A stretch of 64,000 bases of DNA from an uncultured Pseudomonadales bacterium (GCA_964393205.1 CAYMSV010000001.1:103440-167439); one strand, 5' to 3'; positions 1 to 64,000 are shown, counted from the first letter of the stretch. A program made the numbers and translations. Notes: a model not told the origin generated them from the letters alone.

Positions 1-70
1 ATATCGATCTCGTCGGCGACAATTAAGTCCTAGTGAAAAGAAGCTCAGAAGAATTAAAAACTGGCGGATT

Positions 71-2656
71 TTGGCTTTGGTTTTTTGCGGCCTGGTGGTT
101 TTTGGCATCATTAGTTTTTTAATAATGTTTGCTTGGTTTTCTAGAGATTTACCAAAACCTGGACAAGTGATTAGAAGAGAAGGTTTTAGTAGTAAAATTT
201 ATGATCGCGAAGGTGAATTGTTATACGATCTCTTTCAAGAGGAGCGTCGCCAACCCAGTAAAATTGAAGACATCCCAGAAGTACTTAAAAATGCGACCAT
301 AGCTATTGAAGATAGAGATTTTTATAAGCATCGTGGTTTTGATTTTTTAACTATTGTTCGTATTCCTTATAACTTTATTTTTAGAGGTCGTGTGGTGGGT
401 GGCTCTACCCTCACCCAACAATTAGTTAAAAATGCGCTACTGACTAATGAGCGAACAATTATTCGTAAATTTAAAGAATTGGTTTTATCTATTCAGATTG
501 AGCGCAGATTTAGCAAAGATGAGATCTTGACAATGTACCTGAATGAAGCTCCATATGGAGGTAATCTCTGGGGAGTGGCAACGGCAGTTGAAGCCTATTT
601 TAATAAACCGATGAGTGAATTAACTATTTTGGAAAGTGCTTTTTTGGCTGGTTTACCTCAACGCCCCAGTGTCTATTCTCCTTATTCAACTCGTTTGGAT
701 GAAGATGGCGAGCCTTATTGGAAAATGCGCACCAGAGCGGTGTTGAAGGCGATGAAAGACAATAAGCATATTTCCGATGAGCAATATGAAGAGGCTTTAA
801 CTGGATTAGAAGACTTAAGTTTTGAGCGAGTGATGTCAGAAATTAAAGCCCCACACTTTGTTTTTTATGTACAAAGAGAACTTGAAGAAATGTTTGGTGA
901 GGAATTGTTGATGCGAGGAGGTTTAAATGTTACTACTACCCTGGATTGGCAGTTACAAGAATTAGCACAGACAGTTGTTAGTGAGGAGGTCGAAGCAGTC
1001 ACTAGATATGAAATTAGCAATGGAGCGGCATTAGCTCTGAATCCTAAAACTGGAGAAATATTAGCGATGGTTGGTAGCAGAGACTACTTTAATGATGATA
1101 TAGGTGGTCAATTTAATGTGGTAGTAGACGGTCTTAGACAGCCAGGATCAGCGATTAAGCCTATTACTTACTTGGGCATGCTTCAGCGTGGCTTTACACC
1201 GGCCACGATGGTTATGGACGTGCCGACTACTTTTGCGAGAAATGAGGCAGAAAAACCCTATACTCCTCGTAATTATGATGGGCAATTTCGTGGACCAGTG
1301 AGTTTGCGTCAATCTTTAGGCAGCTCTTTAAATATTCCAGCAGTGAAGTCTTTAGCAACAGTGGGTTTAGAAGACTTTTTAAGCCTAGCTTATGAAATGG
1401 GTCTGGAAACCCTTGAACCAAACAAGGCTAATTTACAACGTTTTGGCTTAGCTCTTACTTTGGGTGGTGGTGAAGTATATATGTTAGATTTAGCCGGAGC
1501 GTATAGCATTTTTGCTAATGGAGGGCAGAAAATTGAGTCTGTAGCTATTTTGAAAGTAGAAGACAGCGAGGGCAAGGTGCTTTATGAACATAAACAAACT
1601 CAGGGCAAGCAAATCATTGATGAAGCAGAAGCATTTTTAATTAATGATATTTTATCTGATAATAACGCTCGGCTTTTAGCTTTTGGCGCTAACTCTCTGT
1701 TAAATACGGGACGACCAATTGCTGTCAAAACTGGAACTACTAATGACATGAAAGATAACTGGACTATTGGTTGGAGTAGTGATGTGTTGGTGGCCGCTTG
1801 GGTAGGTAATAATGACAATAGTTCGATGAGCTATGTAGCTTCTGGTATTACTGGAGCCTCACCCATTTGGCGAAGAATTATTTTGGGAGCGCTCAATTTT
1901 GGTTATTCTGCAGCAGAATGGGAAATGCCTAGTAATGTTGAAAGAGTTGAAGTTGATGCAATTTCTGGCTATCCCAAACATGATGATTTCCCCAGTAAGT
2001 TTGACTATGCAATTAAAGGAACACTCCCAGCTCTCCCCGACCCCATCCATCGTTTAGTTGAAGTTTGTAAAGGAGAAAATGATAAGTTGGCTACTGAAGC
2101 AAAAATTGCTGCGGGAGATTATGATAGGCGCGAGTTTATCTATGCTTTAGAAGAAGATCCATTCAGTGAGGATGGAGTGAATAGATGGCAGATTGGTATA
2201 AATGCTTGGATAGAGGCACAGGATGATTCTCGTTATCGAGTACCGAATGATTATTGTGGTGATTTTGGAGATGTTAGTGTCAGGTTAAGAAAACCCAATG
2301 ATAAACAAAATTTTAAAGATGAGGAGATTGAAGTTGAGATTAGGGCTGGTAGCGATGATGGCATTGAAAAGCTAGAACTTTATGTGGATGGTGAGCTTTT
2401 GGAAACCATTGAGGGTCGTAGCGAATATAGGGGAAAAATTAAATTAAAGACAGGTAAGCACGAGCTTTATGCAAAAGCCTATGCTAAAAGTGGTGAAACT
2501 AAAACTAGTGGTAAAGTCAGAATTGGTGTAGGAGGAGTTGATTGGGATTATGTAGAGCCAACTCCAACTCCAGAGCCAGTTGCCACCCCAGAACCAACAA
2601 CAGCAGTTATTGAATTAAGTCCGACTCCTACTCCGGTAACTGAAGAAGATGATTAG
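71..2656 (+). CDS. mrcA: Class A penicillin-binding protein (transglycosylase + transpeptidase) with a C-terminal Ig-like domain and a Pro/Thr-rich tail
   Basis: Translation shows N-terminal TM anchor, GT51 motifs (EDRDFYKHRGFD, GGSTLTQQLVKN), transpeptidase motifs (SAIKP, KTGTT); C-terminus PTPTPEPVATPEPT linker. TTG start in the ORF track. Confidence 0.85.
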   Translation: MALVFCGLVVFGIISFLIMFAWFSRDLPKPGQVIRREGFSSKIYDREGELLYDLFQEERRQPSKIEDIPEVLKNATIAIEDRDFYKHRGFDFLTIVRIPYNFIFRGRVVGGSTLTQQLVKNALLTNERTIIRKFKELVLSIQIERRFSKDEILTMYLNEAPYGGNLWGVATAVEAYFNKPMSELTILESAFLAGLPQRPSVYSPYSTRLDEDGEPYWKMRTRAVLKAMKDNKHISDEQYEEALTGLEDLSFERVMSEIKAPHFVFYVQRELEEMFGEELLMRGGLNVTTTLDWQLQELAQTVVSEEVEAVTRYEISNGAALALNPKTGEILAMVGSRDYFNDDIGGQFNVVVDGLRQPGSAIKPITYLGMLQRGFTPATMVMDVPTTFARNEAEKPYTPRNYDGQFRGPVSLRQSLGSSLNIPAVKSLATVGLEDFLSLAYEMGLETLEPNKANLQRFGLALTLGGGEVYMLDLAGAYSIFANGGQKIESVAILKVEDSEGKVLYEHKQTQGKQIIDEAEAFLINDILSDNNARLLAFGANSLLNTGRPIAVKTGTTNDMKDNWTIGWSSDVLVAAWVGNNDNSSMSYVASGITGASPIWRRIILGALNFGYSAAEWEMPSNVERVEVDAISGYPKHDDFPSKFDYAIKGTLPALPDPIHRLVEVCKGENDKLATEAKIAAGDYDRREFIYALEEDPFSEDGVNRWQIGINAWIEAQDDSRYRVPNDYCGDFGDVSVRLRKPNDKQNFKDEEIEVEIRAGSDDGIEKLELYVDGELLETIEGRSEYRGKIKLKTGKHELYAKAYAKSGETKTSGKVRIGVGGVDWDYVEPTPTPEPVATPEPTTAVIELSPTPTPVTEEDD

Positions 2657-3925
2657 TGTGAGACTAGTTAGTCCTGCAACTTGAGTAATTAGGTAGTGGT
2701 CCAGACTAGCGATAGGTATTAAAAGTAAGATTTTTGACCAGGTCAGCTTTGTTCTTAATTTCCAAATGATAAGTAGTAGTAAGCCAGAAGTGATGATTCC
2801 ACCCTCACTGAGAATTAATAGACCCAAATGATGAACTGGTTGAACAAAACGCACCACTTCTCGGTTTTGACTATAGTTTTCAAGTTCTCTAACAAAGTTA
2901 TTTAAACCAATTCCAAAAACTGGCTGATCGGCGAACATTTGCCAAGCTGCTTCATTAAGTATTTCCCTTCGCGATACAGATAGGTGGTTTTTTTTAAGAT
3001 TACTATCTAAGTGTTGAATAATAAAAGGGCTAAGAAGAAAGAATAAAATAAGTAAAAAGTTTAATAATTTTTGCCAAGATAAAATTGATTTTTTTAATTG
3101 TTTGTTTTTTATTTTCAATTTTTCAAAAAATAAATAAATTAAAAATATTAAAAAAGTTAATAAAGCGGAAAAAGATTGAGTTAAAACAATAATGATAAAG
3201 CTGTTAAATAAAAGCAGGCTTTTAATGCTTTTTTTTAATTGAGTATTTCCAAATAAGATGATGTTAAAAATTACAACTAAACCAGCCAAAATATTCGGAT
3301 GAGCAGTGCTCCCATAAGGTAGTATTTTTTCAGCTTTTAGGAATTGTCCTCGACTAATATTTGCAAATTGTTGTAAGTTGCTCTCACCAAAAAAATGATA
3401 AGGAGCGAAAGATTGTTGGTTGAAAAATTGATAATAAGCTAAAAAACTCTGCCAAACAACAGAGACCAAAAGAGCTTGATAAAAAGTGCGCAAACGTAGT
3501 TTATCTAAGTAAATTGATAGTATAAAAAGTCCGAGCAGGATTAATCGAAAATGAAAAATTAGAGAACTAAGACTAGGATTTAGAAATTGATTAAACAAAA
3601 TAAGACTGACCATTATTAAGATTGATATATCAATTTTATTTAATTTTATTTTATTTTTTTTGAAAATTTTTCTATTTTTTTCTTGAAAGAAAAAAATAGC
3701 CACACTGCTTAATAATAAACAATCAAACAGATAAATTTTAGGTATTAAATAATCGAGCAATAAACCTCTAACATAAGCTGTTTCTAAAGCTATTTTTAAA
3801 AACAGATTGCTGCTCAAACTAAGGATGGTAACAAAGAGTAGTAGCTGTTCAAATTTCACCCACCAATTGGGCTTGGAATTTTTTTTGGGCCAGGTCCACC
3901 ACTTTTTGACGAATTGGTTCCACAT
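2615..3925 (-). CDS. Polytopic membrane protein, O-antigen ligase (Wzy_C)-like
   Basis: 10+ predicted TM helices, extracytoplasmic loop with STAHPNILAG-type motif typical of Wzy/WaaL family; convergent 42-nt overlap with PBP gene end. Confidence 0.4.
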   Translation of the reverse strand: MWNQFVKKWWTWPKKNSKPNWWVKFEQLLLFVTILSLSSNLFLKIALETAYVRGLLLDYLIPKIYLFDCLLLSSVAIFFFQEKNRKIFKKNKIKLNKIDISILIMVSLILFNQFLNPSLSSLIFHFRLILLGLFILSIYLDKLRLRTFYQALLVSVVWQSFLAYYQFFNQQSFAPYHFFGESNLQQFANISRGQFLKAEKILPYGSTAHPNILAGLVVIFNIILFGNTQLKKSIKSLLLFNSFIIIVLTQSFSALLTFLIFLIYLFFEKLKIKNKQLKKSILSWQKLLNFLLILFFLLSPFIIQHLDSNLKKNHLSVSRREILNEAAWQMFADQPVFGIGLNNFVRELENYSQNREVVRFVQPVHHLGLLILSEGGIITSGLLLLIIWKLRTKLTWSKILLLIPIASLDHYLITQVAGLTSLTLIIFFSYRSRSRT

Positions 3926-5888
3926 CTTCTTTGCTTAAATTCTTCTTCGAATCTTGATAAATAATTTGAAAAGTATAATTGTTTTGATAAATACTAAGTA
4001 AACTAAATTCCCTAATTTTTTTATTTGTTTTTTCTAGGGCTCTGATAAAGTCTCCAACAGCCACTTGCTCTCTCAGGGTAAAAGTTAATTGTTCGATGAT
4101 GGCAGCTTGTTGACTAGCTTTTTGATATTGAGGATGAAAATTAGCTACTTTTAATAGATTATTTAATTTAATTTCGATGCCAACTAATTGTTTGTCTAAG
4201 AGGTGTAGATAGCCCAAAAAGACTCGTTGTCCCTGATCTTTAATTACGAGTTTAGCACTCTGAGTATAAATTGGATGATTTTTGACCATGATTTCTTCAA
4301 CCAAAAGCTCAACTTCATTTTTTTTGAGTACAAAAAATTTCTCTAATAATAGCTCAAAAACGCCCTTAACTTGGCGAAAATTATTTTGACTAAGCATACT
4401 GAGGTAGCTCTCTTGAATAGGTAAATCATTCTTGCGAGGATGATAAAGATTAGCAATTTCAAACAGTTGCCAGTCTTTGTTTTGAGGATGATCTTTAATG
4501 ATTGATATCAGCGATGGCAAAATTGATCGACGTAAATAAGTATTTTCTTCTTTAAGTGGATTCTGTAGTTTTAAATGTTTAGCTAGAGAATAACCAGACA
4601 TTAAAGCCTCTTCTTCTCCAACTAGAGAATAACTATAAATTTCTTGCCAAGCTAAATTGGCTAAAAAATTTCTGAGACAATTTTCTAATTTAAAAATATC
4701 TTGATTCGGTCGATTTGTAGGAATAGCGCTGCTCATTAATTTACTAGGTAAATTATGATAGCCATAAATCCTAGCAATTTCTTCAATGATATCTGCTGGA
4801 ATTTTCAAATCTGATCGGTACGTGGGAGCGATGACTTCTAGTTTCTCCTGTTTACTTTGTTTGAGGGTGCTTACTTGGCAATCTAAATCTTCTAAGATAT
4901 TAATAATTTCTGATTTAGGAATATTTATTCCCAAATATTTATTAATTGTTTCAGTGTTAATGATAACTTTATTTCCCATTTTTTTATCTGGAAAATAATC
5001 ATAAACTGAGCTGGCCACTTTAATATTAGCTAGTTTTTCTAGTAAGTAGACCGCATAATTTAGAGTTTTTTGAGCTAAATGTGGATCAACTTTTTTTTCA
5101 TTTAGTTGGGCAGCCATGGTGCGAATGGCATGCGCCATTGAGGCATAACGCACTTTGTGCGGGTCTAGTGATTCTATCCAAAATAAAATATTTTTAGTAT
5201 TTTGGTCAACACCGGTGTTTAAGGTACCCTTCACTGCGGGCAAATCAATAATTTCACCAGCACTATTTTCGAAAACGATTTCTCCACCCACAGTTTCATG
5301 TACTTCTTTGTCTAAGGTAGTGAATTTCTTACCTGGACGCGCTTCCTTAATAATAATTTTGCCACCCATACTCATAATTTTGTCGTAGTCAAAAACATGA
5401 CAGGGATGACCAAGTTCGTGGGTGACGTAGTTGCTAACATCAACCACTACATCATGAATATTGATGTCTACTGCTTGTAGGCGATTTTGTATATATTGAG
5501 GACTACTTTGTTGTTTGAAGTCAGTAAGGACAACGGCCATTACTCTTCTAATATGATCTGTTTCGTAAATGATTTCTGGTAAAGCTAAATTATGTTGGGG
5601 ATGTTTTTTAATCTCTGGATAGTTTTTTTTGGTGGAGCGAGCGCTAAAACCAGCTCTTTTTAGAATAGTAACTGCTTCACGGGCGATGCCTTCTATTGAC
5701 ATCATGTCTACTCGATTGGTGGTCACTTCGATATCGTAAACAACATCTTTATTTCCATCAGCCAATTTAACTGTAGTGAAACGCTCAACTGAGGGGCCAC
5801 TGAGAGACAGATATTTTTGAATATCTTTGGGTGTGGCCTTGCTGGAGAGATGTTCGTTTAACCAGCTATGTGGAATTAGTATGTTCAT
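3849..5888 (-). CDS. pheT: Phenylalanine--tRNA ligase beta subunit (short form lacking N-terminal EMAP/tRNA-binding domain)
   Basis: N-terminus MNILIPHSWLNEHL (B1 domain), B3/4 and B5 motifs, C-terminal anticodon-binding-like domain; 679 aa vs ~800 in E. coli. Confidence 0.85.
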   Translation of the reverse strand: MNILIPHSWLNEHLSSKATPKDIQKYLSLSGPSVERFTTVKLADGNKDVVYDIEVTTNRVDMMSIEGIAREAVTILKRAGFSARSTKKNYPEIKKHPQHNLALPEIIYETDHIRRVMAVVLTDFKQQSSPQYIQNRLQAVDINIHDVVVDVSNYVTHELGHPCHVFDYDKIMSMGGKIIIKEARPGKKFTTLDKEVHETVGGEIVFENSAGEIIDLPAVKGTLNTGVDQNTKNILFWIESLDPHKVRYASMAHAIRTMAAQLNEKKVDPHLAQKTLNYAVYLLEKLANIKVASSVYDYFPDKKMGNKVIINTETINKYLGINIPKSEIINILEDLDCQVSTLKQSKQEKLEVIAPTYRSDLKIPADIIEEIARIYGYHNLPSKLMSSAIPTNRPNQDIFKLENCLRNFLANLAWQEIYSYSLVGEEEALMSGYSLAKHLKLQNPLKEENTYLRRSILPSLISIIKDHPQNKDWQLFEIANLYHPRKNDLPIQESYLSMLSQNNFRQVKGVFELLLEKFFVLKKNEVELLVEEIMVKNHPIYTQSAKLVIKDQGQRVFLGYLHLLDKQLVGIEIKLNNLLKVANFHPQYQKASQQAAIIEQLTFTLREQVAVGDFIRALEKTNKKIREFSLLSIYQNNYTFQIIYQDSKKNLSKEDVEPIRQKVVDLAQKKFQAQLVGEI

Positions 5889-5911
5889 TGTTTTTATTTT
5901 CTTAGTATTTT

Positions 5912-6976
5912 TTAAAATTGTTCTAAAAATTCTTTATTAGCTGAATAAAAAAGTCGAATGTCATCAATATTTAAACCCTGTTTAAGGGTATAGCTTCTTT
6001 CTACTCCCCAACCAAAAGCAAAACCTCGGTATTTTTCGCTATCAATGCCGCCTGCTTTTAAAACATTGGGATGAACCATACCTGCCCCACCAACCTCATG
6101 CCAACCAGACTTACAAAAACGACAGTTAGTTTTTTTATTATCTTCATTTTTGATGTAGCCGCTGCCACCGCAAATTTGACAACTAAAATCAACCTCAAAA
6201 GAAGGTTCGGTAAATTTGAAGTGAAAAGGACGAATACGGCTTTTAGTTTTGGGTCCGAAGAATTCTTTGGCAAAATAATCAATAGTTCCCTTGAGATGCT
6301 GAATATTGATGTTCTTATCAACTACTAGTCCCTCAAACTGATGAAACATTTGAGTGTGAGTGTTGTCACTTTGTCGTCTGTAACAGCGACTGATATTGAT
6401 CATGCGAATAGGCGGTTGCCCTTTTACTCTTTCCATTTCTCTAACTTGACCATTAGAGGTGTGGGTGGTTAAGACCATTTTTCCTAATTGAGAATGAGGA
6501 GGAGTGTCGACAAAAAAAGTTTCCCATTCATCTCGTGCGGGATGGTTGGCTGGCATGTTGAGTGCAGCAAAAACATAATGATCCCAGTCAACTTCAGGAT
6601 AACGACCACGAATGAATCCGATCTTTTCAAAAATTTGACTAATTTCTTCAATAGCCTGTGAAACTGGATGGACATGACCCACTTTTTGTTTGATACCGGG
6701 AAGAGTGAGATCAAGGTGTTGTTGAGAATCAGTTTTTGCTTGTTGACGACTTTTAAGTTCTTTTTCTAAGTCTTTTTTTAGTTGATTAAGTATTTGGCCG
6801 AATTCTTTTTTTTCTTCATTTTTAAGAATTTTAATTTGACCGGCTAATTGATTAAAAAGCCCCTTTTTTCCAAGATATTTAATATTTAATTTATCAAAAT
6901 CACTATTATTTTTTTCTTTACTTAATTGAACCAGAAGTTCTTGACTTTGTTTAACTAAATCTTGATATTTAGACAT
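5912..6976 (-). CDS. pheS: Phenylalanine--tRNA ligase alpha subunit
   Basis: Class II aaRS motifs (FRPSYFPFTEPSFEVD, GAGMVHPNVL, GFAFGWGVER); CxxC...CxxC zinc-ribbon insert as in Bacillus PheS. Confidence 0.9.
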   Translation of the reverse strand: MSKYQDLVKQSQELLVQLSKEKNNSDFDKLNIKYLGKKGLFNQLAGQIKILKNEEKKEFGQILNQLKKDLEKELKSRQQAKTDSQQHLDLTLPGIKQKVGHVHPVSQAIEEISQIFEKIGFIRGRYPEVDWDHYVFAALNMPANHPARDEWETFFVDTPPHSQLGKMVLTTHTSNGQVREMERVKGQPPIRMINISRCYRRQSDNTHTQMFHQFEGLVVDKNINIQHLKGTIDYFAKEFFGPKTKSRIRPFHFKFTEPSFEVDFSCQICGGSGYIKNEDNKKTNCRFCKSGWHEVGGAGMVHPNVLKAGGIDSEKYRGFAFGWGVERSYTLKQGLNIDDIRLFYSANKEFLEQF

Positions 6977-7031
6977 GTTTTTTAAACTTTCTGTATCTGT
7001 ATTTTAACAGTTTTCATAGAGATTGACCAAA

Positions 7032-7226
7032 CTACTTAAAATTACACAAACCCAGGCGACAAATTTTTGCCAGACGATGGAGTTTGGGGCCACTTTGTTG
7101 CAACAACGGATCATATTGTTCTGGCAGTGATAATTTGAGCAATTTAGCCTCAAGTAAGTTAAGAGTTTGTGTGTCTCTTTCGATCTGTTTTAGTGTTGTG
7201 TTTTTTTCTTTTTTTGACATATCCAA
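7032..7226 (-). CDS. Small ORF (62-64 aa) in the rplT-pheS spacer, hypothetical
   Basis: ORF immediately after the rplT terminator hairpin; no recognisable domain and not Phe-rich (so not a pheM-type leader peptide). May be non-coding. Confidence 0.2.
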   Translation of the reverse strand: MDMSKKEKNTTLKQIERDTQTLNLLEAKLLKLSLPEQYDPLLQQSGPKLHRLAKICRLGLCNFK

Positions 7227-7230
7227 ATTA

Positions 7231-7262
7231 AAAAACCCCGCTTGGTAGCGGGGTTTTGTTTT
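7231..7262 (-). terminator. Rho-independent terminator hairpin (bidirectional) downstream of rplT
   Basis: CCCCGC-TTGGTA-GCGGGG stem-loop at about 7236-7253, flanked by A-run on one side and T-run on the other. Confidence 0.55.
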
Positions 7263-7368
7263 TATAATAATTACAAGAACATTACCCCACTCTTCGTTTA
7301 AAGAACTTTTGAATAAGAGAATGGTAATGTAGTATGTGTGACGAATTCATGGACAATTATTTATATAC

Positions 7369-7722
7369 CTATTTTTGTGTTTTGACAACAATTTCTTTAA
7401 AAGTATCGAAATCACGAATGGCCAATTCACTTAACATTTTACGATTAAGAGCAATTTTGGCGTTTTTTAAATTATTGATAAATCGAGAATAATTAAACTG
7501 TTGATTGATTTGTTTTAGTCCGGCATTGATACGGATAATCCAGAGCTTACGCATGTCACGCTTACGCAATTTACGTCCAATATAAGCATATTGTCCAGCA
7601 TGGAGTGAAGCTTCTTTAGCCCTTTTATATAAACGACTATTAGTTCCACGATAACCCTTGGTTAGTTTAAGGATTTTTTTATGGCGACGACGTCTAATAA
7701 CGCCTGTTTTTGTTCTTGGCAT
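7369..7722 (-). CDS. rplT: 50S ribosomal protein L20
   Basis: MPRTKTGVIRRRRHKKILKLTKGYRG... is a canonical L20 N-terminus. Confidence 0.95.
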   Translation of the reverse strand: MPRTKTGVIRRRRHKKILKLTKGYRGTNSRLYKRAKEASLHAGQYAYIGRKLRKRDMRKLWIIRINAGLKQINQQFNYSRFINNLKNAKIALNRKMLSELAIRDFDTFKEIVVKTQK

Positions 7723-7739
7723 AATAGCTTTCTAAGAAT

Positions 7740-7943
7740 TTATTTGAGACCTAGCATTCTTTTAATTTTTCGAGCGTAAGGAGCCTTAACTTCGACTGGA
7801 ATACGATAATTACGAATGGCTTTCTTGCTTTTATTACGGCGCAGATGGCGACGATTTTGAATACGACGCATGACTTTTCCGGTACCAGTAATATGAAAAC
7901 GGCGAGCGACGCCCTTTCTGGTTTTAACCTTAATTTTTTTCAT
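7740..7943 (-). CDS. rpmI: 50S ribosomal protein L35
   Basis: MKKIKVKTRKGVARRFHITGTGKVMRR is a canonical L35. Confidence 0.95.
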   Translation of the reverse strand: MKKIKVKTRKGVARRFHITGTGKVMRRIQNRRHLRRNKSKKAIRNYRIPVEVKAPYARKIKRMLGLK

Positions 7944-7951
7944 AATTATCC

Positions 7952-8509
7952 TTATTTTTTAACTTCTTTGCCCAGGGGGGCGAGTTGAGCTTGAAGCTTT
8001 TTACCTAGCAGTCGGGCTTCAACTTCAACTTTTGCAAGATCTTCTGTGTCTTTAAAGATTTTGGCAAAAATTTCATAGCCAGCTTCTTTATAAGCAATTT
8101 GTCTTCCTTTAAAGAAGAGAGTGATTTTAACTTTATGTCCCTTATTCAAAAAATCTCGCAATTGTTTGAGTCTGGTTTGATAGTCACCCTCCCCTATGAC
8201 TGGTGAGAAACGTAATTCTTTAAGATCTTGAACTTTAGACTTTTTTCGGTTATCAGCTTCTTTCTTTTTAAGCTGATACTTGAATTTTGATAATTCAATA
8301 ATCTTAACGATTGGTGGTTTAGCCTTTTCAGTAATTAAAACTAAATCTTTACCCGCATCCATTGCTTTTTTAAAAGCTTCTCTGGATGACATGACACCCA
8401 CCATTTCTCCATGTTCTGTTAAAACGCGCACTTCAGGAAAACGAATATTGGTATTCGCTTTCACAAATAAATTGTCTTTTTTATGTTTGTTGTATTTTCT
8501 TCTGATCAC
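7952..8509 (-). CDS. infC: Translation initiation factor IF-3
   Basis: EVRVLTEHGEMVGVMSSREAFKKAMDAGKDLVLI N-domain and C-domain motifs. First codon in the ORF track is GTG (RC of cac at 8507-8509), consistent with non-AUG starts typical of infC. Confidence 0.9.
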   Translation of the reverse strand: MIRRKYNKHKKDNLFVKANTNIRFPEVRVLTEHGEMVGVMSSREAFKKAMDAGKDLVLITEKAKPPIVKIIELSKFKYQLKKKEADNRKKSKVQDLKELRFSPVIGEGDYQTRLKQLRDFLNKGHKVKITLFFKGRQIAYKEAGYEIFAKIFKDTEDLAKVEVEARLLGKKLQAQLAPLGKEVKK

Positions 8510-8637
8510 CTGAGGTTTAGAATTATACTATAAATTAAACAAAAAGCCAGTAAGTAATCTCTGGAAAGATTGCGAACTTTAGCTATTTCTGTAAACTTCA
8601 AGGCTATTATAGCATGACTTATTGACTACAAAACAGA

Positions 8638-8666
8638 TTGATTTGTAGGTAGGCATCAAGTATAAT
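8638..8666 (+). promoter_or_regulatory. Sigma70-type promoter for tRNA-Val (TTGATT-17 nt-TATAAT)
   Basis: TTGATT at 8638-8643, 17-nt spacer, TATAAT at 8661-8666, about 19 nt upstream of the tRNA 5' end. Confidence 0.5.
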
Positions 8667-8685
8667 TCACAACGTTTAGTGATCG

Positions 8686-8758
8686 AGCTTGTAGCTCAGT
8701 TGGTTAGAGCGCTTCGTTGACATCGAAGAGGTCAGAGGTTCGAGTCCCCTCAAGCTCA
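8686..8758 (+). tRNA. tRNA-Val (anticodon GAC)
   Basis: Hand-folded cloverleaf: acceptor GAGCTTG/CAAGCTC, D-arm GCTCAGTTGGTTAGAGC, anticodon arm CTTCG-TTGACAT-CGAAG, T-loop TTCGAGT. No encoded CCA; followed by a T-run. Confidence 0.85.
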
Positions 8759-8786
8759 CTTTTTTATTTATTGATTGGGTTAATTT

Positions 8787-9359
8787 ATGAGCGAAAAAAA
8801 CGATTTAGTTGTTAAAGAATTGCCTCGCAATTATTATTACAACGGTCATCCAGACACAGTTATTGATCGAGTCGATGCTTTGGCAAAACTAAATGGCAAC
8901 CCAGAATTAAGTGAAAAAAGAGCTTTAATAATCCGAGAAGTTCTAACTTTTTGTCCTGTTCCCTTTTTAAACGAATTAATAGAGGCGCTAGAAAAACCCA
9001 GCGATGAGACTATAAAGCTTTTAATCAATAAAGCCAGTCACGGGGAAATCAATTTAAAAACTAACAATTCTCTAAGTGCAGAGCAAAAAAATCAAATTAG
9101 TACTTTAGCCTTCAATCTATTGGTTAAAAAAATAAATAGCTCTAGTGCAGAGAAACTCTTGCCCATTTTATACTTTGTTAAGGAATATATATCAGCTCAA
9201 AGAGCAGTAGTGTTAATGTCTGATCGGGAAGTTATGGAAATTGAAAAGGAAATGGGAGAATTACGAAAAAAAATTGATTTGGAGAGAGATAGACTGAGAG
9301 AAACTCAACAAGATTTACTTTTACTTTTTGTTAAAAAATTAAACAATTCTAATTTTTAG
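8787..9359 (+). CDS. Hypothetical protein (190 aa)
   Basis: Uninterrupted ORF after tRNA-Val; no recognisable motif; C-terminal charged coiled-coil-like segment. Confidence 0.5.
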   Translation: MSEKNDLVVKELPRNYYYNGHPDTVIDRVDALAKLNGNPELSEKRALIIREVLTFCPVPFLNELIEALEKPSDETIKLLINKASHGEINLKTNNSLSAEQKNQISTLAFNLLVKKINSSSAEKLLPILYFVKEYISAQRAVVLMSDREVMEIEKEMGELRKKIDLERDRLRETQQDLLLLFVKKLNNSNF

Positions 9360-10051
9360 CCACCCATATTCATACCAAAGTTTTTTTCGCTACCCATAGC
9401 ATCGTGAACATTTTTGCTATTTTTAAAGCTAAAAGCGCTGCCTCTTCCCTGTTTTCCCTTACCAGCAACCTGTGATTTCCAAGTTGGAGCGCTATGAATT
9501 TGTTTACGTAGAAGCATAATCAGTTCGCGTAATTTATGAAAAAAGTTAAAAAAACCAATACCACTGGTGCCGGGATCTACTACTTCTCTAGTAAGTGCTA
9601 AATCAATTTCTTTGTCTAAATTTTTAACGTCTTGAGCCAACAATTTTAATTCTTCTCTAGTAGCTTTTAATTCTTCTAGATTTTTTTCAGCTTGAGCAGA
9701 AAAAATTTCATGAGTTTCAACAGGATTAACACGATCGTGGAATTTTTGACGTAAAGCTTCTTTCTTTTGTTGAGCAAGTAACTCTGCTTGTTTTTTTAGG
9801 GAAAGATGTTCATTTTCTTGAGGAGAAAATTCTCCACCAGCTTGACTTAAAGCTTGGGCAAAAGGATTTAATTGTTGTTTTTTATCTTGCTTAGCGTTTG
9901 CCGCAGGCGAACTACCCGGATTTTTTTCGCTCTCCAGAAGAGCTCTAGCGAGAGATTGATTTCGCTGAGCCATTGTTTTGCTGCCAGCGGACTTGGTATT
10001 ATTTTGATTCAAGTTATTCATGATTGTAGCGTGATTAAAAAAAAAGGACAA
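9356..10051 (-). CDS. Hypothetical coiled-coil protein (231 aa), Q/K-rich
   Basis: ORF with 4-nt convergent overlap with the 190-aa ORF; low-complexity N-terminus, central coiled coil; no domain recognised. Confidence 0.45.
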   Translation of the reverse strand: MSFFFNHATIMNNLNQNNTKSAGSKTMAQRNQSLARALLESEKNPGSSPAANAKQDKKQQLNPFAQALSQAGGEFSPQENEHLSLKKQAELLAQQKKEALRQKFHDRVNPVETHEIFSAQAEKNLEELKATREELKLLAQDVKNLDKEIDLALTREVVDPGTSGIGFFNFFHKLRELIMLLRKQIHSAPTWKSQVAGKGKQGRGSAFSFKNSKNVHDAMGSEKNFGMNMGG

Positions 10052-10149
10052 GAAATATTAATTTTTAATCAATTTTGGAGTATATATTATAAGATCAAAG
10101 TAGCACAAAGTCAAATTTTACCTCTGGAAAAGTGTTAATAAAGAACTTA

Positions 10150-11169
10150 TTAATTCTTTAATAAACTTTCAATTGTTTGTCGGCGCAGTAATTGAGCCTT
10201 GAAACTACTGAGATACTGTTCATGATTGCTGATTTGTTCTCGGAGCTTTTCATCTTCAATGGAATCTAAGGCTTTTTTGAGAGCACTATCCTCCACTTTT
10301 ATTTTTCGATCTTTAGCGATGGCTGCTAAGATAAAATCAATTTGTAGGCGGTTGAGCACGGTTCCAGCCAATTCATTACTTAACTCTTCAAGACTAATCT
10401 GTCTTTTTTTCAAGTAATCTTCAATAGAAATTTTATAGGAACTTAATTGTTCTTTGAGCTTTTCAAATTCAGCTTGAGTTTCACGACGCAGTAGCAACTC
10501 ACCAATGCTTGGACGGATGTTAACTACCAATTCTCGTAAAATATGTTGATAATAGATTTCTTTTTCTTGATCAGGAGATAGTTTTTGAGCTTGAGGCTTT
10601 TGCTCTTTATCTTTGTTTTGAGTTTTTGTAGCCTTTTTTGTAGTTTCTTTTTTGCTTTTATCGTTTTGTTCTTTGATAAATTTAGCAGCGGCTTTTCTGC
10701 CAGTAGCTAGATATTTTTCGTAGTCTTTTAGATCGATTTTAGGAGCTTCACAAAAATGAGCTTCTAGAACCCAATCTTCGCCTTTTTTGATCGATACTAA
10801 GTGATATTCAGGAGCAGTGACAGGTTGTTTTTTGGTAGTTTCAAGGGCTGCTATATATTTTTTTGGTAAAAGATCACGTAGAACTGTTTCTGCAATTTTT
10901 TCTAAGGAAACTTGTTTTTCGACAATATCTAAAGGTACTTTTCCTTGGCGAAAACCCTCAATTTTCACACTTTTTGCCAAATTAGCTATAGCTGAACGAT
11001 AGGGTTTTTCTAGTTCTGACCAAGGAATGCTGATGCGTAGGCTATCATTGCTAGCAATTAGTGATTTTTTTTCTTGTTTTTGTGTAGTCTTTGTTTTTGG
11101 AGCAGACTTAGTTTTGTCTGAAGTTTTTGTTTTAGAATTGGTTTTTTTCTTAGTTTGTGTTTTTGCCAT
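10150..11169 (-). CDS. tig: Trigger factor, short form (ribosome-binding N-domain + C-domain, apparently no PPIase domain) with a Lys/Thr-rich N-terminal extension
   Basis: GFRQGKVPLDIVEKQ signature of TF N-domain; C-terminal arm-domain-like helices; 339 aa vs ~430; first ~50 aa are KTKT-rich. Confidence 0.7.
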   Translation of the reverse strand: MAKTQTKKKTNSKTKTSDKTKSAPKTKTTQKQEKKSLIASNDSLRISIPWSELEKPYRSAIANLAKSVKIEGFRQGKVPLDIVEKQVSLEKIAETVLRDLLPKKYIAALETTKKQPVTAPEYHLVSIKKGEDWVLEAHFCEAPKIDLKDYEKYLATGRKAAAKFIKEQNDKSKKETTKKATKTQNKDKEQKPQAQKLSPDQEKEIYYQHILRELVVNIRPSIGELLLRRETQAEFEKLKEQLSSYKISIEDYLKKRQISLEELSNELAGTVLNRLQIDFILAAIAKDRKIKVEDSALKKALDSIEDEKLREQISNHEQYLSSFKAQLLRRQTIESLLKN

Positions 11170-11396
11170 AGGTGTGCATTATACCTTATGACTCAAACTC
11201 TGATTAGGGTCGCTATTGGACAAGATCTAAAAAAGCATGTAAACAAAGGGACTGACTGGAGAGGTGGTTGAGAAGATAACTAAAAAGCCAAAAATAATAA
11301 AAATGATGACTGGAGGAATTAACCACCAGTTGCGTTTTTGCCAGAGATATTCGAGTAGTTCTTTAAACATAATAATTGTCCTTTTATTTTTTAAAT

Positions 11397-13100
11397 CTAT
11401 TTACTCACAATATATTGGTCAATCACCAAATGATCAATATCAGTTTGCAAAAAGCAATTAATAGCATCTTGTGGAGTACAAACTATAGGTTCACCCCGCA
11501 CATTAAAAGAGGTATTGATAAAAGTGGGAATACCCGTTTTTTTAAAGTAAGCTTCTAAAAGATCATAATAAAGGGGGTTGTCATTGCGAGCGAGTGTTTC
11601 TGGACGACCACTACCATCTACGTGAACAACGGCGGGCACTAGTTTTTTAGCTTTTTCTTTAAAAGGATGAACGGTGAGCATCCATTTTAATGAAGGAGAG
11701 AAATATTTGTCCATGTGGAAATATTTATTGGCTTCAGACTCAATAATAACTGGTGCAAATGGTCTAAATAGCTCTCTTTTTTTAACTTTTGCGTTGATGA
11801 TATCTCTCATTTCCTCAGTTTTAGCACTAGCTAAAATACTTCGATTACCAAGGGCGCGAGGCCCCCATTCCACAGGACCTTGAAACCAGCCAATAACTTT
11901 TTGTTGAATAATTAAATCACTGACTTGCTTAATTAACTCTTTTTCTTTGCTAATTAACTGATATTTTAATCCTGCTTTTTTTAGAGCGTGCTCAACCTGA
12001 TACCAGGAATAACTCGGGCCAAGGTAAGGATGAAAATCACGATTATTTTTAGCGACTTTTTCGCCTAAGCTAGCTGCCAACTCTAAAGCTGCTCCCATGG
12101 CTCCACCACCATCACCTGGATCTGGTGGGATAAAGAATTTTTTAAAACTAGTGTTTTGTAAAATTTTGCCATTCATAACTGAATTTAGCGCAACGCCACC
12201 AGCCAAACATAAATTTTGAGTTTTATATTTTTTTTGTACTTGATTGAGTAAATTAAAAATTACTTCTTGTAATTTATTTTGTAGCGCGGCAGCAATATCT
12301 TCATGATGCTTGAAAATTTTTGCTTCTTTTTGACGAATTGGATGGCCAAATAAATCGATTAGTTTTTTACTAGGCATTTGTTCTCGCCAGACGAAATCAA
12401 AAAATTTCATGTTTAATTTAAAACTACCATCAGGAAAAACTTTAATAATTTGATCAAAATGTTTTTTAAAAGGTTTTGGATCTCCGTAAGAAGCTAGGCC
12501 CATGACCTTGTATTCAGCGTCATTAGCTTCAAAACCCAAATAGGTAGTAAAGGTGCTATAAAGCAAACCCAATGAGTCTGGAAAATGTAGTTCTTTATCC
12601 AGCCTGATTTTATTATTTTCCCCGAGTCCAATGCTGGTAGTGGTCCACTCACCTACCCCGTCAATATTGACTATAGCTGCTTTTTTAAAGCCAGATAAAT
12701 AATAGGAACTAGCAGCGTGAGAAAGATGATGGTTGATATAGCGGATTGGTCCGTGGTAATTAAGCTCTTCTTTAAAAGTTTTATTCAGATTGAGTCTTTC
12801 ATTAAACCAGGGGGCCATATATTTGATAAACTGACCAAGGCTTTTGGGAAAATATTCAAGATGTTGACTAATAACTCTCTCAAATTTAACTAGAGGTTTT
12901 TCATAAAAAGCTACAGAGTCAATTTCTTTGGCAGCTATACCTATTTTTTTTAAACAAAAATCAATGGCTAGTTTTGGAAAGCGGTTATCATGTTTTATTC
13001 TAGAAAAGCGCTCTTCTGCAGCCGCAGCAATGATTTTGCCATCTTTAATTAGACAAGCTGCGCTATCGTGATAGTAGCAAGAGATACCTAAAATAATCAT
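11397..13100 (-). CDS. Carbamoyltransferase, NodU/CmcH/TobZ family
   Basis: MIILGISCYYHDSAACLIKDGKIIAAAAEERFSRIKHD... (ASKHA-like N-domain) and C-terminal YrdC-like/Kae1-like carbamoyltransferase region; 567 aa typical for the family. Confidence 0.85.
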   Translation of the reverse strand: MIILGISCYYHDSAACLIKDGKIIAAAAEERFSRIKHDNRFPKLAIDFCLKKIGIAAKEIDSVAFYEKPLVKFERVISQHLEYFPKSLGQFIKYMAPWFNERLNLNKTFKEELNYHGPIRYINHHLSHAASSYYLSGFKKAAIVNIDGVGEWTTTSIGLGENNKIRLDKELHFPDSLGLLYSTFTTYLGFEANDAEYKVMGLASYGDPKPFKKHFDQIIKVFPDGSFKLNMKFFDFVWREQMPSKKLIDLFGHPIRQKEAKIFKHHEDIAAALQNKLQEVIFNLLNQVQKKYKTQNLCLAGGVALNSVMNGKILQNTSFKKFFIPPDPGDGGGAMGAALELAASLGEKVAKNNRDFHPYLGPSYSWYQVEHALKKAGLKYQLISKEKELIKQVSDLIIQQKVIGWFQGPVEWGPRALGNRSILASAKTEEMRDIINAKVKKRELFRPFAPVIIESEANKYFHMDKYFSPSLKWMLTVHPFKEKAKKLVPAVVHVDGSGRPETLARNDNPLYYDLLEAYFKKTGIPTFINTSFNVRGEPIVCTPQDAINCFLQTDIDHLVIDQYIVSK

Positions 13101-13324
13101 TAGTACATTTTTTCTAAACTGGCTTGAGTATTACTCTTAATTTCAATCTTTTGCCAGTTACTATTTTTATGTTTTTTATTTAAAAATTTTTTGCCAACAA
13201 TCTTAGCTATCACAGCACTCAAACCAATGCCCAAAAAATAAATAACAATGAGAGTAAATTGAGTAAATTTTTTCTCAACAAATTTTCGCCAATTTGTAAA
13301 AAACTTAGTAATTTTATTTTTCAT
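13100..13324 (-). CDS. Small membrane protein (74 aa), hypothetical
   Basis: Single TM helix (FTLIVIYFLGIGLSAVIA); stop overlaps carbamoyltransferase start (translationally coupled arrangement). Confidence 0.4.
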   Translation of the reverse strand: MKNKITKFFTNWRKFVEKKFTQFTLIVIYFLGIGLSAVIAKIVGKKFLNKKHKNSNWQKIEIKSNTQASLEKMY

Positions 13325-13339
13325 GTTTTTTTAATTAAA

Positions 13340-14389
13340 TTAGATTAGAGCCAATTGCTCCATTAAACGAGAAGTATAGCCCCACTCGTTGTCATACCAG
13401 GCTATGATTTTTAATAGATTATTGTCGATGAGTTGAATTAGTGGTAAGTCTACCACGGCACTATATTCACAGCCAATAAAATCACTTGAAACTAGAGGTT
13501 CGCTACTAACTGCTAGAATGTTTTTGTATGCTCCTTGAGCAGCCTCGATAAAAGTCTTTTTTACTTCTTCAACTGTGGTGTTTTTACCTAGGATAAAGGT
13601 GATATCAGCTAGTGAAACAGTTGGAGTTGGGACTCGAATAGCTAAGCCATCAAATTTATTTTTCAAAGCAGGAATGATATCGGCAGTTGCTTTAGCGGCG
13701 CCAGTTGAAGTAGGCACCAAATTTAGTGCTGCTGCTCGAGCACGGCGAAGATCTTTTTTATGAGAATTGTCATGCAAGTTCTGATCGCTAGTATAAGAAT
13801 GAATGGTGGTTAAGATAGCTTTCTCAACACCAAAAGTATCTTGGATAATTTTAACGACTGGCGCAACACAATTAGTGGTACAAGACGCATTGGAAAAAAT
13901 ATTTTTATTTAGATCCAGTTGATTAATGCCAATCACTCCAGTGCTAATCAGTTTATCTGGATCTTCTTTTCCGGGGGCAGACAGCAAAACTTTTTTAGCT
14001 CCGGCTTTTAAATGTAAACCAGCTTGTTTAGCTTTGTTAAAAGCACCAGTTGATTCAAGGACGCTATATACTTCATATTTTTCCCAAGGGATTTTAGCAG
14101 GATCGCGTTCAGCAGTGATGAGAATCTTGTGCTCGCCCACCACAATGTATCCTAATTCTATTTCTCCTTCAGCCAATTCTTTGACTTTTTTTTGTTCTTC
14201 AAAGGAAATGGGTTCTTGAAAAGTGCCATAAACGCTATCATATTTGAGTAATCTCACCCAGCCCTCCAAATCCATGGAACCAGAGGTATTAATGACTTTT
14301 AAATTTAGAGTTTGGCGATGTTTTTCAAACCAAACTCGAAAGGCTAAGCGACCAATGCGACCAAGGCCGTTGATGGCAAAATTTTTCAT
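13340..14389 (-). CDS. gap: Glyceraldehyde-3-phosphate dehydrogenase
   Basis: NGLGRIGR Rossmann motif, catalytic SCTTNC, C-terminal WYDNEWGY. Confidence 0.95.
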   Translation of the reverse strand: MKNFAINGLGRIGRLAFRVWFEKHRQTLNLKVINTSGSMDLEGWVRLLKYDSVYGTFQEPISFEEQKKVKELAEGEIELGYIVVGEHKILITAERDPAKIPWEKYEVYSVLESTGAFNKAKQAGLHLKAGAKKVLLSAPGKEDPDKLISTGVIGINQLDLNKNIFSNASCTTNCVAPVVKIIQDTFGVEKAILTTIHSYTSDQNLHDNSHKKDLRRARAAALNLVPTSTGAAKATADIIPALKNKFDGLAIRVPTPTVSLADITFILGKNTTVEEVKKTFIEAAQGAYKNILAVSSEPLVSSDFIGCEYSAVVDLPLIQLIDNNLLKIIAWYDNEWGYTSRLMEQLALI

Positions 14390-14428
14390 AGGCAGTTTCC
14401 TTTTTAATATTTCACAGATTTTAATTAA

Positions 14429-15169
14429 TTAAGCTAGTTCTGTTTCTACATCATTGGCTAGATAAGTACCAACATCTTCTCCATCAATTGCTTTTTTTAA
14501 ATCATGTTCATTGAAGAGATTAAAAACCATGATTGGCATGTCGTTTTCTTTGCACATTGCCAAAGCACCAGTGTCCATAATTTGAATTTCGTCTTTCTCA
14601 ATAGCATCTTTAAAAGTCATGGTTTTTAGACGTTTAGCATCTGGAAATTTCATTGGGTCACGTTCATAAATACCATTAACTTTAGTGGCTTTCATTAAAA
14701 CATCACAGTGTAGTTCTAGAGCGTGCAGAGCAGCGCCAGAATCAGTAGTAACATAAGGCATACCTGTGCCAGCCACTAAGATTAAAATTCTGCCTTTTTC
14801 TAAATGACGAATAGCTTTGTTACGAATAAAACTCTCGCTAACAGCAGGCATAGTAAGTGCAGATTGAGTTCTGACCGCTACACCAACTTTTCTTAGAGCA
14901 TCTTGGAGTGCTAAGCCATTCATCACGGTAGCCAACATTCCCATGTAGTCGGCTGTCGCTCGGTCAATACCGTTTTTTGAGGCAGCTAGACCGCGAAAAA
15001 TATTGCCGCCACCAATAACAATGACAATTTCAATTTCTTTATCAACAATGGTTTTTATTTTTTCTGCCATGATCAATACAGCTTTAGGATCAATACCAAA
15101 CTCTCTATCTCCAAGTAGCGATTCTCCGCCAATTTTGAGCATGATTCGCTTAAAACGTTTTTGTCCCAT
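14429..15169 (-). CDS. pyrH: UMP kinase
   Basis: MLKIGGESL...GGGNIFRG...amino-acid-kinase fold motifs; 246 aa. Confidence 0.9.
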   Translation of the reverse strand: MGQKRFKRIMLKIGGESLLGDREFGIDPKAVLIMAEKIKTIVDKEIEIVIVIGGGNIFRGLAASKNGIDRATADYMGMLATVMNGLALQDALRKVGVAVRTQSALTMPAVSESFIRNKAIRHLEKGRILILVAGTGMPYVTTDSGAALHALELHCDVLMKATKVNGIYERDPMKFPDAKRLKTMTFKDAIEKDEIQIMDTGALAMCKENDMPIMVFNLFNEHDLKKAIDGEDVGTYLANDVETELA

Positions 15170-15190
15170 AGTTATTTCCTTTTCTTTTAT

Positions 15191-16225
15191 TTATAGCTTA
15201 ATAAATTTTTTTTTCAAACGCAAGAATTTCCATCGCCAATCTTCAGCCAAGGCGTAGAGTTTATAGGTTGGATAGTTGTACACGAGATCATAAGTACCAA
15301 TATGCTCAATGAGTTGACCGCCATAACTTTTTTTAAAACGATGAAAACCAAACCAAGGATCTTTTGGATCAGGATTTGGTCCGAGCGCACCCCACAAGTC
15401 AAAAAGTTGACAATTATGTTTTTGGCCAAAACGAATGGCTTCCCACATCATCAAGTTGCTAGCCATAACTTCTCGATGTTGACTACTAGAAGCTCCATAG
15501 GGGTAATAAAGAACATCGTTAAAGGTGAAAAGAATCCAAGTGACAATTACCTGATTTTCATAAGTTGCTTTTAAAATATGCATGATATTGCTGTCTTTAA
15601 AAACCTGCCACATTTGGCGAAAGTAATCTGGTGTATGAGCATAAAATGCTTGTCGACTGGTGGTTTCGTTTAAAACTTTCAAATAATCTTCTAAACCTTT
15701 TTCACTACTATCTTCAAAAACTGTCACTCCTTTTTTCATTGCCAAACGAGTGTTATAACGAGTTTTGCTAGTCATATTACTCATTAGTTTATCTTCAGAA
15801 AGAGTAAGATCGATTTGAAAAGTATAGGGTGTAAAAAGGGATCGACCCTCTTCTACCTGATAATTCTTTAAAAAATTAACAGTTTTATGTTCGTCATGGC
15901 TTTGTTCTAAACTCTTAAGTACAGCTGGTTCTAATTTAATAAAAATAGCTTTGTGCTTATTGGCTAGTTGCTCTAGTGTGGCAACCTGATCTTTATCTGG
16001 ATCAAAGCCCTTGGGGAAATAGCCGACCGTTTTGTTTAAAAGAGGCAGTTCGTGAAAAGTGATGGTCATCGCTTTTTTAAGCTGACCATTATTAAAAAAG
16101 CCAATTCTTTCAACTTTTTGTCCAGTTTTTTTGCGAAACTCACCCCACTCATAGGATTGGATAGGATGATTAACACAGCGATTATATATTTCTTGTTCTT
16201 CTGGACGAATGTCGCGAATTAGCAT
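15191..16225 (-). CDS. FemAB-family peptidoglycan interpeptide-bridge aminoacyltransferase (FemX-like)
   Basis: Family-typical segments (NTRLAMKKGVTV..., ...YYPYGASSSQHRE..., ...LFDLWGA) and size (344 aa). Confidence 0.7.
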   Translation of the reverse strand: MLIRDIRPEEQEIYNRCVNHPIQSYEWGEFRKKTGQKVERIGFFNNGQLKKAMTITFHELPLLNKTVGYFPKGFDPDKDQVATLEQLANKHKAIFIKLEPAVLKSLEQSHDEHKTVNFLKNYQVEEGRSLFTPYTFQIDLTLSEDKLMSNMTSKTRYNTRLAMKKGVTVFEDSSEKGLEDYLKVLNETTSRQAFYAHTPDYFRQMWQVFKDSNIMHILKATYENQVIVTWILFTFNDVLYYPYGASSSQHREVMASNLMMWEAIRFGQKHNCQLFDLWGALGPNPDPKDPWFGFHRFKKSYGGQLIEHIGTYDLVYNYPTYKLYALAEDWRWKFLRLKKKFIKL

Positions 16226-16277
16226 ATTTTATATTTCTTTATTATATGAGAAAAAACCGATCTTGTCAGTCAGGTCT

Positions 16278-18287
16278 TTAGCTTTTTAGAAATTCCTTTA
16301 CGTCAATGTCGTCTTTTAGTAATGCATCAAGTTGGTCCTCATCAATTATTAAGCGCCTTTTTTTCGAGCCTTTATTGAGGGATTTTTTCTTAGCTTTTCT
16401 GCCATAAAAAGATTGGTGTCGATTACTAATAGTTTCATCAAAATGACGATTGACGCTGATGAGCTTGCTACTAACTTCATCTAGAAAGCGACTAGGTAAA
16501 TTTTGTTGTTGGTTACCAAAAGTATAACGATTACGAGCATAGCTAAAAAACAATTGTTGTTTAGCTCTAGTGATACCAACGTAACACAGTCGTCTCTCCT
16601 CTTCTAAGTCTTCTTCACTAAGCATTGAGCGATTGTGAGGCAACAGGCCTTCTTCCATACCAACCATAAAAACTATTTCAAATTCTAACCCTTTGGCTGA
16701 ATGTAGGCTCATTAAACTGATGCCGGTATTTTTAGTGCCAGTTTTTTGTTCTAGTAGGTAACCGTCTTGAACAAGAGCTACATTTTCTAAAAAATATTGG
16801 CTATTTTCAAATTGACTGGCAACGCTCAACAACTCTTCTATATTATCTAGTCGGCTTTGATCCTCTGGGTCTTTTTTATTAAATTTGTCTAAGTAATGAG
16901 TGGCCTCTAAAATTCCTTGTAGAGCTAAAGAGGGATTGTCTAAAATCTGATCCTCCACTTCTCGCAACCATTTTTGAAAATCCTTAAACCGCCTTTTACC
17001 AAGTTTAATGGTTCGAGTGAGACTGGGGCTATCAAGATCATTAAAACACAATCGCAAGTAAGCCAAAAGATCTTTAATTTCTTTACGCTGATAGAATTTG
17101 GTTCCACCTATTATTCGATAAGGAAGCTGACGGTGAATAAATGCTTCTTCGAAAGCTCGAGACTGAGCATTGGTTCGATATAAGATTGCTATTTGATCTA
17201 ATGAATTCAAAAACTTTTCATTAATAATTTGAGCAATTTTCGCTGCTTCTAATTCAGCATTATTTAATTCATAAAGTTGGATCTTTTGATCTTTTTCATC
17301 TTTTTGATCAGTCCATAGTTCTAGAATGGGGTGAAGTTGATTTTGTTGAATAATTTGAGTGGCCGCATCTAAGATATTTTGTGTAGATCGATAATTACGC
17401 TCTAAACGATACTCGGTAATATCGGGAAAATCCGAACTCAGTTGTTTGAGATTTTTATAATCTGCTCCTCTCCAGGCATAAATACTTTGAGAAAAATCAC
17501 CAACCACAAAAAGATTGTTTTGAGGTCTAGCCAATATTTTGCTTAGCAAATATTGAACCTTATTGGTGTCCTGATATTCATCTATCAAAACATGTTTAAA
17601 TTGTTCTTGATATCTTTGACGCACATCTTGGTTTTTTTTGAGTAGTTGGTAGGTTAAGATTAACAAGTCATCAAAATCAAGAGCATCCTCTGTTTTTAGA
17701 CGTTGTTCATAAATCTTATAAATTTTGCCAACAGTTTGTTTAAAAGAATTATTGGCATCAGTCATATAATTACTAGGACTAATCAATTGATTTTTAATTT
17801 GACTGATAATAGCTTTTGTAGTTGTAATTTTAAATTCTTGACGGTCGATGCCATTATTTTTATAAATGTTTTTGAAAAGGTTGATTTGATCTTGATCGTC
17901 ATAAATTGTAAATTGAGGACTAATTGATCTTCCAGCTACTTGCAATTGAGAATTTTTTTGAGTTTGTTTATTGGCTTCTAAACGAAGTATTTTGACACCT
18001 AAGCTGTGAAAAGTTCCAGAAAAAAGTAATTGCTGACCTGTATAGTTTAATACTCTTCTCTTCATTTCTGCAGCAGCCTTATTGGTAAAGGTCAGCAATA
18101 ATATTTCTTTTGCAGTGGCGAGCTTTTCTTGGATTAGATAGGCGGCGCGACTAGTCAAAACCCTAGTTTTACCACTACCAGCTCCCGCTAAAACGATAGC
18201 TGGTCCATTTTTGTGCAAAACAGCTTGACGTTGTTCTAAATTTAGTTGGTCAAGAAGAGTCTGGCTCTCGAACATAAGTCCAATCAT
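16278..18287 (-). CDS. pcrA: ATP-dependent DNA helicase, UvrD/PcrA/Rep family (SF1)
   Basis: Walker A GAGSGKTRVLTSR, motifs II (VLIDEYQDTN), III, V, VI (VGITRAKQQL); 669 aa. Confidence 0.85.
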   Translation of the reverse strand: MIGLMFESQTLLDQLNLEQRQAVLHKNGPAIVLAGAGSGKTRVLTSRAAYLIQEKLATAKEILLLTFTNKAAAEMKRRVLNYTGQQLLFSGTFHSLGVKILRLEANKQTQKNSQLQVAGRSISPQFTIYDDQDQINLFKNIYKNNGIDRQEFKITTTKAIISQIKNQLISPSNYMTDANNSFKQTVGKIYKIYEQRLKTEDALDFDDLLILTYQLLKKNQDVRQRYQEQFKHVLIDEYQDTNKVQYLLSKILARPQNNLFVVGDFSQSIYAWRGADYKNLKQLSSDFPDITEYRLERNYRSTQNILDAATQIIQQNQLHPILELWTDQKDEKDQKIQLYELNNAELEAAKIAQIINEKFLNSLDQIAILYRTNAQSRAFEEAFIHRQLPYRIIGGTKFYQRKEIKDLLAYLRLCFNDLDSPSLTRTIKLGKRRFKDFQKWLREVEDQILDNPSLALQGILEATHYLDKFNKKDPEDQSRLDNIEELLSVASQFENSQYFLENVALVQDGYLLEQKTGTKNTGISLMSLHSAKGLEFEIVFMVGMEEGLLPHNRSMLSEEDLEEERRLCYVGITRAKQQLFFSYARNRYTFGNQQQNLPSRFLDEVSSKLISVNRHFDETISNRHQSFYGRKAKKKSLNKGSKKRRLIIDEDQLDALLKDDIDVKEFLKS

Positions 18288-18309
18288 ATTAACATAAAAC
18301 TCGGCAGAA

Positions 18310-18338
18310 TTGCTTTGTCACTAGCTTTTGGCTAAAAT
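18310..18338 (+). promoter_or_regulatory. Sigma70-type promoter of tpiA (TTGCTT-17 nt-TAAAAT) placing the TSS at or within about 1 nt of the ATG (leaderless)
   Basis: TTGCTT 18310-18315, 17-nt spacer, TAAAAT 18333-18338, ATG at 18345 (6 nt after -10). Confidence 0.45.
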
Positions 18339-18344
18339 GAAATT

Positions 18345-19031
18345 ATGCAAAAAACTATTTTGCTTAATTGGAAGGCTAATAAAAATATTATTGAGGCTGA
18401 ATATTGGATTAATAATTTTCCCAAAGACTTGTTACTAAAACAGCAAAATATTAAATTACTACTTGCTCCACCTTATCCATTTTTAAGTCAAATGAAGCGC
18501 TTAATTGACCATCAACAATTGCCAATCTCTTTAGCAGTTCAAGATGTTAGTGCTTATGGTTCTGGAGCTTATACTGGTGAGGTTTCAGCAGAAAATTTAG
18601 AATTTTTAGGAGTGGAGGCAGCGATTATTGGTCACAGTGAACGACGACGCCTCTTTTGTGAAAGTTCTCAGTTAATAGTGGGCAAAGTACAACAAGCTAT
18701 CCAAGCTGGTTTGGAAGTAGTTTTATGCTTAGATGAAACAGATTTTCCAGAACAAGCTAAATTGCTTACCAAAACTGAAAGAGCTAAGATTAGTGTCGCT
18801 TATGAACCAGTAGCCGCCATTGGAACTGGTCAGGCTGTAAAAGCAATTTCGGTAAAAAATTTTTTTAAGAAACTTCGCCAATATTTTCCTCACAATTCTT
18901 TAATTTATGGAGGCAGTGTTAACGCTAATAATATCAATGATTTTTTAGCTGTTAGTGATGGGGTGCTGGTTTCTAGCGCAGCCTTAGAGTTAAGTGATTT
19001 ATCTGTTTTAATTCAAGCAATTGCTGATTAG
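18345..19031 (+). CDS. tpiA: Triose-phosphate isomerase
   Basis: IIGHSERR, catalytic E in AYEPVAAIGTG, GGSV C-terminal motif. Confidence 0.9.
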   Translation: MQKTILLNWKANKNIIEAEYWINNFPKDLLLKQQNIKLLLAPPYPFLSQMKRLIDHQQLPISLAVQDVSAYGSGAYTGEVSAENLEFLGVEAAIIGHSERRRLFCESSQLIVGKVQQAIQAGLEVVLCLDETDFPEQAKLLTKTERAKISVAYEPVAAIGTGQAVKAISVKNFFKKLRQYFPHNSLIYGGSVNANNINDFLAVSDGVLVSSAALELSDLSVLIQAIAD

Positions 19032-19071
19032 ACTTGCAAATTTGTACTATTTATATATATTCTGATAGATA

Positions 19072-20439
19072 GTGAAGATTAAAGAATTAATTTTTTTGGG
19101 CCTAATTTTATTGTTTTCCTTAATTTTGCGTCTGTGGCGCTTAGATTTTCCATCAGAAATGTATTTTGATGAAATTTATCATGTGCCAGCAATAAAAATG
19201 TTGGCTCAAGGTGATTTTCAAACTCCTTTTGAGTGGTGGCATCGAGCTGAATGGCCAATTTATTTTGATTGGCTTCATCCTCCTTTGGCAAAATATATTC
19301 AGGCGCTATTTCTACGTTATCTAACTTTTTTGCCAGCAGTGGTAGCATGGCGATTACCATCAGTATTATTCGCTATGGCTAGTTTATTAGTTTTTTATTT
19401 TTTAGCCAAAGAATTGGCTTATATTTTATTGAGTAATAAAAAGATAAAAAGCTCTTTTTTAAAAGGAAAAGATCTTGAAGATTTAAGTATTAATTTTGCC
19501 TTGATTGCTTGTATTTTACTAGCCAGTGACGGTTTGTTTTTAGTGCAAAGTCGCTTGGCTATGAATGATATTTTTTATTTATTTTTTACTCTTTTTGCTA
19601 GCTATTTTTATTTCTTATATCTTCGACAAAAAAATTTAATTTTATTATTTATTAGTGCTTTAATTTTATCTTTAGCTTTGTTGACTAAATGGTCTGCTTT
19701 GTGGCTAATACTTTTCTTTTTTATTTTAGAGTTTGTAAAAATTATTAAAAATAAGAGTTGGCAGAAAATGCCTTTTTTATTATTTTCTTTTGTTTTAACT
19801 CCAATTGTAATTTATTTGGTGGCTTTTGTTCCCTATTTTTTCAGTGGTAAAAGTATTAAGGATTTTATTCAGCTACAGCAGCAAATTGTGAATTTTCAAT
19901 TTAATTGGGCTAGTCCGCACCCTTATCAGTCAAAACCTCTGACTTGGATGTTTAATTGGCGACCAGTTTGGTATTTTGCAGATTTTTCTCAATTAAATTG
20001 GAGAAGAGACATTTATGCCCAGGGCAATCCAATAATTTTTCTATATTTTTTATTTTTACCAGTCTCTTTGTGGATTTACTTAAGAAATTTGAAAAACCGT
20101 CGATTAATGAAAAAGCATCAACAAATGATTTTTCAAGCCCCTTACTATTTGTTGATAGCTATTTTTTGTTTTTCTTTTTTACCTTGGCAGCTGATTAATA
20201 GACCATTATTTTTTTATCATTTTTTGCCAGCCCTACCCTATTTAATTTTGTTGATAACTTGGCCAGTATATTTTTACACATTAAATTTTAAGTCTTTGAA
20301 TAAAAAAAGAGCTTTAATTTTTAACTTTTTATTTTGGCCAATCTTAGTAGCCCTAATCTTTTATCCTCATTGGGTTGCCCTGCCGGTGCCAGAATCAGCT
20401 GCCGCTTCCCTCTACTTTTTCTTACCAAGCTGGCAATAA
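19072..20439 (+). CDS. GT-C fold membrane glycosyltransferase, PMT/GT39-like
   Basis: 11+ TM helices, first extracytoplasmic loop with YFDEIYHV (DE-motif of PMT/ArnT-like GT-C enzymes); GTG start. Confidence 0.5.
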   Translation: MKIKELIFLGLILLFSLILRLWRLDFPSEMYFDEIYHVPAIKMLAQGDFQTPFEWWHRAEWPIYFDWLHPPLAKYIQALFLRYLTFLPAVVAWRLPSVLFAMASLLVFYFLAKELAYILLSNKKIKSSFLKGKDLEDLSINFALIACILLASDGLFLVQSRLAMNDIFYLFFTLFASYFYFLYLRQKNLILLFISALILSLALLTKWSALWLILFFFILEFVKIIKNKSWQKMPFLLFSFVLTPIVIYLVAFVPYFFSGKSIKDFIQLQQQIVNFQFNWASPHPYQSKPLTWMFNWRPVWYFADFSQLNWRRDIYAQGNPIIFLYFLFLPVSLWIYLRNLKNRRLMKKHQQMIFQAPYYLLIAIFCFSFLPWQLINRPLFFYHFLPALPYLILLITWPVYFYTLNFKSLNKKRALIFNFLFWPILVALIFYPHWVALPVPESAAASLYFFLPSWQ

Positions 20440-20480
20440 TGTATAATTCAAGAAGTTCAATAGAATAGTACTAAACTACT

Positions 20481-21827
20481 GTGAATTTTATGAAAAAAAT
20501 TGCAATTATTGGTGGTGGATTTAGTGCTTTAAATTTAGCTTGGCGGCTAAGTAATTCTTCTATCAATGAAGATTTAGATATAAATATTTTTGAAAAGGAA
20601 AACTATTTAGGTGGAATGGCGGCTGGTTTTAAAAATAAGAATTGGGACTGGACTTTAGAAAAGCACTATCATCACCTTTTTGCCAAAGATAAGGCTTTTA
20701 AGGATTTTTTAAAAAGTCTTGGTTTAGAAAATCAGCTTTTTTACAAAAAAACGATATCTCGTACTCGTTCATCTGGCGTAAATTATCAACTGGATTCAAT
20801 TTTTAGTTTATTAACTTTCAAGCAACTAAGTATTATTGACCGTTTACGCACCGGTTTAGTTCTAGCTTTTTTAAAAGTTTTACCTAACGGACAGTTTTTA
20901 GAAAAATATAAAGCTGGTCAATTTTTAAGAAAAGGCATGGGCAATAAATCTTGGCAGATTATTTGGCAGCCTCTATTTGAATCTAAGTTTGCTGCTTGGA
21001 CCGAAGAGATAAACATGGCATGGTTTTGGGCAAGAATCCAACCTCGAACTCCTAAATTAGGTTATGTTGAGGGAGGATTTCAAGTTTTAATCGATCAAAT
21101 TCAAGCCAAATTATTGGAAAAGGGAGTCAAGATTCACCTCAATCAAGAGATTAAAAAGATCAATATTAATGATAAAAAATCTTCAAATAATTCTCACATA
21201 AGTTTAGATTTTAAATCTTCAGTTAAAGGACAAGGTAAGATCAAAAAAGAAAAATTTGACTTGTTAATTAGCACTTTACCATCTTCTAAATTTAAGCAAA
21301 TTCTTGAATTACCAGAACTTAAATCTAAAAATTTAAAAGGTTTAGCAGCTATGACTTTAGTTCTGTCTCTTAAAGAGAGTTTTTTAAAGGATGGTACTTA
21401 TTGGTTAAATATTAATGAAAAGAATTGGCCTTTTGTAGCTGCAGTTGAACACAATAATTTTATTGATAAAAAACACTATAACAATCAGTCTCTCTTGTAT
21501 TTGGGTAAATATTTGCCAGCTACAGATCATTTTTTCAAATCTACAGCCAAAGAAGTTTTAGAATTTTATTTGCCATTTTTGCGGCAAATAAATCCAGAAA
21601 TTGATCAATCAATTATTGATTATCGTCTGAGTAAAGATGCCTTTGCTCAGCCACTGGTGCCTATTAATCACAGTGAACATTTACCTAGTATGCGCACTAG
21701 CCACTCTAGTATCTATTGGGTGTCAATGCAACACATTTATCCTTATGATCGAGGCATTAATCAAGCAGTTCATAGCAGTAATCAATTGTTTGAAATAATC
21801 AAAGAAGATTTGGCTAAGCTTAGTTAA
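20481..21827 (+). CDS. NAD(P)/FAD-dependent oxidoreductase (amine-oxidase/desaturase-like fold)
   Basis: N-terminal dinucleotide-binding motif KKIAIIGGGFSALNLA...E; 448 aa; no further subfamily assignment possible by eye. Confidence 0.55.
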   Translation: MNFMKKIAIIGGGFSALNLAWRLSNSSINEDLDINIFEKENYLGGMAAGFKNKNWDWTLEKHYHHLFAKDKAFKDFLKSLGLENQLFYKKTISRTRSSGVNYQLDSIFSLLTFKQLSIIDRLRTGLVLAFLKVLPNGQFLEKYKAGQFLRKGMGNKSWQIIWQPLFESKFAAWTEEINMAWFWARIQPRTPKLGYVEGGFQVLIDQIQAKLLEKGVKIHLNQEIKKININDKKSSNNSHISLDFKSSVKGQGKIKKEKFDLLISTLPSSKFKQILELPELKSKNLKGLAAMTLVLSLKESFLKDGTYWLNINEKNWPFVAAVEHNNFIDKKHYNNQSLLYLGKYLPATDHFFKSTAKEVLEFYLPFLRQINPEIDQSIIDYRLSKDAFAQPLVPINHSEHLPSMRTSHSSIYWVSMQHIYPYDRGINQAVHSSNQLFEIIKEDLAKLS

Positions 21828-21837
21828 TTTTGCTATA

Positions 21838-24033
21838 GTGTTAGAGATGATTTTTAGAGCTTATTTATCGTTACTTTTTTTACAATTATTAGCCTTGCCT
21901 GTATTTGCGTGGCTTAGTAAACGTTTTCCACAAATTAAGGATGGTTTGTGGGCCTTTGGACGCTTTTTTACTTGGTTGTTTTTAAGTTTAGTTGTCTTTT
22001 TTATGGCTAGCTTTAAATTGCCAGTTAATAATTTATGGGGAGTTTATTTTTTCTTGTTTATTTTTCTTTTAGCAGACATCTATTTGTTATTTTTCTGTAA
22101 AAAAACAGTTCATTGGCTTCGACTGCTTAGAAATTATTGGCGCTTGTTTCGTCGACAAATTGTTATTGAGGAGTTATTATTCCTGTTCTTTTTTATTTTT
22201 CTATTAGTGGTGCGCAGTTTTCAACCAGAGATTTTGGGTTTGGAAAAATTCATGGATGCAGGCTTTATTCAGGCTTATCTAAAATCTCCTACTTTACCGG
22301 TTCAAGATATTTGGTTAGCTGGAGAGACTGTTAACTATTATAGTTTTGGTCACTTCATGGGTGCTATTTTAGTGCAAGTTTGGATGATTGATTTAGCTTG
22401 GGCTTACAATTTACTTTTGGCTAGCATTATGGCGTTACTTGGTTCTGGAGTTTTTTCTTTAGCTTTCAACATCAGGGCGAATTTTAATTGGGGTGAAGTT
22501 CCTGGAAAAGATTTTAAAGCTAAGGAAAAATACAATTTTAGAGCAAGCGTGTGGACAGCTATTTTAGCTAGTTTTTTGCTAACTTTGTTTGGTAACGGTC
22601 ACAGTTTATGGTATTTACTAAGCAACGCAAGCTTTGATGCTTATTGGTATCCAGAAGCAACTCGTTTTATAGAAAGAACCATTCATGAATTTCCAGTTTA
22701 TAGTTTTGTGGTAAGTGATCTACATGCTCATGTTTTTTCGATGCCAATAGTAATTGCTTTGTTGATGATTATTTTTTTGTGGCTCAGCCAATTAATTGAA
22801 GAGGTAAAGAGACAGAAAATTTTACGGCTTTTTGGAGAGCGTTTTTTTGCTTTAAGTTTAGCAATGGGGGTTTTGTTTGGAGTATTGGTCATGACCAATA
22901 CTTGGGATGTTTTAATTTATGGTTTACTACTGTTAGTTTTGGGAATCTTATTGCTAATTTGGCAAACTAACTTTTTTTGGCCACTAGTGAGTTCAGCATT
23001 AGGTTTGGGTTTAACAGCTGGTTTAATTAGTGCTCCTTGGTTTTTAACTTTTGAATCAATTTCAGATGGTATACGTTTAGCTACCGAGCACTCACCACTA
23101 TGGCAGCTACTGGCACTATGGGGAGCACATTTATTGCCGACACTAATTTTTATTATCTTTTTATTAATTGATCGACGTCAATTAAAAAAGAAAGAAGAAA
23201 CATCTTGGTTTTTTGTGATGGCTCTTTTTTTTGCTTTTCTAATTTTGTTAATTTTTACTGAAACTTTCTATTTTCAAGATATTTATACTGGTCATCCTAG
23301 AGCTAATACGATGTTTAAATTAATGTTTCAGGGTTTTATGTGGATTGCTCTTTTAATGGCAATGGCAATTAGTTTTTTTATAAGTCAGGTTAGGCGTAAA
23401 AAATGGTTTAATTGGCGATTGATTGATTTGCGTGAAGTTTTGCTTTGGAATAAATCAAAATTATTTATTATTAAAGTTTTTGTTCGTACTTGTTTTTTTG
23501 TATATTTACCCATTATTTTTTTACTTGTTGCTTTAGGAGCTTATCCCTATCTAGCTTTTAGTACCTATTATGGTGAATTTAGAAATTATCAGGGTTTAGA
23601 TGGTTTGCAGTGGATGGCCAGAAAATATTCTAGCTCTTATGCTGTTATTAATTATCTTAAAGCTGAAGAACCAAGACAGATTAATATTTTGGAGGCCAGT
23701 GGAGAAAGTTTTACAGAATATTCTTTAGTGTCTGCCTTTTCAGGAATGCCAACAATTTTGGGTTGGCAGGCGCATGAATGGTTGTGGCGCGGCTCTTGGG
23801 ATATTCCCGCTCAACGCTTAAAAGAAATTGAAAGTATTTATCTTGATCCGACAAGCAAGCAGAGCCGCGCCCTACTTGAAGAATATCAAATTAAATATTT
23901 ACTGATTACTAATCGGGAGCGAGAAAAATATCCGCAACTAAATGAAATTGAGTTATTAAAACTAGGTCAGGTCGTTTGGACCGGTAGCGAAGACAACATC
24001 AATCAAGATTATCTTATCTTAATTGAAAAGTAA
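21838..24033 (+). CDS. Large polytopic membrane protein (about 17 TM), DUF2298-like, probable envelope glycosylation component
   Basis: 731 aa, many TM helices with a C-terminal soluble domain; sits in an operon with the GT-C enzyme and the oxidoreductase. Confidence 0.35.
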   Translation: MLEMIFRAYLSLLFLQLLALPVFAWLSKRFPQIKDGLWAFGRFFTWLFLSLVVFFMASFKLPVNNLWGVYFFLFIFLLADIYLLFFCKKTVHWLRLLRNYWRLFRRQIVIEELLFLFFFIFLLVVRSFQPEILGLEKFMDAGFIQAYLKSPTLPVQDIWLAGETVNYYSFGHFMGAILVQVWMIDLAWAYNLLLASIMALLGSGVFSLAFNIRANFNWGEVPGKDFKAKEKYNFRASVWTAILASFLLTLFGNGHSLWYLLSNASFDAYWYPEATRFIERTIHEFPVYSFVVSDLHAHVFSMPIVIALLMIIFLWLSQLIEEVKRQKILRLFGERFFALSLAMGVLFGVLVMTNTWDVLIYGLLLLVLGILLLIWQTNFFWPLVSSALGLGLTAGLISAPWFLTFESISDGIRLATEHSPLWQLLALWGAHLLPTLIFIIFLLIDRRQLKKKEETSWFFVMALFFAFLILLIFTETFYFQDIYTGHPRANTMFKLMFQGFMWIALLMAMAISFFISQVRRKKWFNWRLIDLREVLLWNKSKLFIIKVFVRTCFFVYLPIIFLLVALGAYPYLAFSTYYGEFRNYQGLDGLQWMARKYSSSYAVINYLKAEEPRQINILEASGESFTEYSLVSAFSGMPTILGWQAHEWLWRGSWDIPAQRLKEIESIYLDPTSKQSRALLEEYQIKYLLITNREREKYPQLNEIELLKLGQVVWTGSEDNINQDYLILIEK

Positions 24034-24820
24034 CAGTGACTGTTTTAGAAAGCATGCTGCTGCCTGGTTCTAAAGAAGTACTGGTCCAGTCATCCCCTGC
24101 GCTGGTGACTGCGAATTGATCTCTATAAAAAGGTTGTGGTCCAACTTGATCTTCAACTACTTCTAAAACTTTTCTTACCCTTTGTTTGTTACTCGAGGCA
24201 ATAGCCTCCGCTTTCTTGCGGGCATCGCTGACTGCTTCATTGATTAATTCAGCTTCATCAATGGATTGATTATCAAGGCGAAAACTAGGGCCATAGATGT
24301 AGTTGGCTCCACTCTCGTTGAGAATTGCCAATAGCGATTCACTCTTATTTTTTAACTCTTCTGCGTCTTCAGAACGTAAAGTAATAATAGTGTTAATATC
24401 AGCTCGCCAATTACCCTTTTGAGTGGGTCTCGGAGGATAAATCATCATTAACTCTGTTTCCATTAGGGGTTGATCAATAAATTCATCTTCTTGATAAACG
24501 CTTACTTGAGAAGTTTGTATATCTTGAGGATCAATACCAAGGCTATTAATTCTTGTTAATAGTTGATTCATAGTCTCTGCGGCTTGATCGGTAGCTTCAG
24601 TTTTTTCTTCAGCAATTACTTCAATGCCAGCAGTGAATTCGGCGACTTGATTAGTAATGGTTTTTTGTGCTGAGCCAACGACGGTAACAGTGGCTGTTTG
24701 TCCAGCGAGAAATCCTAGTTTTCCAGAATTAACTAAATTCTGCAATAAATAAAATAAAGCGGAGCCAATTAACATGGCAAACAAGAAGATAATGGTTCGG
24801 TAAGTGGATGTTTTATTCAT
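24014..24820 (-). CDS. SIMPL/DUF541-domain periplasmic protein (26-kDa periplasmic immunogenic protein family)
   Basis: N-terminal TM/signal, then ATVTVVGSAQKTITNQVAEFTAGIEV...QTSQVSVYQ pattern typical of SIMPL domain; 20-nt convergent overlap with upstream gene. Confidence 0.6.
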   Translation of the reverse strand: MNKTSTYRTIIFLFAMLIGSALFYLLQNLVNSGKLGFLAGQTATVTVVGSAQKTITNQVAEFTAGIEVIAEEKTEATDQAAETMNQLLTRINSLGIDPQDIQTSQVSVYQEDEFIDQPLMETELMMIYPPRPTQKGNWRADINTIITLRSEDAEELKNKSESLLAILNESGANYIYGPSFRLDNQSIDEAELINEAVSDARKKAEAIASSNKQRVRKVLEVVEDQVGPQPFYRDQFAVTSAGDDWTSTSLEPGSSMLSKTVTVTFQLR

Positions 24821-24896
24821 ATTTTTAATTATTCCATAAGTTTTATATTTTTTATATAAGGATTTAATTTTTTATAAGACAGCTTTCAACGTGTAT

Positions 24897-25892
24897 TTAA
24901 TTAGCAATTAATTCGGCAAAATTAACATTTATCCATCCTTCTTGATTTTCGAATCTAATTTTTAACCAATTTCCAGATTCATCAATCTCAGAGTCCTCAC
25001 CAAGATTTTCAATATAAGGATAATAATAATCACTTTTTGCAAAACCCAATTCTCTTGCACTTAAACTGGGTTTTTCTCTAACTCGTAAAACCTCTTGATT
25101 GTCAATGAAAAAATTAGTCTTTTTAATTAGCACTTTTTTGCCATCTATTTGATCGATCTCCTCTACTCCCCAGCTATCATTTTCTAATTCTGAATCCCCC
25201 AGATTTTCTGCCAGCTCTGTACTGGCAGTTGCTTGATTAGTATTATTTTCTGTATTTACATTAGAATCAGCTTGAATACTTAATTGTTCATCTGTTAAGA
25301 GTTTTGCTAATTTAATGGTAACTTTAATCTGGTGGCCTGCTAGTACTTGTATTTTATGCTCCTGTATTTCATAGGAAGGTAAACTCACTGAATAACTATA
25401 TTCTTGAGGCAATAACGCCTCAATCGTAATGGGAGTATATTGGGTGGGAGCTTGATCAAAACTCAAAAGAGCGTTTTCTGGATAGGTCTCAAAACTAATT
25501 GTACCTAGTTCCTTCAAATCATTTTGAGCCTCTACTTCATAAATGGTGGCGGAACTTTGTTTGGTATCTGGCCCAGGATTGTAGGTAACAACGGTTAACG
25601 CTCCTTCGGTTAGGGTGATAGGAATGCTGAATTCAGCTAAATCTTGATCGTCTGGCACAATTTTTAAAATATAGTCGCCACTTTGAATGTTTTTTTCGGA
25701 TAAGGGTGCCTTTTCCAAATATTGATTATTAAGGAAAACACTAGCGTATTGATCGGAACCATTATATTCAACTTGTAGACCTGCTGATTTAAGCTTTATC
25801 AGTGGATTAAAATAAAGAAAAACTCCAGTGCTTAAAATAATTATCGAGAGAAAAAGTGGCCAAAAACGCTTAATTATTGCTTTACTTGTCAT
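24897..25892 (-). CDS. Membrane-anchored protein with PEGA-like and C-terminal SH3-like domains, hypothetical
   Basis: N-terminal TM helix; VEYNGSDQYASVFLNNQYLEKAPL... (PEGA-like beta domain); C-terminal GWINVNFAELI resembles bacterial SH3. Confidence 0.4.
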   Translation of the reverse strand: MTSKAIIKRFWPLFLSIIILSTGVFLYFNPLIKLKSAGLQVEYNGSDQYASVFLNNQYLEKAPLSEKNIQSGDYILKIVPDDQDLAEFSIPITLTEGALTVVTYNPGPDTKQSSATIYEVEAQNDLKELGTISFETYPENALLSFDQAPTQYTPITIEALLPQEYSYSVSLPSYEIQEHKIQVLAGHQIKVTIKLAKLLTDEQLSIQADSNVNTENNTNQATASTELAENLGDSELENDSWGVEEIDQIDGKKVLIKKTNFFIDNQEVLRVREKPSLSARELGFAKSDYYYPYIENLGEDSEIDESGNWLKIRFENQEGWINVNFAELIAN

Positions 25893-25929
25893 TATTGATT
25901 ATTGCTAGTATAGCAAATTTGCTCAAAAT

Positions 25930-28275
25930 TTAGCTGAGAGCGATTTTTAAAACTTCTTTTACATCTTTAACTGTTTGAAAATCCAAGTCTTTTTTAATTT
26001 CTTTGGGTATTTTTACTAAATCACGTTTATTATCCTGGGGAATAATTACTATTTTACTTCCAGCTCGGTGAGCAGCAATGGCTTTTTCTTTTAAACCACC
26101 TATGCGCAACACTCGACCTCGCAAGGTTACTTCGCCAGTCATAGCAACATCTCGACGGACAGCTCTCTTTTTAAAGGCAGAAACAATGGCGGTGGTAATG
26201 GTTACTCCCGCTGATGGTCCATCTTTAGGAACGGCTCCTTCTGGCACGTGAATGTGAACATCAGTTTGGTTAATTTTTTCAATATCAATTTTTAATTCTT
26301 TATGATGAGAACGAACATAAGTTAAAGCTGCTTGCGCTGATTCTTTCATGACGTCACCCAATTTACCAGTTAATTTAATTTTTCCTTTTCCTGGTGAAAG
26401 AGCGACTTCGACAAATAATATATCGCCACCGACACTGGTCCAAGCCAAACCTGCGGCCAATCCAACCTGATCGTTCTTTTCAGTAATAGTTTCATCGTAT
26501 ATTGGAGGACCAAGGAATTCTGATAGTCTTTTGTTAGTAACAGTAATGGTTTTTCTATTTTTTTCTAAAATTTCTCTCGCAGTTTTGCGCATTATTTTAT
26601 TAAGTTGTCTTTCTAAATTGCGCACTCCAGCTTCACGAGTATAGCGACTGATGATTTTTTTCAAAATCGTGTCGCTTAATTTGCTTTGAGTTTTTTTGAG
26701 GGCATTTTTTTTGACAGCTTTGGGAAGTAGGTAGCGCTTGGCAATTTCAAATTTTTCGTTAAGAGTGTAGCCAGAATATTGAATGACTTCTAAACGATCT
26801 AATAGTGCTGGTGGTACGCTGTCCAAAGTGTTGGCTGTAGCAATAAAGAGAACATTAGATAAATCATAAGGTACATCTAAGTAATGATCCTCAAAACTAA
26901 AGTTTTGCTCAGGGTCTAAAACTTCAAGCAAGGCACTACTGGGATCACCATGAAAATCGCGACCTAGTTTATCAATTTCATCTAGCATGAAAACTGGATT
27001 ATTGCTTCGAGCATTTTGTAAACCCTTGATAATACGACCAGGCATAGCGCCTACATAAGTGCGTCTATGTCCACGAATTTCTGATTCATCTCTGACTCCA
27101 CCTAGAGAAATTTTAATAAAGTGACGATTTAGACTTTTGGCAATACTTTGACCAATACTGGTTTTACCAACACCTGGTGGTCCAACAAAACATAAGATAG
27201 TAGGCAAGTTTTTTTCTTGATTATCATTTTTATTTTTTAACTGCATAACGGCCATGTGTTCCAGGACTCGATCTTTGACTTCTTTTAGTCCGTAATGATC
27301 TTGGTCCAAAGTTTTGGCGGCTCGTTTAATGTTGATATTAGTTTTTTTGTTTTTTTGCCAAGGTAAGTCAAAAACTAAATCCAACCAACTTCTTAAGTAG
27401 GAAGTTTCTGGATTATTTGGAGACATTTGTTCAAGTCGAGCAATTTCCTTCTCAACTTTTTCTTTTACCTCTTTTGGTAATTTTTTCTTTTTCAAAAGAT
27501 CACGATAGTCGTTGATACCTTCTTGCCCATCACTTAACTCTCCTAGTTCTTTTTGAATAGTGCGTAGTCGTTCTCTCAGCACACTTTCTCGCATGTGCTC
27601 ATCAAATTTTTCTTGAGTTTTAGTATTAACATCTTGTTCAATTTCTAGGATTTTGACTTCTTTAGATAAGTGTTCAATGACTAAACGAATTCTTTGTTTA
27701 ACATTGGTGGTTTCTAAAATCAATTGTTTTTTATTACTGGGAATTTTCAAAGTGCTGGCAATTTGGTCAGCCATTTCTCCCTCATTAACACCGCTTAATA
27801 ATTTAATAAAATTAAGGAATTCAATTTGTTTGCCCATTTGGACAGTTTGGCGAAACAGTTTTTGCAACTGGTTGCTCAAAGCAATTAATTCATCGTCACG
27901 CTCAATAAAGCTGGGTACTTTTTCAGCCACAGCTTGTAGAAAAGGCTGCTCTTGGACAAATTTTTGAATTTTAATACGGCTCACTCCCCTAACTAGTGCA
28001 CTAATATTGGCAGAATTTTTTAAAGTTTTTTCGATTGCTGCCAAGGTGCCAATTTGATAGAGGTCTTTAGATTGAGGTTGTTCAATTCGGGGATTCTTTT
28101 GGGTTAGTAAAATAATATGATTGCCTTGTTTTTGAGAATGACGAATAGCGTTAACCGACAACTCACGGCCAAAACCAAGCACTGATTCTGTTTGAGGAAA
28201 TAATACTCCTTCGCGGATTGGTACCACTGGTAAATTTAACAAGTTGCTAGGCAGTTGAATAATTTTACTGTTCAT
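25930..28275 (-). CDS. lon: ATP-dependent Lon protease
   Basis: LON N-domain, AAA+ Walker [10 protein letters not shown], protease domain DGPSAG with catalytic Ser, K in KIGG. Confidence 0.95.
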
Positions 28276-28323
28276 ATTTGATAAAGTAATTATACCCTAA
28301 TTTTAGGCAAAAATGGTGAGCAA

Positions 28324-28350
28324 TTGGCAGTCCAAAACTTTGACTGCTAA
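28324..28350 (-). promoter_or_regulatory. CIRCE-like inverted repeat (9-N9-9) about 50 nt upstream of lon; candidate HrcA-type heat-shock operator
   Basis: Plus strand TTGGCAGTC-CAAAACTTT-GACTGCTAA; on the minus strand TTAGCAGTC-N9-GACTGCCAA, compared with canonical CIRCE TTAGCACTC-N9-GAGTGCTAA. A TATAAT at about 28294-28289 (minus) lies 13 nt before the lon ATG. Confidence 0.5.
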
Positions 28351-28368
28351 ATAGGAGTTTTTAAAAAG

Positions 28369-28442
28369 TGGGTATGCTTGGAATCGAACCAAGGACCTCA
28401 GTCTTATCAGGACTGCGCTCTAACCAACTGAGCTACACACCC
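28369..28442 (-). tRNA. tRNA-Ile (anticodon GAT)
   Basis: Hand-folded: GGGTGTG acceptor (one G-U), D-arm GCTCAGTTGGTTAGAGC, anticodon arm CAGTC-CTGATAA-GACTG, T-arm CTTGG-TTCGATT-CCAAG, discriminator A; no encoded CCA. Confidence 0.85.
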
Positions 28443-28488
28443 ATTTATTTATTAAATTTACTTTAACAAAGCCATATTTTAGCACAAA

Positions 28489-31098
28489 TCAAGCTTTTAC
28501 CAAATCAAGCTTTTTCTTCGTCCAATCTAATTTAATTTTGTCACCAGCCTGAATTTTGTTTTTAATCATTTGGCTAGCTAGCTCATCTAAGATCTCTTTT
28601 TGAATGAGGCGCTTTAGTGGTCTGGCTCCAAAAACGTGATCATAGCCAGTTTCAGCTAAATGTTCGATTAATTGTTCACTAAATTCTAATTTGATTTCTT
28701 GTTCAGCTAGGCGGTTAGCAACTAGATCAAGTTGCAGTTGTACAATCTCTTTAATTTCTTTTTTATCTAGACTTTGGAATATAATAATATCATCTAATCT
28801 ATTCAAAAACTCTGGGCGAAAATGCACCTTTAGCAAACCATCTAAAGCCTTCTTTTGTTCAACTGGATCACTACTGGTTTCGCTAATAATTTGACTACCC
28901 AAATTGGAAGTCATAATGATAATACTGTTTTTAAAATTGACAGTACGACCTTTGCTATCAGTCAAATGACCTTCATCCAAAACCTGTAGAAGAATATTAA
29001 ATACTTCGCTATGAGCTTTTTCAATTTCATCTAGTAAAACTATAGTATAGGGATGGCGACGAATAGCTTCTGTTAATTGACCACCTTCTTCATAGCCAAC
29101 ATAACCTGGTGGCGAGCCGATGAGGCGAGCCACGCTATGTTTTTCCATATATTCACTCATATCGATGCGGGTAATCAGACGCTCATCATTAAAAAGTTGT
29201 TCGGCAAGAGCCTTGGCTAATTCTGTTTTACCCACACCAGTGGGTCCAAGGAACAAGAAGCTACCAATAGGTCTGCCCTCTTCGCTAATGCCAGCACGAT
29301 TACGACGAATAGCGCCAGCCACTGCTTCAATAGCTTGATTTTGCCCAACAACTCTTTGACCAAGTTCTTTCTCCAAATTTATGAGTTTTTCGGTTTCTTC
29401 AGTAAGCATGCGACTAACCGGAATGCCCGTCCATTTAGAAACTATAGTGGCAATATCGCTTTCATCAATTTCTTCTTTGAGCAATCTTTGTGTTGGGTCA
29501 ATATCAGCCATTTTCGCTTGAGCTTCTTTTACTTTTTTCTCCAACTGAGGAATTTCTCCATAATTAATGGCGGCGGCTCGTTCTAGATCATAATTTCGTT
29601 CAGCTTTTTTTGCTTCTTCGCGAAGTTCATCTAATTTTCGACTGTATTTTTTAATTGAATCTAAAATTTCTTTTTCTTTGCGCCAGCGCAGCTCCAAGCT
29701 TTTGTATTCTTCTTTTAGTTCTCCAATTTGTTTTTCAATGTTTTTTAAGCGATCCTCACTTTTTTGACCTCTTTCTTTTTTAAGTGATTCTTTTTCAATT
29801 TCTAATTGGCGAATTTCTCGCTCCAATTGATCAATACTGTTGGGTTTACTATCAATTTCGATGCGTAGTGCTGAGGCAGCTTCATCCATTAAATCGATAG
29901 CTTTATCTGGCAAGAAACGATCACTAATATATCGATGAGAAAGTTTAACTGCAGCAATAATAGCGCCATCTAAAATGCGCACTCCGTGATGTGCTTCATA
30001 TTTACTTTTAATACCTCGTAGAATAGAAATAGCATCATCTACTGAAGGTTCTTCAACCATTACTGGTTGAAAGCGTCTTTCTAGCGCACTGTCTTTTTCA
30101 ACATATTGGCGATACTCTTTTAGAGTGGTTGCACCAATGGTGCGCAAGGTACCACGAGCTAGCGCTGGTTTAAGTAAGTTGCCAGCATCAGTTGATCCTT
30201 CACTGGCTCCGGCGCCAACAATACTGTGTAATTCATCGATAAAGAGTATGATCTGTCCTTCACTCTTTTCAATTTCTTTGATTACGGCTTTTAATCGATC
30301 TTCAAACTCTCCACGATATTTAGCTCCGGCTATCAGAGAACCCATATCTAAAGCTAAGATTCTTTTATTTTTTAGTGCTTCTGGGACATCATCATCAATA
30401 ATTTTTTTGGCCAAACCTTCGACAATGGCAGTTTTACCAGTGCCTGGTTCGCCAACCAAAACCGGATTGTTTTTGGTGCGACGCGACAAAATTTGAGTAA
30501 TACGACGAATTTCTTCATTGCGACCAATGACAGGATCAATTTTTCCTGAACGAGCTAGACTGGTAAAATCTAAGCAATATTTTTCTAGAGCCTGATATTT
30601 GCCCTCGGGTTCTGGATCAGTAACTCGTTGTTGACCACGTACTGTTTTTAAAGTTTGCACGACTTGTTTGGGATCAAGTTCGGTAAGTTGGACAACTTTT
30701 TTTTGGTTTAATAGTGCCAAAAACAAATGCTCAGTACTAATGTATTCGTCTTTAAGTTTTACTGCTTCTGTTTCTGCTTGACTTAAAACCTTACTTAGTT
30801 CTGGGGAAGCGTAAGCTTGAGTGGGCGCATCTGTGCTAGGTAATTGTTTAAGTTCTTTTCTAATTAAAGAAGCAATTGTTTCTGGATTTTTATCTAATTG
30901 TTCAAGCAAATTAGGAATGATGCCTCCTACTTGTTCAACTAGGGCTAATAATAGGTGCCAAATTTCGATTTGACTATGTTTGAGTTTGCCAGCCAGCTGC
31001 ATAGCGTCTTGTACAGCTTCACTGGCTTTGGTGGTATAGCGATCAAAGTTCATAAGTATTCTTTCAAGTTTATTAAAGGCTTTAGTGTTTATAAGCAA
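28489..31098 (-). CDS. clpB: Chaperone ClpB (Hsp104 family disaggregase)
   Basis: Clp N-domain, two AAA+ modules (GEPGTGKTA and GPTGVGKTE Walker A) with long middle coiled-coil; 869 aa. Confidence 0.95.
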
Positions 31099-31138
31099 TA
31101 TTATTTTAGCGCGCTTGAAATATTTTGCATAGAGTCAA

Positions 31139-31165
31139 TTAGCAGACTAGAAAGGACTCTGCTAA
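31139..31165 (-). promoter_or_regulatory. CIRCE-like inverted repeat (9-N9-9) about 50 nt upstream of clpB; candidate HrcA-type heat-shock operator
   Basis: Plus strand TTAGCAGAC-TAGAAAGGA-CTCTGCTAA (embedded in a perfect 10-bp IR AATTAGCAGA...TCTGCTAATT at 31137-31167); same half-site family as the lon site. Confidence 0.5.
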
Positions 31166-31286
31166 TTAACTAAAAGTTGATTTTTACTTGATACTTCTTA
31201 TATATTTTGATACATTTTGATAGATTAAAACAATAAAAATATTGATTTTAACTCATCACTAATAAAAAATACAAAAAAATTAATTT

Positions 31287-31640
31287 TTATTTACCATAAC
31301 AAACATGAAAAAAATCTGCTATATCTTCGTAAATTTTTTCAATTTCTGAATCTGTAAGATCTTCATTGTTTTTTTCTGCAGAGCGAAGATTTTTATTTGA
31401 TTTTGACCTAGAATCTTCTTTGATCTTAGTAATAATAGTTTTTATAGCAAATTCTCTCAATTCGAAATCATAGGCAAAAACCTTTTGCATGGACTCATTA
31501 AAGCTATGAAGATAACTAAGAAGAGCTTTTAAGTCTTGTGGCGAATCTGATGAAAGTAATTTTTTAATAAGAGCTTGCGGGCCAATTTTGGCATGTTTTT
31601 CTCTTAATTCTTTTCCTCTTTTTTCTCTTTCTTTAGACAT
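31287..31640 (-). CDS. Hypothetical protein (117 aa), charged/helical
   Basis: ORF between 16S and clpB, no recognisable motif. Confidence 0.35.
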   Translation of the reverse strand: MSKEREKRGKELREKHAKIGPQALIKKLLSSDSPQDLKALLSYLHSFNESMQKVFAYDFELREFAIKTIITKIKEDSRSKSNKNLRSAEKNNEDLTDSEIEKIYEDIADFFHVCYGK

Positions 31641-31714
31641 AAATTTGTATCGCTTTTATCTATATTTAAGTATATAGAACACAGTCAATTATAACATGTA
31701 GGCTTTTTTAATTA

Positions 31715-31750
31715 AAAAAACGAGCCCAGTAGCTCGTTTTATTTTTTGAT
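31715..31750 (-). terminator. Rho-independent terminator hairpin (bidirectional) about 150 nt downstream of the 16S 3' end
   Basis: AAACGAGC-CCAGTA-GCTCGTTT stem-loop (about 31718-31739) flanked by A-run and T-run. Confidence 0.5.
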
Positions 31751-31884
31751 TAAAATTGAATTAATTAACAGTAAATACAGTGACAGAAAGCGACCTGGGC
31801 ACCTATGTCCACAGGATTTTAGTTTTTCGTCTAAGTTGCCTTAGACGGGAGAAGGAGGTCGTGAAAACTCCTACCCATTCTCCT

Positions 31885-33375
31885 TAGAAAGGAGGTGATC
31901 CATCGGCACCTTCCAGTACCGATACCTTGTTACGACTTAACCCTCATCGCTAATCTCGCCGTAGAAGGGCCGTTCTCTTGCGAGTTACGGTCACCCGCTT
32001 CGGGCGCTACTAACTTTGCTGGTTTGACGGGCAGTGTGTACAAGGAGCGAGAACGTATTCACCGCAACCTGCTGATTTGCGATTACTACCGATTCCGACT
32101 TCATGCTCTCGAATTGCAGAGAACAATCTGAACTGAGGGGCCGTTTAAAGGATTGGCTCCGCCTTGCGGCTTCGCTACCCGTTGTCGGCTCCATTGTAGG
32201 ATGTGTGTTGCCCTGGATGTAAGGGTCATGCTGACTTGACGTCGTCCTCTCCTTCCTCCCTGCAAAAAGCAAGGCAGTCTCCCGTGACACTTGTAACACG
32301 GGATAAGGGTTGCGCTCGTTACCACACTTAAGTGGACGCCTCACGACACGAGCTGACGACAGCCATGCAACACCTGTGTAACACTCTCGAAGAAGATCTA
32401 GTTTCCTAGACCGTGCAGTTACATGTCAAACCCAGGTAAGGTATTTCGCTTTGTATCGAATTAAACCACATGCTCCACCGGTTGTGCGCTCCCCCGTCAA
32501 TTCCTTTGAGTTTTAACCTTGCGGTCGTAATCCCCAGGCGCCTTGCTTAACGCGTTAGCTTACATCACTCAATTCAAAGAATCAAGCAATTAGCAAGGAT
32601 CGTTTACGGTCTGGACTACAGGGGTCTCTAATCCCTTTTGCTACCCAAACTTTCGTCCCTGAGCGTCAGTTGTACTCCAGGAGCTCGCCTTCGCGAATGG
32701 TGTTCCTCTCGATATCTACGGATTTCACCCCTCCACCGAGAATTCCAGCTCCCCCTAGTAAACTCAATTCTATCAGTATTTCAACCTGTATCTGGAGTTG
32801 AGCTCCAGTATTAAAGTCAAAACTTAATAAAACGCCGACGGACGCTTTACGCCCAATAAATCCGGATAATGCTTGCACCCTACGTATTACCGAGGCTTCT
32901 GGCACGTAGTTAGCAGGTGCTTTCTAGCAGGGTACCCTCAAAAATTGTTCCCCTGCCACAGTGGTTTACACTCCGAAGAGCGTCTTCCCACACGCGGTGT
33001 CGCTGCGTCAGGCTTTCGCCCATTGCGCAATATTCCCAGTTGCTGCCACCCGTAGGTGTAGGTTCCGTGTCTCAGTAACCTTGTGGCCGGTCGTGCTCTC
33101 ACACCGGCTACCTGTCATCGGCTTGGTGAGCTATTACCTCACCAACTACCTGATAGGACATAGGCCTCTCCCTAAGCGCCCGAAGGCTTTGATCCGGAGA
33201 TCACATGCGGTATTACCCAATCTTTCGACTGGCTATTCCCCACTTAGGGGTAAGTTCCTATGTTGTACTCACCCGTCTGCTACTTGTGTTAGTCCGAAGA
33301 CTAACTTACCGTTCAACTTGCATGCTTAAAGCACACCGCCAGCATTCATCCTGAGCCAGGATCAAACTCTTAAAA
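31885..33375 (-). rRNA. rrs: 16S ribosomal RNA (complete, about 1.49 kb), not linked to 23S/5S
   Basis: Minus-strand 5' end AGAGTTTGATCCTGGCTCAG (RC at 33351-33370), 3' end AAGTCGTAACAAGGTA...GGATCACCTCCTTTCT (RC at about 31887-31936); the internal 515F site is divergent (see findings). ORFs predicted inside this interval are spurious. Confidence 0.9.
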
Positions 33376-33604
33376 AAGTTTGATTTGCTCTATAAAAAAA
33401 TAAAAGTCAAATTGACGAGATGCAATCTTTAGTTTTAAAAACCAAAGATAAAATCTCTCTTGCACTTTCTATCACTATATTTGCTGTTAAAAAAATAGCT
33501 GTCTTTACTTGTTAAAGATCAAAAAAACTTCTTTTTAAGCAAAAAAAAGAAAGGAGAAAACTTCTAGCTTTCTCTAATCATCTCTCTTTGCCTGAAGTGG
33601 GAGT

Positions 33605-33633
33605 ATTATATGGTCAAAAATTTTTAAAGTCAA
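33605..33633 (-). promoter_or_regulatory. Near-consensus sigma70 promoter (TTGACT-17 nt-TATAAT) about 225 nt upstream of the 16S 5' end
   Basis: Minus strand reads TTGACTttaaaaatttttgaccaTATAAT; -35 at 33633-33628, -10 at 33610-33605. Confidence 0.45.
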
Positions 33634-33688
33634 CAGCGAAAACCAGATTAAAATTTGTTTTTTTACTTATGTTTTTAAATACAAGTTT

Positions 33689-34522
33689 GTGCTTTTTACA
33701 AAGCCAACTTTTTCTTTTATACTAGAAGCAATGCCTGCAATCAAACAGGCGATCGTTATGACTTTAACGGTCGTCTTTGCTTACGTATTTTTGCAAACGC
33801 CAGAATTATCGGTTTATTCTTTGCAATTTTTTGCTGTACTTTGTCTCGCCTATTGGTGGCTACAGAAAAAACAAGGAAAACACTTTTTTTATCTCTTCAA
33901 TGAGCAGGGCTCCAGCAACGTCTTAGTTTTAAATTTAGCTTTTTTAATTTTGATTGGCAACACTCAGGGTTTAGCCTCTGCCTTTTTTGCTCTAAGCTTT
34001 ATCCAGCTTTTTTTTGTAACCTTAGCACTTGAAAATCGTTTAGCAATTTTATTGTCTTTAGAATTATTTTTATTTTATTTGGGTTTAGCTTTGAATCGTT
34101 ATGGTTTAATTTTGTCTAACAACATAAGTATGACTGAGTTAAATAATTTAATAGCTATTCCTTTAGTAACTATTTTTTATTTATTCGGCAAAGTTCAATA
34201 CCAACGTTTGCACTATCATTCTTTGTTGCTTGATAGTGAAAAACAGGAAAAGATTCAGGCTCAAGCAGACGATCAAGCTGTATCGATTTTTATTAATAAT
34301 TTACTAGATAAGCGTTTGCCGATGTTGGAATACTTGCTTACCTTTCCCCAAAAAAACATGGTAATGATTCAGGCCGAAATGCAATCTTTAAAAAAAGATT
34401 TAAATAGTTTGATGAAAGAAATTAATCACAAAACTGTTAAAAATGAGTCGGCAATTCAAGAAAAAATATTAATAGAAGAAGAAGCAGAAGTTTTAATCAA
34501 AGCTATTGATGATGAAATTTAG
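33689..34522 (+). CDS. Membrane protein (about 5 TM) with C-terminal cytoplasmic coiled coil; first gene of a secreted-protein operon
   Basis: Hydrophobic helices through about aa 170, then K/E-rich heptad-like segment; overlaps next gene by 17 nt. Confidence 0.45.
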   Translation: MLFTKPTFSFILEAMPAIKQAIVMTLTVVFAYVFLQTPELSVYSLQFFAVLCLAYWWLQKKQGKHFFYLFNEQGSSNVLVLNLAFLILIGNTQGLASAFFALSFIQLFFVTLALENRLAILLSLELFLFYLGLALNRYGLILSNNISMTELNNLIAIPLVTIFYLFGKVQYQRLHYHSLLLDSEKQEKIQAQADDQAVSIFINNLLDKRLPMLEYLLTFPQKNMVMIQAEMQSLKKDLNSLMKEINHKTVKNESAIQEKILIEEEAEVLIKAIDDEI

Positions 34523-35246
34523 CTCAATCTTTTTACTGGTTTTTTTGTTTTCTTTTTTAAAGCCAGCAATGGTTAGGGCTGATAATATGAGTTCAAACTC
34601 TTATTATTTGCAATTTGGCAATTTTAATATGGGGAGTGGCGAGTTTGATACTGGTAGTCAATTTGGTTTGACTTATACCTTGGGCGGCACTGCTATTGGT
34701 CCCTATGGCGAATATGGTACTAGCCAGTATTTTATAGGTAGTGGTTTTCAATATATTTATCAAATTAGGCAATTTAGTTTTAGTTTATCCAAACTCAGCA
34801 TTGATCTTGGTGAGTTAAATCCAGGGTTTTTTGCTAGTGATAGTCATACTGTAACTATTAATACTGGTAGTGCCGGTGGTTATCAGGTTTATGTTTTTGA
34901 AAATCGTCCTCTAACTCATGTCAGTCAGCCAACTGAACAAATTCCCAACACCACATGTAACACTGGTTGTACAAAAAGTTTAGCAGGTATTTGGGACAAC
35001 CCAATTTATGATGGTTTTGGCTACCATGTGACTGGTGACAATACACCGAGTGATTTTATTAATAGTAGTTACTTTCGTCCCTTTGCTGATAATAGTTTAG
35101 GTGAAGACATGGAGCTGATTATGAGTAGTAATAATGTGGCTTTTGATGAAACAGCCACTATGACTTATCAAGCAGCTCCATCAGTAATGCAAGCGGCTGG
35201 TGATTATCAAACTTTTGTGGTTTTTGTAGCAGTACCAGGTTATTAA
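34506..35246 (+). CDS. Secreted protein, small member (246 aa) of a paralogous pair (with 36346..37800)
   Basis: Sec signal peptide (…PAMVRA|DN); G/T/S/Y-rich beta-type composition; C-terminal motif YQAAPSVMQAAGDYQTFVVFVAVPGY shared with the 484-aa protein. Confidence 0.6.
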   Translation: MMMKFSSIFLLVFLFSFLKPAMVRADNMSSNSYYLQFGNFNMGSGEFDTGSQFGLTYTLGGTAIGPYGEYGTSQYFIGSGFQYIYQIRQFSFSLSKLSIDLGELNPGFFASDSHTVTINTGSAGGYQVYVFENRPLTHVSQPTEQIPNTTCNTGCTKSLAGIWDNPIYDGFGYHVTGDNTPSDFINSSYFRPFADNSLGEDMELIMSSNNVAFDETATMTYQAAPSVMQAAGDYQTFVVFVAVPGY

Positions 35247-35247
35247 A

Positions 35248-36291
35248 ATGATTAAAAAAATAATTTTTACTCTTATTTTTTTTGTAAGCTTATTGTCAGG
35301 CAAGCTGTCTGTAGTTAGAGCTCAAGGAATTGATGCTTTATCCGTAAATATTAATCCACCAGTTTCCTATCTTTATATAAAGCCTGGCGCTGGTATTGGG
35401 GCACCAATTAATTTGGAAAATCAGGGCCGTTATACTATTAGAGTAACTCCACAATTAGTTGATTTCCGAACCCATAAACAAACCGGGCAAATTATTTTAG
35501 AACAAACTAGTGAGTTTAAACACTTATCGATTGCAGGCAATCAGGAGCGTTGGGGCGAAGAATTTATCATTAAGCCAGGAGAAAGTTATACTCTACCCCT
35601 GACAATTGCTGTGCCAGCAGATTTTCCTCAAGAGGAATATCATTTATCAGTATTATTTAATGTCGAACAAATGCTTTTTTCTGATTATGAAAAAAGCAGT
35701 AACACTATTTTGTCTGGTATTGTTGCTAGTCATTTAGTAGTGATGGTTAGCTTAGATGAAGCTGATCGTAGTCAAATTGTGATTAAAGATTTTCAATTAC
35801 CTAAGATAGTGGATAGTTTAATGGGAATTAATTTTAAGATTTGGGTAAAAAATATTGGTTTAAATGCCAGTCCAATTCGGGGTAAACTAAGTGTTAGTCA
35901 CTGGCCATCTCCTGAAAAAGAAGTTTATGAATTTTATCCAGATATGGTTTTGGCTGATAGTCAGCGACAAGTACGAGGAATGAGTGAAGGAAATTTGGCT
36001 CGTTTACAAGAGTTGACTGAGCAAGAGGAGATTATATTGGCCAATAATGAAGATTATTTTGAATTACAAAGTTTATTGGTGCAAGAAACTTTAATTAGTG
36101 ATTTTCGCTACGAGAAAGCTTTTTTATTAGGTGCTTATGATTTTCATCTGGAAATTGGAGATGAAGAGCAAACTGAAAGAGTGATAGCTCTACCCTTCTC
36201 AATTCTTATAGCCCTTATTTCATTGCCAATTTTGTCTCGTTTATTAATTATTCTAATAAAGAAACTAGATTTTAAACATAAAAAAAACTGA
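35248..36291 (+). CDS. Cell-surface protein: signal peptide + Ig-like ectodomain + C-terminal TM anchor with basic tail (DUF916/DUF3324-like architecture)
   Basis: Signal VVRA|QG; LSVNINPPVSYLYIKPGAGIGAPINLENQGRYTIRVTPQLVDF resembles the N-terminal pattern of DUF916 proteins; C-terminal LPFSILIALISLPILSRLLIILIKK + KHKKN. Confidence 0.5.
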   Translation: MIKKIIFTLIFFVSLLSGKLSVVRAQGIDALSVNINPPVSYLYIKPGAGIGAPINLENQGRYTIRVTPQLVDFRTHKQTGQIILEQTSEFKHLSIAGNQERWGEEFIIKPGESYTLPLTIAVPADFPQEEYHLSVLFNVEQMLFSDYEKSSNTILSGIVASHLVVMVSLDEADRSQIVIKDFQLPKIVDSLMGINFKIWVKNIGLNASPIRGKLSVSHWPSPEKEVYEFYPDMVLADSQRQVRGMSEGNLARLQELTEQEEIILANNEDYFELQSLLVQETLISDFRYEKAFLLGAYDFHLEIGDEEQTERVIALPFSILIALISLPILSRLLIILIKKLDFKHKKN

Positions 36292-36345
36292 GTTAAACTG
36301 CCCTTGACTCTCTGGCAAAAAAAATTATAAACTAGATTACATACT

Positions 36346-37800
36346 ATGCAAATAAAAAATCGTTTTTTGTTTTTATTGTCCCTTTTTATAATTATAAGCT
36401 CATTTTTTATCGGAATTCGCCCTAATCAGATAAAAGCAGCTAGTTTAAACAATGTTTCAACCCTGTTGAATAATGCGCGTTTCTCTTTTAGGAGTGCTCT
36501 CGAAGGTGCTCAAACTCTTGGTTCTTCTTTAATTACTATTGATGTAACTAACTATCCATCGACTTCGGTTTTGCAACTACAATCTGGTGATGTATTAAGA
36601 ATTGGTGGCGTTAATAATTACAATGTAGCCACTACCATCGATGACGCTACTGATGACAAAGTCAGTTTAACTTCCGGTTTATTAACTGGCGACATAGCAG
36701 ATGAAACCGCCCTAATTTCTACCCAGTCTTCAACTTTGACGGTTAAATTAACAACAGTGAGTGCACTGGAGAATGGAACTATTCGTATTTTGGTTCCGGC
36801 TACAAGTGCTACGGCAACTAATCGAGATGGATTGCCTGATGATGATGGATTTGATTTTGGAGGTAGCGCAAACGCAGCTATTACTTGTCCAGCCACCTAT
36901 CCAGCTGGATTTACAGGATTTACTGGAACGAGTAGTTATGCCAATGGCTCAGTTGAGATAGATGGTATTGATTATCATGTTTTTGACTGTGCTTACACGG
37001 GCACTGGAGCAGTTAGTGCTGCTTTTGATGGGACAACTTATCCAGCTTTTACAATTGCTAATTTAATTAATCCTTCGCCGAGTAGTTCGAGCGTTTTAGG
37101 AGAAGCAGATACTTATACGATCATAATTAGGCATTTGGCGAGTGACGATACCATAATTGATGAAACTTTAGCTAAAGTAGGAGTGATAGATGCAGTTCGT
37201 GTTTCGGCTACTATTCTACCTCAATTAACTTTTACCATTGAGGGCGTAGCATCCGGTCAAAGTAAATGTGGCATCACTACAGATGCTACTACTACACCTT
37301 TGGCCGTTCCTTTTGGAGATATTACCATTGGTACTTTCTCTGATTTGGCTCAGGTTTTAACTGTAACTACTAACGCGGCCAATGGCTATCAAGTAACAGC
37401 GGCAGAAAGTGATCAATTGGGTAAGGATGGACAGGCTTGTGCTGGTGATGGTTCGGCCGATACTGCTTGTATCGTTGATGCTAATGTTACTGGCATGAGC
37501 AATACTGTTTCAGCAGATTGGGCTGTAGTTACTGGAGATCAATATGGTTTTGGTTTCACTATAGGTTCGGCCACTGCTGGAATAACCAGACCTTTTTACT
37601 ACAATGAATCCGGCAGAACTTACAGTGCTCGCCATTTCTCAGATTTAGCTGAATCCACTGATCCTGAAACGATTTTCTCTCGCTCTACAGCAGCTCTGGA
37701 AGACATAGTAGATGTTTGTTATCGACTAACACCCTCTGCACTCAATGTAGCTGGAGACTATGAGAACTACATTGTGTACATAGCAACAGCTACTTTTTAA
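36346..37800 (+). CDS. Secreted protein, large member (484 aa) of the paralogous pair; Thr/Ala/Gly-rich
   Basis: Signal peptide (…QIKA|AS); C-terminal about 200 aa alignable with the 246-aa protein (…NGYQVTAAESD…C…C…GFGFTIG…YRLTPSALNVAGDYENYIVYIATATF). Confidence 0.6.
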   Translation: MQIKNRFLFLLSLFIIISSFFIGIRPNQIKAASLNNVSTLLNNARFSFRSALEGAQTLGSSLITIDVTNYPSTSVLQLQSGDVLRIGGVNNYNVATTIDDATDDKVSLTSGLLTGDIADETALISTQSSTLTVKLTTVSALENGTIRILVPATSATATNRDGLPDDDGFDFGGSANAAITCPATYPAGFTGFTGTSSYANGSVEIDGIDYHVFDCAYTGTGAVSAAFDGTTYPAFTIANLINPSPSSSSVLGEADTYTIIIRHLASDDTIIDETLAKVGVIDAVRVSATILPQLTFTIEGVASGQSKCGITTDATTTPLAVPFGDITIGTFSDLAQVLTVTTNAANGYQVTAAESDQLGKDGQACAGDGSADTACIVDANVTGMSNTVSADWAVVTGDQYGFGFTIGSATAGITRPFYYNESGRTYSARHFSDLAESTDPETIFSRSTAALEDIVDVCYRLTPSALNVAGDYENYIVYIATATF

Positions 37801-37851
37801 GATTTAAAATTTAATTAATAATAAGAAACAGTTTAAAAATCAAGGAACAGA

Positions 37852-38847
37852 ATGCAACTAACCTGCCCAAAAAAGAATATTAAGATTCTTATTTTTCTTT
37901 TAAGTTTATTTATATTTACTTTCAGTTTGAAATCGGTGGCTATCGCCCAGGAGGCTTTGTCCTTGACAGTGAAGCCGGTCAGAATTGGAGATGATAATTC
38001 TTTACTTCTAAGTCCTGGTGAAAAAAAACAAATTCAAGTGAAGGTAGAAAACAACTCTCAAATGGACTTACAAATAGAGAGTCAAGTTTTAGATTTTATT
38101 GTGGCTCAAGACGGAACAACCCCGATTCCTGTTACAGAAGAACAAGATAACCGCTGGAGTTTAGCTAGTTGGATGACTCTGGCACCAGCAAGTAATTTTT
38201 TACAAGCTGGTGGGTCAGCAACCGTTAATGTTTTAATTGAAGTGCCCGAGGATGCTCTTCCTGGGGGTCGTTATGCTATGGTGTTACACAGTCCTGATGT
38301 AGGAGGAGTTGAAGACCAAACTGGAGCTGGTATTGCTCAGCGAGCAGGTACTTTGATTTATGTGATAATTGATGGTCCAATTAATGAATTAGCCTATGTT
38401 AACTTTTTTAGAGTGCCTGGATTTTTAGAAAAAGGACCAGTGCCTATGGAAATTAAGATTAGAAACGAATCAGACGTTCACATTACACCAACCCCGCAAA
38501 TTAAAGTTTTTAACATTTTTGGTAAAGAAATAGATAGATTGGTACTAGATCAGAAAAATGTTTTTCCTTTAACCGAGCGAGATTTTAGTGATGTTTGGCA
38601 GAAAAAATGGGGTTTTGGTCCCTACACTCTTAGGTTAGAAGCTGTCTACGGATTTCAAGGACAGGTGGCAAGTGCTGAAGCAGTAATCTGGTTAATACCA
38701 GTAACAATTATTATAATTGTTTTGCTTAGTATTTTACTGATTGTGGCTATAGTTTTGGCAATTAAGAAGAAACAAAGTCAGAAGGCACCATTTAAAGAGA
38801 TGCCAGAAGCTGAAACTCAGCCAATGGATGATCAAGATCAACAATAA
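37852..38847 (+). CDS. Cell-surface protein, paralog of 35248..36291 (signal peptide + Ig-like ectodomain + C-terminal TM anchor, DUF916/DUF3324-like)
   Basis: Signal AIA|QE; LSLTVKPVRIGDDNSLLLSPGEKKQIQVKVENNSQMDLQIESQVLDF parallels the motif in the 347-aa protein; C-terminal VTIIIIVLLSILLIVAIVLAIKKKQSQK. Confidence 0.5.
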   Translation: MQLTCPKKNIKILIFLLSLFIFTFSLKSVAIAQEALSLTVKPVRIGDDNSLLLSPGEKKQIQVKVENNSQMDLQIESQVLDFIVAQDGTTPIPVTEEQDNRWSLASWMTLAPASNFLQAGGSATVNVLIEVPEDALPGGRYAMVLHSPDVGGVEDQTGAGIAQRAGTLIYVIIDGPINELAYVNFFRVPGFLEKGPVPMEIKIRNESDVHITPTPQIKVFNIFGKEIDRLVLDQKNVFPLTERDFSDVWQKKWGFGPYTLRLEAVYGFQGQVASAEAVIWLIPVTIIIIVLLSILLIVAIVLAIKKKQSQKAPFKEMPEAETQPMDDQDQQ

Positions 38848-41035
38848 AAAACGATTATTGAGATTTAAAAAAAATAAAAGCTTTCTTATTACTCATCAAT
38901 TATGTAGAAAGCTTTTATTTTTTCTTTTACTATTCTTTATATTTTCAAAAGCAAGTTTTGCGCAAACTGTAGATCCTGTAACTAGAAATGTAATAGTGTC
39001 AGCTAGTATTCCTGATACGATTCCTCCCTCAACACCAATTTTGATTACTCCAGAAGATGGAGCTAACGTTGATACGGCCCGTCCGGTTTTTCAGTGGTAT
39101 GAGAGTACAGACAATAAGGGCATGTCTCATTACGAATTTCGTCTAGATGGAAGATCTTGGTTTAACAATATTCCCCTATCTAGTTTTGCTAATGAAGATT
39201 ACAGTTTAAACTATGATGCCGGATCGGGAATTTATACTTTTGTAGCTAATCAAGATTTAAGTCATGGTACTCATCGTTGGCAAATTATTGCTTATGATCA
39301 GCTAAACAATAGTGCTGCCTCTACTATTTGGAATTTTAATGTTTTTGTTAATGAACCGCAGTTTACAATTAGGAAAATTGCGGATGTTAATACTAGTATA
39401 AGCTCCACCAATCCCTCAAGTGTTCCTGAGGAACCCATTACTCTTTTTTCAACTGATCCATTTGCTAATGAACCTTGGATTATAGCTCTAGGAGCTCCTA
39501 ATTTAGAGGTAGATTTAACAGTTATCATACCTAACAGTGCTGACCAATCTTTTAGCCAAGAGACCGATAGTAGTGGAAATTGGAGTTTACAGTTAGGTAT
39601 TTTACCTCGAGATGAGATAGTACGATTAGACTTTACTATTACTGACGTAGTTGGACACAAAAGCTATATTCGTGAGCTTTATATTATTATTAATCGGCAT
39701 TATTGGCCCCCCACCGCAATACCAACAGCGACAATTACCGAAACTCCTCCAACAACCGCTCCAACTTCTTTTATCTCTCCCAGTATTACTCCCAGTATCA
39801 CCACTTCTATTACACCAACTCAAGATCCAACTGTTACTCCGTCTATTACTCAAGCGAGCCCAGCGCCCGTAACTCCATTGCCCTCACCAGGTATTAGGGT
39901 GCCAATTATTCCACCAAAGGAAGTAGTTCATGATTTAGTTGAAGACGTTAAAAGAAGTTTGCCTGATCGAATAGCCAACTTAATGACTGATTTTAGTGGA
40001 TCGCCTATATGGAAAGCTGTAAATAATTTTTCAGCCATAGCTTTAGCTTTGCTATTGCCAATTGCCAGTTATTTGTTTGTGTTATTTAAGTTTTATCAAT
40101 CTTTTTCAATAAAAACCTTTCAAGAGGTTCTGATGGCCTTATGGCCTTGGTCTAAAAAAAGAAAAAATTTAGTATTTGAGTATCGCAATAGTCAGGCTGC
40201 TCCTTTGGTGAAAGTGGAACTAATAGACGCTGAAACGAATGAAGTTTTAGATTGGCAAATAACTAACTATTTAGGACGATTTATTAACTTTGATTGGCCG
40301 ACGGGACGTTCTCTCAAATTGAGAGTGAAAGATCATAATTTCTATTTTCCAATAGGTGGTGGTAAGCCACTTTATTTATCTTGGCACAATTTTTATCAGG
40401 GAGAAACTTTTAATTATCAAGAAGCCTCAAAAAATAAAAAAGTTGCTGCAAACATATTTGCTGGTCGACGAGCTCTAGCGATCCCTACGCTTTTGGCTCA
40501 AGGCAAACATAACCTACCCCTAATTGAGCGCCTCAGGGTTGTTTTGGCCTATTTAGTGACCTATCCAAGCTGGTTTTTTCTACTAAGTTTGTTTCCTGTG
40601 TTAATTTTAGTATTGAGGTATCCAAGCTTTTTGAATTATTTAGCACTTGTTTATTATTTTATAGTAGCATTCTTTAAACACGCTAATCGTTTAGGAAAAA
40701 AGACTTGGCAGTTTAGAGTATTAACCAGCAATGGCCACAAAGTTAATCAAAACCTAATACTTATCACTAATGATTTAATAAAAGGATATTCTCAAGCTCA
40801 AATAGTAAATATCAATGAGGCTTTGAGTCCTAAATTAAAATTTGTGAAAAATGAATTTATTTTTAGCTTACAAACAAAGGATTATGCCTTGTGGGATAGT
40901 CAGCGTGCAATTAGTGAAATGGAATATAGTCTTAGAAGAGAATCAATTGGTGAGTTTAAATTACATCTAATTGAAAGTTCTAATCACAGCCTTAGGATTT
41001 TGCAACCCCTTTGTCAATTATTGCACCAGCAATAA
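38828..41035 (+). CDS. Large envelope protein: signal peptide, FN3/Ig-like domain, Pro/Thr/Ser/Ile-rich linker, CarbopepD_reg-like beta-sandwich, C-terminal polytopic membrane domain
   Basis: Signal SFA|QT; PVFQWYESTDNKGMSHYEFRLDG (FN3-like); linker TITETPPTTAPTSFISPSITPSITTSITPTQDPTVTPSITQASPAPVTPLPSPG; LIDAETNEVLDWQITNYLGRFINFDWPTGRSLKLRV; at least 4 TM helices at C-terminus. Confidence 0.5.
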   Translation: MIKINNKKRLLRFKKNKSFLITHQLCRKLLFFLLLFFIFSKASFAQTVDPVTRNVIVSASIPDTIPPSTPILITPEDGANVDTARPVFQWYESTDNKGMSHYEFRLDGRSWFNNIPLSSFANEDYSLNYDAGSGIYTFVANQDLSHGTHRWQIIAYDQLNNSAASTIWNFNVFVNEPQFTIRKIADVNTSISSTNPSSVPEEPITLFSTDPFANEPWIIALGAPNLEVDLTVIIPNSADQSFSQETDSSGNWSLQLGILPRDEIVRLDFTITDVVGHKSYIRELYIIINRHYWPPTAIPTATITETPPTTAPTSFISPSITPSITTSITPTQDPTVTPSITQASPAPVTPLPSPGIRVPIIPPKEVVHDLVEDVKRSLPDRIANLMTDFSGSPIWKAVNNFSAIALALLLPIASYLFVLFKFYQSFSIKTFQEVLMALWPWSKKRKNLVFEYRNSQAAPLVKVELIDAETNEVLDWQITNYLGRFINFDWPTGRSLKLRVKDHNFYFPIGGGKPLYLSWHNFYQGETFNYQEASKNKKVAANIFAGRRALAIPTLLAQGKHNLPLIERLRVVLAYLVTYPSWFFLLSLFPVLILVLRYPSFLNYLALVYYFIVAFFKHANRLGKKTWQFRVLTSNGHKVNQNLILITNDLIKGYSQAQIVNINEALSPKLKFVKNEFIFSLQTKDYALWDSQRAISEMEYSLRRESIGEFKLHLIESSNHSLRILQPLCQLLHQQ

Positions 41036-42122
41036 CTAACAAATTTAACTTATCTTTTTTATAAAAAACTGCGGCTTGACCGCTGGCTGGAGCAAAGATT
41101 TTTTTATCTGTTCTTACAAGGATTTCATTTTTAATTTTTTTTACTTGGCAAGAAATTAATTGACCACTGTTGCGAATTTTAACTAAAGCAGAAAATTTTT
41201 CCTTTTTTTCCCATGATTTTTGATCCTGTTCTTTAATAAAGACCAAGTTTTTAATTGTAAATTCTTTTTTAAAACAAAGGTTTGCTTTTGCTACCACCAA
41301 TTGATTAGTTTTTTTCAGTTTATCTATGACAGCTAAAGCCGGGGGTTTATTTTTGGAAAAGCTAATTGCTTGACTATTTTTTAAGGCTTGATGATCGATA
41401 TTAAAACCTCGACGTTGGCCCAATGTATAAAAAGCTAATCCCTGGTGCTTACCAATGATTAAGCCTTTTTGGTCAATAATATCGCCCGATTTTTTTTGTA
41501 AATTTTCATTCAAAAATTCTTTTAAATTACTGTCTTTTAAAAAACAGATGTCAAAAGATTCTCGGTTCAAACAATCCAAATTATTTTTTTTAGCAATTTT
41601 TTTGACTTCTGATTTTTTTAAATTACCAAGTGGAAACAAAAGTTGGGCTAATTGTTTTTCTTGAAGTTGATACAAGAAGTAGCTTTGATCTTTATCTTGG
41701 TCTTCAGCAGCTGCTAGATAATAAGCATCCAATTTTTTAATAATTTTGGCATAATGACCAGTGGCCAAATGACTAAAGCCTTGTTCTTTAGCCCAATCAA
41801 ACAGGTAGCCAAATTTGAGAAGCTTGTTACAAACAGTGCAAGGATTAGGAGTATGTCCCTTTTGATAATTATTCAGCAAATAATCAACCACACATTTTTT
41901 CTGTTTTTGGGAGTAATCTAGAGTAATAAATGGAATTTTTAAGGATTGAGCAATTTGTTTAGCTATTTTACTTTCCTGAATAATTCGTTTTTTTTGTTCT
42001 TGATTACGAGCATACAGTTTTAAATAAACTGCACTAACATCAAAATTTTCTTTTTTTAATAAATAAGCAACAGTGCTGGAATCAACTCCTCCGGAAAGAG
42101 CAAGTAAAATTTTTTTTGACAT
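40992..42122 (-). CDS. mnmA: tRNA-specific 2-thiouridylase MnmA
   Basis: PP-loop ALSGGVDSS, catalytic Cys region (…NPCTVCNK…), C-terminal beta-barrel; 376 aa. Confidence 0.9.
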   Translation of the reverse strand: MSKKILLALSGGVDSSTVAYLLKKENFDVSAVYLKLYARNQEQKKRIIQESKIAKQIAQSLKIPFITLDYSQKQKKCVVDYLLNNYQKGHTPNPCTVCNKLLKFGYLFDWAKEQGFSHLATGHYAKIIKKLDAYYLAAAEDQDKDQSYFLYQLQEKQLAQLLFPLGNLKKSEVKKIAKKNNLDCLNRESFDICFLKDSNLKEFLNENLQKKSGDIIDQKGLIIGKHQGLAFYTLGQRRGFNIDHQALKNSQAISFSKNKPPALAVIDKLKKTNQLVVAKANLCFKKEFTIKNLVFIKEQDQKSWEKKEKFSALVKIRNSGQLISCQVKKIKNEILVRTDKKIFAPASGQAAVFYKKDKLNLLVIAGAIIDKGVAKS

Positions 42123-42124
42123 AG

Positions 42125-43108
42125 TTAGAAAATAAAGTTACGTTTAGCCAAAACCTTAACTCTTTTTTGATAAGCTAATGGATCATAGGTATAAAATTTG
42201 GGTAATAGAGCTTGGTAACTTGGATTCATTTTTTGAGCTTTTGCAATATCCTCAATGGCTAATTTTCCATAATATAGGAGACTGGGATTATATTGGTGGT
42301 TTTTTAAATATTTTAAAACTTGCTCAAAACCTTCTAGGTAAACAAAGCTTTTGCTGAAGCCTCCTGGCAAACTAGTGTCTGTTAAGCCTCTTTTATTTTT
42401 TAGAGCATAAGACCAAGATTTTTGAGAATCTTGTAAATATTCGTAGAAAAAAGCGTAGACCGTTTTAAAATCTTTTTTTTGAGCTACTTGAGCGCCCAAA
42501 TAGGATAAAGCAGTTTTAAAAATCAATTGTTGTTCGCTGTTTAAATATTGATGAATAACAGCCAATCCTTCTTCGGTACGCAAATGATTGCTAAATCCAT
42601 AGTGTTTTTTACGACGGTACCAGTCTTGTTTCTCATAATTTTCTTGACGCAGGATATGGGTGCCTATTTCATGATCTAGAGTATTACTTAATTTTTGTTT
42701 AGAAAAAGCAACAGGCAATCTAACTTTAATCGTATTATTTTTGAAATTAACAGCAAATCGACTAGTAAAATCTTTATCAAAGACTAGCTGATATTTTTTA
42801 TTCAATGAATATTCAGCTAAATATTTCTCAATGATTTGAGATGTAGTTTTAGTATCTAATTTTTCATTTGATAGTTGGTTTTTTTGAAAAAGGTTTTCTT
42901 TTTTAGCCTGTTTAATAATTTTTTTAGCTAAACGAGAATAGCGCCAACGAGACCTACCATAAAAATCCAAATCGCTTTGTTTTATTGTTGTTTGATATTT
43001 AAATTGAGGGTTGTAGTTAGTATTATTGGCAAAAAATTTTTCTTTTTCTGCTAACAAATTAACTGGTACTAATTCACTAAGTTTAAGCATTTTGACTATT
43101 AGGATCAA
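42125..43108 (-). CDS. DUF1704 / QEGLA-motif protein (putative zinc metallopeptidase; 'flavohemoglobin expression-modulating QEGLA motif protein' family)
   Basis: Contains …LRTEEGLAVIHQYL… (QEGLA-like motif) and a potential metal-binding LDHEIGTH segment; 26-nt overlap with the upstream ATP-grasp gene. Confidence 0.55.
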   Translation of the reverse strand: MILIVKMLKLSELVPVNLLAEKEKFFANNTNYNPQFKYQTTIKQSDLDFYGRSRWRYSRLAKKIIKQAKKENLFQKNQLSNEKLDTKTTSQIIEKYLAEYSLNKKYQLVFDKDFTSRFAVNFKNNTIKVRLPVAFSKQKLSNTLDHEIGTHILRQENYEKQDWYRRKKHYGFSNHLRTEEGLAVIHQYLNSEQQLIFKTALSYLGAQVAQKKDFKTVYAFFYEYLQDSQKSWSYALKNKRGLTDTSLPGGFSKSFVYLEGFEQVLKYLKNHQYNPSLLYYGKLAIEDIAKAQKMNPSYQALLPKFYTYDPLAYQKRVKVLAKRNFIF

Positions 43109-44381
43109 TTAGAAAACCATCTAAATCTTGGCGGCCAAGTTCTAGCTTATGTTGACGATGATTTAGTTTCTTACTAACTAACATGGTGGTTTTAACAATG
43201 TGACCTTTTAATTTAAATTTAACTTCCACGACAGGCAAACTACCTTCTTCTTTTTCTTTTTGAAACCACAATAAATCTTCTAGGTCTAATAAACCTAGTT
43301 CACCAGCCAAATCACGAGCAATAGCACTATGAAGTCGTCCAGTATTAATAAAAGCTGAAGTGGAAATTCCTTGTTTTTTTTCACCATACAGAATAATTTC
43401 TTCTCGCAAATTAATTTTAGTAATTTCATTTTTTATTTTAACTCGATTTGAAAAATCACTGGCAAATAAAGCCTGGGCAATTTTTACTCCATGTTCGGGA
43501 TTAATGACATTTAGACCTTCTACTCTTTCTAATCGACGACGCATGCCGGCACGATTGGCAGCTTGAATTGATAATCCTGGTGTGGCATTAAGTTCAACCA
43601 CCATTGGACCTTTAGTCTTATGTAAGAAAATGTCGATTCCAGAAAAGGCCAGATCTGCGACTTCGCTGGCTTGGACGGCGGTTAATAAGGCTTTGTACCA
43701 ATTGGGAATAGTAATGCCGTTAAGCTTTTTTTTGGTTCCTGGTAAATATTGAATATTTTGTTTTTTATGAGCAACGGCATGAGTGGTAATACCACTAGCA
43801 ATATCAATTCCTACAGCAATTGCTCCCTGTGTAACATTAGCGCGACCCGCAGACTCTTCAGTAGGTAAACGTAACATGGCCATAACAGGTACACTGTTGA
43901 AAACAATAACTCTAATATCGGGTGTGCCCTTATAAGAATATTTTAATAACTTAGGATGAATTGGAATACGTTCTTCAATAATAACGTTATGATTGGTGCC
44001 GTGAATGCTATATTGTCCAGCCAAAATGTTTCTGCAATGTAATTTGATGTCGTCTTCATCCCACTTTTCTCCTAAAACATCTAACCAATACTGGCTATTA
44101 ACTTTATTTCTAAAGGCAATAACACCAGTGCCGGCATGACCATTAGTGGGTTTGATAACAAAATCACCCTCTAGTTTTTGCCAATTAAAATCATTAACGT
44201 CTTCATCGGTGCCTAAAATGCCATAGATTTCTGCAGAGGGAATATTATTGTCGTTTAATAATATTTTAGTGGCGTATTTAGAACGAGCGATAGCTTTAGC
44301 TTTACGAGAATTACGACTCACATATAAACTGTTGCGAGCATTGATGCCTAGGAGGTCGCTGGCTGTGGCTTGTTTAGTCAT
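43083..44381 (-). CDS. ATP-grasp ligase, RimK-like ('alpha-L-glutamate ligase-related protein' family)
   Basis: ATP-grasp elements (…FVIKPTNGHAGTGV…, …RLPTEESAGRANVTQGAIAVGID…, …MVVELNATPGLS…); 432 aa with extra C-terminal domain. Confidence 0.6.
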   Translation of the reverse strand: MTKQATASDLLGINARNSLYVSRNSRKAKAIARSKYATKILLNDNNIPSAEIYGILGTDEDVNDFNWQKLEGDFVIKPTNGHAGTGVIAFRNKVNSQYWLDVLGEKWDEDDIKLHCRNILAGQYSIHGTNHNVIIEERIPIHPKLLKYSYKGTPDIRVIVFNSVPVMAMLRLPTEESAGRANVTQGAIAVGIDIASGITTHAVAHKKQNIQYLPGTKKKLNGITIPNWYKALLTAVQASEVADLAFSGIDIFLHKTKGPMVVELNATPGLSIQAANRAGMRRRLERVEGLNVINPEHGVKIAQALFASDFSNRVKIKNEITKINLREEIILYGEKKQGISTSAFINTGRLHSAIARDLAGELGLLDLEDLLWFQKEKEEGSLPVVEVKFKLKGHIVKTTMLVSKKLNHRQHKLELGRQDLDGFLIDPNSQNA

Positions 44382-44393
44382 AGTTGACTTTTC

Positions 44394-45440
44394 TTATTCT
44401 TCTAGTCCTGAAAAATCATCAGTCATAAATTTTTTAAATTTTTGGGACTGACTTTTGTTACTAAGCAAGTCTTTGAAGCGAAAATATTCAAAGATTCTTA
44501 GTCCGGTGTAGCGACCGATAGCTAGATTAATCACTGTTACCAGTAGAATGGTTAATTCAGGTTTTAAAATAACAAATTTCCTGACGGTTTCATTATCTAC
44601 CAACAAAGTACCAACAATTGCCAATATCAATGTTTCAAAAGTTACGCTGAGAGCCTCTCCTCTGCTAGCAAACATTTGAGTGGTCATAAAGTTCTCAGTA
44701 AGCAAAATAATAATAAGCAATGGGAAGATGCTTACATTAAGCACTAAATCAATTTTGAATAAAGAACCAATAATCAATAAAAATAATATTGACATCGAGA
44801 CAATGAGTAGGAGCATAGCTGTTTTTGGCAAGAGTGGCATTTTTAAAAACTTTACTAGATATCTAGCTAAAGTTGCTGATAAAAGTACAGCTAAAAACAA
44901 AATAATGCCCGCTAGTAGACCAGTAGATACAAAAGCTACTGATAAAACTGCTGGAATATAAATACCAAAACCTTTAAAACCAATTACATGTCTAGCTAAG
45001 GCTACAATTGAAGCAATGACTGGAAAAATTAGCATAATTACTACTAAGCTAGTTGGTAAACCTTGAGCAACAGCAAGACGAATAGCTTTTTGTAGAAAAT
45101 TAGTTGGACTAAGTGGACCAATAGGATTTTCATCTAAATGTGCTGCTAAAACACTTTTTTGTCTGCCCGTAGTTTCAGTAATGTCTTCGTCAGTTTTTTG
45201 TTGAATTTTTTCTACTATTTCTGCTGATGGCGAGGATAATTTAACACTATCGCTTGCCTCTGCTTCTTCAGTTGCCTCTTCAATTACTTCTAAATTTTCT
45301 AGATCTTCTCCTTCAAATTGAATGGGATTAATGGTTTGAGCGTAAATTTTTTGCTGTTTTAGATTTGGCCAAAAAGCCAGAACAAGAAAGGCAAAAATAA
45401 AAATCAATAAATAAGTGGGTAAGATTTTTTTAAAATTCAT
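44394..45440 (-). CDS. Signal peptide + periplasmic segment + about 7 TM helices membrane protein (7TM family that is usually fused to an inactive transglutaminase)
   Basis: N-terminal signal, acidic about 100-aa extracytoplasmic region, then 6-7 TM helices; immediately upstream of ATP-grasp/DUF1704 pair. Confidence 0.4.
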   Translation of the reverse strand: MNFKKILPTYLLIFIFAFLVLAFWPNLKQQKIYAQTINPIQFEGEDLENLEVIEEATEEAEASDSVKLSSPSAEIVEKIQQKTDEDITETTGRQKSVLAAHLDENPIGPLSPTNFLQKAIRLAVAQGLPTSLVVIMLIFPVIASIVALARHVIGFKGFGIYIPAVLSVAFVSTGLLAGIILFLAVLLSATLARYLVKFLKMPLLPKTAMLLLIVSMSILFLLIIGSLFKIDLVLNVSIFPLLIIILLTENFMTTQMFASRGEALSVTFETLILAIVGTLLVDNETVRKFVILKPELTILLVTVINLAIGRYTGLRIFEYFRFKDLLSNKSQSQKFKKFMTDDFSGLEE

Positions 45441-45459
45441 AATGGTTCGTGTTACAACT

Positions 45460-45822
45460 TTATAAGATGAAATTAATAGTTCTTTGACAAAAACTAATTA
45501 GACTGGAAACTAAAAGTAGACTAAAAAATTGATTTAGGCGTAAACCAAAGACAATCATTGGGGCAATATTAAAGCCTGGTACAAAATAAGTAGCCAGCCA
45601 AAGGATAAAAACACTAATAACCATAGAAAATAAGCCAAGAGTGACAATATTAATAGGTAAAAAAAGAAGTTTTAAAATTGGTTTAATAATTTTTTCAAGG
45701 ATAGTCAGGACGATAGCGGCTAAAATAAGAGTAAAATAGCTACTATAGCCAACATTAGGTAAAGCCCAGGCTAAAATAGCAATGGTGGCGATTAATACAA
45801 TAACTGGCTTAAGTATTTTCAT
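45460..45822 (-). CDS. Small 4-TM membrane protein, DUF360/'phage holin family 4'-like
   Basis: 120 aa, four hydrophobic helices, …ATYFVPGFNIAPMIVFGL… resembles the VPGF motif of PF04020 proteins. Confidence 0.45.
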   Translation of the reverse strand: MKILKPVIVLIATIAILAWALPNVGYSSYFTLILAAIVLTILEKIIKPILKLLFLPINIVTLGLFSMVISVFILWLATYFVPGFNIAPMIVFGLRLNQFFSLLLVSSLISFCQRTINFIL

Positions 45823-45853
45823 AAAATAGCTCTATATTTAGCTTTTCTTCTTG

Positions 45854-47245
45854 TTATTGTAAAAGATTTTGCTCTCTTAGTCTAGTATGCTGCTTTTTGG
45901 CGAAACGATGGGCCTCATCTCTTAAACGAACAACTAGGTGAAGAGTTGGATGGTTGCTGGGCAACTTGATTTCAATGCTTCGCCACCCGTTATTGGGTTT
46001 TTCTTGATTTTTTGGACGAAGTAAAACTAACCGATCTGGATTTTTAACTACAGATACAATTGGACAATTGAAAAATTGAGGATTTTTTTGCCAAACACGC
46101 TGAGCACTGCGCAACTGTCCTTTACCTCCATCAATGACTATTAAATCTGGTCTACCCCACTCTGGGTGTTTTTGCCTGCGCAATAGTGCTTCTTGCAACA
46201 TAGCATAGTCGTTAGGAGTGGCCTGTTGACGAATTTTAAAGAATTTATACTCACTTTTTTCAGGCTGGCCATCAATAAAACAAACCATGGAAACAGTAGC
46301 TTGTTGTCCTTGAGTATTGCTAACATCATAAGCTTCTATGCGTTGAAAACGATATTTTAAATCAACTATGCCCTGCTGATGCATAATTTGGCGCAAGTGC
46401 ACCAATGCCTCTTCTTGGATTTTCTTGGTTAAATTGGGCAAGATTAAATCAGGTTTTAAACGATACTGTTCTTGAGTAATTTCATTAATTAAATCAATTT
46501 TATTTTTAATTTTTTGTGCTTCTTCAAAATTTTCAGATTTTGCCAAGTTTTTCATTTCTTGAGTCAATTGTTTAATCAAATTTTTATTTTGACCACGAAG
46601 AAGTAATATTAGTTGTTTAATATTATCTTGGTAAGATGATGAATCAATTTTATTGCAACAAGCTCCAGGACAAAGCTCTAGATGATAATAAAGGCAAGCT
46701 TTATTTTCTTTTTTGTTTTTTTTATTACACCAGGGAAAGATTTGTCTAGCTATTTTTAATAATTCATCAACTTTATAACTACTAGCAAAAGGACCTAAAA
46801 TGGCCATGGATTTTTGAAACTGTTTCTTTTTTAAATCAGTTTTTCGCAGTCGTAATAATTTTGGATAATCTTCTTGAGTAAAAAAAAGATAAAGTCGAGA
46901 TTTATCGTCTTTGAGTAGACTGTTGTAAAAAGGTTGATGAGCTCTAATTAATTCTGCCTCAATCAGCAGAGCTTGAAGTTCGCTTTTTAGAATCTGAGTT
47001 CTGACTGTCTTGGCCTTTTTGACTAATTGTTGGATCTTGGCTGAGAGCTGAGGATAGCGAGTGTAACTCTTGATCCTTTTCTTCAAGTTTTTGGCTTTGC
47101 CGACGTAAAGTACTTGTGAGTCTGCGTCCAAAAAGGAATAAACTCCCGGCTGCGAGGGCAAGGACGACAAGTCCTGCGCCCAGGAAAAGTATTTTTTCTG
47201 GGTTTTCAACAGTGATTTTTCCGAACCCTTTGACTTCGACTTCAT
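45854..47245 (-). CDS. uvrC: Excinuclease ABC subunit C, shortened (GIY-YIG + UvrBC-interaction + endonuclease domains; C-terminal (HhH)2 domain absent)
   Basis: PGVYSFLDADSQVLYVGKAKNLKKRIKSY (GIY-YIG), Cys-rich segment, FEEAQKIKNKI (UVR domain), RIEAYDVSNTQGQQATVSMVCF and VIDGGKGQL (RNase H-like endonuclease), ends RLRDEAHRFA…; start codon uncertain because of the overlap with the upstream gene. Confidence 0.8.
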   Translation of the reverse strand: MKSKSKGSEKSLLKTQKKYFSWAQDLSSLPSQPGVYSFLDADSQVLYVGKAKNLKKRIKSYTRYPQLSAKIQQLVKKAKTVRTQILKSELQALLIEAELIRAHQPFYNSLLKDDKSRLYLFFTQEDYPKLLRLRKTDLKKKQFQKSMAILGPFASSYKVDELLKIARQIFPWCNKKNKKENKACLYYHLELCPGACCNKIDSSSYQDNIKQLILLLRGQNKNLIKQLTQEMKNLAKSENFEEAQKIKNKIDLINEITQEQYRLKPDLILPNLTKKIQEEALVHLRQIMHQQGIVDLKYRFQRIEAYDVSNTQGQQATVSMVCFIDGQPEKSEYKFFKIRQQATPNDYAMLQEALLRRQKHPEWGRPDLIVIDGGKGQLRSAQRVWQKNPQFFNCPIVSVVKNPDRLVLLRPKNQEKPNNGWRSIEIKLPSNHPTLHLVVRLRDEAHRFAKKQHTRLREQNLLQ

Positions 47246-49022
47246 GATTAAAAATTTCTCCTTTTTGTAATTGAATGTTGAGGTTTAATTTTGATTTCTT
47301 GCTAATCAAACCATCTTTATTATAAACGCTTAAAGGAATTTCTAAATTTTGAAAAGGAACAATTAAGTTTGGCCAGTCTTCTTCTTGACTAACAATTAGC
47401 TCATCACTGTCAAAAGTAAATTTAGCAAAATACCAAACTTGTCCTGTTGGATTGCTAAGAACTAAAGAATATTTTCCAGGAATATCAAAGTTTAATAGTT
47501 GTTGTTCTTTTAACTCAATATTAATTTCTGGCTGAATGTTTGGAAAATCATTCTGACTAAATTCAACATAGATCTTTTTTTCTTGAGCTTCTTTTTCGCT
47601 TAAATAAGAACCCGCTGGGTAAGGCAAAACACTAGAAACACCATTGATTGCGAAAGTAATATGATTGAGATCGAATTTAGAAAAATAATCAATTCCACCA
47701 GTGGTATTTTGCCAGGTTGGATCAATTTCTTGCCAGCTATTGTTTTCAAAGTTATAAAAGGCTGGCCAAGCATGTAATACATCACCAACCACACTAATTG
47801 GTCTCAATTCTTCATTACTACTATAAGCATAACCAACAATTCTTTTAGCTGGAATTTGTTTAATCCTCGCCAAGGTAACAAATAGATCTGTAAATTCTTG
47901 ACAGGTGGCAAAAATTCTATTTTCTGGTAAGAAGCTATTAGCAGCGCCTAGGCGATAAAATTGTGCGTTCAAATTTTCTTCTGTATATTCAAGATTTTCT
48001 ACTACAAACTGATTAATATCACTAGCACTATTTAATGTCGAAGCGGCTTCTTTTAAATCTGGGCTATCTATTTCCCAAAATTTTTGAGCAGTGAGGTGAG
48101 CTGGTAAAACTGGAGCTGGTTTGATACCAGAATCTGCCTCTAGTCTTAATAAAATTTGGGCTAAAAGCTCAACTTTAAAAGAATTATTGGCTGGAATTTC
48201 ATAGGTAGCTATAAAATTACCATCAAGATCTACTTTAATATTTTTCGGTAAAGGATCTAATTGGTGATAGTGAATTTTTTGTTTAGGGGTTTCAGGAGGT
48301 AAAGTGATCTGAGTAAGAGCGTTTTGACTATTTGGATTATCCAAATAATAACTCAGTTTCAGATCAAAAACTTGTTCTTCACCAAAGATGGCGCTAACTG
48401 CTTGTCCCTCAAGTTTGTCATAATGAAAAGTATCAAAATCTCCAGCTTGTTTAATAGTAAAATCACTGGGACTAATTCGATTGGCAGGACCAAAAATATT
48501 TGGTATTACTAAATTTAGTCGGTATTGATCATATTGCTCTGGATCTGCTAAAGCAGGAATGTTAACTTCTAAAATTTTACCGCTAATGTTAGCAATATCA
48601 CTATCAAGGTAGCTAATAATTAATTCTCGACTTTTTCCTTCTCCCAGTATTTGTTCTTCGAAGGTAACACCAATGCTGGTTTGGCCTGTCAATTTACTAA
48701 CTTGCGGTTCCAATGGAGTTCCATTATCAGTAACTTTAATGTTCTCTAGGTTGGTAGAACTGACAATAATTCCGTATCTATTAATAAAATATTCAGGAGT
48801 GAGATTGCGTATGGTAAATTTTTGAGTTACTAAAGTTTTTCCATTAGCATTGACTCGATAAGTGCTGTCTAGATTGATAGTGAAGTTTTTATCTTCATCA
48901 GTTGCAGAGATTGGTTTAGTAAATAGATGGTTGCTAAAAAGAACAGTTAAAAAAAATAAGCTGATCAAAAACAGAAATCTTTTTTTGGAGATTATTCTAC
49001 TAAATAATTTACTAATAGACAT
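46959..49022 (-). CDS. Transglutaminase-like (Cys-His-Asp papain-fold) domain membrane protein with N-terminal signal/TM and C-terminal TM anchor
   Basis: Core …FATCQEFTDLFVTLARIKQIPAKRIVGYAYS…VLHAWPAFYNFENNSWQEIDPTW… (catalytic C, H, D in TGase-like spacing); C-terminal TM and S/Q-rich tail are encoded out of frame over the uvrC 5' region. Confidence 0.6.
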   Translation of the reverse strand: MSISKLFSRIISKKRFLFLISLFFLTVLFSNHLFTKPISATDEDKNFTINLDSTYRVNANGKTLVTQKFTIRNLTPEYFINRYGIIVSSTNLENIKVTDNGTPLEPQVSKLTGQTSIGVTFEEQILGEGKSRELIISYLDSDIANISGKILEVNIPALADPEQYDQYRLNLVIPNIFGPANRISPSDFTIKQAGDFDTFHYDKLEGQAVSAIFGEEQVFDLKLSYYLDNPNSQNALTQITLPPETPKQKIHYHQLDPLPKNIKVDLDGNFIATYEIPANNSFKVELLAQILLRLEADSGIKPAPVLPAHLTAQKFWEIDSPDLKEAASTLNSASDINQFVVENLEYTEENLNAQFYRLGAANSFLPENRIFATCQEFTDLFVTLARIKQIPAKRIVGYAYSSNEELRPISVVGDVLHAWPAFYNFENNSWQEIDPTWQNTTGGIDYFSKFDLNHITFAINGVSSVLPYPAGSYLSEKEAQEKKIYVEFSQNDFPNIQPEINIELKEQQLLNFDIPGKYSLVLSNPTGQVWYFAKFTFDSDELIVSQEEDWPNLIVPFQNLEIPLSVYNKDGLISKKSKLNLNIQLQKGEIFNHEVEVKGFGKITVENPEKILFLGAGLVVLALAAGSLFLFGRRLTSTLRRQSQKLEEKDQELHSLSSALSQDPTISQKGQDSQNSDSKKRTSSSAD

Positions 49023-49044
49023 TAAATTAATTGTAGCTGAAAAA

Positions 49045-52023
49045 TTAGTTTGAAGCTAATTCGGCTTTTAAATATTTAGCAGTTAAGGAGTGTTTTTTTT
49101 GACTTAATTGTTCAGCTGTGCCTGTAGCAAGCACTTCTCCACCAGCATCACCACCTCCGGGTCCTAGATCGATAATCCAATCAGCGTTTTTAATAACATC
49201 TAAATTATGTTCGATAACAATTACTGTATTATCTTGTTTAACTAATTTATGTAATACATTGAGTAGTTTCTGAATGTCAGCAAAATGTAAGCCAGTAGTG
49301 GGCTCATCTAATAAATAGATAGTGTGATCATGGCTTTTAATACTTAACTCTTTCGCCAATTTGACTCGTTGAGCTTCACCACCACTGAGAGTTGGAGCGC
49401 TTTGCCCAAGTTTTAAATAACCCAGTCCAACCGCTTTGAGGGTGGCTAGTTTGTGGCGAATTAATGAATGATTTTTGAAAAAATCATGTGCCTCATCAAT
49501 GGTTAGATCTAAAACTTCGGCTATGTTTTTTTCTTGATAACGTACTTGTAGTGTTTCTTTGTTATAGCGTTGACCGTGACAAACATCACATTCTACATAA
49601 ACATCTGGTAAAAATTGCATCTCAATTTTAATTTGTCCTTCTCCCTGACAAGCTTCACAACGACCACCCTTAACATTAAAACTAAAGCGACCAACCTTAT
49701 AAGCTCGTATTTGAGCATCTTTAGTATTAGCGAACACTTTCCGAATATAGTCAAAGGTTTTAGTATAGGTGGCGGGGTTGGAACGAGGGGTTTGACCAAT
49801 AGGACTTTGATCTATTAAACTCAAGCGTTTAACTTTTTCTGGAACAATTAATTGTTCGATTTTTGCTAACTGACCATCGTAGCTTTTACCCAAATATTTG
49901 GCTAAGTGATTGTGCAAAACATTGTCTAAAAGAGTTGATTTGCCCGATCCCGAAACACCGGTAATACAAGTGAAAGTGTTGAGTGGAAAATCGACATCAA
50001 TTTGTTTGAGGTTATGATGAGCTGCTCCACGAAATGAAATTTTTGAGCGTTCAAAAACACTAGCCACTGTGGCTTCTGGATCAATTACTTGTCTTTGCTC
50101 TTTTTTGTCTTGGCGAAGGATTTTTTTCTGGCGAGATAGATATTGAGCCGTTAAAGTTTTTTCTTTGAGTAGTTCTTGATAAGTGCCAGTAAAGACGATA
50201 TTGCCACCTTCTTGACCAGCTAAAGGACCAAAATCAACAATGAAGTCAGCAGCAGCCATAATATCTCGATCGTGTTCAACGACAACCACCGTATTACCCT
50301 TATCTCGCAGTTCTTGTAAGGTTTTAATCAGGCGATGATTGTCGCGTTGATGTAGACCAATGGTTGGTTCATCCAAAATATAGAGTACTCCAGTAAGTCC
50401 AGTGCCAATTTGTGAGGCCAAACGAATTCGCTGCGCCTCTCCTCCAGCCAAGCTGCCTGCTTCTCTGGAAATGGTTAAATAATTGAGACCTACTGCACTC
50501 AAAAAGTGTAAACGACTGTAAATTTCTTTGAGAATTGTTTCAGCAATACTCACTTCTTTTTGACTGAGAATTTTTTCTTGGTTTTTTTGTAATTTGGCAA
50601 TCCATTCTAAAGCTTGGTCTATGGTTAATTGGCTAACTTCAGCAATGTTTTTTTCATCAATATGTACAGATAAGGCTTCTGCTTTTAAACGGTCACCCTG
50701 ACAACTAGGACAGGTTTCCTTATGCATAAATGAGGCAATTTCTTTACGGATATATTCACTGTCAGTCTCTCCATAACGTCGTTCTAGATTGTTAACAAAA
50801 CCTTCAAATTTAGTTTCAAAACTAGTTTCATGACCAAAGCGATTTTCTCCAACTACTTCATAAATTTTGTCGCTACCATAAAGTAAAGTTTGTTGAAATT
50901 TTTCGTCCATATCTTCCCAGGTGGTTTTGCGAAAATCATAATTTGCTGCTTCAACAACTTGTTTAACTAAACGAGAGAACCAAGTGTCATTACTCATAGT
51001 ACGGGCAAAAGGAATCACTGCCCCTTCACTAAGAGTGAGACCAGGAGCAATAATTTTTTGCTGATTTATTTTTAAAATTGAGCCTAGACCATTACAGGTT
51101 TCGCAAGCACCTTCTGGAGCATTAAAAGAAAACAATCTTGGTTCTAACTCTTTAAGTGAAACGCCACAGTCACTACAAGCTAGATTTTCACTAAACAATT
51201 GTTCACTAGTTTTTTGCGGACGTTCTGGAAAGTCAAAACCAGTATCTTCAACCCAGACTAGTAAAACTAAACCGTCAGCTAAACGTAGCGCATCTTCTAC
51301 AGATTGATTGAAGCGCGAGCGAAGCGAGCGCTTCTCTTCTTCATCTTTTAATTGTTTATGACTTAGAACAAAACGATCTACTACAGCCTCAATACTATGT
51401 TTATTAGTTTTAATTAAGGTTAGGGGCTCTTCTAAATTATAAATTTGACCATCAATTCTTGCTCTGGTGTAGCCTTTTTTGATTAAATTATTTAATAAGC
51501 CGTCAAACTCACCTTTGCGATTTTTGACCACCGGAGATAATAAAAGAATTTTTTGAGGATCAGCAGAATTACTTTGGAAACGTTTCTCAATTTGTTGAAA
51601 AATTTGCTCGATAATTTGGTCAATGCTTTGGGTAGAGATTTCTTGACCACATTTGGGACAATGAGGATGACCAACTCTAGCAAATAATAAACGCAGGTAA
51701 TCATAGATTTCAGTAATAGTGCCGACGGTAGAGCGAGGGTTGTGAGAGGTGGTTTTTTGATCTATAGAAATAGCTGGTGACAGACCATCAATTTGATCAA
51801 CATCGGGTTTGCTCATGACGCCCAAAAATTGTCTAGCATAGGAACTGAGTGATTCAACATAGCGTCGTTGTCCTTCGGCATAAAGGGTGTCAAAAGCTAA
51901 GGAGCTTTTACCCGATCCAGAAAGTCCAGTAAAAACAATTAATTTATTTTTTGGTAATTCCAAATCAATATTTTTGAGATTGTGTTCGCGAGCGCCGGTG
52001 ATTTTAATGGTTGATTGTGACAT
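49045..52023 (-). CDS. uvrA: Excinuclease ABC subunit A
   Basis: Two ABC ATPase modules (GLSGSGKSS, GVSGSGKST), zinc-finger Cys clusters, signature LSGGEAQR x2; 992 aa. Confidence 0.95.
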   Translation of the reverse strand: MSQSTIKITGAREHNLKNIDLELPKNKLIVFTGLSGSGKSSLAFDTLYAEGQRRYVESLSSYARQFLGVMSKPDVDQIDGLSPAISIDQKTTSHNPRSTVGTITEIYDYLRLLFARVGHPHCPKCGQEISTQSIDQIIEQIFQQIEKRFQSNSADPQKILLLSPVVKNRKGEFDGLLNNLIKKGYTRARIDGQIYNLEEPLTLIKTNKHSIEAVVDRFVLSHKQLKDEEEKRSLRSRFNQSVEDALRLADGLVLLVWVEDTGFDFPERPQKTSEQLFSENLACSDCGVSLKELEPRLFSFNAPEGACETCNGLGSILKINQQKIIAPGLTLSEGAVIPFARTMSNDTWFSRLVKQVVEAANYDFRKTTWEDMDEKFQQTLLYGSDKIYEVVGENRFGHETSFETKFEGFVNNLERRYGETDSEYIRKEIASFMHKETCPSCQGDRLKAEALSVHIDEKNIAEVSQLTIDQALEWIAKLQKNQEKILSQKEVSIAETILKEIYSRLHFLSAVGLNYLTISREAGSLAGGEAQRIRLASQIGTGLTGVLYILDEPTIGLHQRDNHRLIKTLQELRDKGNTVVVVEHDRDIMAAADFIVDFGPLAGQEGGNIVFTGTYQELLKEKTLTAQYLSRQKKILRQDKKEQRQVIDPEATVASVFERSKISFRGAAHHNLKQIDVDFPLNTFTCITGVSGSGKSTLLDNVLHNHLAKYLGKSYDGQLAKIEQLIVPEKVKRLSLIDQSPIGQTPRSNPATYTKTFDYIRKVFANTKDAQIRAYKVGRFSFNVKGGRCEACQGEGQIKIEMQFLPDVYVECDVCHGQRYNKETLQVRYQEKNIAEVLDLTIDEAHDFFKNHSLIRHKLATLKAVGLGYLKLGQSAPTLSGGEAQRVKLAKELSIKSHDHTIYLLDEPTTGLHFADIQKLLNVLHKLVKQDNTVIVIEHNLDVIKNADWIIDLGPGGGDAGGEVLATGTAEQLSQKKHSLTAKYLKAELASN

Positions 52024-52038
52024 TTTTGTGAATGGGTA

Positions 52039-54165
52039 TTATAGCAGCTTTAGTTCGGCAATTTTGTCTCTAATAATAGCAGCTAGTTCAAAATCTAAAT
52101 CGCTAGCAGCTCTGTTCATTTGTTGGCGCAATTGTTTAACTAATTTAACTCTTTCATCGGGAGTTAAATTTTGAGCATCAATGGCCATTAAATTAAGCCT
52201 AGTGCTTTTGTTAATTTGCAAATAAATAGCTTTTTTATTATTATATTTTTTTGTTCGATTTAGCTCTTTTTCCCACTCACCTCCATCTTTTTCTCTTTGC
52301 AGTAATTTTTCTCTAATTGGTTTGTTGATACTAATTGGATCGATATTATGTTCTTGGTTATAAGCTAGTTGTTTGTGGCGGCGACGTGCAGTTTCGTCAA
52401 TAGCTTTTTGCATTGATTTAGTCATTTTATCAGCGTACAAAATTGCCAATCCATTTAGGTGGCGCGCTGCTCTACCAATGGTTTGAATGAGGGCAATATC
52501 GTTGCGCAAAAAACCTTCTTTATCAGCATCTAAAATACCAATTAAACTAACTTCTGGTAAATCCAAACCCTCTCTTAATAAATTAATACCAACTAAAACA
52601 TCGTAGGTGCCACTGCGTAAATCATCTAAAATATCACTGCGATCTAGGGTTTCTATGTCGGAATGTAAATAAGCGACTTTTGGTAGGCGTTTAGGGTTTT
52701 TAGTAACTAATTTTTTAACTTTTTTTGGATCGTTTAAATAATCAGTTAGAGCCTCAGCCATTTTTTTAGTGAGAGTAGTAACTAAAGTTCTTTCTCCCAA
52801 CTCTACTCTTTTAATTACTTCTTTAATTAGGTTTTCAATTTGATTTTGACTGCTTCTAACTTCAACTTTTGGATCAACTAGACCCGTTGGTCTAATTAGC
52901 TGTTCAACAACTTCTCCTTGGCTTTTATTAATTTCCCACTCCTTAGGAGTAGCAGATAAATAAATTATTTGTTGTTGTCTTTTTAAGAACTCATTGAAGT
53001 TGAGTGGTCGATTATCCATGGCACTGGGTAAGCGAAAACCATATTCAATTAAAGTTTCTTTGCGTGATCGATCACCAAAAAACATCCCCTTAATTTGAGG
53101 GATGGTCATGTGACTTTCATCAATGACAGTTAAAAAAGATTTTTTAGCAAATTTCTTTTGATTGAAGTTTAAATAATCAATTAAAGTATAGGGTGGTTCT
53201 CCAGCTTGGCGACCATCAAAATATTTTGAGTAGTTTTCGATACCATTAACAAAACCAAATTCTTCAATTCTTTCTAAATCGTAATTGACTTTTTGTTGCA
53301 AGCGATAAGCTTCTAGAGTTTTTCCAAGTGTTGTTAATTCTTCAATTCTTTTACTGGTATCTTGACGGATTTCTTTAAGAGCATCTTTTTGAGTTTGGGG
53401 ATTGAGTAAGTAGTGCTTGGCTGGATAAATGACAAAATGTTTCCTTGCTTTTTGTCCAGGCGCTATAGGAAGTTTTTGACCAGAGATAGGATCGATTTCA
53501 TCAATTTTATTAATTTTATTACTTAAGGTATCGATTCTAATGGCAGTGTCGCTATAAGCTGGCCAAATTTGGATGGTGTCTCCCCTGAGTCGATAGGTGC
53601 CACGTTCTAAATCAGTGCTGCTGCGTTCATATTGCAGACTACTTAATTGCAAAAGCAAGGTTTTTCTTTCAATCAATTCTCCCTCAACTATTTCTAAGAT
53701 AAATTTTCCGTATTCAGCTGGAGAACCTAAGTTATAAATACAAGAAACAGATGCAACTACGATATTGTCGGGTCTAGTTAGCAAATTGGTGGTAGCAGCT
53801 AAGCGCAGTTTATCAATTTCATCATTGATCATTGCCTCTTTTTCAATATAGGTGTCACTACTGGGTAAATAAGCTTCTGGTTGATAATAATCATAATAAG
53901 AAACAAAATAAGAAACAGCATTTTTTGGAAAAAAATCACGCAGTTCTTGATAAAGTTGAGCAGCCAAAGTTTTATTGTGAGCAATCACAAGGGTTGGTCT
54001 TTGAGTTTGAGCAATAACATTAGCAACAGTAAAGGTTTTGCCAGAACCAGTAACACCTAAGAGAACTTGGTGTTTTTTTTCTGCTTCAATTCCAGCACTC
54101 AACTTCTCAATTGCTTGAGGCTGATCACCGGTTGGTTGATATTTAGCTGCTAGTTTAAATTTCAT
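52039..54165 (-). CDS. uvrB: Excinuclease ABC subunit B
   Basis: Helicase motifs (GVTGSGKTFT, DESH), beta-hairpin region, C-terminal UVR domain (…AIIRDKIAELK…); 708 aa. Confidence 0.95.
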   Translation of the reverse strand: MKFKLAAKYQPTGDQPQAIEKLSAGIEAEKKHQVLLGVTGSGKTFTVANVIAQTQRPTLVIAHNKTLAAQLYQELRDFFPKNAVSYFVSYYDYYQPEAYLPSSDTYIEKEAMINDEIDKLRLAATTNLLTRPDNIVVASVSCIYNLGSPAEYGKFILEIVEGELIERKTLLLQLSSLQYERSSTDLERGTYRLRGDTIQIWPAYSDTAIRIDTLSNKINKIDEIDPISGQKLPIAPGQKARKHFVIYPAKHYLLNPQTQKDALKEIRQDTSKRIEELTTLGKTLEAYRLQQKVNYDLERIEEFGFVNGIENYSKYFDGRQAGEPPYTLIDYLNFNQKKFAKKSFLTVIDESHMTIPQIKGMFFGDRSRKETLIEYGFRLPSAMDNRPLNFNEFLKRQQQIIYLSATPKEWEINKSQGEVVEQLIRPTGLVDPKVEVRSSQNQIENLIKEVIKRVELGERTLVTTLTKKMAEALTDYLNDPKKVKKLVTKNPKRLPKVAYLHSDIETLDRSDILDDLRSGTYDVLVGINLLREGLDLPEVSLIGILDADKEGFLRNDIALIQTIGRAARHLNGLAILYADKMTKSMQKAIDETARRRHKQLAYNQEHNIDPISINKPIREKLLQREKDGGEWEKELNRTKKYNNKKAIYLQINKSTRLNLMAIDAQNLTPDERVKLVKQLRQQMNRAASDLDFELAAIIRDKIAELKLL

Positions 54166-54250
54166 TTTTTATTTGATTTTATTTGTTTTATTTTTAGTTT
54201 TTTTAACACTAAGGCAACCCTCCATTATACCTCACTTTTAAAGCTGCTTG

Positions 54251-54278
54251 TTGCCTCGCATAAATTCTCTAATATAAT
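54251..54278 (+). promoter_or_regulatory. Sigma70-type promoter (TTGCCT-16 nt-TATAAT) whose -10 overlaps the first ATG of the methyltransferase ORF; probable leaderless transcript starting at the second ATG (54286)
   Basis: TTGCCT 54251-54256, TATAAT 54273-54278, ATGs at 54277 and 54286. Confidence 0.35.
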
Positions 54279-55035
54279 GACAAAGATGTCTTTTATATCT
54301 AATTTAGAGAAAAAATTAGTACACAGTTTTTATTTGCTTCCGCCCGATATTCATGAACGGCAACGCTTCATTGCTAGTAAAATTTCTCGAAATCAAAAGA
54401 TTCTAGATGTGGGTGGCGAACAAGCAATTTTGCAAGAAATTGCTCAAGCTAAGGATTATTATCAGGTTAATATTGCTGATGAAATTAATCAGTCGCCAAA
54501 GTATTTAAAAAATAATGTTAAAAGTTTGTATTATGATGGCAAAAAATTGCCTTTTAAAAACCAAAGCTTTGACGTGATAGTTTGTGTTGATGTTTTAGAA
54601 CATGTATCTAAGAAAGATAGAATGGACTTAATTAAAGAAATGTTGCGAGTGAGCAAAAAAAAGTTAATCTGCTCTGCTCCTTTGGGAACTAAAGAACACA
54701 TTGCGGCTGAAAAAGAACTTTACCAAGCTGTGAGTGACAAAAAACAGGTAGCTTTTTTGCAAGATCATATTAAGCATGGCCTTCCCTCTCCAACAGAGAT
54801 AAAAAAATGGCAGGATAGTTTTAATGCAGAACTGATATTTAGTGGTAATTGTCGTTGGTCAAATTTTCTTTACAAGTTGCAAATTAGCCAATTAAAAATT
54901 AAGGGATTGAGTCATTTATATTTTTTTTGTAAATTGTTTTTTTATGCTTTGTGTAATGTATTTCTTTATCCATTTTTATTTAGAAAGAAACATTCTTCTT
55001 ACACCAATCGCTTTTATTTGGTGATTAATAAATAA
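54277..55035 (+). CDS. Class I SAM-dependent methyltransferase (Methyltransf_11-like)
   Basis: Motif I ILDVGGEQ, motif II/III DVIVCVDVLEHV; 252 aa (true start possibly at 54286). Confidence 0.7.
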   Translation: MTKMSFISNLEKKLVHSFYLLPPDIHERQRFIASKISRNQKILDVGGEQAILQEIAQAKDYYQVNIADEINQSPKYLKNNVKSLYYDGKKLPFKNQSFDVIVCVDVLEHVSKKDRMDLIKEMLRVSKKKLICSAPLGTKEHIAAEKELYQAVSDKKQVAFLQDHIKHGLPSPTEIKKWQDSFNAELIFSGNCRWSNFLYKLQISQLKIKGLSHLYFFCKLFFYALCNVFLYPFLFRKKHSSYTNRFYLVINK

Positions 55036-55156
55036 ACATTACCCAGGAAAAATTATTGATCAGCCCATAAATGCTGATTTTTAGTTTGTCTAATACTTGG
55101 GCTTTTAGTATAATGCAAGAGCTAAATAGACCAGAGATAAATTAATTGGTTTATAA

Positions 55157-55230
55157 GCGTCGGTAGCTCAGCTGGATAGAGCAACTGCCTTCTAAGCAGT
55201 AGGTCGTGGGTTCGAATCCCTCCCGACGTA
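55157..55230 (+). tRNA. tRNA-Arg (anticodon TCT)
   Basis: Hand-folded: D-arm GCTCAGCTGGATAGAGC and anticodon arm ACTGC-CTTCTAA-GCAGT are perfect, T-loop TTCGAAT. The acceptor stem would need a G1-U72 wobble pair and the T-stem has one U-U mismatch, so a folding program should confirm it. Confidence 0.6.
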
Positions 55231-55257
55231 CGCTTTGTTATAATACAAAGTCTAATC

Positions 55258-55335
55258 GGTGGCTGTAGCTCAGTTGGTTAGAGCGCCGCTCTGTGAAAGC
55301 GGAGGTCGCGGGTTCAAGTCTCGTCAGCCACCCCA
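55258..55335 (+). tRNA. tRNA-His (anticodon GTG) with encoded G-1 and 3' CCA
   Basis: Extra 5' G pairing with discriminator C, acceptor GTGGCTG/CAGCCAC, anticodon arm CCGCT-CTGTGAA-AGCGG, T-loop TTCAAGT, followed directly by CCA. Confidence 0.8.
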
Positions 55336-55356
55336 AAATTCTTTAGTCTCTATGGA

Positions 55357-55815
55357 CTACTGATTCAACAATTTCTTCATCTCATTTATTTCTTTGACTT
55401 GTGCCCTAATAATTTCTTCAGATAAATTTTTTACCTCAGGTTCTAAAATACTTGCCTGCTCACTCGTAAGTATGGCAGATGAATGATGAGGGATCATTGC
55501 TTTCATGTATTGATCATCAGATATAAACCACTGATTTCGAAGACCCAAAAAAGAAAAAATAAAAATACTTACGCTTAAAACACTCACTAAGATATTAAGT
55601 TTTGCATCTTTATACATTTTTTTCATAAAGATGAGCATAATTGGTGCCATCGGCGCAGTCATCAAAAAAGCCATATAAGTTCTACTATTACTCAGATAAA
55701 TATGATCAAAGCTGGATACATTCATAAACATTACACTGTACATGGTTACAAAGGAGATACACTGCATTATAAATAAATTTATATAGGGCTTAACTATTTC
55801 TTTTTTATTTATCAT
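55357..55815 (-). CDS. Membrane-anchored DUF305-like protein (MxPHH…AI motif), hypothetical
   Basis: Two N-terminal TM helices; C-terminal …YMKAMIPHHSSAIL… resembles the HH motif of DUF305 four-helix-bundle proteins. Confidence 0.4.
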   Translation of the reverse strand: MINKKEIVKPYINLFIMQCISFVTMYSVMFMNVSSFDHIYLSNSRTYMAFLMTAPMAPIMLIFMKKMYKDAKLNILVSVLSVSIFIFSFLGLRNQWFISDDQYMKAMIPHHSSAILTSEQASILEPEVKNLSEEIIRAQVKEINEMKKLLNQ

Positions 55816-56015
55816 CTTTTCCTTAATTAATTTAAAATTTTCTATTCTACTAATCGTTCTGTAATTATTGTAATATCAATACTATGAGTCACACTAAGTC
55901 TAGTGTAGAGGGTGTTTGTGTGGTTTTTGTAAGGAAATAGTAATACTAAGGCAAATTTTTTATCAAATAGCGATGTAGTAAATTTTTGATTGTGAACTTT
56001 TGAAACCCAATATCT

Positions 56016-57566
56016 ATGATGATTTCAAAAAAAGAATTTATAGAAAAAAAAGACAAACTGATTACTCCGAATACGGATTATCAAGATTATTTAGATAATA
56101 AGTTACGCACTAGCGCTGAAGAAAAAATTAACGATAACATTGAGCGAGCAACTAATTCAATTAATTTCGTTGTTGAAGGGGTGTTACCAGACACTATTCC
56201 CAGTCTTGAGCGAGATCAAAGTTTTTCTTTTAGCACTTTGTTTATTTTAAAAAAATTAGGCTTACTAGATGCTTTAATTAAAACTCAGCCTGGAGATAAA
56301 GAAGAACTACAGATTAAGGATATTAGTGTTGCTATTAATCGTTACTCAAGCATGGGTTTTAGTTTGGCTTTTTTAAACATTGAGGGCTTGGAAGAAAAAA
56401 AAGAAGCCTTACTGCAAGAGTTGAAGAACACTCCTTTTTGGCAACTTTTTGTTGAAACGGCTCAACTCCATTCCCCGGGAGATGAAACTTCTATAAATAC
56501 AAAAAATTTTAGATTTCAAGACGATCTTGTAGCTAACGCAGCGCTTTTTTCTCGTCTTAATATTTTAGAAGGTGTTTGTCGTCCTTACAGTTATCAAACT
56601 GGAGAGTCCCTTGAGGGATTAGCAACAAAGGCTTTACTTGATAGTTGTCGACAACACATGGTTTTAGATGATCAAGGTAAACTAAAATTTATCAATTTTT
56701 CTTTGGATGAGGGAATTAGCCTTAATTTATTACCAAGTAATCAAGAAATTACAGCAGAAAATTTGTTTGATACAGATTGGCAACTACAAATTACGAGCCA
56801 AGTTGAGCAACAAACGATGGAGGTAGCTAATCAAAGTTATCAGTCTCGTTGTGAAGCCTTTATTAAACGACCAACTGGTCAGGTTTTAATTGAAGCACTT
56901 AAGCATGCTAATTTGAAATTTTCTGCTAATTTTGAAAATTTTTTAACGATGAATAGAAGTCCCGCATTCAATGATCGTTATGGGGGTGCTTATACTCATA
57001 TTAGTCGCTTATTAGCCAAGGTTTTGTGGTCCAGAGATTTAAATAAAATGGCAAATATATTTGTTAATGAAAACAATGATAAAGCTAGCTTGGAAGAATT
57101 AAATTTATTGGCTGATTATCCAAATACTGATCACGCTTTTTCTAGTTTACAAAATATCTTGAGACAATTACTCGACAGAGAGGTAGATGATGATACTAGT
57201 GACATTGAAGTCTTATCGACAGCAATTGATGTGAGTGATGGGGCTTGTTTTGATGTTAGTACCTATTATTGTCAGGCTTTGAGGTATGGTCAACTTTATT
57301 TGAAATTGATTAATGGTAAACCATTTTTATTAAAAACTCATGGTGCGAGAACCCTGATTAATTTACGACCAATTTGGTTTAATGGTGTTAATTTACCCAA
57401 AGGTAGTTTGTTTACAATGACTGGTGAAAATGAATTCGCTTTTTTGCGTCTCACTCCATTCATGTTTGATGATCGAGAAGACATGGTCTCTGCTTTTGGC
57501 ACAGAGGTGATTAAAGCTGAAGATAGTGGCGAAGACTTATTGGCAGTAGCTAATTATGACTGGTAA
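56016..57566 (+). CDS. Hypothetical cytoplasmic protein (516 aa), no recognisable domain
   Basis: Long uninterrupted ORF, no signal peptide or TM segment, no motif recognised by eye. Confidence 0.5.
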   Translation: MMISKKEFIEKKDKLITPNTDYQDYLDNKLRTSAEEKINDNIERATNSINFVVEGVLPDTIPSLERDQSFSFSTLFILKKLGLLDALIKTQPGDKEELQIKDISVAINRYSSMGFSLAFLNIEGLEEKKEALLQELKNTPFWQLFVETAQLHSPGDETSINTKNFRFQDDLVANAALFSRLNILEGVCRPYSYQTGESLEGLATKALLDSCRQHMVLDDQGKLKFINFSLDEGISLNLLPSNQEITAENLFDTDWQLQITSQVEQQTMEVANQSYQSRCEAFIKRPTGQVLIEALKHANLKFSANFENFLTMNRSPAFNDRYGGAYTHISRLLAKVLWSRDLNKMANIFVNENNDKASLEELNLLADYPNTDHAFSSLQNILRQLLDREVDDDTSDIEVLSTAIDVSDGACFDVSTYYCQALRYGQLYLKLINGKPFLLKTHGARTLINLRPIWFNGVNLPKGSLFTMTGENEFAFLRLTPFMFDDREDMVSAFGTEVIKAEDSGEDLLAVANYDW

Positions 57567-57620
57567 GTTATGAATTATGTTAAACTATTTCATTATCATT
57601 AATTATTATTAATACTAATT

Positions 57621-58268
57621 ATGAAAACAAAAATCAATAAAATGGACTTTTTAGTTGCTCTTTACATTACCTGTTTAGCTTTAGCTGAAATTATGAGTAT
57701 GAAGACCATTCCTTTGTTCAAAGTTTTTAATTATCAATTAAATGTCAGTGTGGGTATTTTTGTTTTTCCGATTTTATTTGCTATCAATGATGTTATTACT
57801 GAAGTGAAGGGTAAAGAAAGAGCTAAACAATTAGTTTTCAGTAGTTTAATTATGGTGGCTATTATTATGGCTTATTCAATTTTTGTGACTTGGTTGCCCG
57901 AGTCAGCAAGATTTAATGATGGTGAAGCTTATAATCTAATTTTTTCAAGAGCAGCTAGAATTTCTTTTGCTAGCTTAGTGGCCTTTTTGGTCTCGGGTTT
58001 ACTGGATGTAGCCATCTTTCATAGGATCAAAGTTAAAACTAAAGGAAAAATGTTGTGGTTGCGTAGCAATGCCTCTAATTTTATCTCTCAATTGGTAGAT
58101 ACCTTTATTTTTATCAGTATTGCTTTCTACTCTTTTCAATATGGTATAAATTCTAATTTGAGTTTTATTTTTAGCATTGTTATTCCCTATTGGCTACTTA
58201 AGTGTTTTATGTCGGTGGTAGAAACCCCACTTACCTATTGGGGCGTGAAGTGGTTGTCAAAAAAATAA
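57621..58268 (+). CDS. yhhQ: Queuosine-precursor transporter, YhhQ/DUF165 (VUT) family
   Basis: Six TM helices, conserved …GIFVFPILFAINDVITEV… segment typical of YhhQ family; 215 aa. Confidence 0.7.
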   Translation: MKTKINKMDFLVALYITCLALAEIMSMKTIPLFKVFNYQLNVSVGIFVFPILFAINDVITEVKGKERAKQLVFSSLIMVAIIMAYSIFVTWLPESARFNDGEAYNLIFSRAARISFASLVAFLVSGLLDVAIFHRIKVKTKGKMLWLRSNASNFISQLVDTFIFISIAFYSFQYGINSNLSFIFSIVIPYWLLKCFMSVVETPLTYWGVKWLSKK

Positions 58269-58311
58269 AATTATTTGTTTATCAAGAGTTTAGTCTATAT
58301 AATTAAAAAAC

Positions 58312-60132
58312 ATGACTAAAAAAAATTTAAAAATTTTGAAATTAATTAAGACTAAAAAAAATCTTTTAATTTTATTATTTTTAATCTTTTTAGCTAATTT
58401 TGCATTGAAGATTTTTAAAATTAGCTCGATTCCCCCAGGATTGACTTATGATGAGCTTGTTTATGTTGCCGAATCCCAAGTTATTTTAAAACATGGTACT
58501 GATGTGAGTGGTGATTGGCGACCGTGGAGTTTTTCACCTTCTAAACCTCTATATTCTGAATTGACTAGCACGACATTAATTCCAGGTTTTTTGCTTTTTT
58601 CCAACAATCCACTTTTGGCCATTAAAATAGTTCCAGTATTAATGGGTAGCTCAATTCCGGTTTTCTTAGCACTAATTGTTTTTTATTTTTTTAAAAACAA
58701 AACTTATTTGCTCAGTGTTGCTTTGCTTGCTACTCTTAATCCTTGGATTTTTCAATTTTCCAGAATGGGCTTTGATTCTTTGTTTAGTATATTTTTTTAT
58801 TTATTTGGTATAGTTTCTTTATTATATTTAAACAAATGGTGGAAGCTTTTGGCAGCCGCGCCGTTTTTTTGGGGATTTTTCCAATATCAGGGTCATAAAA
58901 TAATTTTGATTCCTTTAGTAGGGCTAGTTTATTTAATGTTTTTTATTGAAGAGTTTGTTAAATATAAGAAGTTTGGGTTTGGCGATAAACTAAAAAAGAT
59001 TTTTATAAAAACCTTACCGACTTTACTAGTCCTCATTTTTATTTTTCTATTAACTACTAACTATTTATTTAGATTAAAAACAATGAATTCAGCGATGAGA
59101 AGTGAAGAGTTTTCTTTAATTAACCAAGAAACATTGGCCAACATGGTTATTGAAAAAAGAAGATTGGCTTTTGATTCTCCTCTAGCAAGAATTTTTGATA
59201 ATAAGCTTACGGCTTACGTAGCTTTGGTTTGTCGGAGTTTACTAAAGTCTTTTGATCCTTATCTACTTTTCCTGAGAGGTGATTTGGTGGTTGATACTTT
59301 TGCAGTAACCGATTATGGTTTTTTTCATCGAATAGATATAGTTTTACTTCTATTATTTTTTGTATTAATTGCTCAATCTGTAAAAAGATTTTCTTTGATT
59401 TTATTTTTCTTTTTGTCTTTTACCCTAATAGGGACTTTTCCCAATCTTATTAAAAATCAGGAGACTTGGATAACTTTTAGAGGTTCTTTTGCTTTTTTGG
59501 GCTTAGTGATGATGAGTGGTATTGGTTTAGGCTCATTGATCAATCAATTAAAAACTAAAAAAGGGAAAGTTTTCTTAATTGTATTTTACTTCTTACTTAC
59601 TTCTTCATTTTTTTATACTTATTTTTTTCGCTATCCAATCACTCAAACTTTAAATAGAGGTTTTTATCATAGATTGTTGGCAAACTATGTAGACAGAAAT
59701 CCTGATAGCAAATTTGTTTTGGTGACTGATTTAACAACTGCCAGCTATGATTACCTGCTAACTTATAATCAATATATTAAAACTGAACCGGAATCAATGA
59801 TTAATCAATTTGCTAATGAAAGTAATAAAAAAATTGATAAGGGAAGGATTAGAATATTTGAAGATTGTCCCGAAAATTTAAATACAACAGTTGATAAAGA
59901 TACAATTCTAATAGTTGATCGCTTAAAAGAACCTTGTGCTTTAGAAAAAAAGCCAACACACAATAGCCAGATAGTTTCATTAATAGACGGCGGCACTCAT
60001 TTTTCTATATATAATGATCAGCTTTGTTCTCAGTTTTCACTTCAATCCTATGTCAACCTTAAACAAAATTATTTAGCCATTGAAAAGTTAGATTTAGAAA
60101 CATTTTGTACTTCTTTTTTGATTAGTCGCTAA
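58312..60132 (+). CDS. GT-C fold membrane glycosyltransferase-like protein (PMT/ArnT-like)
   Basis: Multi-TM N-terminal domain with first-loop motif LTYDELVYVAES (DE motif), C-terminal soluble domain; 606 aa. Confidence 0.45.
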   Translation: MTKKNLKILKLIKTKKNLLILLFLIFLANFALKIFKISSIPPGLTYDELVYVAESQVILKHGTDVSGDWRPWSFSPSKPLYSELTSTTLIPGFLLFSNNPLLAIKIVPVLMGSSIPVFLALIVFYFFKNKTYLLSVALLATLNPWIFQFSRMGFDSLFSIFFYLFGIVSLLYLNKWWKLLAAAPFFWGFFQYQGHKIILIPLVGLVYLMFFIEEFVKYKKFGFGDKLKKIFIKTLPTLLVLIFIFLLTTNYLFRLKTMNSAMRSEEFSLINQETLANMVIEKRRLAFDSPLARIFDNKLTAYVALVCRSLLKSFDPYLLFLRGDLVVDTFAVTDYGFFHRIDIVLLLLFFVLIAQSVKRFSLILFFFLSFTLIGTFPNLIKNQETWITFRGSFAFLGLVMMSGIGLGSLINQLKTKKGKVFLIVFYFLLTSSFFYTYFFRYPITQTLNRGFYHRLLANYVDRNPDSKFVLVTDLTTASYDYLLTYNQYIKTEPESMINQFANESNKKIDKGRIRIFEDCPENLNTTVDKDTILIVDRLKEPCALEKKPTHNSQIVSLIDGGTHFSIYNDQLCSQFSLQSYVNLKQNYLAIEKLDLETFCTSFLISR

Positions 60133-60173
60133 ATTATTTGTTTATCCAGTTTTTAGGTTATATAATCTAAGAA

Positions 60174-60776
60174 ATGAAAAGAAAAAAACTAAGAGTTGGT
60201 TTTGATTTAGATGGGGTTTTACTTTATAACCCAGCTCGAATTGTGCGCCCCATTATTTCTTTAATGAAAAAAAAGAAGGTGTTGATCGATCGTGAGGAGC
60301 TTGAGTTTTATGTTCCCAAACCAGGAGTTGGTCAATTTTTTTGGGAATTACTGCACAAATCTAGTGTGTGGGTGGCTCCAGGTTTTGAGCAAATTGAGCA
60401 GTTAAAGAATCAAAAATTGATAGAGCCTTATTTAATCACTGGGCGCTTTGGTCATTTAAAACAAGATTATTTAAAATGGAAACAGAAAATGAGAGCTGAC
60501 CAACTTTTTCTTAATTGTTATATGAATGACCGAGATGAGCAACCACATCTCTTCAAAGAAAGAATGATTAAGGAATTGAAATTAGATGTTTTTATTGAAG
60601 ATAATTGGGATATTGTTCAATATTTAGATCAAACTTTTAGCCAAAAACAGGACAATCAAGATTTGGTAAAAATTATTTGGTTGAGTAATATCTTAGATTT
60701 CAAAATTAATTATCACGCAAAAGCAAATAATTTAAAACAAGCCCTATCACTTATTAATTTTAGGCGAGAAAACTGA
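60174..60776 (+). CDS. HAD-superfamily hydrolase-like protein
   Basis: Motif I FDLDGVL at N-terminus, motif IV-like FIEDN near C-terminus; 200 aa. Confidence 0.5.
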   Translation: MKRKKLRVGFDLDGVLLYNPARIVRPIISLMKKKKVLIDREELEFYVPKPGVGQFFWELLHKSSVWVAPGFEQIEQLKNQKLIEPYLITGRFGHLKQDYLKWKQKMRADQLFLNCYMNDRDEQPHLFKERMIKELKLDVFIEDNWDIVQYLDQTFSQKQDNQDLVKIIWLSNILDFKINYHAKANNLKQALSLINFRREN

Positions 60777-61924
60777 TGAAAAGGGTCACTATTGTCAGTG
60801 ATTTTTATATTCCTCATTGGACTGGAATTTCTAAATCAATTGCTTATTTAGCTAGAGCAATCAAAGAAGAATTTGCGACAACTGTTTTAACTGTGCAGTT
60901 TAAAAAAAAGCTTCCTTTAGAAGAACAAGAAGCGGGCTTAAAAATAATTCGTCGACCATATCTTTTTTCTTTGAGTCGAGCTAAATTTTCTTTTTCCCTC
61001 ATTTTCTATTTTTTAAAAAATATTAATAAAACAGATATTGTTTTAATTAATTCTCCCTCTATTCATATTTTACCGATTAGTTTAATTGCTAAACTATTTG
61101 GAAAAAAATTGCTAATTTTTCATCAGGGCGATTTAATTTTACCCAAAGGCTTGCTAAATTATTTGATTGAGAAATTTTTTGACTTAGCGAGTCTCATAAG
61201 TTTTTACTTAGCTCAAAAACTGGCGACTTACACCCAAGATTATGCTTTTAATTCTAGACTATTAAAAAAGTTTATTAATAAAACAGTGGCTTTTGTGCCA
61301 CCTCTGCCCTATTTTGTTGAAGATGAGGAACAGAAAAAGGCTGATCCTAAAATTGAAAAAAAATTATTAAAACTCAAAAAAAAGAAAAAGTTTTTAATAG
61401 GTTTTGCCGGTAGATTTACTGAAGAAAAGGGTTTTGATGTTTTATTGAAAGCAGCTACACAGCTCAGTAAAAAAAGAAAGGATTTTGTTCTAATTTTTGC
61501 TGGTGAGACCAATATTGCTTATGAAAAAACTTTTTTAAGAAATAAAGCTCTCGTTGATGGTTTAGAAAATAAACTGATTTTTTTGGGTTTATTAGATGAC
61601 AGTCAATTGAAGGCTTTTTATCAGTTGTTAGATTTATTTATTTTACCCTCTCGTTCAGAATGTTTTGCTTTGGTGCAGGCAGAAGCTATGGCACAAAAAA
61701 CTCCAGTTTTAGTTTCCAATATAGCTGGAGCTAGAGATCCAGTTAGACAAAGCAATTTTGGTTTATTATTTGAGTCAGAAAATTCACATGATTTGGCAAA
61801 AAAAATTGAAGAATATTTGAATGCATCGCAAACTTTTCACAATAAATTTAGAAAAGTTCTGGAATATTTTGATTATAAAAAATCTCAAAAAGCTCTGTTA
61901 GACTTTTTAAATACAGTTAGCTAA
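60776..61924 (+). CDS. Glycosyltransferase family 4 (GT-B, retaining; GT1/GT4 superfamily)
   Basis: EX7E motif region …LPSRSECFALVQAEAMAQKTPVLVSN…; 382 aa; start overlaps stop of the HAD gene. Confidence 0.75.
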   Translation: MKRVTIVSDFYIPHWTGISKSIAYLARAIKEEFATTVLTVQFKKKLPLEEQEAGLKIIRRPYLFSLSRAKFSFSLIFYFLKNINKTDIVLINSPSIHILPISLIAKLFGKKLLIFHQGDLILPKGLLNYLIEKFFDLASLISFYLAQKLATYTQDYAFNSRLLKKFINKTVAFVPPLPYFVEDEEQKKADPKIEKKLLKLKKKKKFLIGFAGRFTEEKGFDVLLKAATQLSKKRKDFVLIFAGETNIAYEKTFLRNKALVDGLENKLIFLGLLDDSQLKAFYQLLDLFILPSRSECFALVQAEAMAQKTPVLVSNIAGARDPVRQSNFGLLFESENSHDLAKKIEEYLNASQTFHNKFRKVLEYFDYKKSQKALLDFLNTVS

Positions 61925-61926
61925 AA

Positions 61927-63663
61927 CTAATTACTTATTCTTTTAAAAATCAGCACCTCTGGATGGTCGTAAACTGTAAAAGCTTCATCGGCCCAAGAAT
62001 CATTAAAACTAATTGGGATACCCAAATATTCTAAACTAGGATGAGATTTAAATTGAGCCACAAGTTTAAAATTGCCTTTGCCGCTCAGTAGGTCTTGATA
62101 AAATTTACTCATTTGTGGATATTTTTCTGGTAATCTTATAATGCTCCCCCAAGCTCGATTTGAAGACAAAATGTAGTAGTCAGCTTTGGATAGAATTGAT
62201 TGCATTTCCAGCCATTTACTCTCGTTATCAGGGCTAAAAACTGCTAACTCTTGGTTCTCATAATATTGAGAATAATCTTTTTTGATTGGTAAAGTATCAT
62301 CCCAATGTTCGGTAATTAATAAATTTCTGCTTGGGATATTTTCATAAATCCACTCAGATGCTTGGATACGAGAATGAGGTTTAATATAAATAGAAATAAA
62401 CATTAGTGGCCAGATGCTTAGTGTAAAGATAAGAATAGTTGTATAAAGTAATTTATTAGCTCTTTCTTTTAAAAAATTACTAACTCCGAATCCAGCAAAA
62501 ATAGCTAAGAATGGATAAACAATTAGATAATATCTAATTGATTGGACAAACTGTTGTGAATAATAAGTTAAAAAACAAAATAACCAAAATAAAACTAAGG
62601 TTAATGCTAATAATTCAGCTTCTAGCTTTGGTTTTTTAAAAGATAAAATAATTTTTTTAATTGAGAGTGTAATCCCTTTGATGGCTAACATACTAGCCAC
62701 TAAGCCGAAGCCGAAAAACACTAAATTTTTTAAACCAAAAAATCTTGAGCGATCTATCCACTGAATAGCTGGTGGAAACCAGACTTCATTCCCCTCTAAA
62801 GATCTAAGTTCTTTTAAGTTGTTTATAAAATTGTTGGCTAAATTAATTTGAAAAAAAGAAGTATTTTCAAAAATATATGGTGAGCTGATACGTAAAGATA
62901 AATAAGTACTAATAAAAAAAATAAAAATTATGCGAAAGATTTTAATTAGGTTTTTTTTATAAGATTGTTTAGCAAATTGTTTTTTTATTGGCCAAAAATA
63001 GCTTAAAGCTAAAAGGCTCAAATTAAGCGGCAAAATGAAGACGCCTGATATTTTGCTGGAAATTGCTAATCCTGAAAAAATTCCACTTGCAATTAGCCAA
63101 CAAAGTTTTCTTTTGAAAAAAAACTGCAAGCTAAAATAAAAACTAGCAAAAACAAATAAATTTAAAAAAGTGTCAGTGGTAAAAAAGTGGGCTTGTTGAA
63201 TTGGTAAAACTGATAAGGCATAAATAAAGATGGCCCAGAACTTAGTGTTGGGATCTATTTTTAGTTTTTTATCTTTTAAGTTTTTTTCCAGTAGTAAAAC
63301 TGTCAAATAAATGATGGGAATGACTAGTAAGTCGGCCAAAGCCGATAATAATCGACCGGTAATAGTAATTTCCTCTAAGGAGTCTTGTTTTAATAAACTA
63401 GTGACTAATTTGTTTAGTGAAGGAGCTAAGTTACCATAAACAAAAAAGCTTCTTTCATGATTTCGGGGGTTGAGTCTAGAAAGCTGTGGGTCAAAATATT
63501 CGCTCAAACTATTTGGGATTTCTAGTTCCTTAATGGTCATATTTAGGAATCTTTCGTCAGGATGTAAGAAATGTCCTTGATCCCAATTAATATTGATTAA
63601 TCTCAAGCTAGCAGCTAGAAATAAGATGAAGATCGGGAGAAGCTTTTTTTTAAATTTTGACAC
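61927..63663 (-). CDS. GT-C fold membrane glycosyltransferase-like protein (ArnT/PMT-like), about 13 TM
   Basis: Polytopic membrane N-domain with first-loop …GHFLHPDERFLNMT… (DE motif) and C-terminal soluble domain; 578 aa. Confidence 0.4.
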   Translation of the reverse strand: MSKFKKKLLPIFILFLAASLRLININWDQGHFLHPDERFLNMTIKELEIPNSLSEYFDPQLSRLNPRNHERSFFVYGNLAPSLNKLVTSLLKQDSLEEITITGRLLSALADLLVIPIIYLTVLLLEKNLKDKKLKIDPNTKFWAIFIYALSVLPIQQAHFFTTDTFLNLFVFASFYFSLQFFFKRKLCWLIASGIFSGLAISSKISGVFILPLNLSLLALSYFWPIKKQFAKQSYKKNLIKIFRIIFIFFISTYLSLRISSPYIFENTSFFQINLANNFINNLKELRSLEGNEVWFPPAIQWIDRSRFFGLKNLVFFGFGLVASMLAIKGITLSIKKIILSFKKPKLEAELLALTLVLFWLFCFLTYYSQQFVQSIRYYLIVYPFLAIFAGFGVSNFLKERANKLLYTTILIFTLSIWPLMFISIYIKPHSRIQASEWIYENIPSRNLLITEHWDDTLPIKKDYSQYYENQELAVFSPDNESKWLEMQSILSKADYYILSSNRAWGSIIRLPEKYPQMSKFYQDLLSGKGNFKLVAQFKSHPSLEYLGIPISFNDSWADEAFTVYDHPEVLIFKRISN

Positions 63664-63728
63664 AACTTAATTATATAATAGCCCGACCCGTAACAGCTCA
63701 AGCAAAATTGTGTTACACTATTCTTACT

Positions 63729-64000
63729 ATGACAGATCAAAGTCAATTTCCCCATCAAGTTACAAAGGTAGATAAACGCTCTTGGTTTAAACGTTTAGGC
63801 AGTTCGCTCAGAGGTGTTTTAACCGGTTTACTGCTTTTTGTTATCGCCTTTCCTATTTTAATTTGGAATGAGGGGCGAAGTATTCAGATTGATCGCAGCT
63901 TACAAGAGGGAGCTAGTGTCGTAGAAAGTACTGAGGTTGATAGTATTAATCCTGAACAAGATGAAAAATTAATCCATTTTATTGGTGAAGCTCGTACTCC
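63729..64000 (+). CDS. Partial ORF (N-terminal 90 aa, runs off window): membrane protein, TMEM43/DUF1625-like N-terminus
   Basis: ATG at 63729; MTDQSQFPHQVTKVDKRSWFKRLGSSLRGVLTGLLLFVIAFPILIWNEGRSI… (TM helix followed by a WNEGR motif). Confidence 0.35.
   Translation, partial: MTDQSQFPHQVTKVDKRSWFKRLGSSLRGVLTGLLLFVIAFPILIWNEGRSIQIDRSLQEGASVVESTEVDSINPEQDEKLIHFIGEART

Follow-up and report, generated by a model that had tools for sequence, protein, structure and literature searches.

Within the window analysed here, a stretch of 64,000 nucleotides of DNA, three adjacent genes on the minus strand make up a Patescibacteria (candidate-phyla-radiation) variant of the Pseudomonas rloABC and rimBK systems. 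They encode a seven-helix membrane protein (7TM) that terminates in two glutamates (-EE), an ATP-grasp ligase to whose C-terminus a retropepsin-fold domain without its catalytic Asp is fused, and a metallopeptidase of the MATCAP family; the dead retropepsin fused to the ligase and the -EE terminus of the 7TM protein extend what had been recorded in the initial annotation of this DNA. We read the trio as a poly-glutamate tail system of the RimK/RimB and RloABC type, in which the ligase would add residues, the MATCAP-like enzyme would trim them, and the -EE end of the 7TM protein is the candidate acceptor; to this reading we assign a probability of roughly 0.45. That the module ligates and trims peptide tails had already been suggested in the initial annotation and, judged from the family matches and the patterns across loci described below, it is the best-supported of the readings considered.

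The three co-directional ORFs lie on the minus strand at 42125-45440, where they had first been annotated. The 7TM gene (44394-45440, minus strand; 348 aa) is followed by the ligase gene (43083-44381, minus strand; 432 aa) and by the MATCAP-like gene (minus strand; ORF 42125-43108, likely ATG at 43090; 321 aa from that ATG), after which the next gene in the window is mnmA. The junctions measure 12 nt between the 7TM and ligase genes and -8 nt between the ligase and MATCAP-like genes, with a third of 2 nt; the MATCAP-like gene thus begins within the last 8 nt of the ligase gene, to which it is translationally coupled. We recovered 80 species-representative loci, 77 of which could be scored for pattern comparison. 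The 7TM gene is placed directly 5' of the ATP-grasp gene in every one (80/80), and MATCAP comes next after the ligase in 51/77 scorable species-level loci, frequencies that exclude chance adjacency and agree with the conserved co-occurrence first supposed for these genes.

The initial annotation had described MATCAP as an enzyme of the DUF1704 type. DUF1704 is now named the MATCAP family (PF08014), and the window protein matches it with an E value of 1.2e-24 and 87.4 bits (gathering cut-off 27). With human MATCAP the protein shares 31% identity (136 bits, BLASTP), and its residues 6-299 align end to end with the human core structure 7z5g (phmmer E 2.9e-37), whereas the proteobacterial QEGLA proteins reach only 21% identity and 54 bits; by these scores it is much nearer to human MATCAP than to the QEGLA proteins. 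Outside the short Patescibacteria-type forms, the nearest relatives found were the animal MATCAPs (125-138 bits), proteins of 430-1070 aa in which the core lies at about residues 140-500. The 321 residues of the window protein, a length shared by most of the 120 closest homologues, seem to represent a MATCAP-type metallocarboxypeptidase reduced to its bare catalytic core (42125-43090, minus strand), in which neither a signal peptide nor microtubule-binding flanking extensions were detected. Both sequence motifs reported at the outset are present and align with their human counterparts: HEIGTH (42656-42673, minus strand), the HExxxH zinc/catalytic motif, with H-E281-IGTH, and EEGLA (42560-42574, minus strand), carrying a putative third metal ligand, with TEEGLA. 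Over 121 aligned MATCAP-like sequences, H140, E141, T144, H145, E173, E174 and G175 are invariant (121/121) and L176 and A177 are 98-99% conserved. From this kinship we infer a carboxypeptidase activity on acidic C-terminal tails.

Residues 1-295 of the ligase (43497-44381, minus strand) constitute an ATP-grasp core that resembles RloC and TIGR02291, as judged from the TIGR02291 and PF14397 profiles and from an alignment with the RimK motif region. TIGR02291 is the top curated match, even though its 252.1 bits fall below the model cut-off of 314.2; 57 bits against TIGR00768 mark the core as distantly RimK-like, and its identity among 120 homologues ranges from 58 to 100%. ATP-dependent ligation of an amino acid, with glutamate as the probable added residue, would fit these relationships. 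The families first named for the trio are upheld at Pfam level (PF08014, PF14402 and ATP-grasp), and not at the NCBIfam cut-offs for TIGR02421, TIGR02291 and RloB, the MATCAP-like protein scoring 89.2 bits against TIGR02421 where 338.65 are needed; the three proteins are best classed as relatives, not equivalogs, of these models. The best Pfam match of the ligase, at 200 bits, is PF14397 ("sugar-transfer associated ATP-grasp"), a family with a predicted role in surface-polysaccharide synthesis. This match would suit a function in tailoring envelope glycan or peptidoglycan, where the ATP-grasp enzyme modifies a sugar- or lipid-linked precursor handled by the 7TM protein, either by amidation or by attaching an amino acid, and the MATCAP-like protein acts as a carboxypeptidase for stem peptides; the cell-shape and ampicillin phenotypes of rlo mutants, as well as the transglutaminase-core membrane protein and the secreted or surface proteins encoded nearby, point the same way. 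We consider such a function improbable, as the closest curated model is the RimK-related TIGR02291, the fused domain belongs to the fold family of the polyGlu-cleaving RloA and RimB, the operon contains no glycosyltransferase or Mur-type genes, and the transglutaminase neighbour reflects lineage synteny, being missing from three loci (L066, L072 and L085).

The fused domain covers ligase residues 296-432 (43086-43496, minus strand). Its AF2 model (pLDDT 80.5) retrieved RloA (9g58_A) as the top Foldseek match, with an E value of 7e-6 and a probability of 1.0, and further matched DUF785 (2pma), RloA2 (9g59) and the RVP domains of Ddi1, the TM-scores for 2pma and 9g59 being about 0.5. A Pfam search with the window domain gave no match, PF05618 included, and its hhalign E value with Legionella RloA is only 0.034; in orthologues, the collinear domains of DTG type reach 28-40 bits against PF05618 (cut-off 27) in five of six cases, and 25.7 bits in the sixth. 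By its model, the domain adopts the RloA/DUF785 retropepsin fold. The D-T-G motif is replaced by N346-T-G (43338-43346, minus strand), a change of the catalytic Asp to Asn, and with NTG the domain is presumed to be proteolytically dead; the D48N mutant of RloA is catalytically inactive (PMC12239564).

The presence of MATCAP mirrors the loss of this catalytic Asp. None of the 19 loci in which the fused domain retains an intact AK[IVM]DTGA has a MATCAP gene, while all MATCAP-positive loci (51/51) are without intact DTG, the catalytic residue being N, K or H in 49 of them and the motif DTK in the other two (Fisher p = 2e-10 over the 77 loci, uncorrected for phylogeny). Three loci with a dead domain and no MATCAP (L026, L027 and L041) encode a stand-alone retropepsin with AK[IV]DTGA immediately downstream of the ligase, this gene being followed by mnmA, with one extra ATP-grasp gene between the two in L027. 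Taken together, the 19 intact-DTG, 51 MATCAP and three stand-alone retropepsin loci mean that an active peptidase almost always sits beside the ligase; in four loci with "VNTKR" (L046, L048, L049 and L051), neither MATCAP nor an intact retropepsin is nearby. MATCAP looks like a non-orthologous replacement of the retropepsin. The correlations between MATCAP, DTG and -EE stem from a few large clades and hence reflect a small number of independent evolutionary events. This distribution also bears on the notion that the genes are held together by lineage synteny, with no shared function, and that the MATCAP-like protein serves as a cytoplasmic carboxypeptidase of general function that has nothing to do with the ligase-7TM pair. 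The genomes in question are small with a conservative gene order, and the whole block from uvrA to mnmA (uvrA-TGase-uvrC-PF04020-7TM-ligase-MATCAP-mnmA) is syntenic across many relatives; against this, the trio stays intact where the upstream genes have changed (L066, L072 and L085), the MATCAP-like start overlaps the ligase stop, MATCAP tracks the loss of the catalytic Asp, and an active retropepsin takes the MATCAP slot in three loci, all of which makes mere synteny a very improbable explanation.

The 7TM protein matches PF14402 (7TM_transglut) over residues 134-325 with 89 bits (cut-off 25), and the RloB model NF052267 with 65 bits (cut-off 900), in the latter case only at profile positions 314-507, the C-terminal half. 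Its seven-helix transmembrane core (residues 131-314; 44499-45050, minus strand) was delineated by a hydropathy scan and by the AF2 helices, modelled with a pLDDT of 85-92. The N-terminal 130 residues (45051-45440, minus strand) comprise a hydrophobic signal or anchor segment at residues 6-24 and then an acidic, poorly ordered region (19 D/E versus 9 K/R over the N-terminal region; pLDDT <50 at residues 51-71), predicted to be extracellular. The claim that this protein has no transglutaminase domain is borne out by a Pfam search of the N-terminal ~130 residues, which returned no domain and no transglutaminase match. The C-terminal tail, RIFEYFRF...DDFSGLEE (44397-44498, minus strand), is a candidate acceptor or docking tail and ends in -EE at 44397-44402 (minus strand). 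It is predicted to be cytoplasmic: it contains 7 K/R, fitting the positive-inside rule, and a 7TM protein encoded on a plasmid of Halobacterium continues at its C-terminus into the ATP-grasp, which places this end in the cytoplasm.

Among 46 long ORFs in the window, the 7TM protein alone terminates in -EE; E. coli S6 terminates likewise. An -EE terminus is found in 101 of 120 7TM homologues, the residues before it being unrelated (GLEE, SQEEE, PEQEE, IIEEEE, ETPEE), and it is present in 35/51 MATCAP-positive versus 3/26 MATCAP-negative loci (p = 2e-6). The three MATCAP-negative cases end in -EEE or -KEE, and in each of them the fused domain keeps its DTG intact. The 16 MATCAP-positive loci lacking -EE (for example ...NKKYD, ...IINNK and ...IITT) imply that the encoded tail cannot be an obligatory acceptor, and the Halobacterium fusion leaves no free acceptor in that protein. 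These exceptions would suit a free-peptide synthase coupled to an exporter, whereby the ligase polymerises glutamate or another amino acid, the 7TM protein exports the oligopeptides, the MATCAP-like enzyme merely limits or recycles the cytoplasmic product, and -EE is not an acceptor: it would be a docking motif or pseudo-substrate tethering the dead retropepsin and the ligase to the 7TM protein, a tethering that the Halobacterium fusion achieves covalently. Free poly-alpha-Glu is made by RimK, RimB being required (PMC11957791), and the secretion of the rloABC peptidase means that the product of RloBC must reach the periplasm (PMC12239564). We hold such an exporter to be possible, if rather unlikely, because the 7TM model is unlike any known transporter (no significant match to solved folds; best RnfE/NqrD, E 0.3-0.5), a cytoplasmic exopeptidase in the same operon would counteract export, and the enrichment of -EE together with a C-terminal exopeptidase better fits a C-terminal substrate.

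The function of the module, given as unknown in the initial annotation, is no longer wholly so in the light of the genetics of rloABC in Pseudomonas aeruginosa and P. fluorescens (Lormand et al., mBio 2025, PMC12239564). There, RloA cuts within glutamate runs of 8 or more residues, deletion of rloA1-3 is suppressed by deleting rloB or rloC, the RloA-type retropepsin is secreted, and the system has effects on osmotic tolerance, on biofilm and on sensitivity to antibiotics (PMC12239564). As in the rloABC loci of Legionella and Aeromonas, the RloC-like ATP-grasp gene of the window directly follows a PF14402 7TM gene, an RloA/DUF785-fold retropepsin is part of the system, and poly-glutamate chemistry is likely. 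Compared with RloB, the window 7TM protein has no inactive transglutaminase domain on the periplasmic side, and its last two residues are -EE, where the RloB proteins of Legionella and Aeromonas, each paired with a separate RloA-type retropepsin gene, show ...KARS and ...GKDK. The window retropepsin forms the C-terminal part of the ligase polypeptide, is cytoplasmic and has no catalytic Asp, and a MATCAP-type metallocarboxypeptidase gene has been added. RimK/RimB likewise combines an ATP-grasp alpha-L-glutamate ligase, acting on the C-terminus of S6/RpsF, with a retropepsin that removes Glu tails, RimB cleaving polyE and stimulating RimK through direct binding (PMC11957791). Ligase-retropepsin fusions are known in the RimBK hybrid (PMC11957791), where the retropepsin is N-terminal and active, in contrast to the C-terminal, dead one of the window; the module here also differs in having an obligatory membrane partner and a zinc exopeptidase as the trimmer. 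The animal MATCAP1/MATCAP2 enzymes (TMCP1/2, KIAA0895L/KIAA0895) share the catalytic core with HExxxH and EEGLA. On tubulin, MATCAP/TMCP enzymes cleave Tyr and Glu from the C-termini of the acidic tails, and they also shorten chains of polyE (PMC10499314); in animals too an ATP-grasp ligase (TTL/TTLL) is opposed by a MATCAP carboxypeptidase on an -EE tail. The partner ligase of the window is RloC/RimK-like, not TTL-like, and the presumed substrate is the tail of a membrane protein or polyGlu, not tubulin.

On the poly-glutamate tail reading, the cytoplasmic RloC-like ATP-grasp enzyme would extend a free acidic C-terminus at the expense of ATP, the amino acids attached being most likely glutamates in alpha linkage. 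The dead retropepsin may have been kept as a module that binds acidic tails or activates the ligase, as RimB binds and stimulates RimK, while the zinc carboxypeptidase would have taken over hydrolysis, removing the added residues stepwise from the C-terminus. In the membrane, the 7TM protein would act as an obligate partner whose cytoplasmic -EE end is the best acceptor candidate or at least a docking site, and tail length might tune the role of this protein in envelope or osmotic homeostasis. A testable substrate is thereby proposed for rloABC-type systems, consisting of an -EE peptide with one ligase and one exopeptidase, and the MATCAP family gains a bacterial functional context. The locus offers a case of apparent non-orthologous replacement: a zinc carboxypeptidase, or in some few genomes a new stand-alone retropepsin, seems to stand in for a dead fused retropepsin, and from this comparative genomics predicts a common substrate chemistry. 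The nearest relatives found for animal MATCAP are here, which bears on the origin of the tubulin detyrosinase/deglutamylase. One may speculate, at odds that we put as decidedly unfavourable, that bacteria possess in this locus an equivalent of the tubulin tail code, in which ligase and MATCAP reversibly resize the -EE end and so switch 7TM activity, that animal and alveolate MATCAPs derive from a Patescibacteria-type bare core by horizontal transfer, and that the same logic, with the tail of the membrane partner or a polyGlu product as substrate, names the substrate class of rloABC.

The initial annotation had also described a three-gene cluster uniting a QEGLA protein, a glutamate ligase-related protein and a 7TM protein; the family matches stand, and the cluster itself looks conflated, as the true QEGLA proteins examined pair with a GshB-like ligase. 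The proteobacterial loci that we examined with TIGR02291 and an inactive-TGase 7TM protein are rloABC operons, in which the peptidase is a retropepsin. Two bona fide TIGR02421 proteins ("flavohemoglobin expression-modulating QEGLA motif protein"), from Photobacterium (460 bits) and Aminobacter (354 bits), resemble the window protein in belonging to PF08014 and in having an ATP-grasp ligase as neighbour. At 620-660 aa they are longer than the window protein, carry a long extension at the N-terminus, and have a QEGLA motif where the window protein has EEGLA. In both loci (n = 2) the neighbour is a GshB-like ATP-grasp protein (PRK12458), with neither TIGR02291 nor 7TM, and the Aminobacter locus additionally contains an N-formylglutamate amidohydrolase.

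The module at 42125-45440 is a Patescibacteria variant of RimK/RimB and RloABC-type systems, and the Pfam families involved were reportedly defined by Iyer and co-workers in 2009. ORF calls and gene junctions confirmed the three overlapping or abutting, co-directional minus-strand genes proposed in the initial annotation. The 7TM gene (44394-45440; 348 aa) is first in the operon, the ATP-grasp ligase gene (43083-44381; 432 aa) occupies the middle position, and the MATCAP-like gene (42125-43108) is promoter-distal. For the latter, the ATG at 43090 is the most likely start, yielding a protein of 321 aa; most of its 120 closest homologues are equally long. The 7TM and ligase genes are separated by 12 nt, the ligase and MATCAP-like genes overlap by 8 nt, and only 2 nt lie between the MATCAP-like gene and mnmA. 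Scanning the region for Rfam families returned none there, promoter and terminator scans gave nothing informative, and a 93-aa plus-strand ORF within the 7TM gene was dismissed as being without support. The finding itself is real; its initial interpretation was broadly right, yet incomplete and in part inaccurate.

The promoter-distal product had been assigned to the QEGLA/DUF1704 family, which holds at the level of PF08014, today called the MATCAP family (87 bits; Pfam threshold 27), but not for TIGR02421 (89 bits against a cut-off of 339). Residues 6-299 align to the core of human MATCAP in the solved structure 7z5g (E = 2.9e-37), and human MATCAP matches the window protein by BLASTP with 31% identity and 136 bits, as compared with just 54 bits and 22% gaps for a proteobacterial true QEGLA protein. 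The HEIGTH (42656-42673, minus strand) and EEGLA (42560-42574, minus strand) motifs were both read in the sequence where they had been reported, and their key residues are invariant in an alignment of 121 sequences, except L176 and A177, which are conserved at 98-99%. When 1.84 billion cluster representatives were searched in full with HMMER, 1542 relatives were recovered at E <= 1e-3 and 87 at E <= 1e-30; the top of the ranking is taken by about 55 proteins, most of them short (about 310-335 aa), followed at 125-138 bits by long proteins from echinoderms, amphibians and marsupials, named MATCAP1, MATCAP2 or KIAA0895(L) by the source databases. TMCP homologues are patchily distributed among eukaryotes (PMC10499314), a pattern compatible with horizontal acquisition, in whichever direction the transfer may have gone. 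The module places the MATCAP family in a bacterial context. As MATCAP/TMCP enzymes take Tyr and Glu off the acidic tails of tubulin and also shorten chains of polyGlu (PMC10499314), the window enzyme would likewise be expected to trim from the C-terminus.

For the ligase, the initially proposed TIGR02291 family proved to be the nearest curated model (252 bits, with PF14397 at 200 bits), but the score falls under its cut-off of 314. Whereas TIGR02291 proteins are about 315 aa long, the window ligase bears some 137 extra C-terminal residues, and this extension is kept in all 120 closest homologues. Searching Pfam at E values up to 10, and PDB sequences with a profile, returned only chance homeobox matches for it, and the nature of the domain was revealed only by structure prediction combined with Foldseek, and by DTG-type orthologues, in which the catalytic Asp motif of retropepsins is present. 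The AlphaFold2 model of the extension is a beta-rich domain (pLDDT 80.5) whose best PDB match by Foldseek is RloA of P. fluorescens (9g58_A; E = 7e-6), followed in order by the DUF785 protein 2pma, RloA2 (9g59) and the Ddi1/retroviral protease domains. Using hhalign, the domain alignment gave a weak match (E = 0.034) to a single Legionella RloA. When 81 orthologues were aligned, N346 of the window protein ('INTGR') shared a column with the D of 'AKIDTGA' in other lineages, and PF05618, the RloA/RimB family, matched the DTG-type domains of five of the six orthologues tested with 28-40 bits, the sixth scoring 25.7 (cut-off 27). Since the D48N variant of RloA is catalytically inactive (PMC12239564), the fused domain of the window ligase is presumably a dead retropepsin. 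A precedent for retaining such a domain in a non-catalytic role is offered by RimB, which binds RimK and stimulates its ATPase activity and polyGlu synthesis, and by an active RimB-RimK hybrid with a domain order opposite to that of the window ligase (PMC11957791). By analogy, the dead domain may bind the acidic tail or activate the ligase.

In order to follow these features across species, the ligase alignment was searched against one genome per species, which yielded 561 relatives, and the best 80 loci, Patescibacteria throughout, were scanned with HMMs built from homologues of the window proteins. Many of these species-representative loci (L011-L090) come from records labelled 'uncultured Pseudomonadales' or 'uncultured Gammaproteobacteria', with one labelled 'Verrucomicrobiota' and another 'TM6', yet they show Patescibacteria-type synteny, and these labels look wrong. 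Co-occurrence of the genes, as expected of a conserved module, was borne out: the 7TM gene lies directly upstream of the ligase gene in 80/80 loci, and MATCAP follows the ligase in 51 of the 77 scorable loci, being absent from 26. None of the 19 loci whose fused domain keeps the DTG motif carries MATCAP, and all 51 MATCAP-positive loci are devoid of an intact DTG, the catalytic residue being N, K or H in 49 and the motif reading DTK in 2 (Fisher p = 2e-10, with the 77 loci counted regardless of kinship and both traits clade-structured). Seven loci combine a dead domain with absence of MATCAP. In three of these seven, L026, L027 and L041, the gene right after the ligase encodes a stand-alone retropepsin (119-143 aa; motif AK[IV]DTGA); in L041 it is directly followed by mnmA, as is MATCAP in the window, while in L027 an extra ATP-grasp gene lies in between. 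These stand-alone retropepsins in the MATCAP slot provide an independent hint that the ligase needs an active peptidase partner, which it seems to require, and the MATCAP-like protein appears to be a non-orthologous replacement of the polyGlu-cleaving retropepsin. Loci L046, L048, L049 and L051 ('VNTKR', with neither Asp nor Gly) break the rule of a ligase always accompanied by an active peptidase, as neither MATCAP nor a stand-alone retropepsin was found within 5-7 kb.

The first gene product matches PF14402 (7TM_transglut), in line with the family proposed initially, but of the RloB model no more than the C-terminal half aligns to it, scoring 65 bits against a cut-off of 900. Its N-terminal 130 residues, where a hydrophobic segment leads into an acidic and poorly ordered stretch, gave no transglutaminase signal, in agreement with the annotated lack of such a fusion. 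The protein ends in ...DDFSGLEE, the only -EE ending among 46 long window ORFs. This ending recurs in 101 of the 120 closest 7TM homologues, preceded by tails that vary in length and sequence (GLEE, SQEEE, PEQEE, IIEEEE, ETPEE). Among the species-level loci it occurs in 35/51 MATCAP-positive versus 3/26 MATCAP-negative cases (p = 2e-6, again counting loci regardless of shared ancestry). In contrast, the RloB proteins of Legionella and Aeromonas, whose partner is a separate RloA-type retropepsin gene, end in ...KARS and ...GKDK, respectively; in the Pseudomonas studies RloA is secreted (PMC12239564). Three lines of evidence place the 7TM tail on the cytoplasmic side, where the ligase and the MATCAP-like protein, which has no signal peptide, are also expected: the acidic N-terminal region is predicted to lie outside and is followed by seven helices, the tail is rich in K/R, and a Halobacterium plasmid ORF has its 7TM region fused to the ligase.

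E. coli S6 itself ends in -EE, as does detyrosinated alpha-tubulin, which the ATP-grasp enzyme TTL re-tyrosinates. The tails of the RimK/S6 and MATCAP/TMCP/tubulin systems, where residues are added to or removed from a C-terminus, are comparable to what we propose here, RimK being known to glutamylate the C-terminus of S6/RpsF (PMC11957791). Judging from the biochemistry of these families, the window ligase would use ATP to add alpha-linked Glu to an acidic C-terminus, with the 7TM protein as the probable membrane partner and its -EE tail as the leading candidate acceptor, or at least a docking site. The 16 MATCAP-positive loci without -EE (of 51) count against a strict acceptor role, and a requirement of the module for -EE was rejected in favor of an enrichment, as the 7TM proteins of comparison loci L005-L007 lack it and keep both ligase and MATCAP. 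The main rival, that the ligase makes free oligo-Glu which is exported through the 7TM protein, the tail being a tether, fits both the rlo genetics and the archaeal 7TM-ligase fusion; we regard it as somewhat less probable than the acceptor reading, and the 7TM structure model, having no match among solved folds, does not help in choosing between acceptor and export. A role in envelope-glycan tailoring is less likely still. The apparent exchange of a retropepsin for MATCAP and the -EE tail open a direct in-vitro test, which gives the module an interest beyond ordinary family assignment.

One or two extra RimK-like ATP-grasp genes adjoin MATCAP in L005 (10217-12078), L006 (10279-11262), L028, L032, L033, L036, L039, L042 and L085. 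Non-EE tails are found in 7/9 MATCAP-positive loci with such a gene. The extra enzymes may be alternative or, speculatively, 'priming' ligases.

The adjacency of the three genes could also reflect pure synteny, as many relatives share the block uvrA, transglutaminase-core, uvrC, PF04020 4TM, 7TM, ligase, MATCAP, mnmA. We consider this less likely, for in L066, L072 and L085 the trio is kept although it is preceded instead by TrxB, Gdh and a DsbA-like gene. As the trio stays together with changed upstream genes, we take 7TM and ligase to be the ancient core and MATCAP to be a clade-specific addition, with the PF04020 and transglutaminase-core genes as mere neighbors. The latter two, considered as module members, were set aside as confined to the synteny of one clade, both being missing from L066, L072, L085 and all loci and lineages keeping DTG. 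The PF04020 gene (45460-45822, minus strand), encoding a 120-aa 4TM protein of the 'phage holin 4_2' family, lies 19 nt upstream of the 7TM gene; a PF04020 gene is directly upstream of 7TM in about 47/56 scorable loci of that clade and absent elsewhere. Two genes upstream of 7TM (46959-49022, minus strand) lies the gene for a membrane-anchored transglutaminase-core protein (PF01841; 687 aa) with an apparently intact Cys/His/Asp triad (ATCQEF...HAWP...EIDP), whereas the window 7TM protein itself has lost the RloB-type inactive transglutaminase domain. Because the PF01841 protein co-occurs only within the MATCAP-bearing clade, we judged it to be lineage synteny; the two proteins may still be functionally linked. 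The 3' end of its gene overlaps the 5' end of uvrC, likewise on the minus strand, by 287 nt in another frame (46959-47245), and the overlapped part of uvrC looks, by eye, like the GIY-YIG motif region. In comparison locus L001 the low-complexity C-terminal tail of the transglutaminase protein is conserved and uvrC is called from a later start; this 380-aa call gave no GIY-YIG match. Unless this long overlap is genuine, one of the starts has been miscalled.

Proteobacterial and archaeal counterparts, a handful only, came from a plasmid collection. The initially proposed TIGRFAM cluster of QEGLA, TIGR02291 and 7TM proteins was not borne out by the two bona fide TIGR02421 proteins examined: both (Photobacterium, 460 bits; Aminobacter, 354 bits; 620-660 aa each) adjoin a GshB-like ATP-grasp (PRK12458), with an additional N-formylglutamate amidohydrolase in Aminobacter, and neither has a 7TM gene beside it. 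QEGLA with PRK12458 is a second, distinct module of a ligase plus a MATCAP-family protein. The true QEGLA proteins, encoded at L008 (6148-9892) and L010 (6062-9056), carry an additional 250-300 aa of uncharacterised sequence at the N-terminus. A TIGR02291 gene accompanied by genes for the inactive-transglutaminase 7TM protein and a retropepsin was seen in Legionella (on a plasmid) and in one Aeromonas record, an arrangement described in Pseudomonas as the rloABC operon, with the retropepsin RloA as peptidase (mBio 2025; PMC12239564). Given these differences, the window module is a hybrid of two proteobacterial themes and a copy of neither. On the Halobacterium sp. DL1 plasmid CP007061 (L093), a single unannotated ORF of 584 aa (5185-6939) encodes an RloC-like ATP-grasp with a PF14402-like 7TM region fused to its N-terminus, so that both core components are united in an archaeal 'Rosetta stone' protein.

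Convergent with the operon, 37852-41035 (plus strand) encodes two large secreted or membrane proteins with no family matches on record, one of which combines several TM segments at its C-terminus with a Pro/Thr-rich linker; comparison loci L001 and L003 have this pair downstream of the module as well. A complete 16S rRNA gene occupies 31888-33377 (minus strand), unaccompanied by a 23S or a 5S gene anywhere in the window. The ORF calls at 31991-32344 and 32961-33329 are spurious, being inside the 16S rRNA gene, which also accounts for the local GC content of 0.446, as compared with about 0.34 elsewhere.
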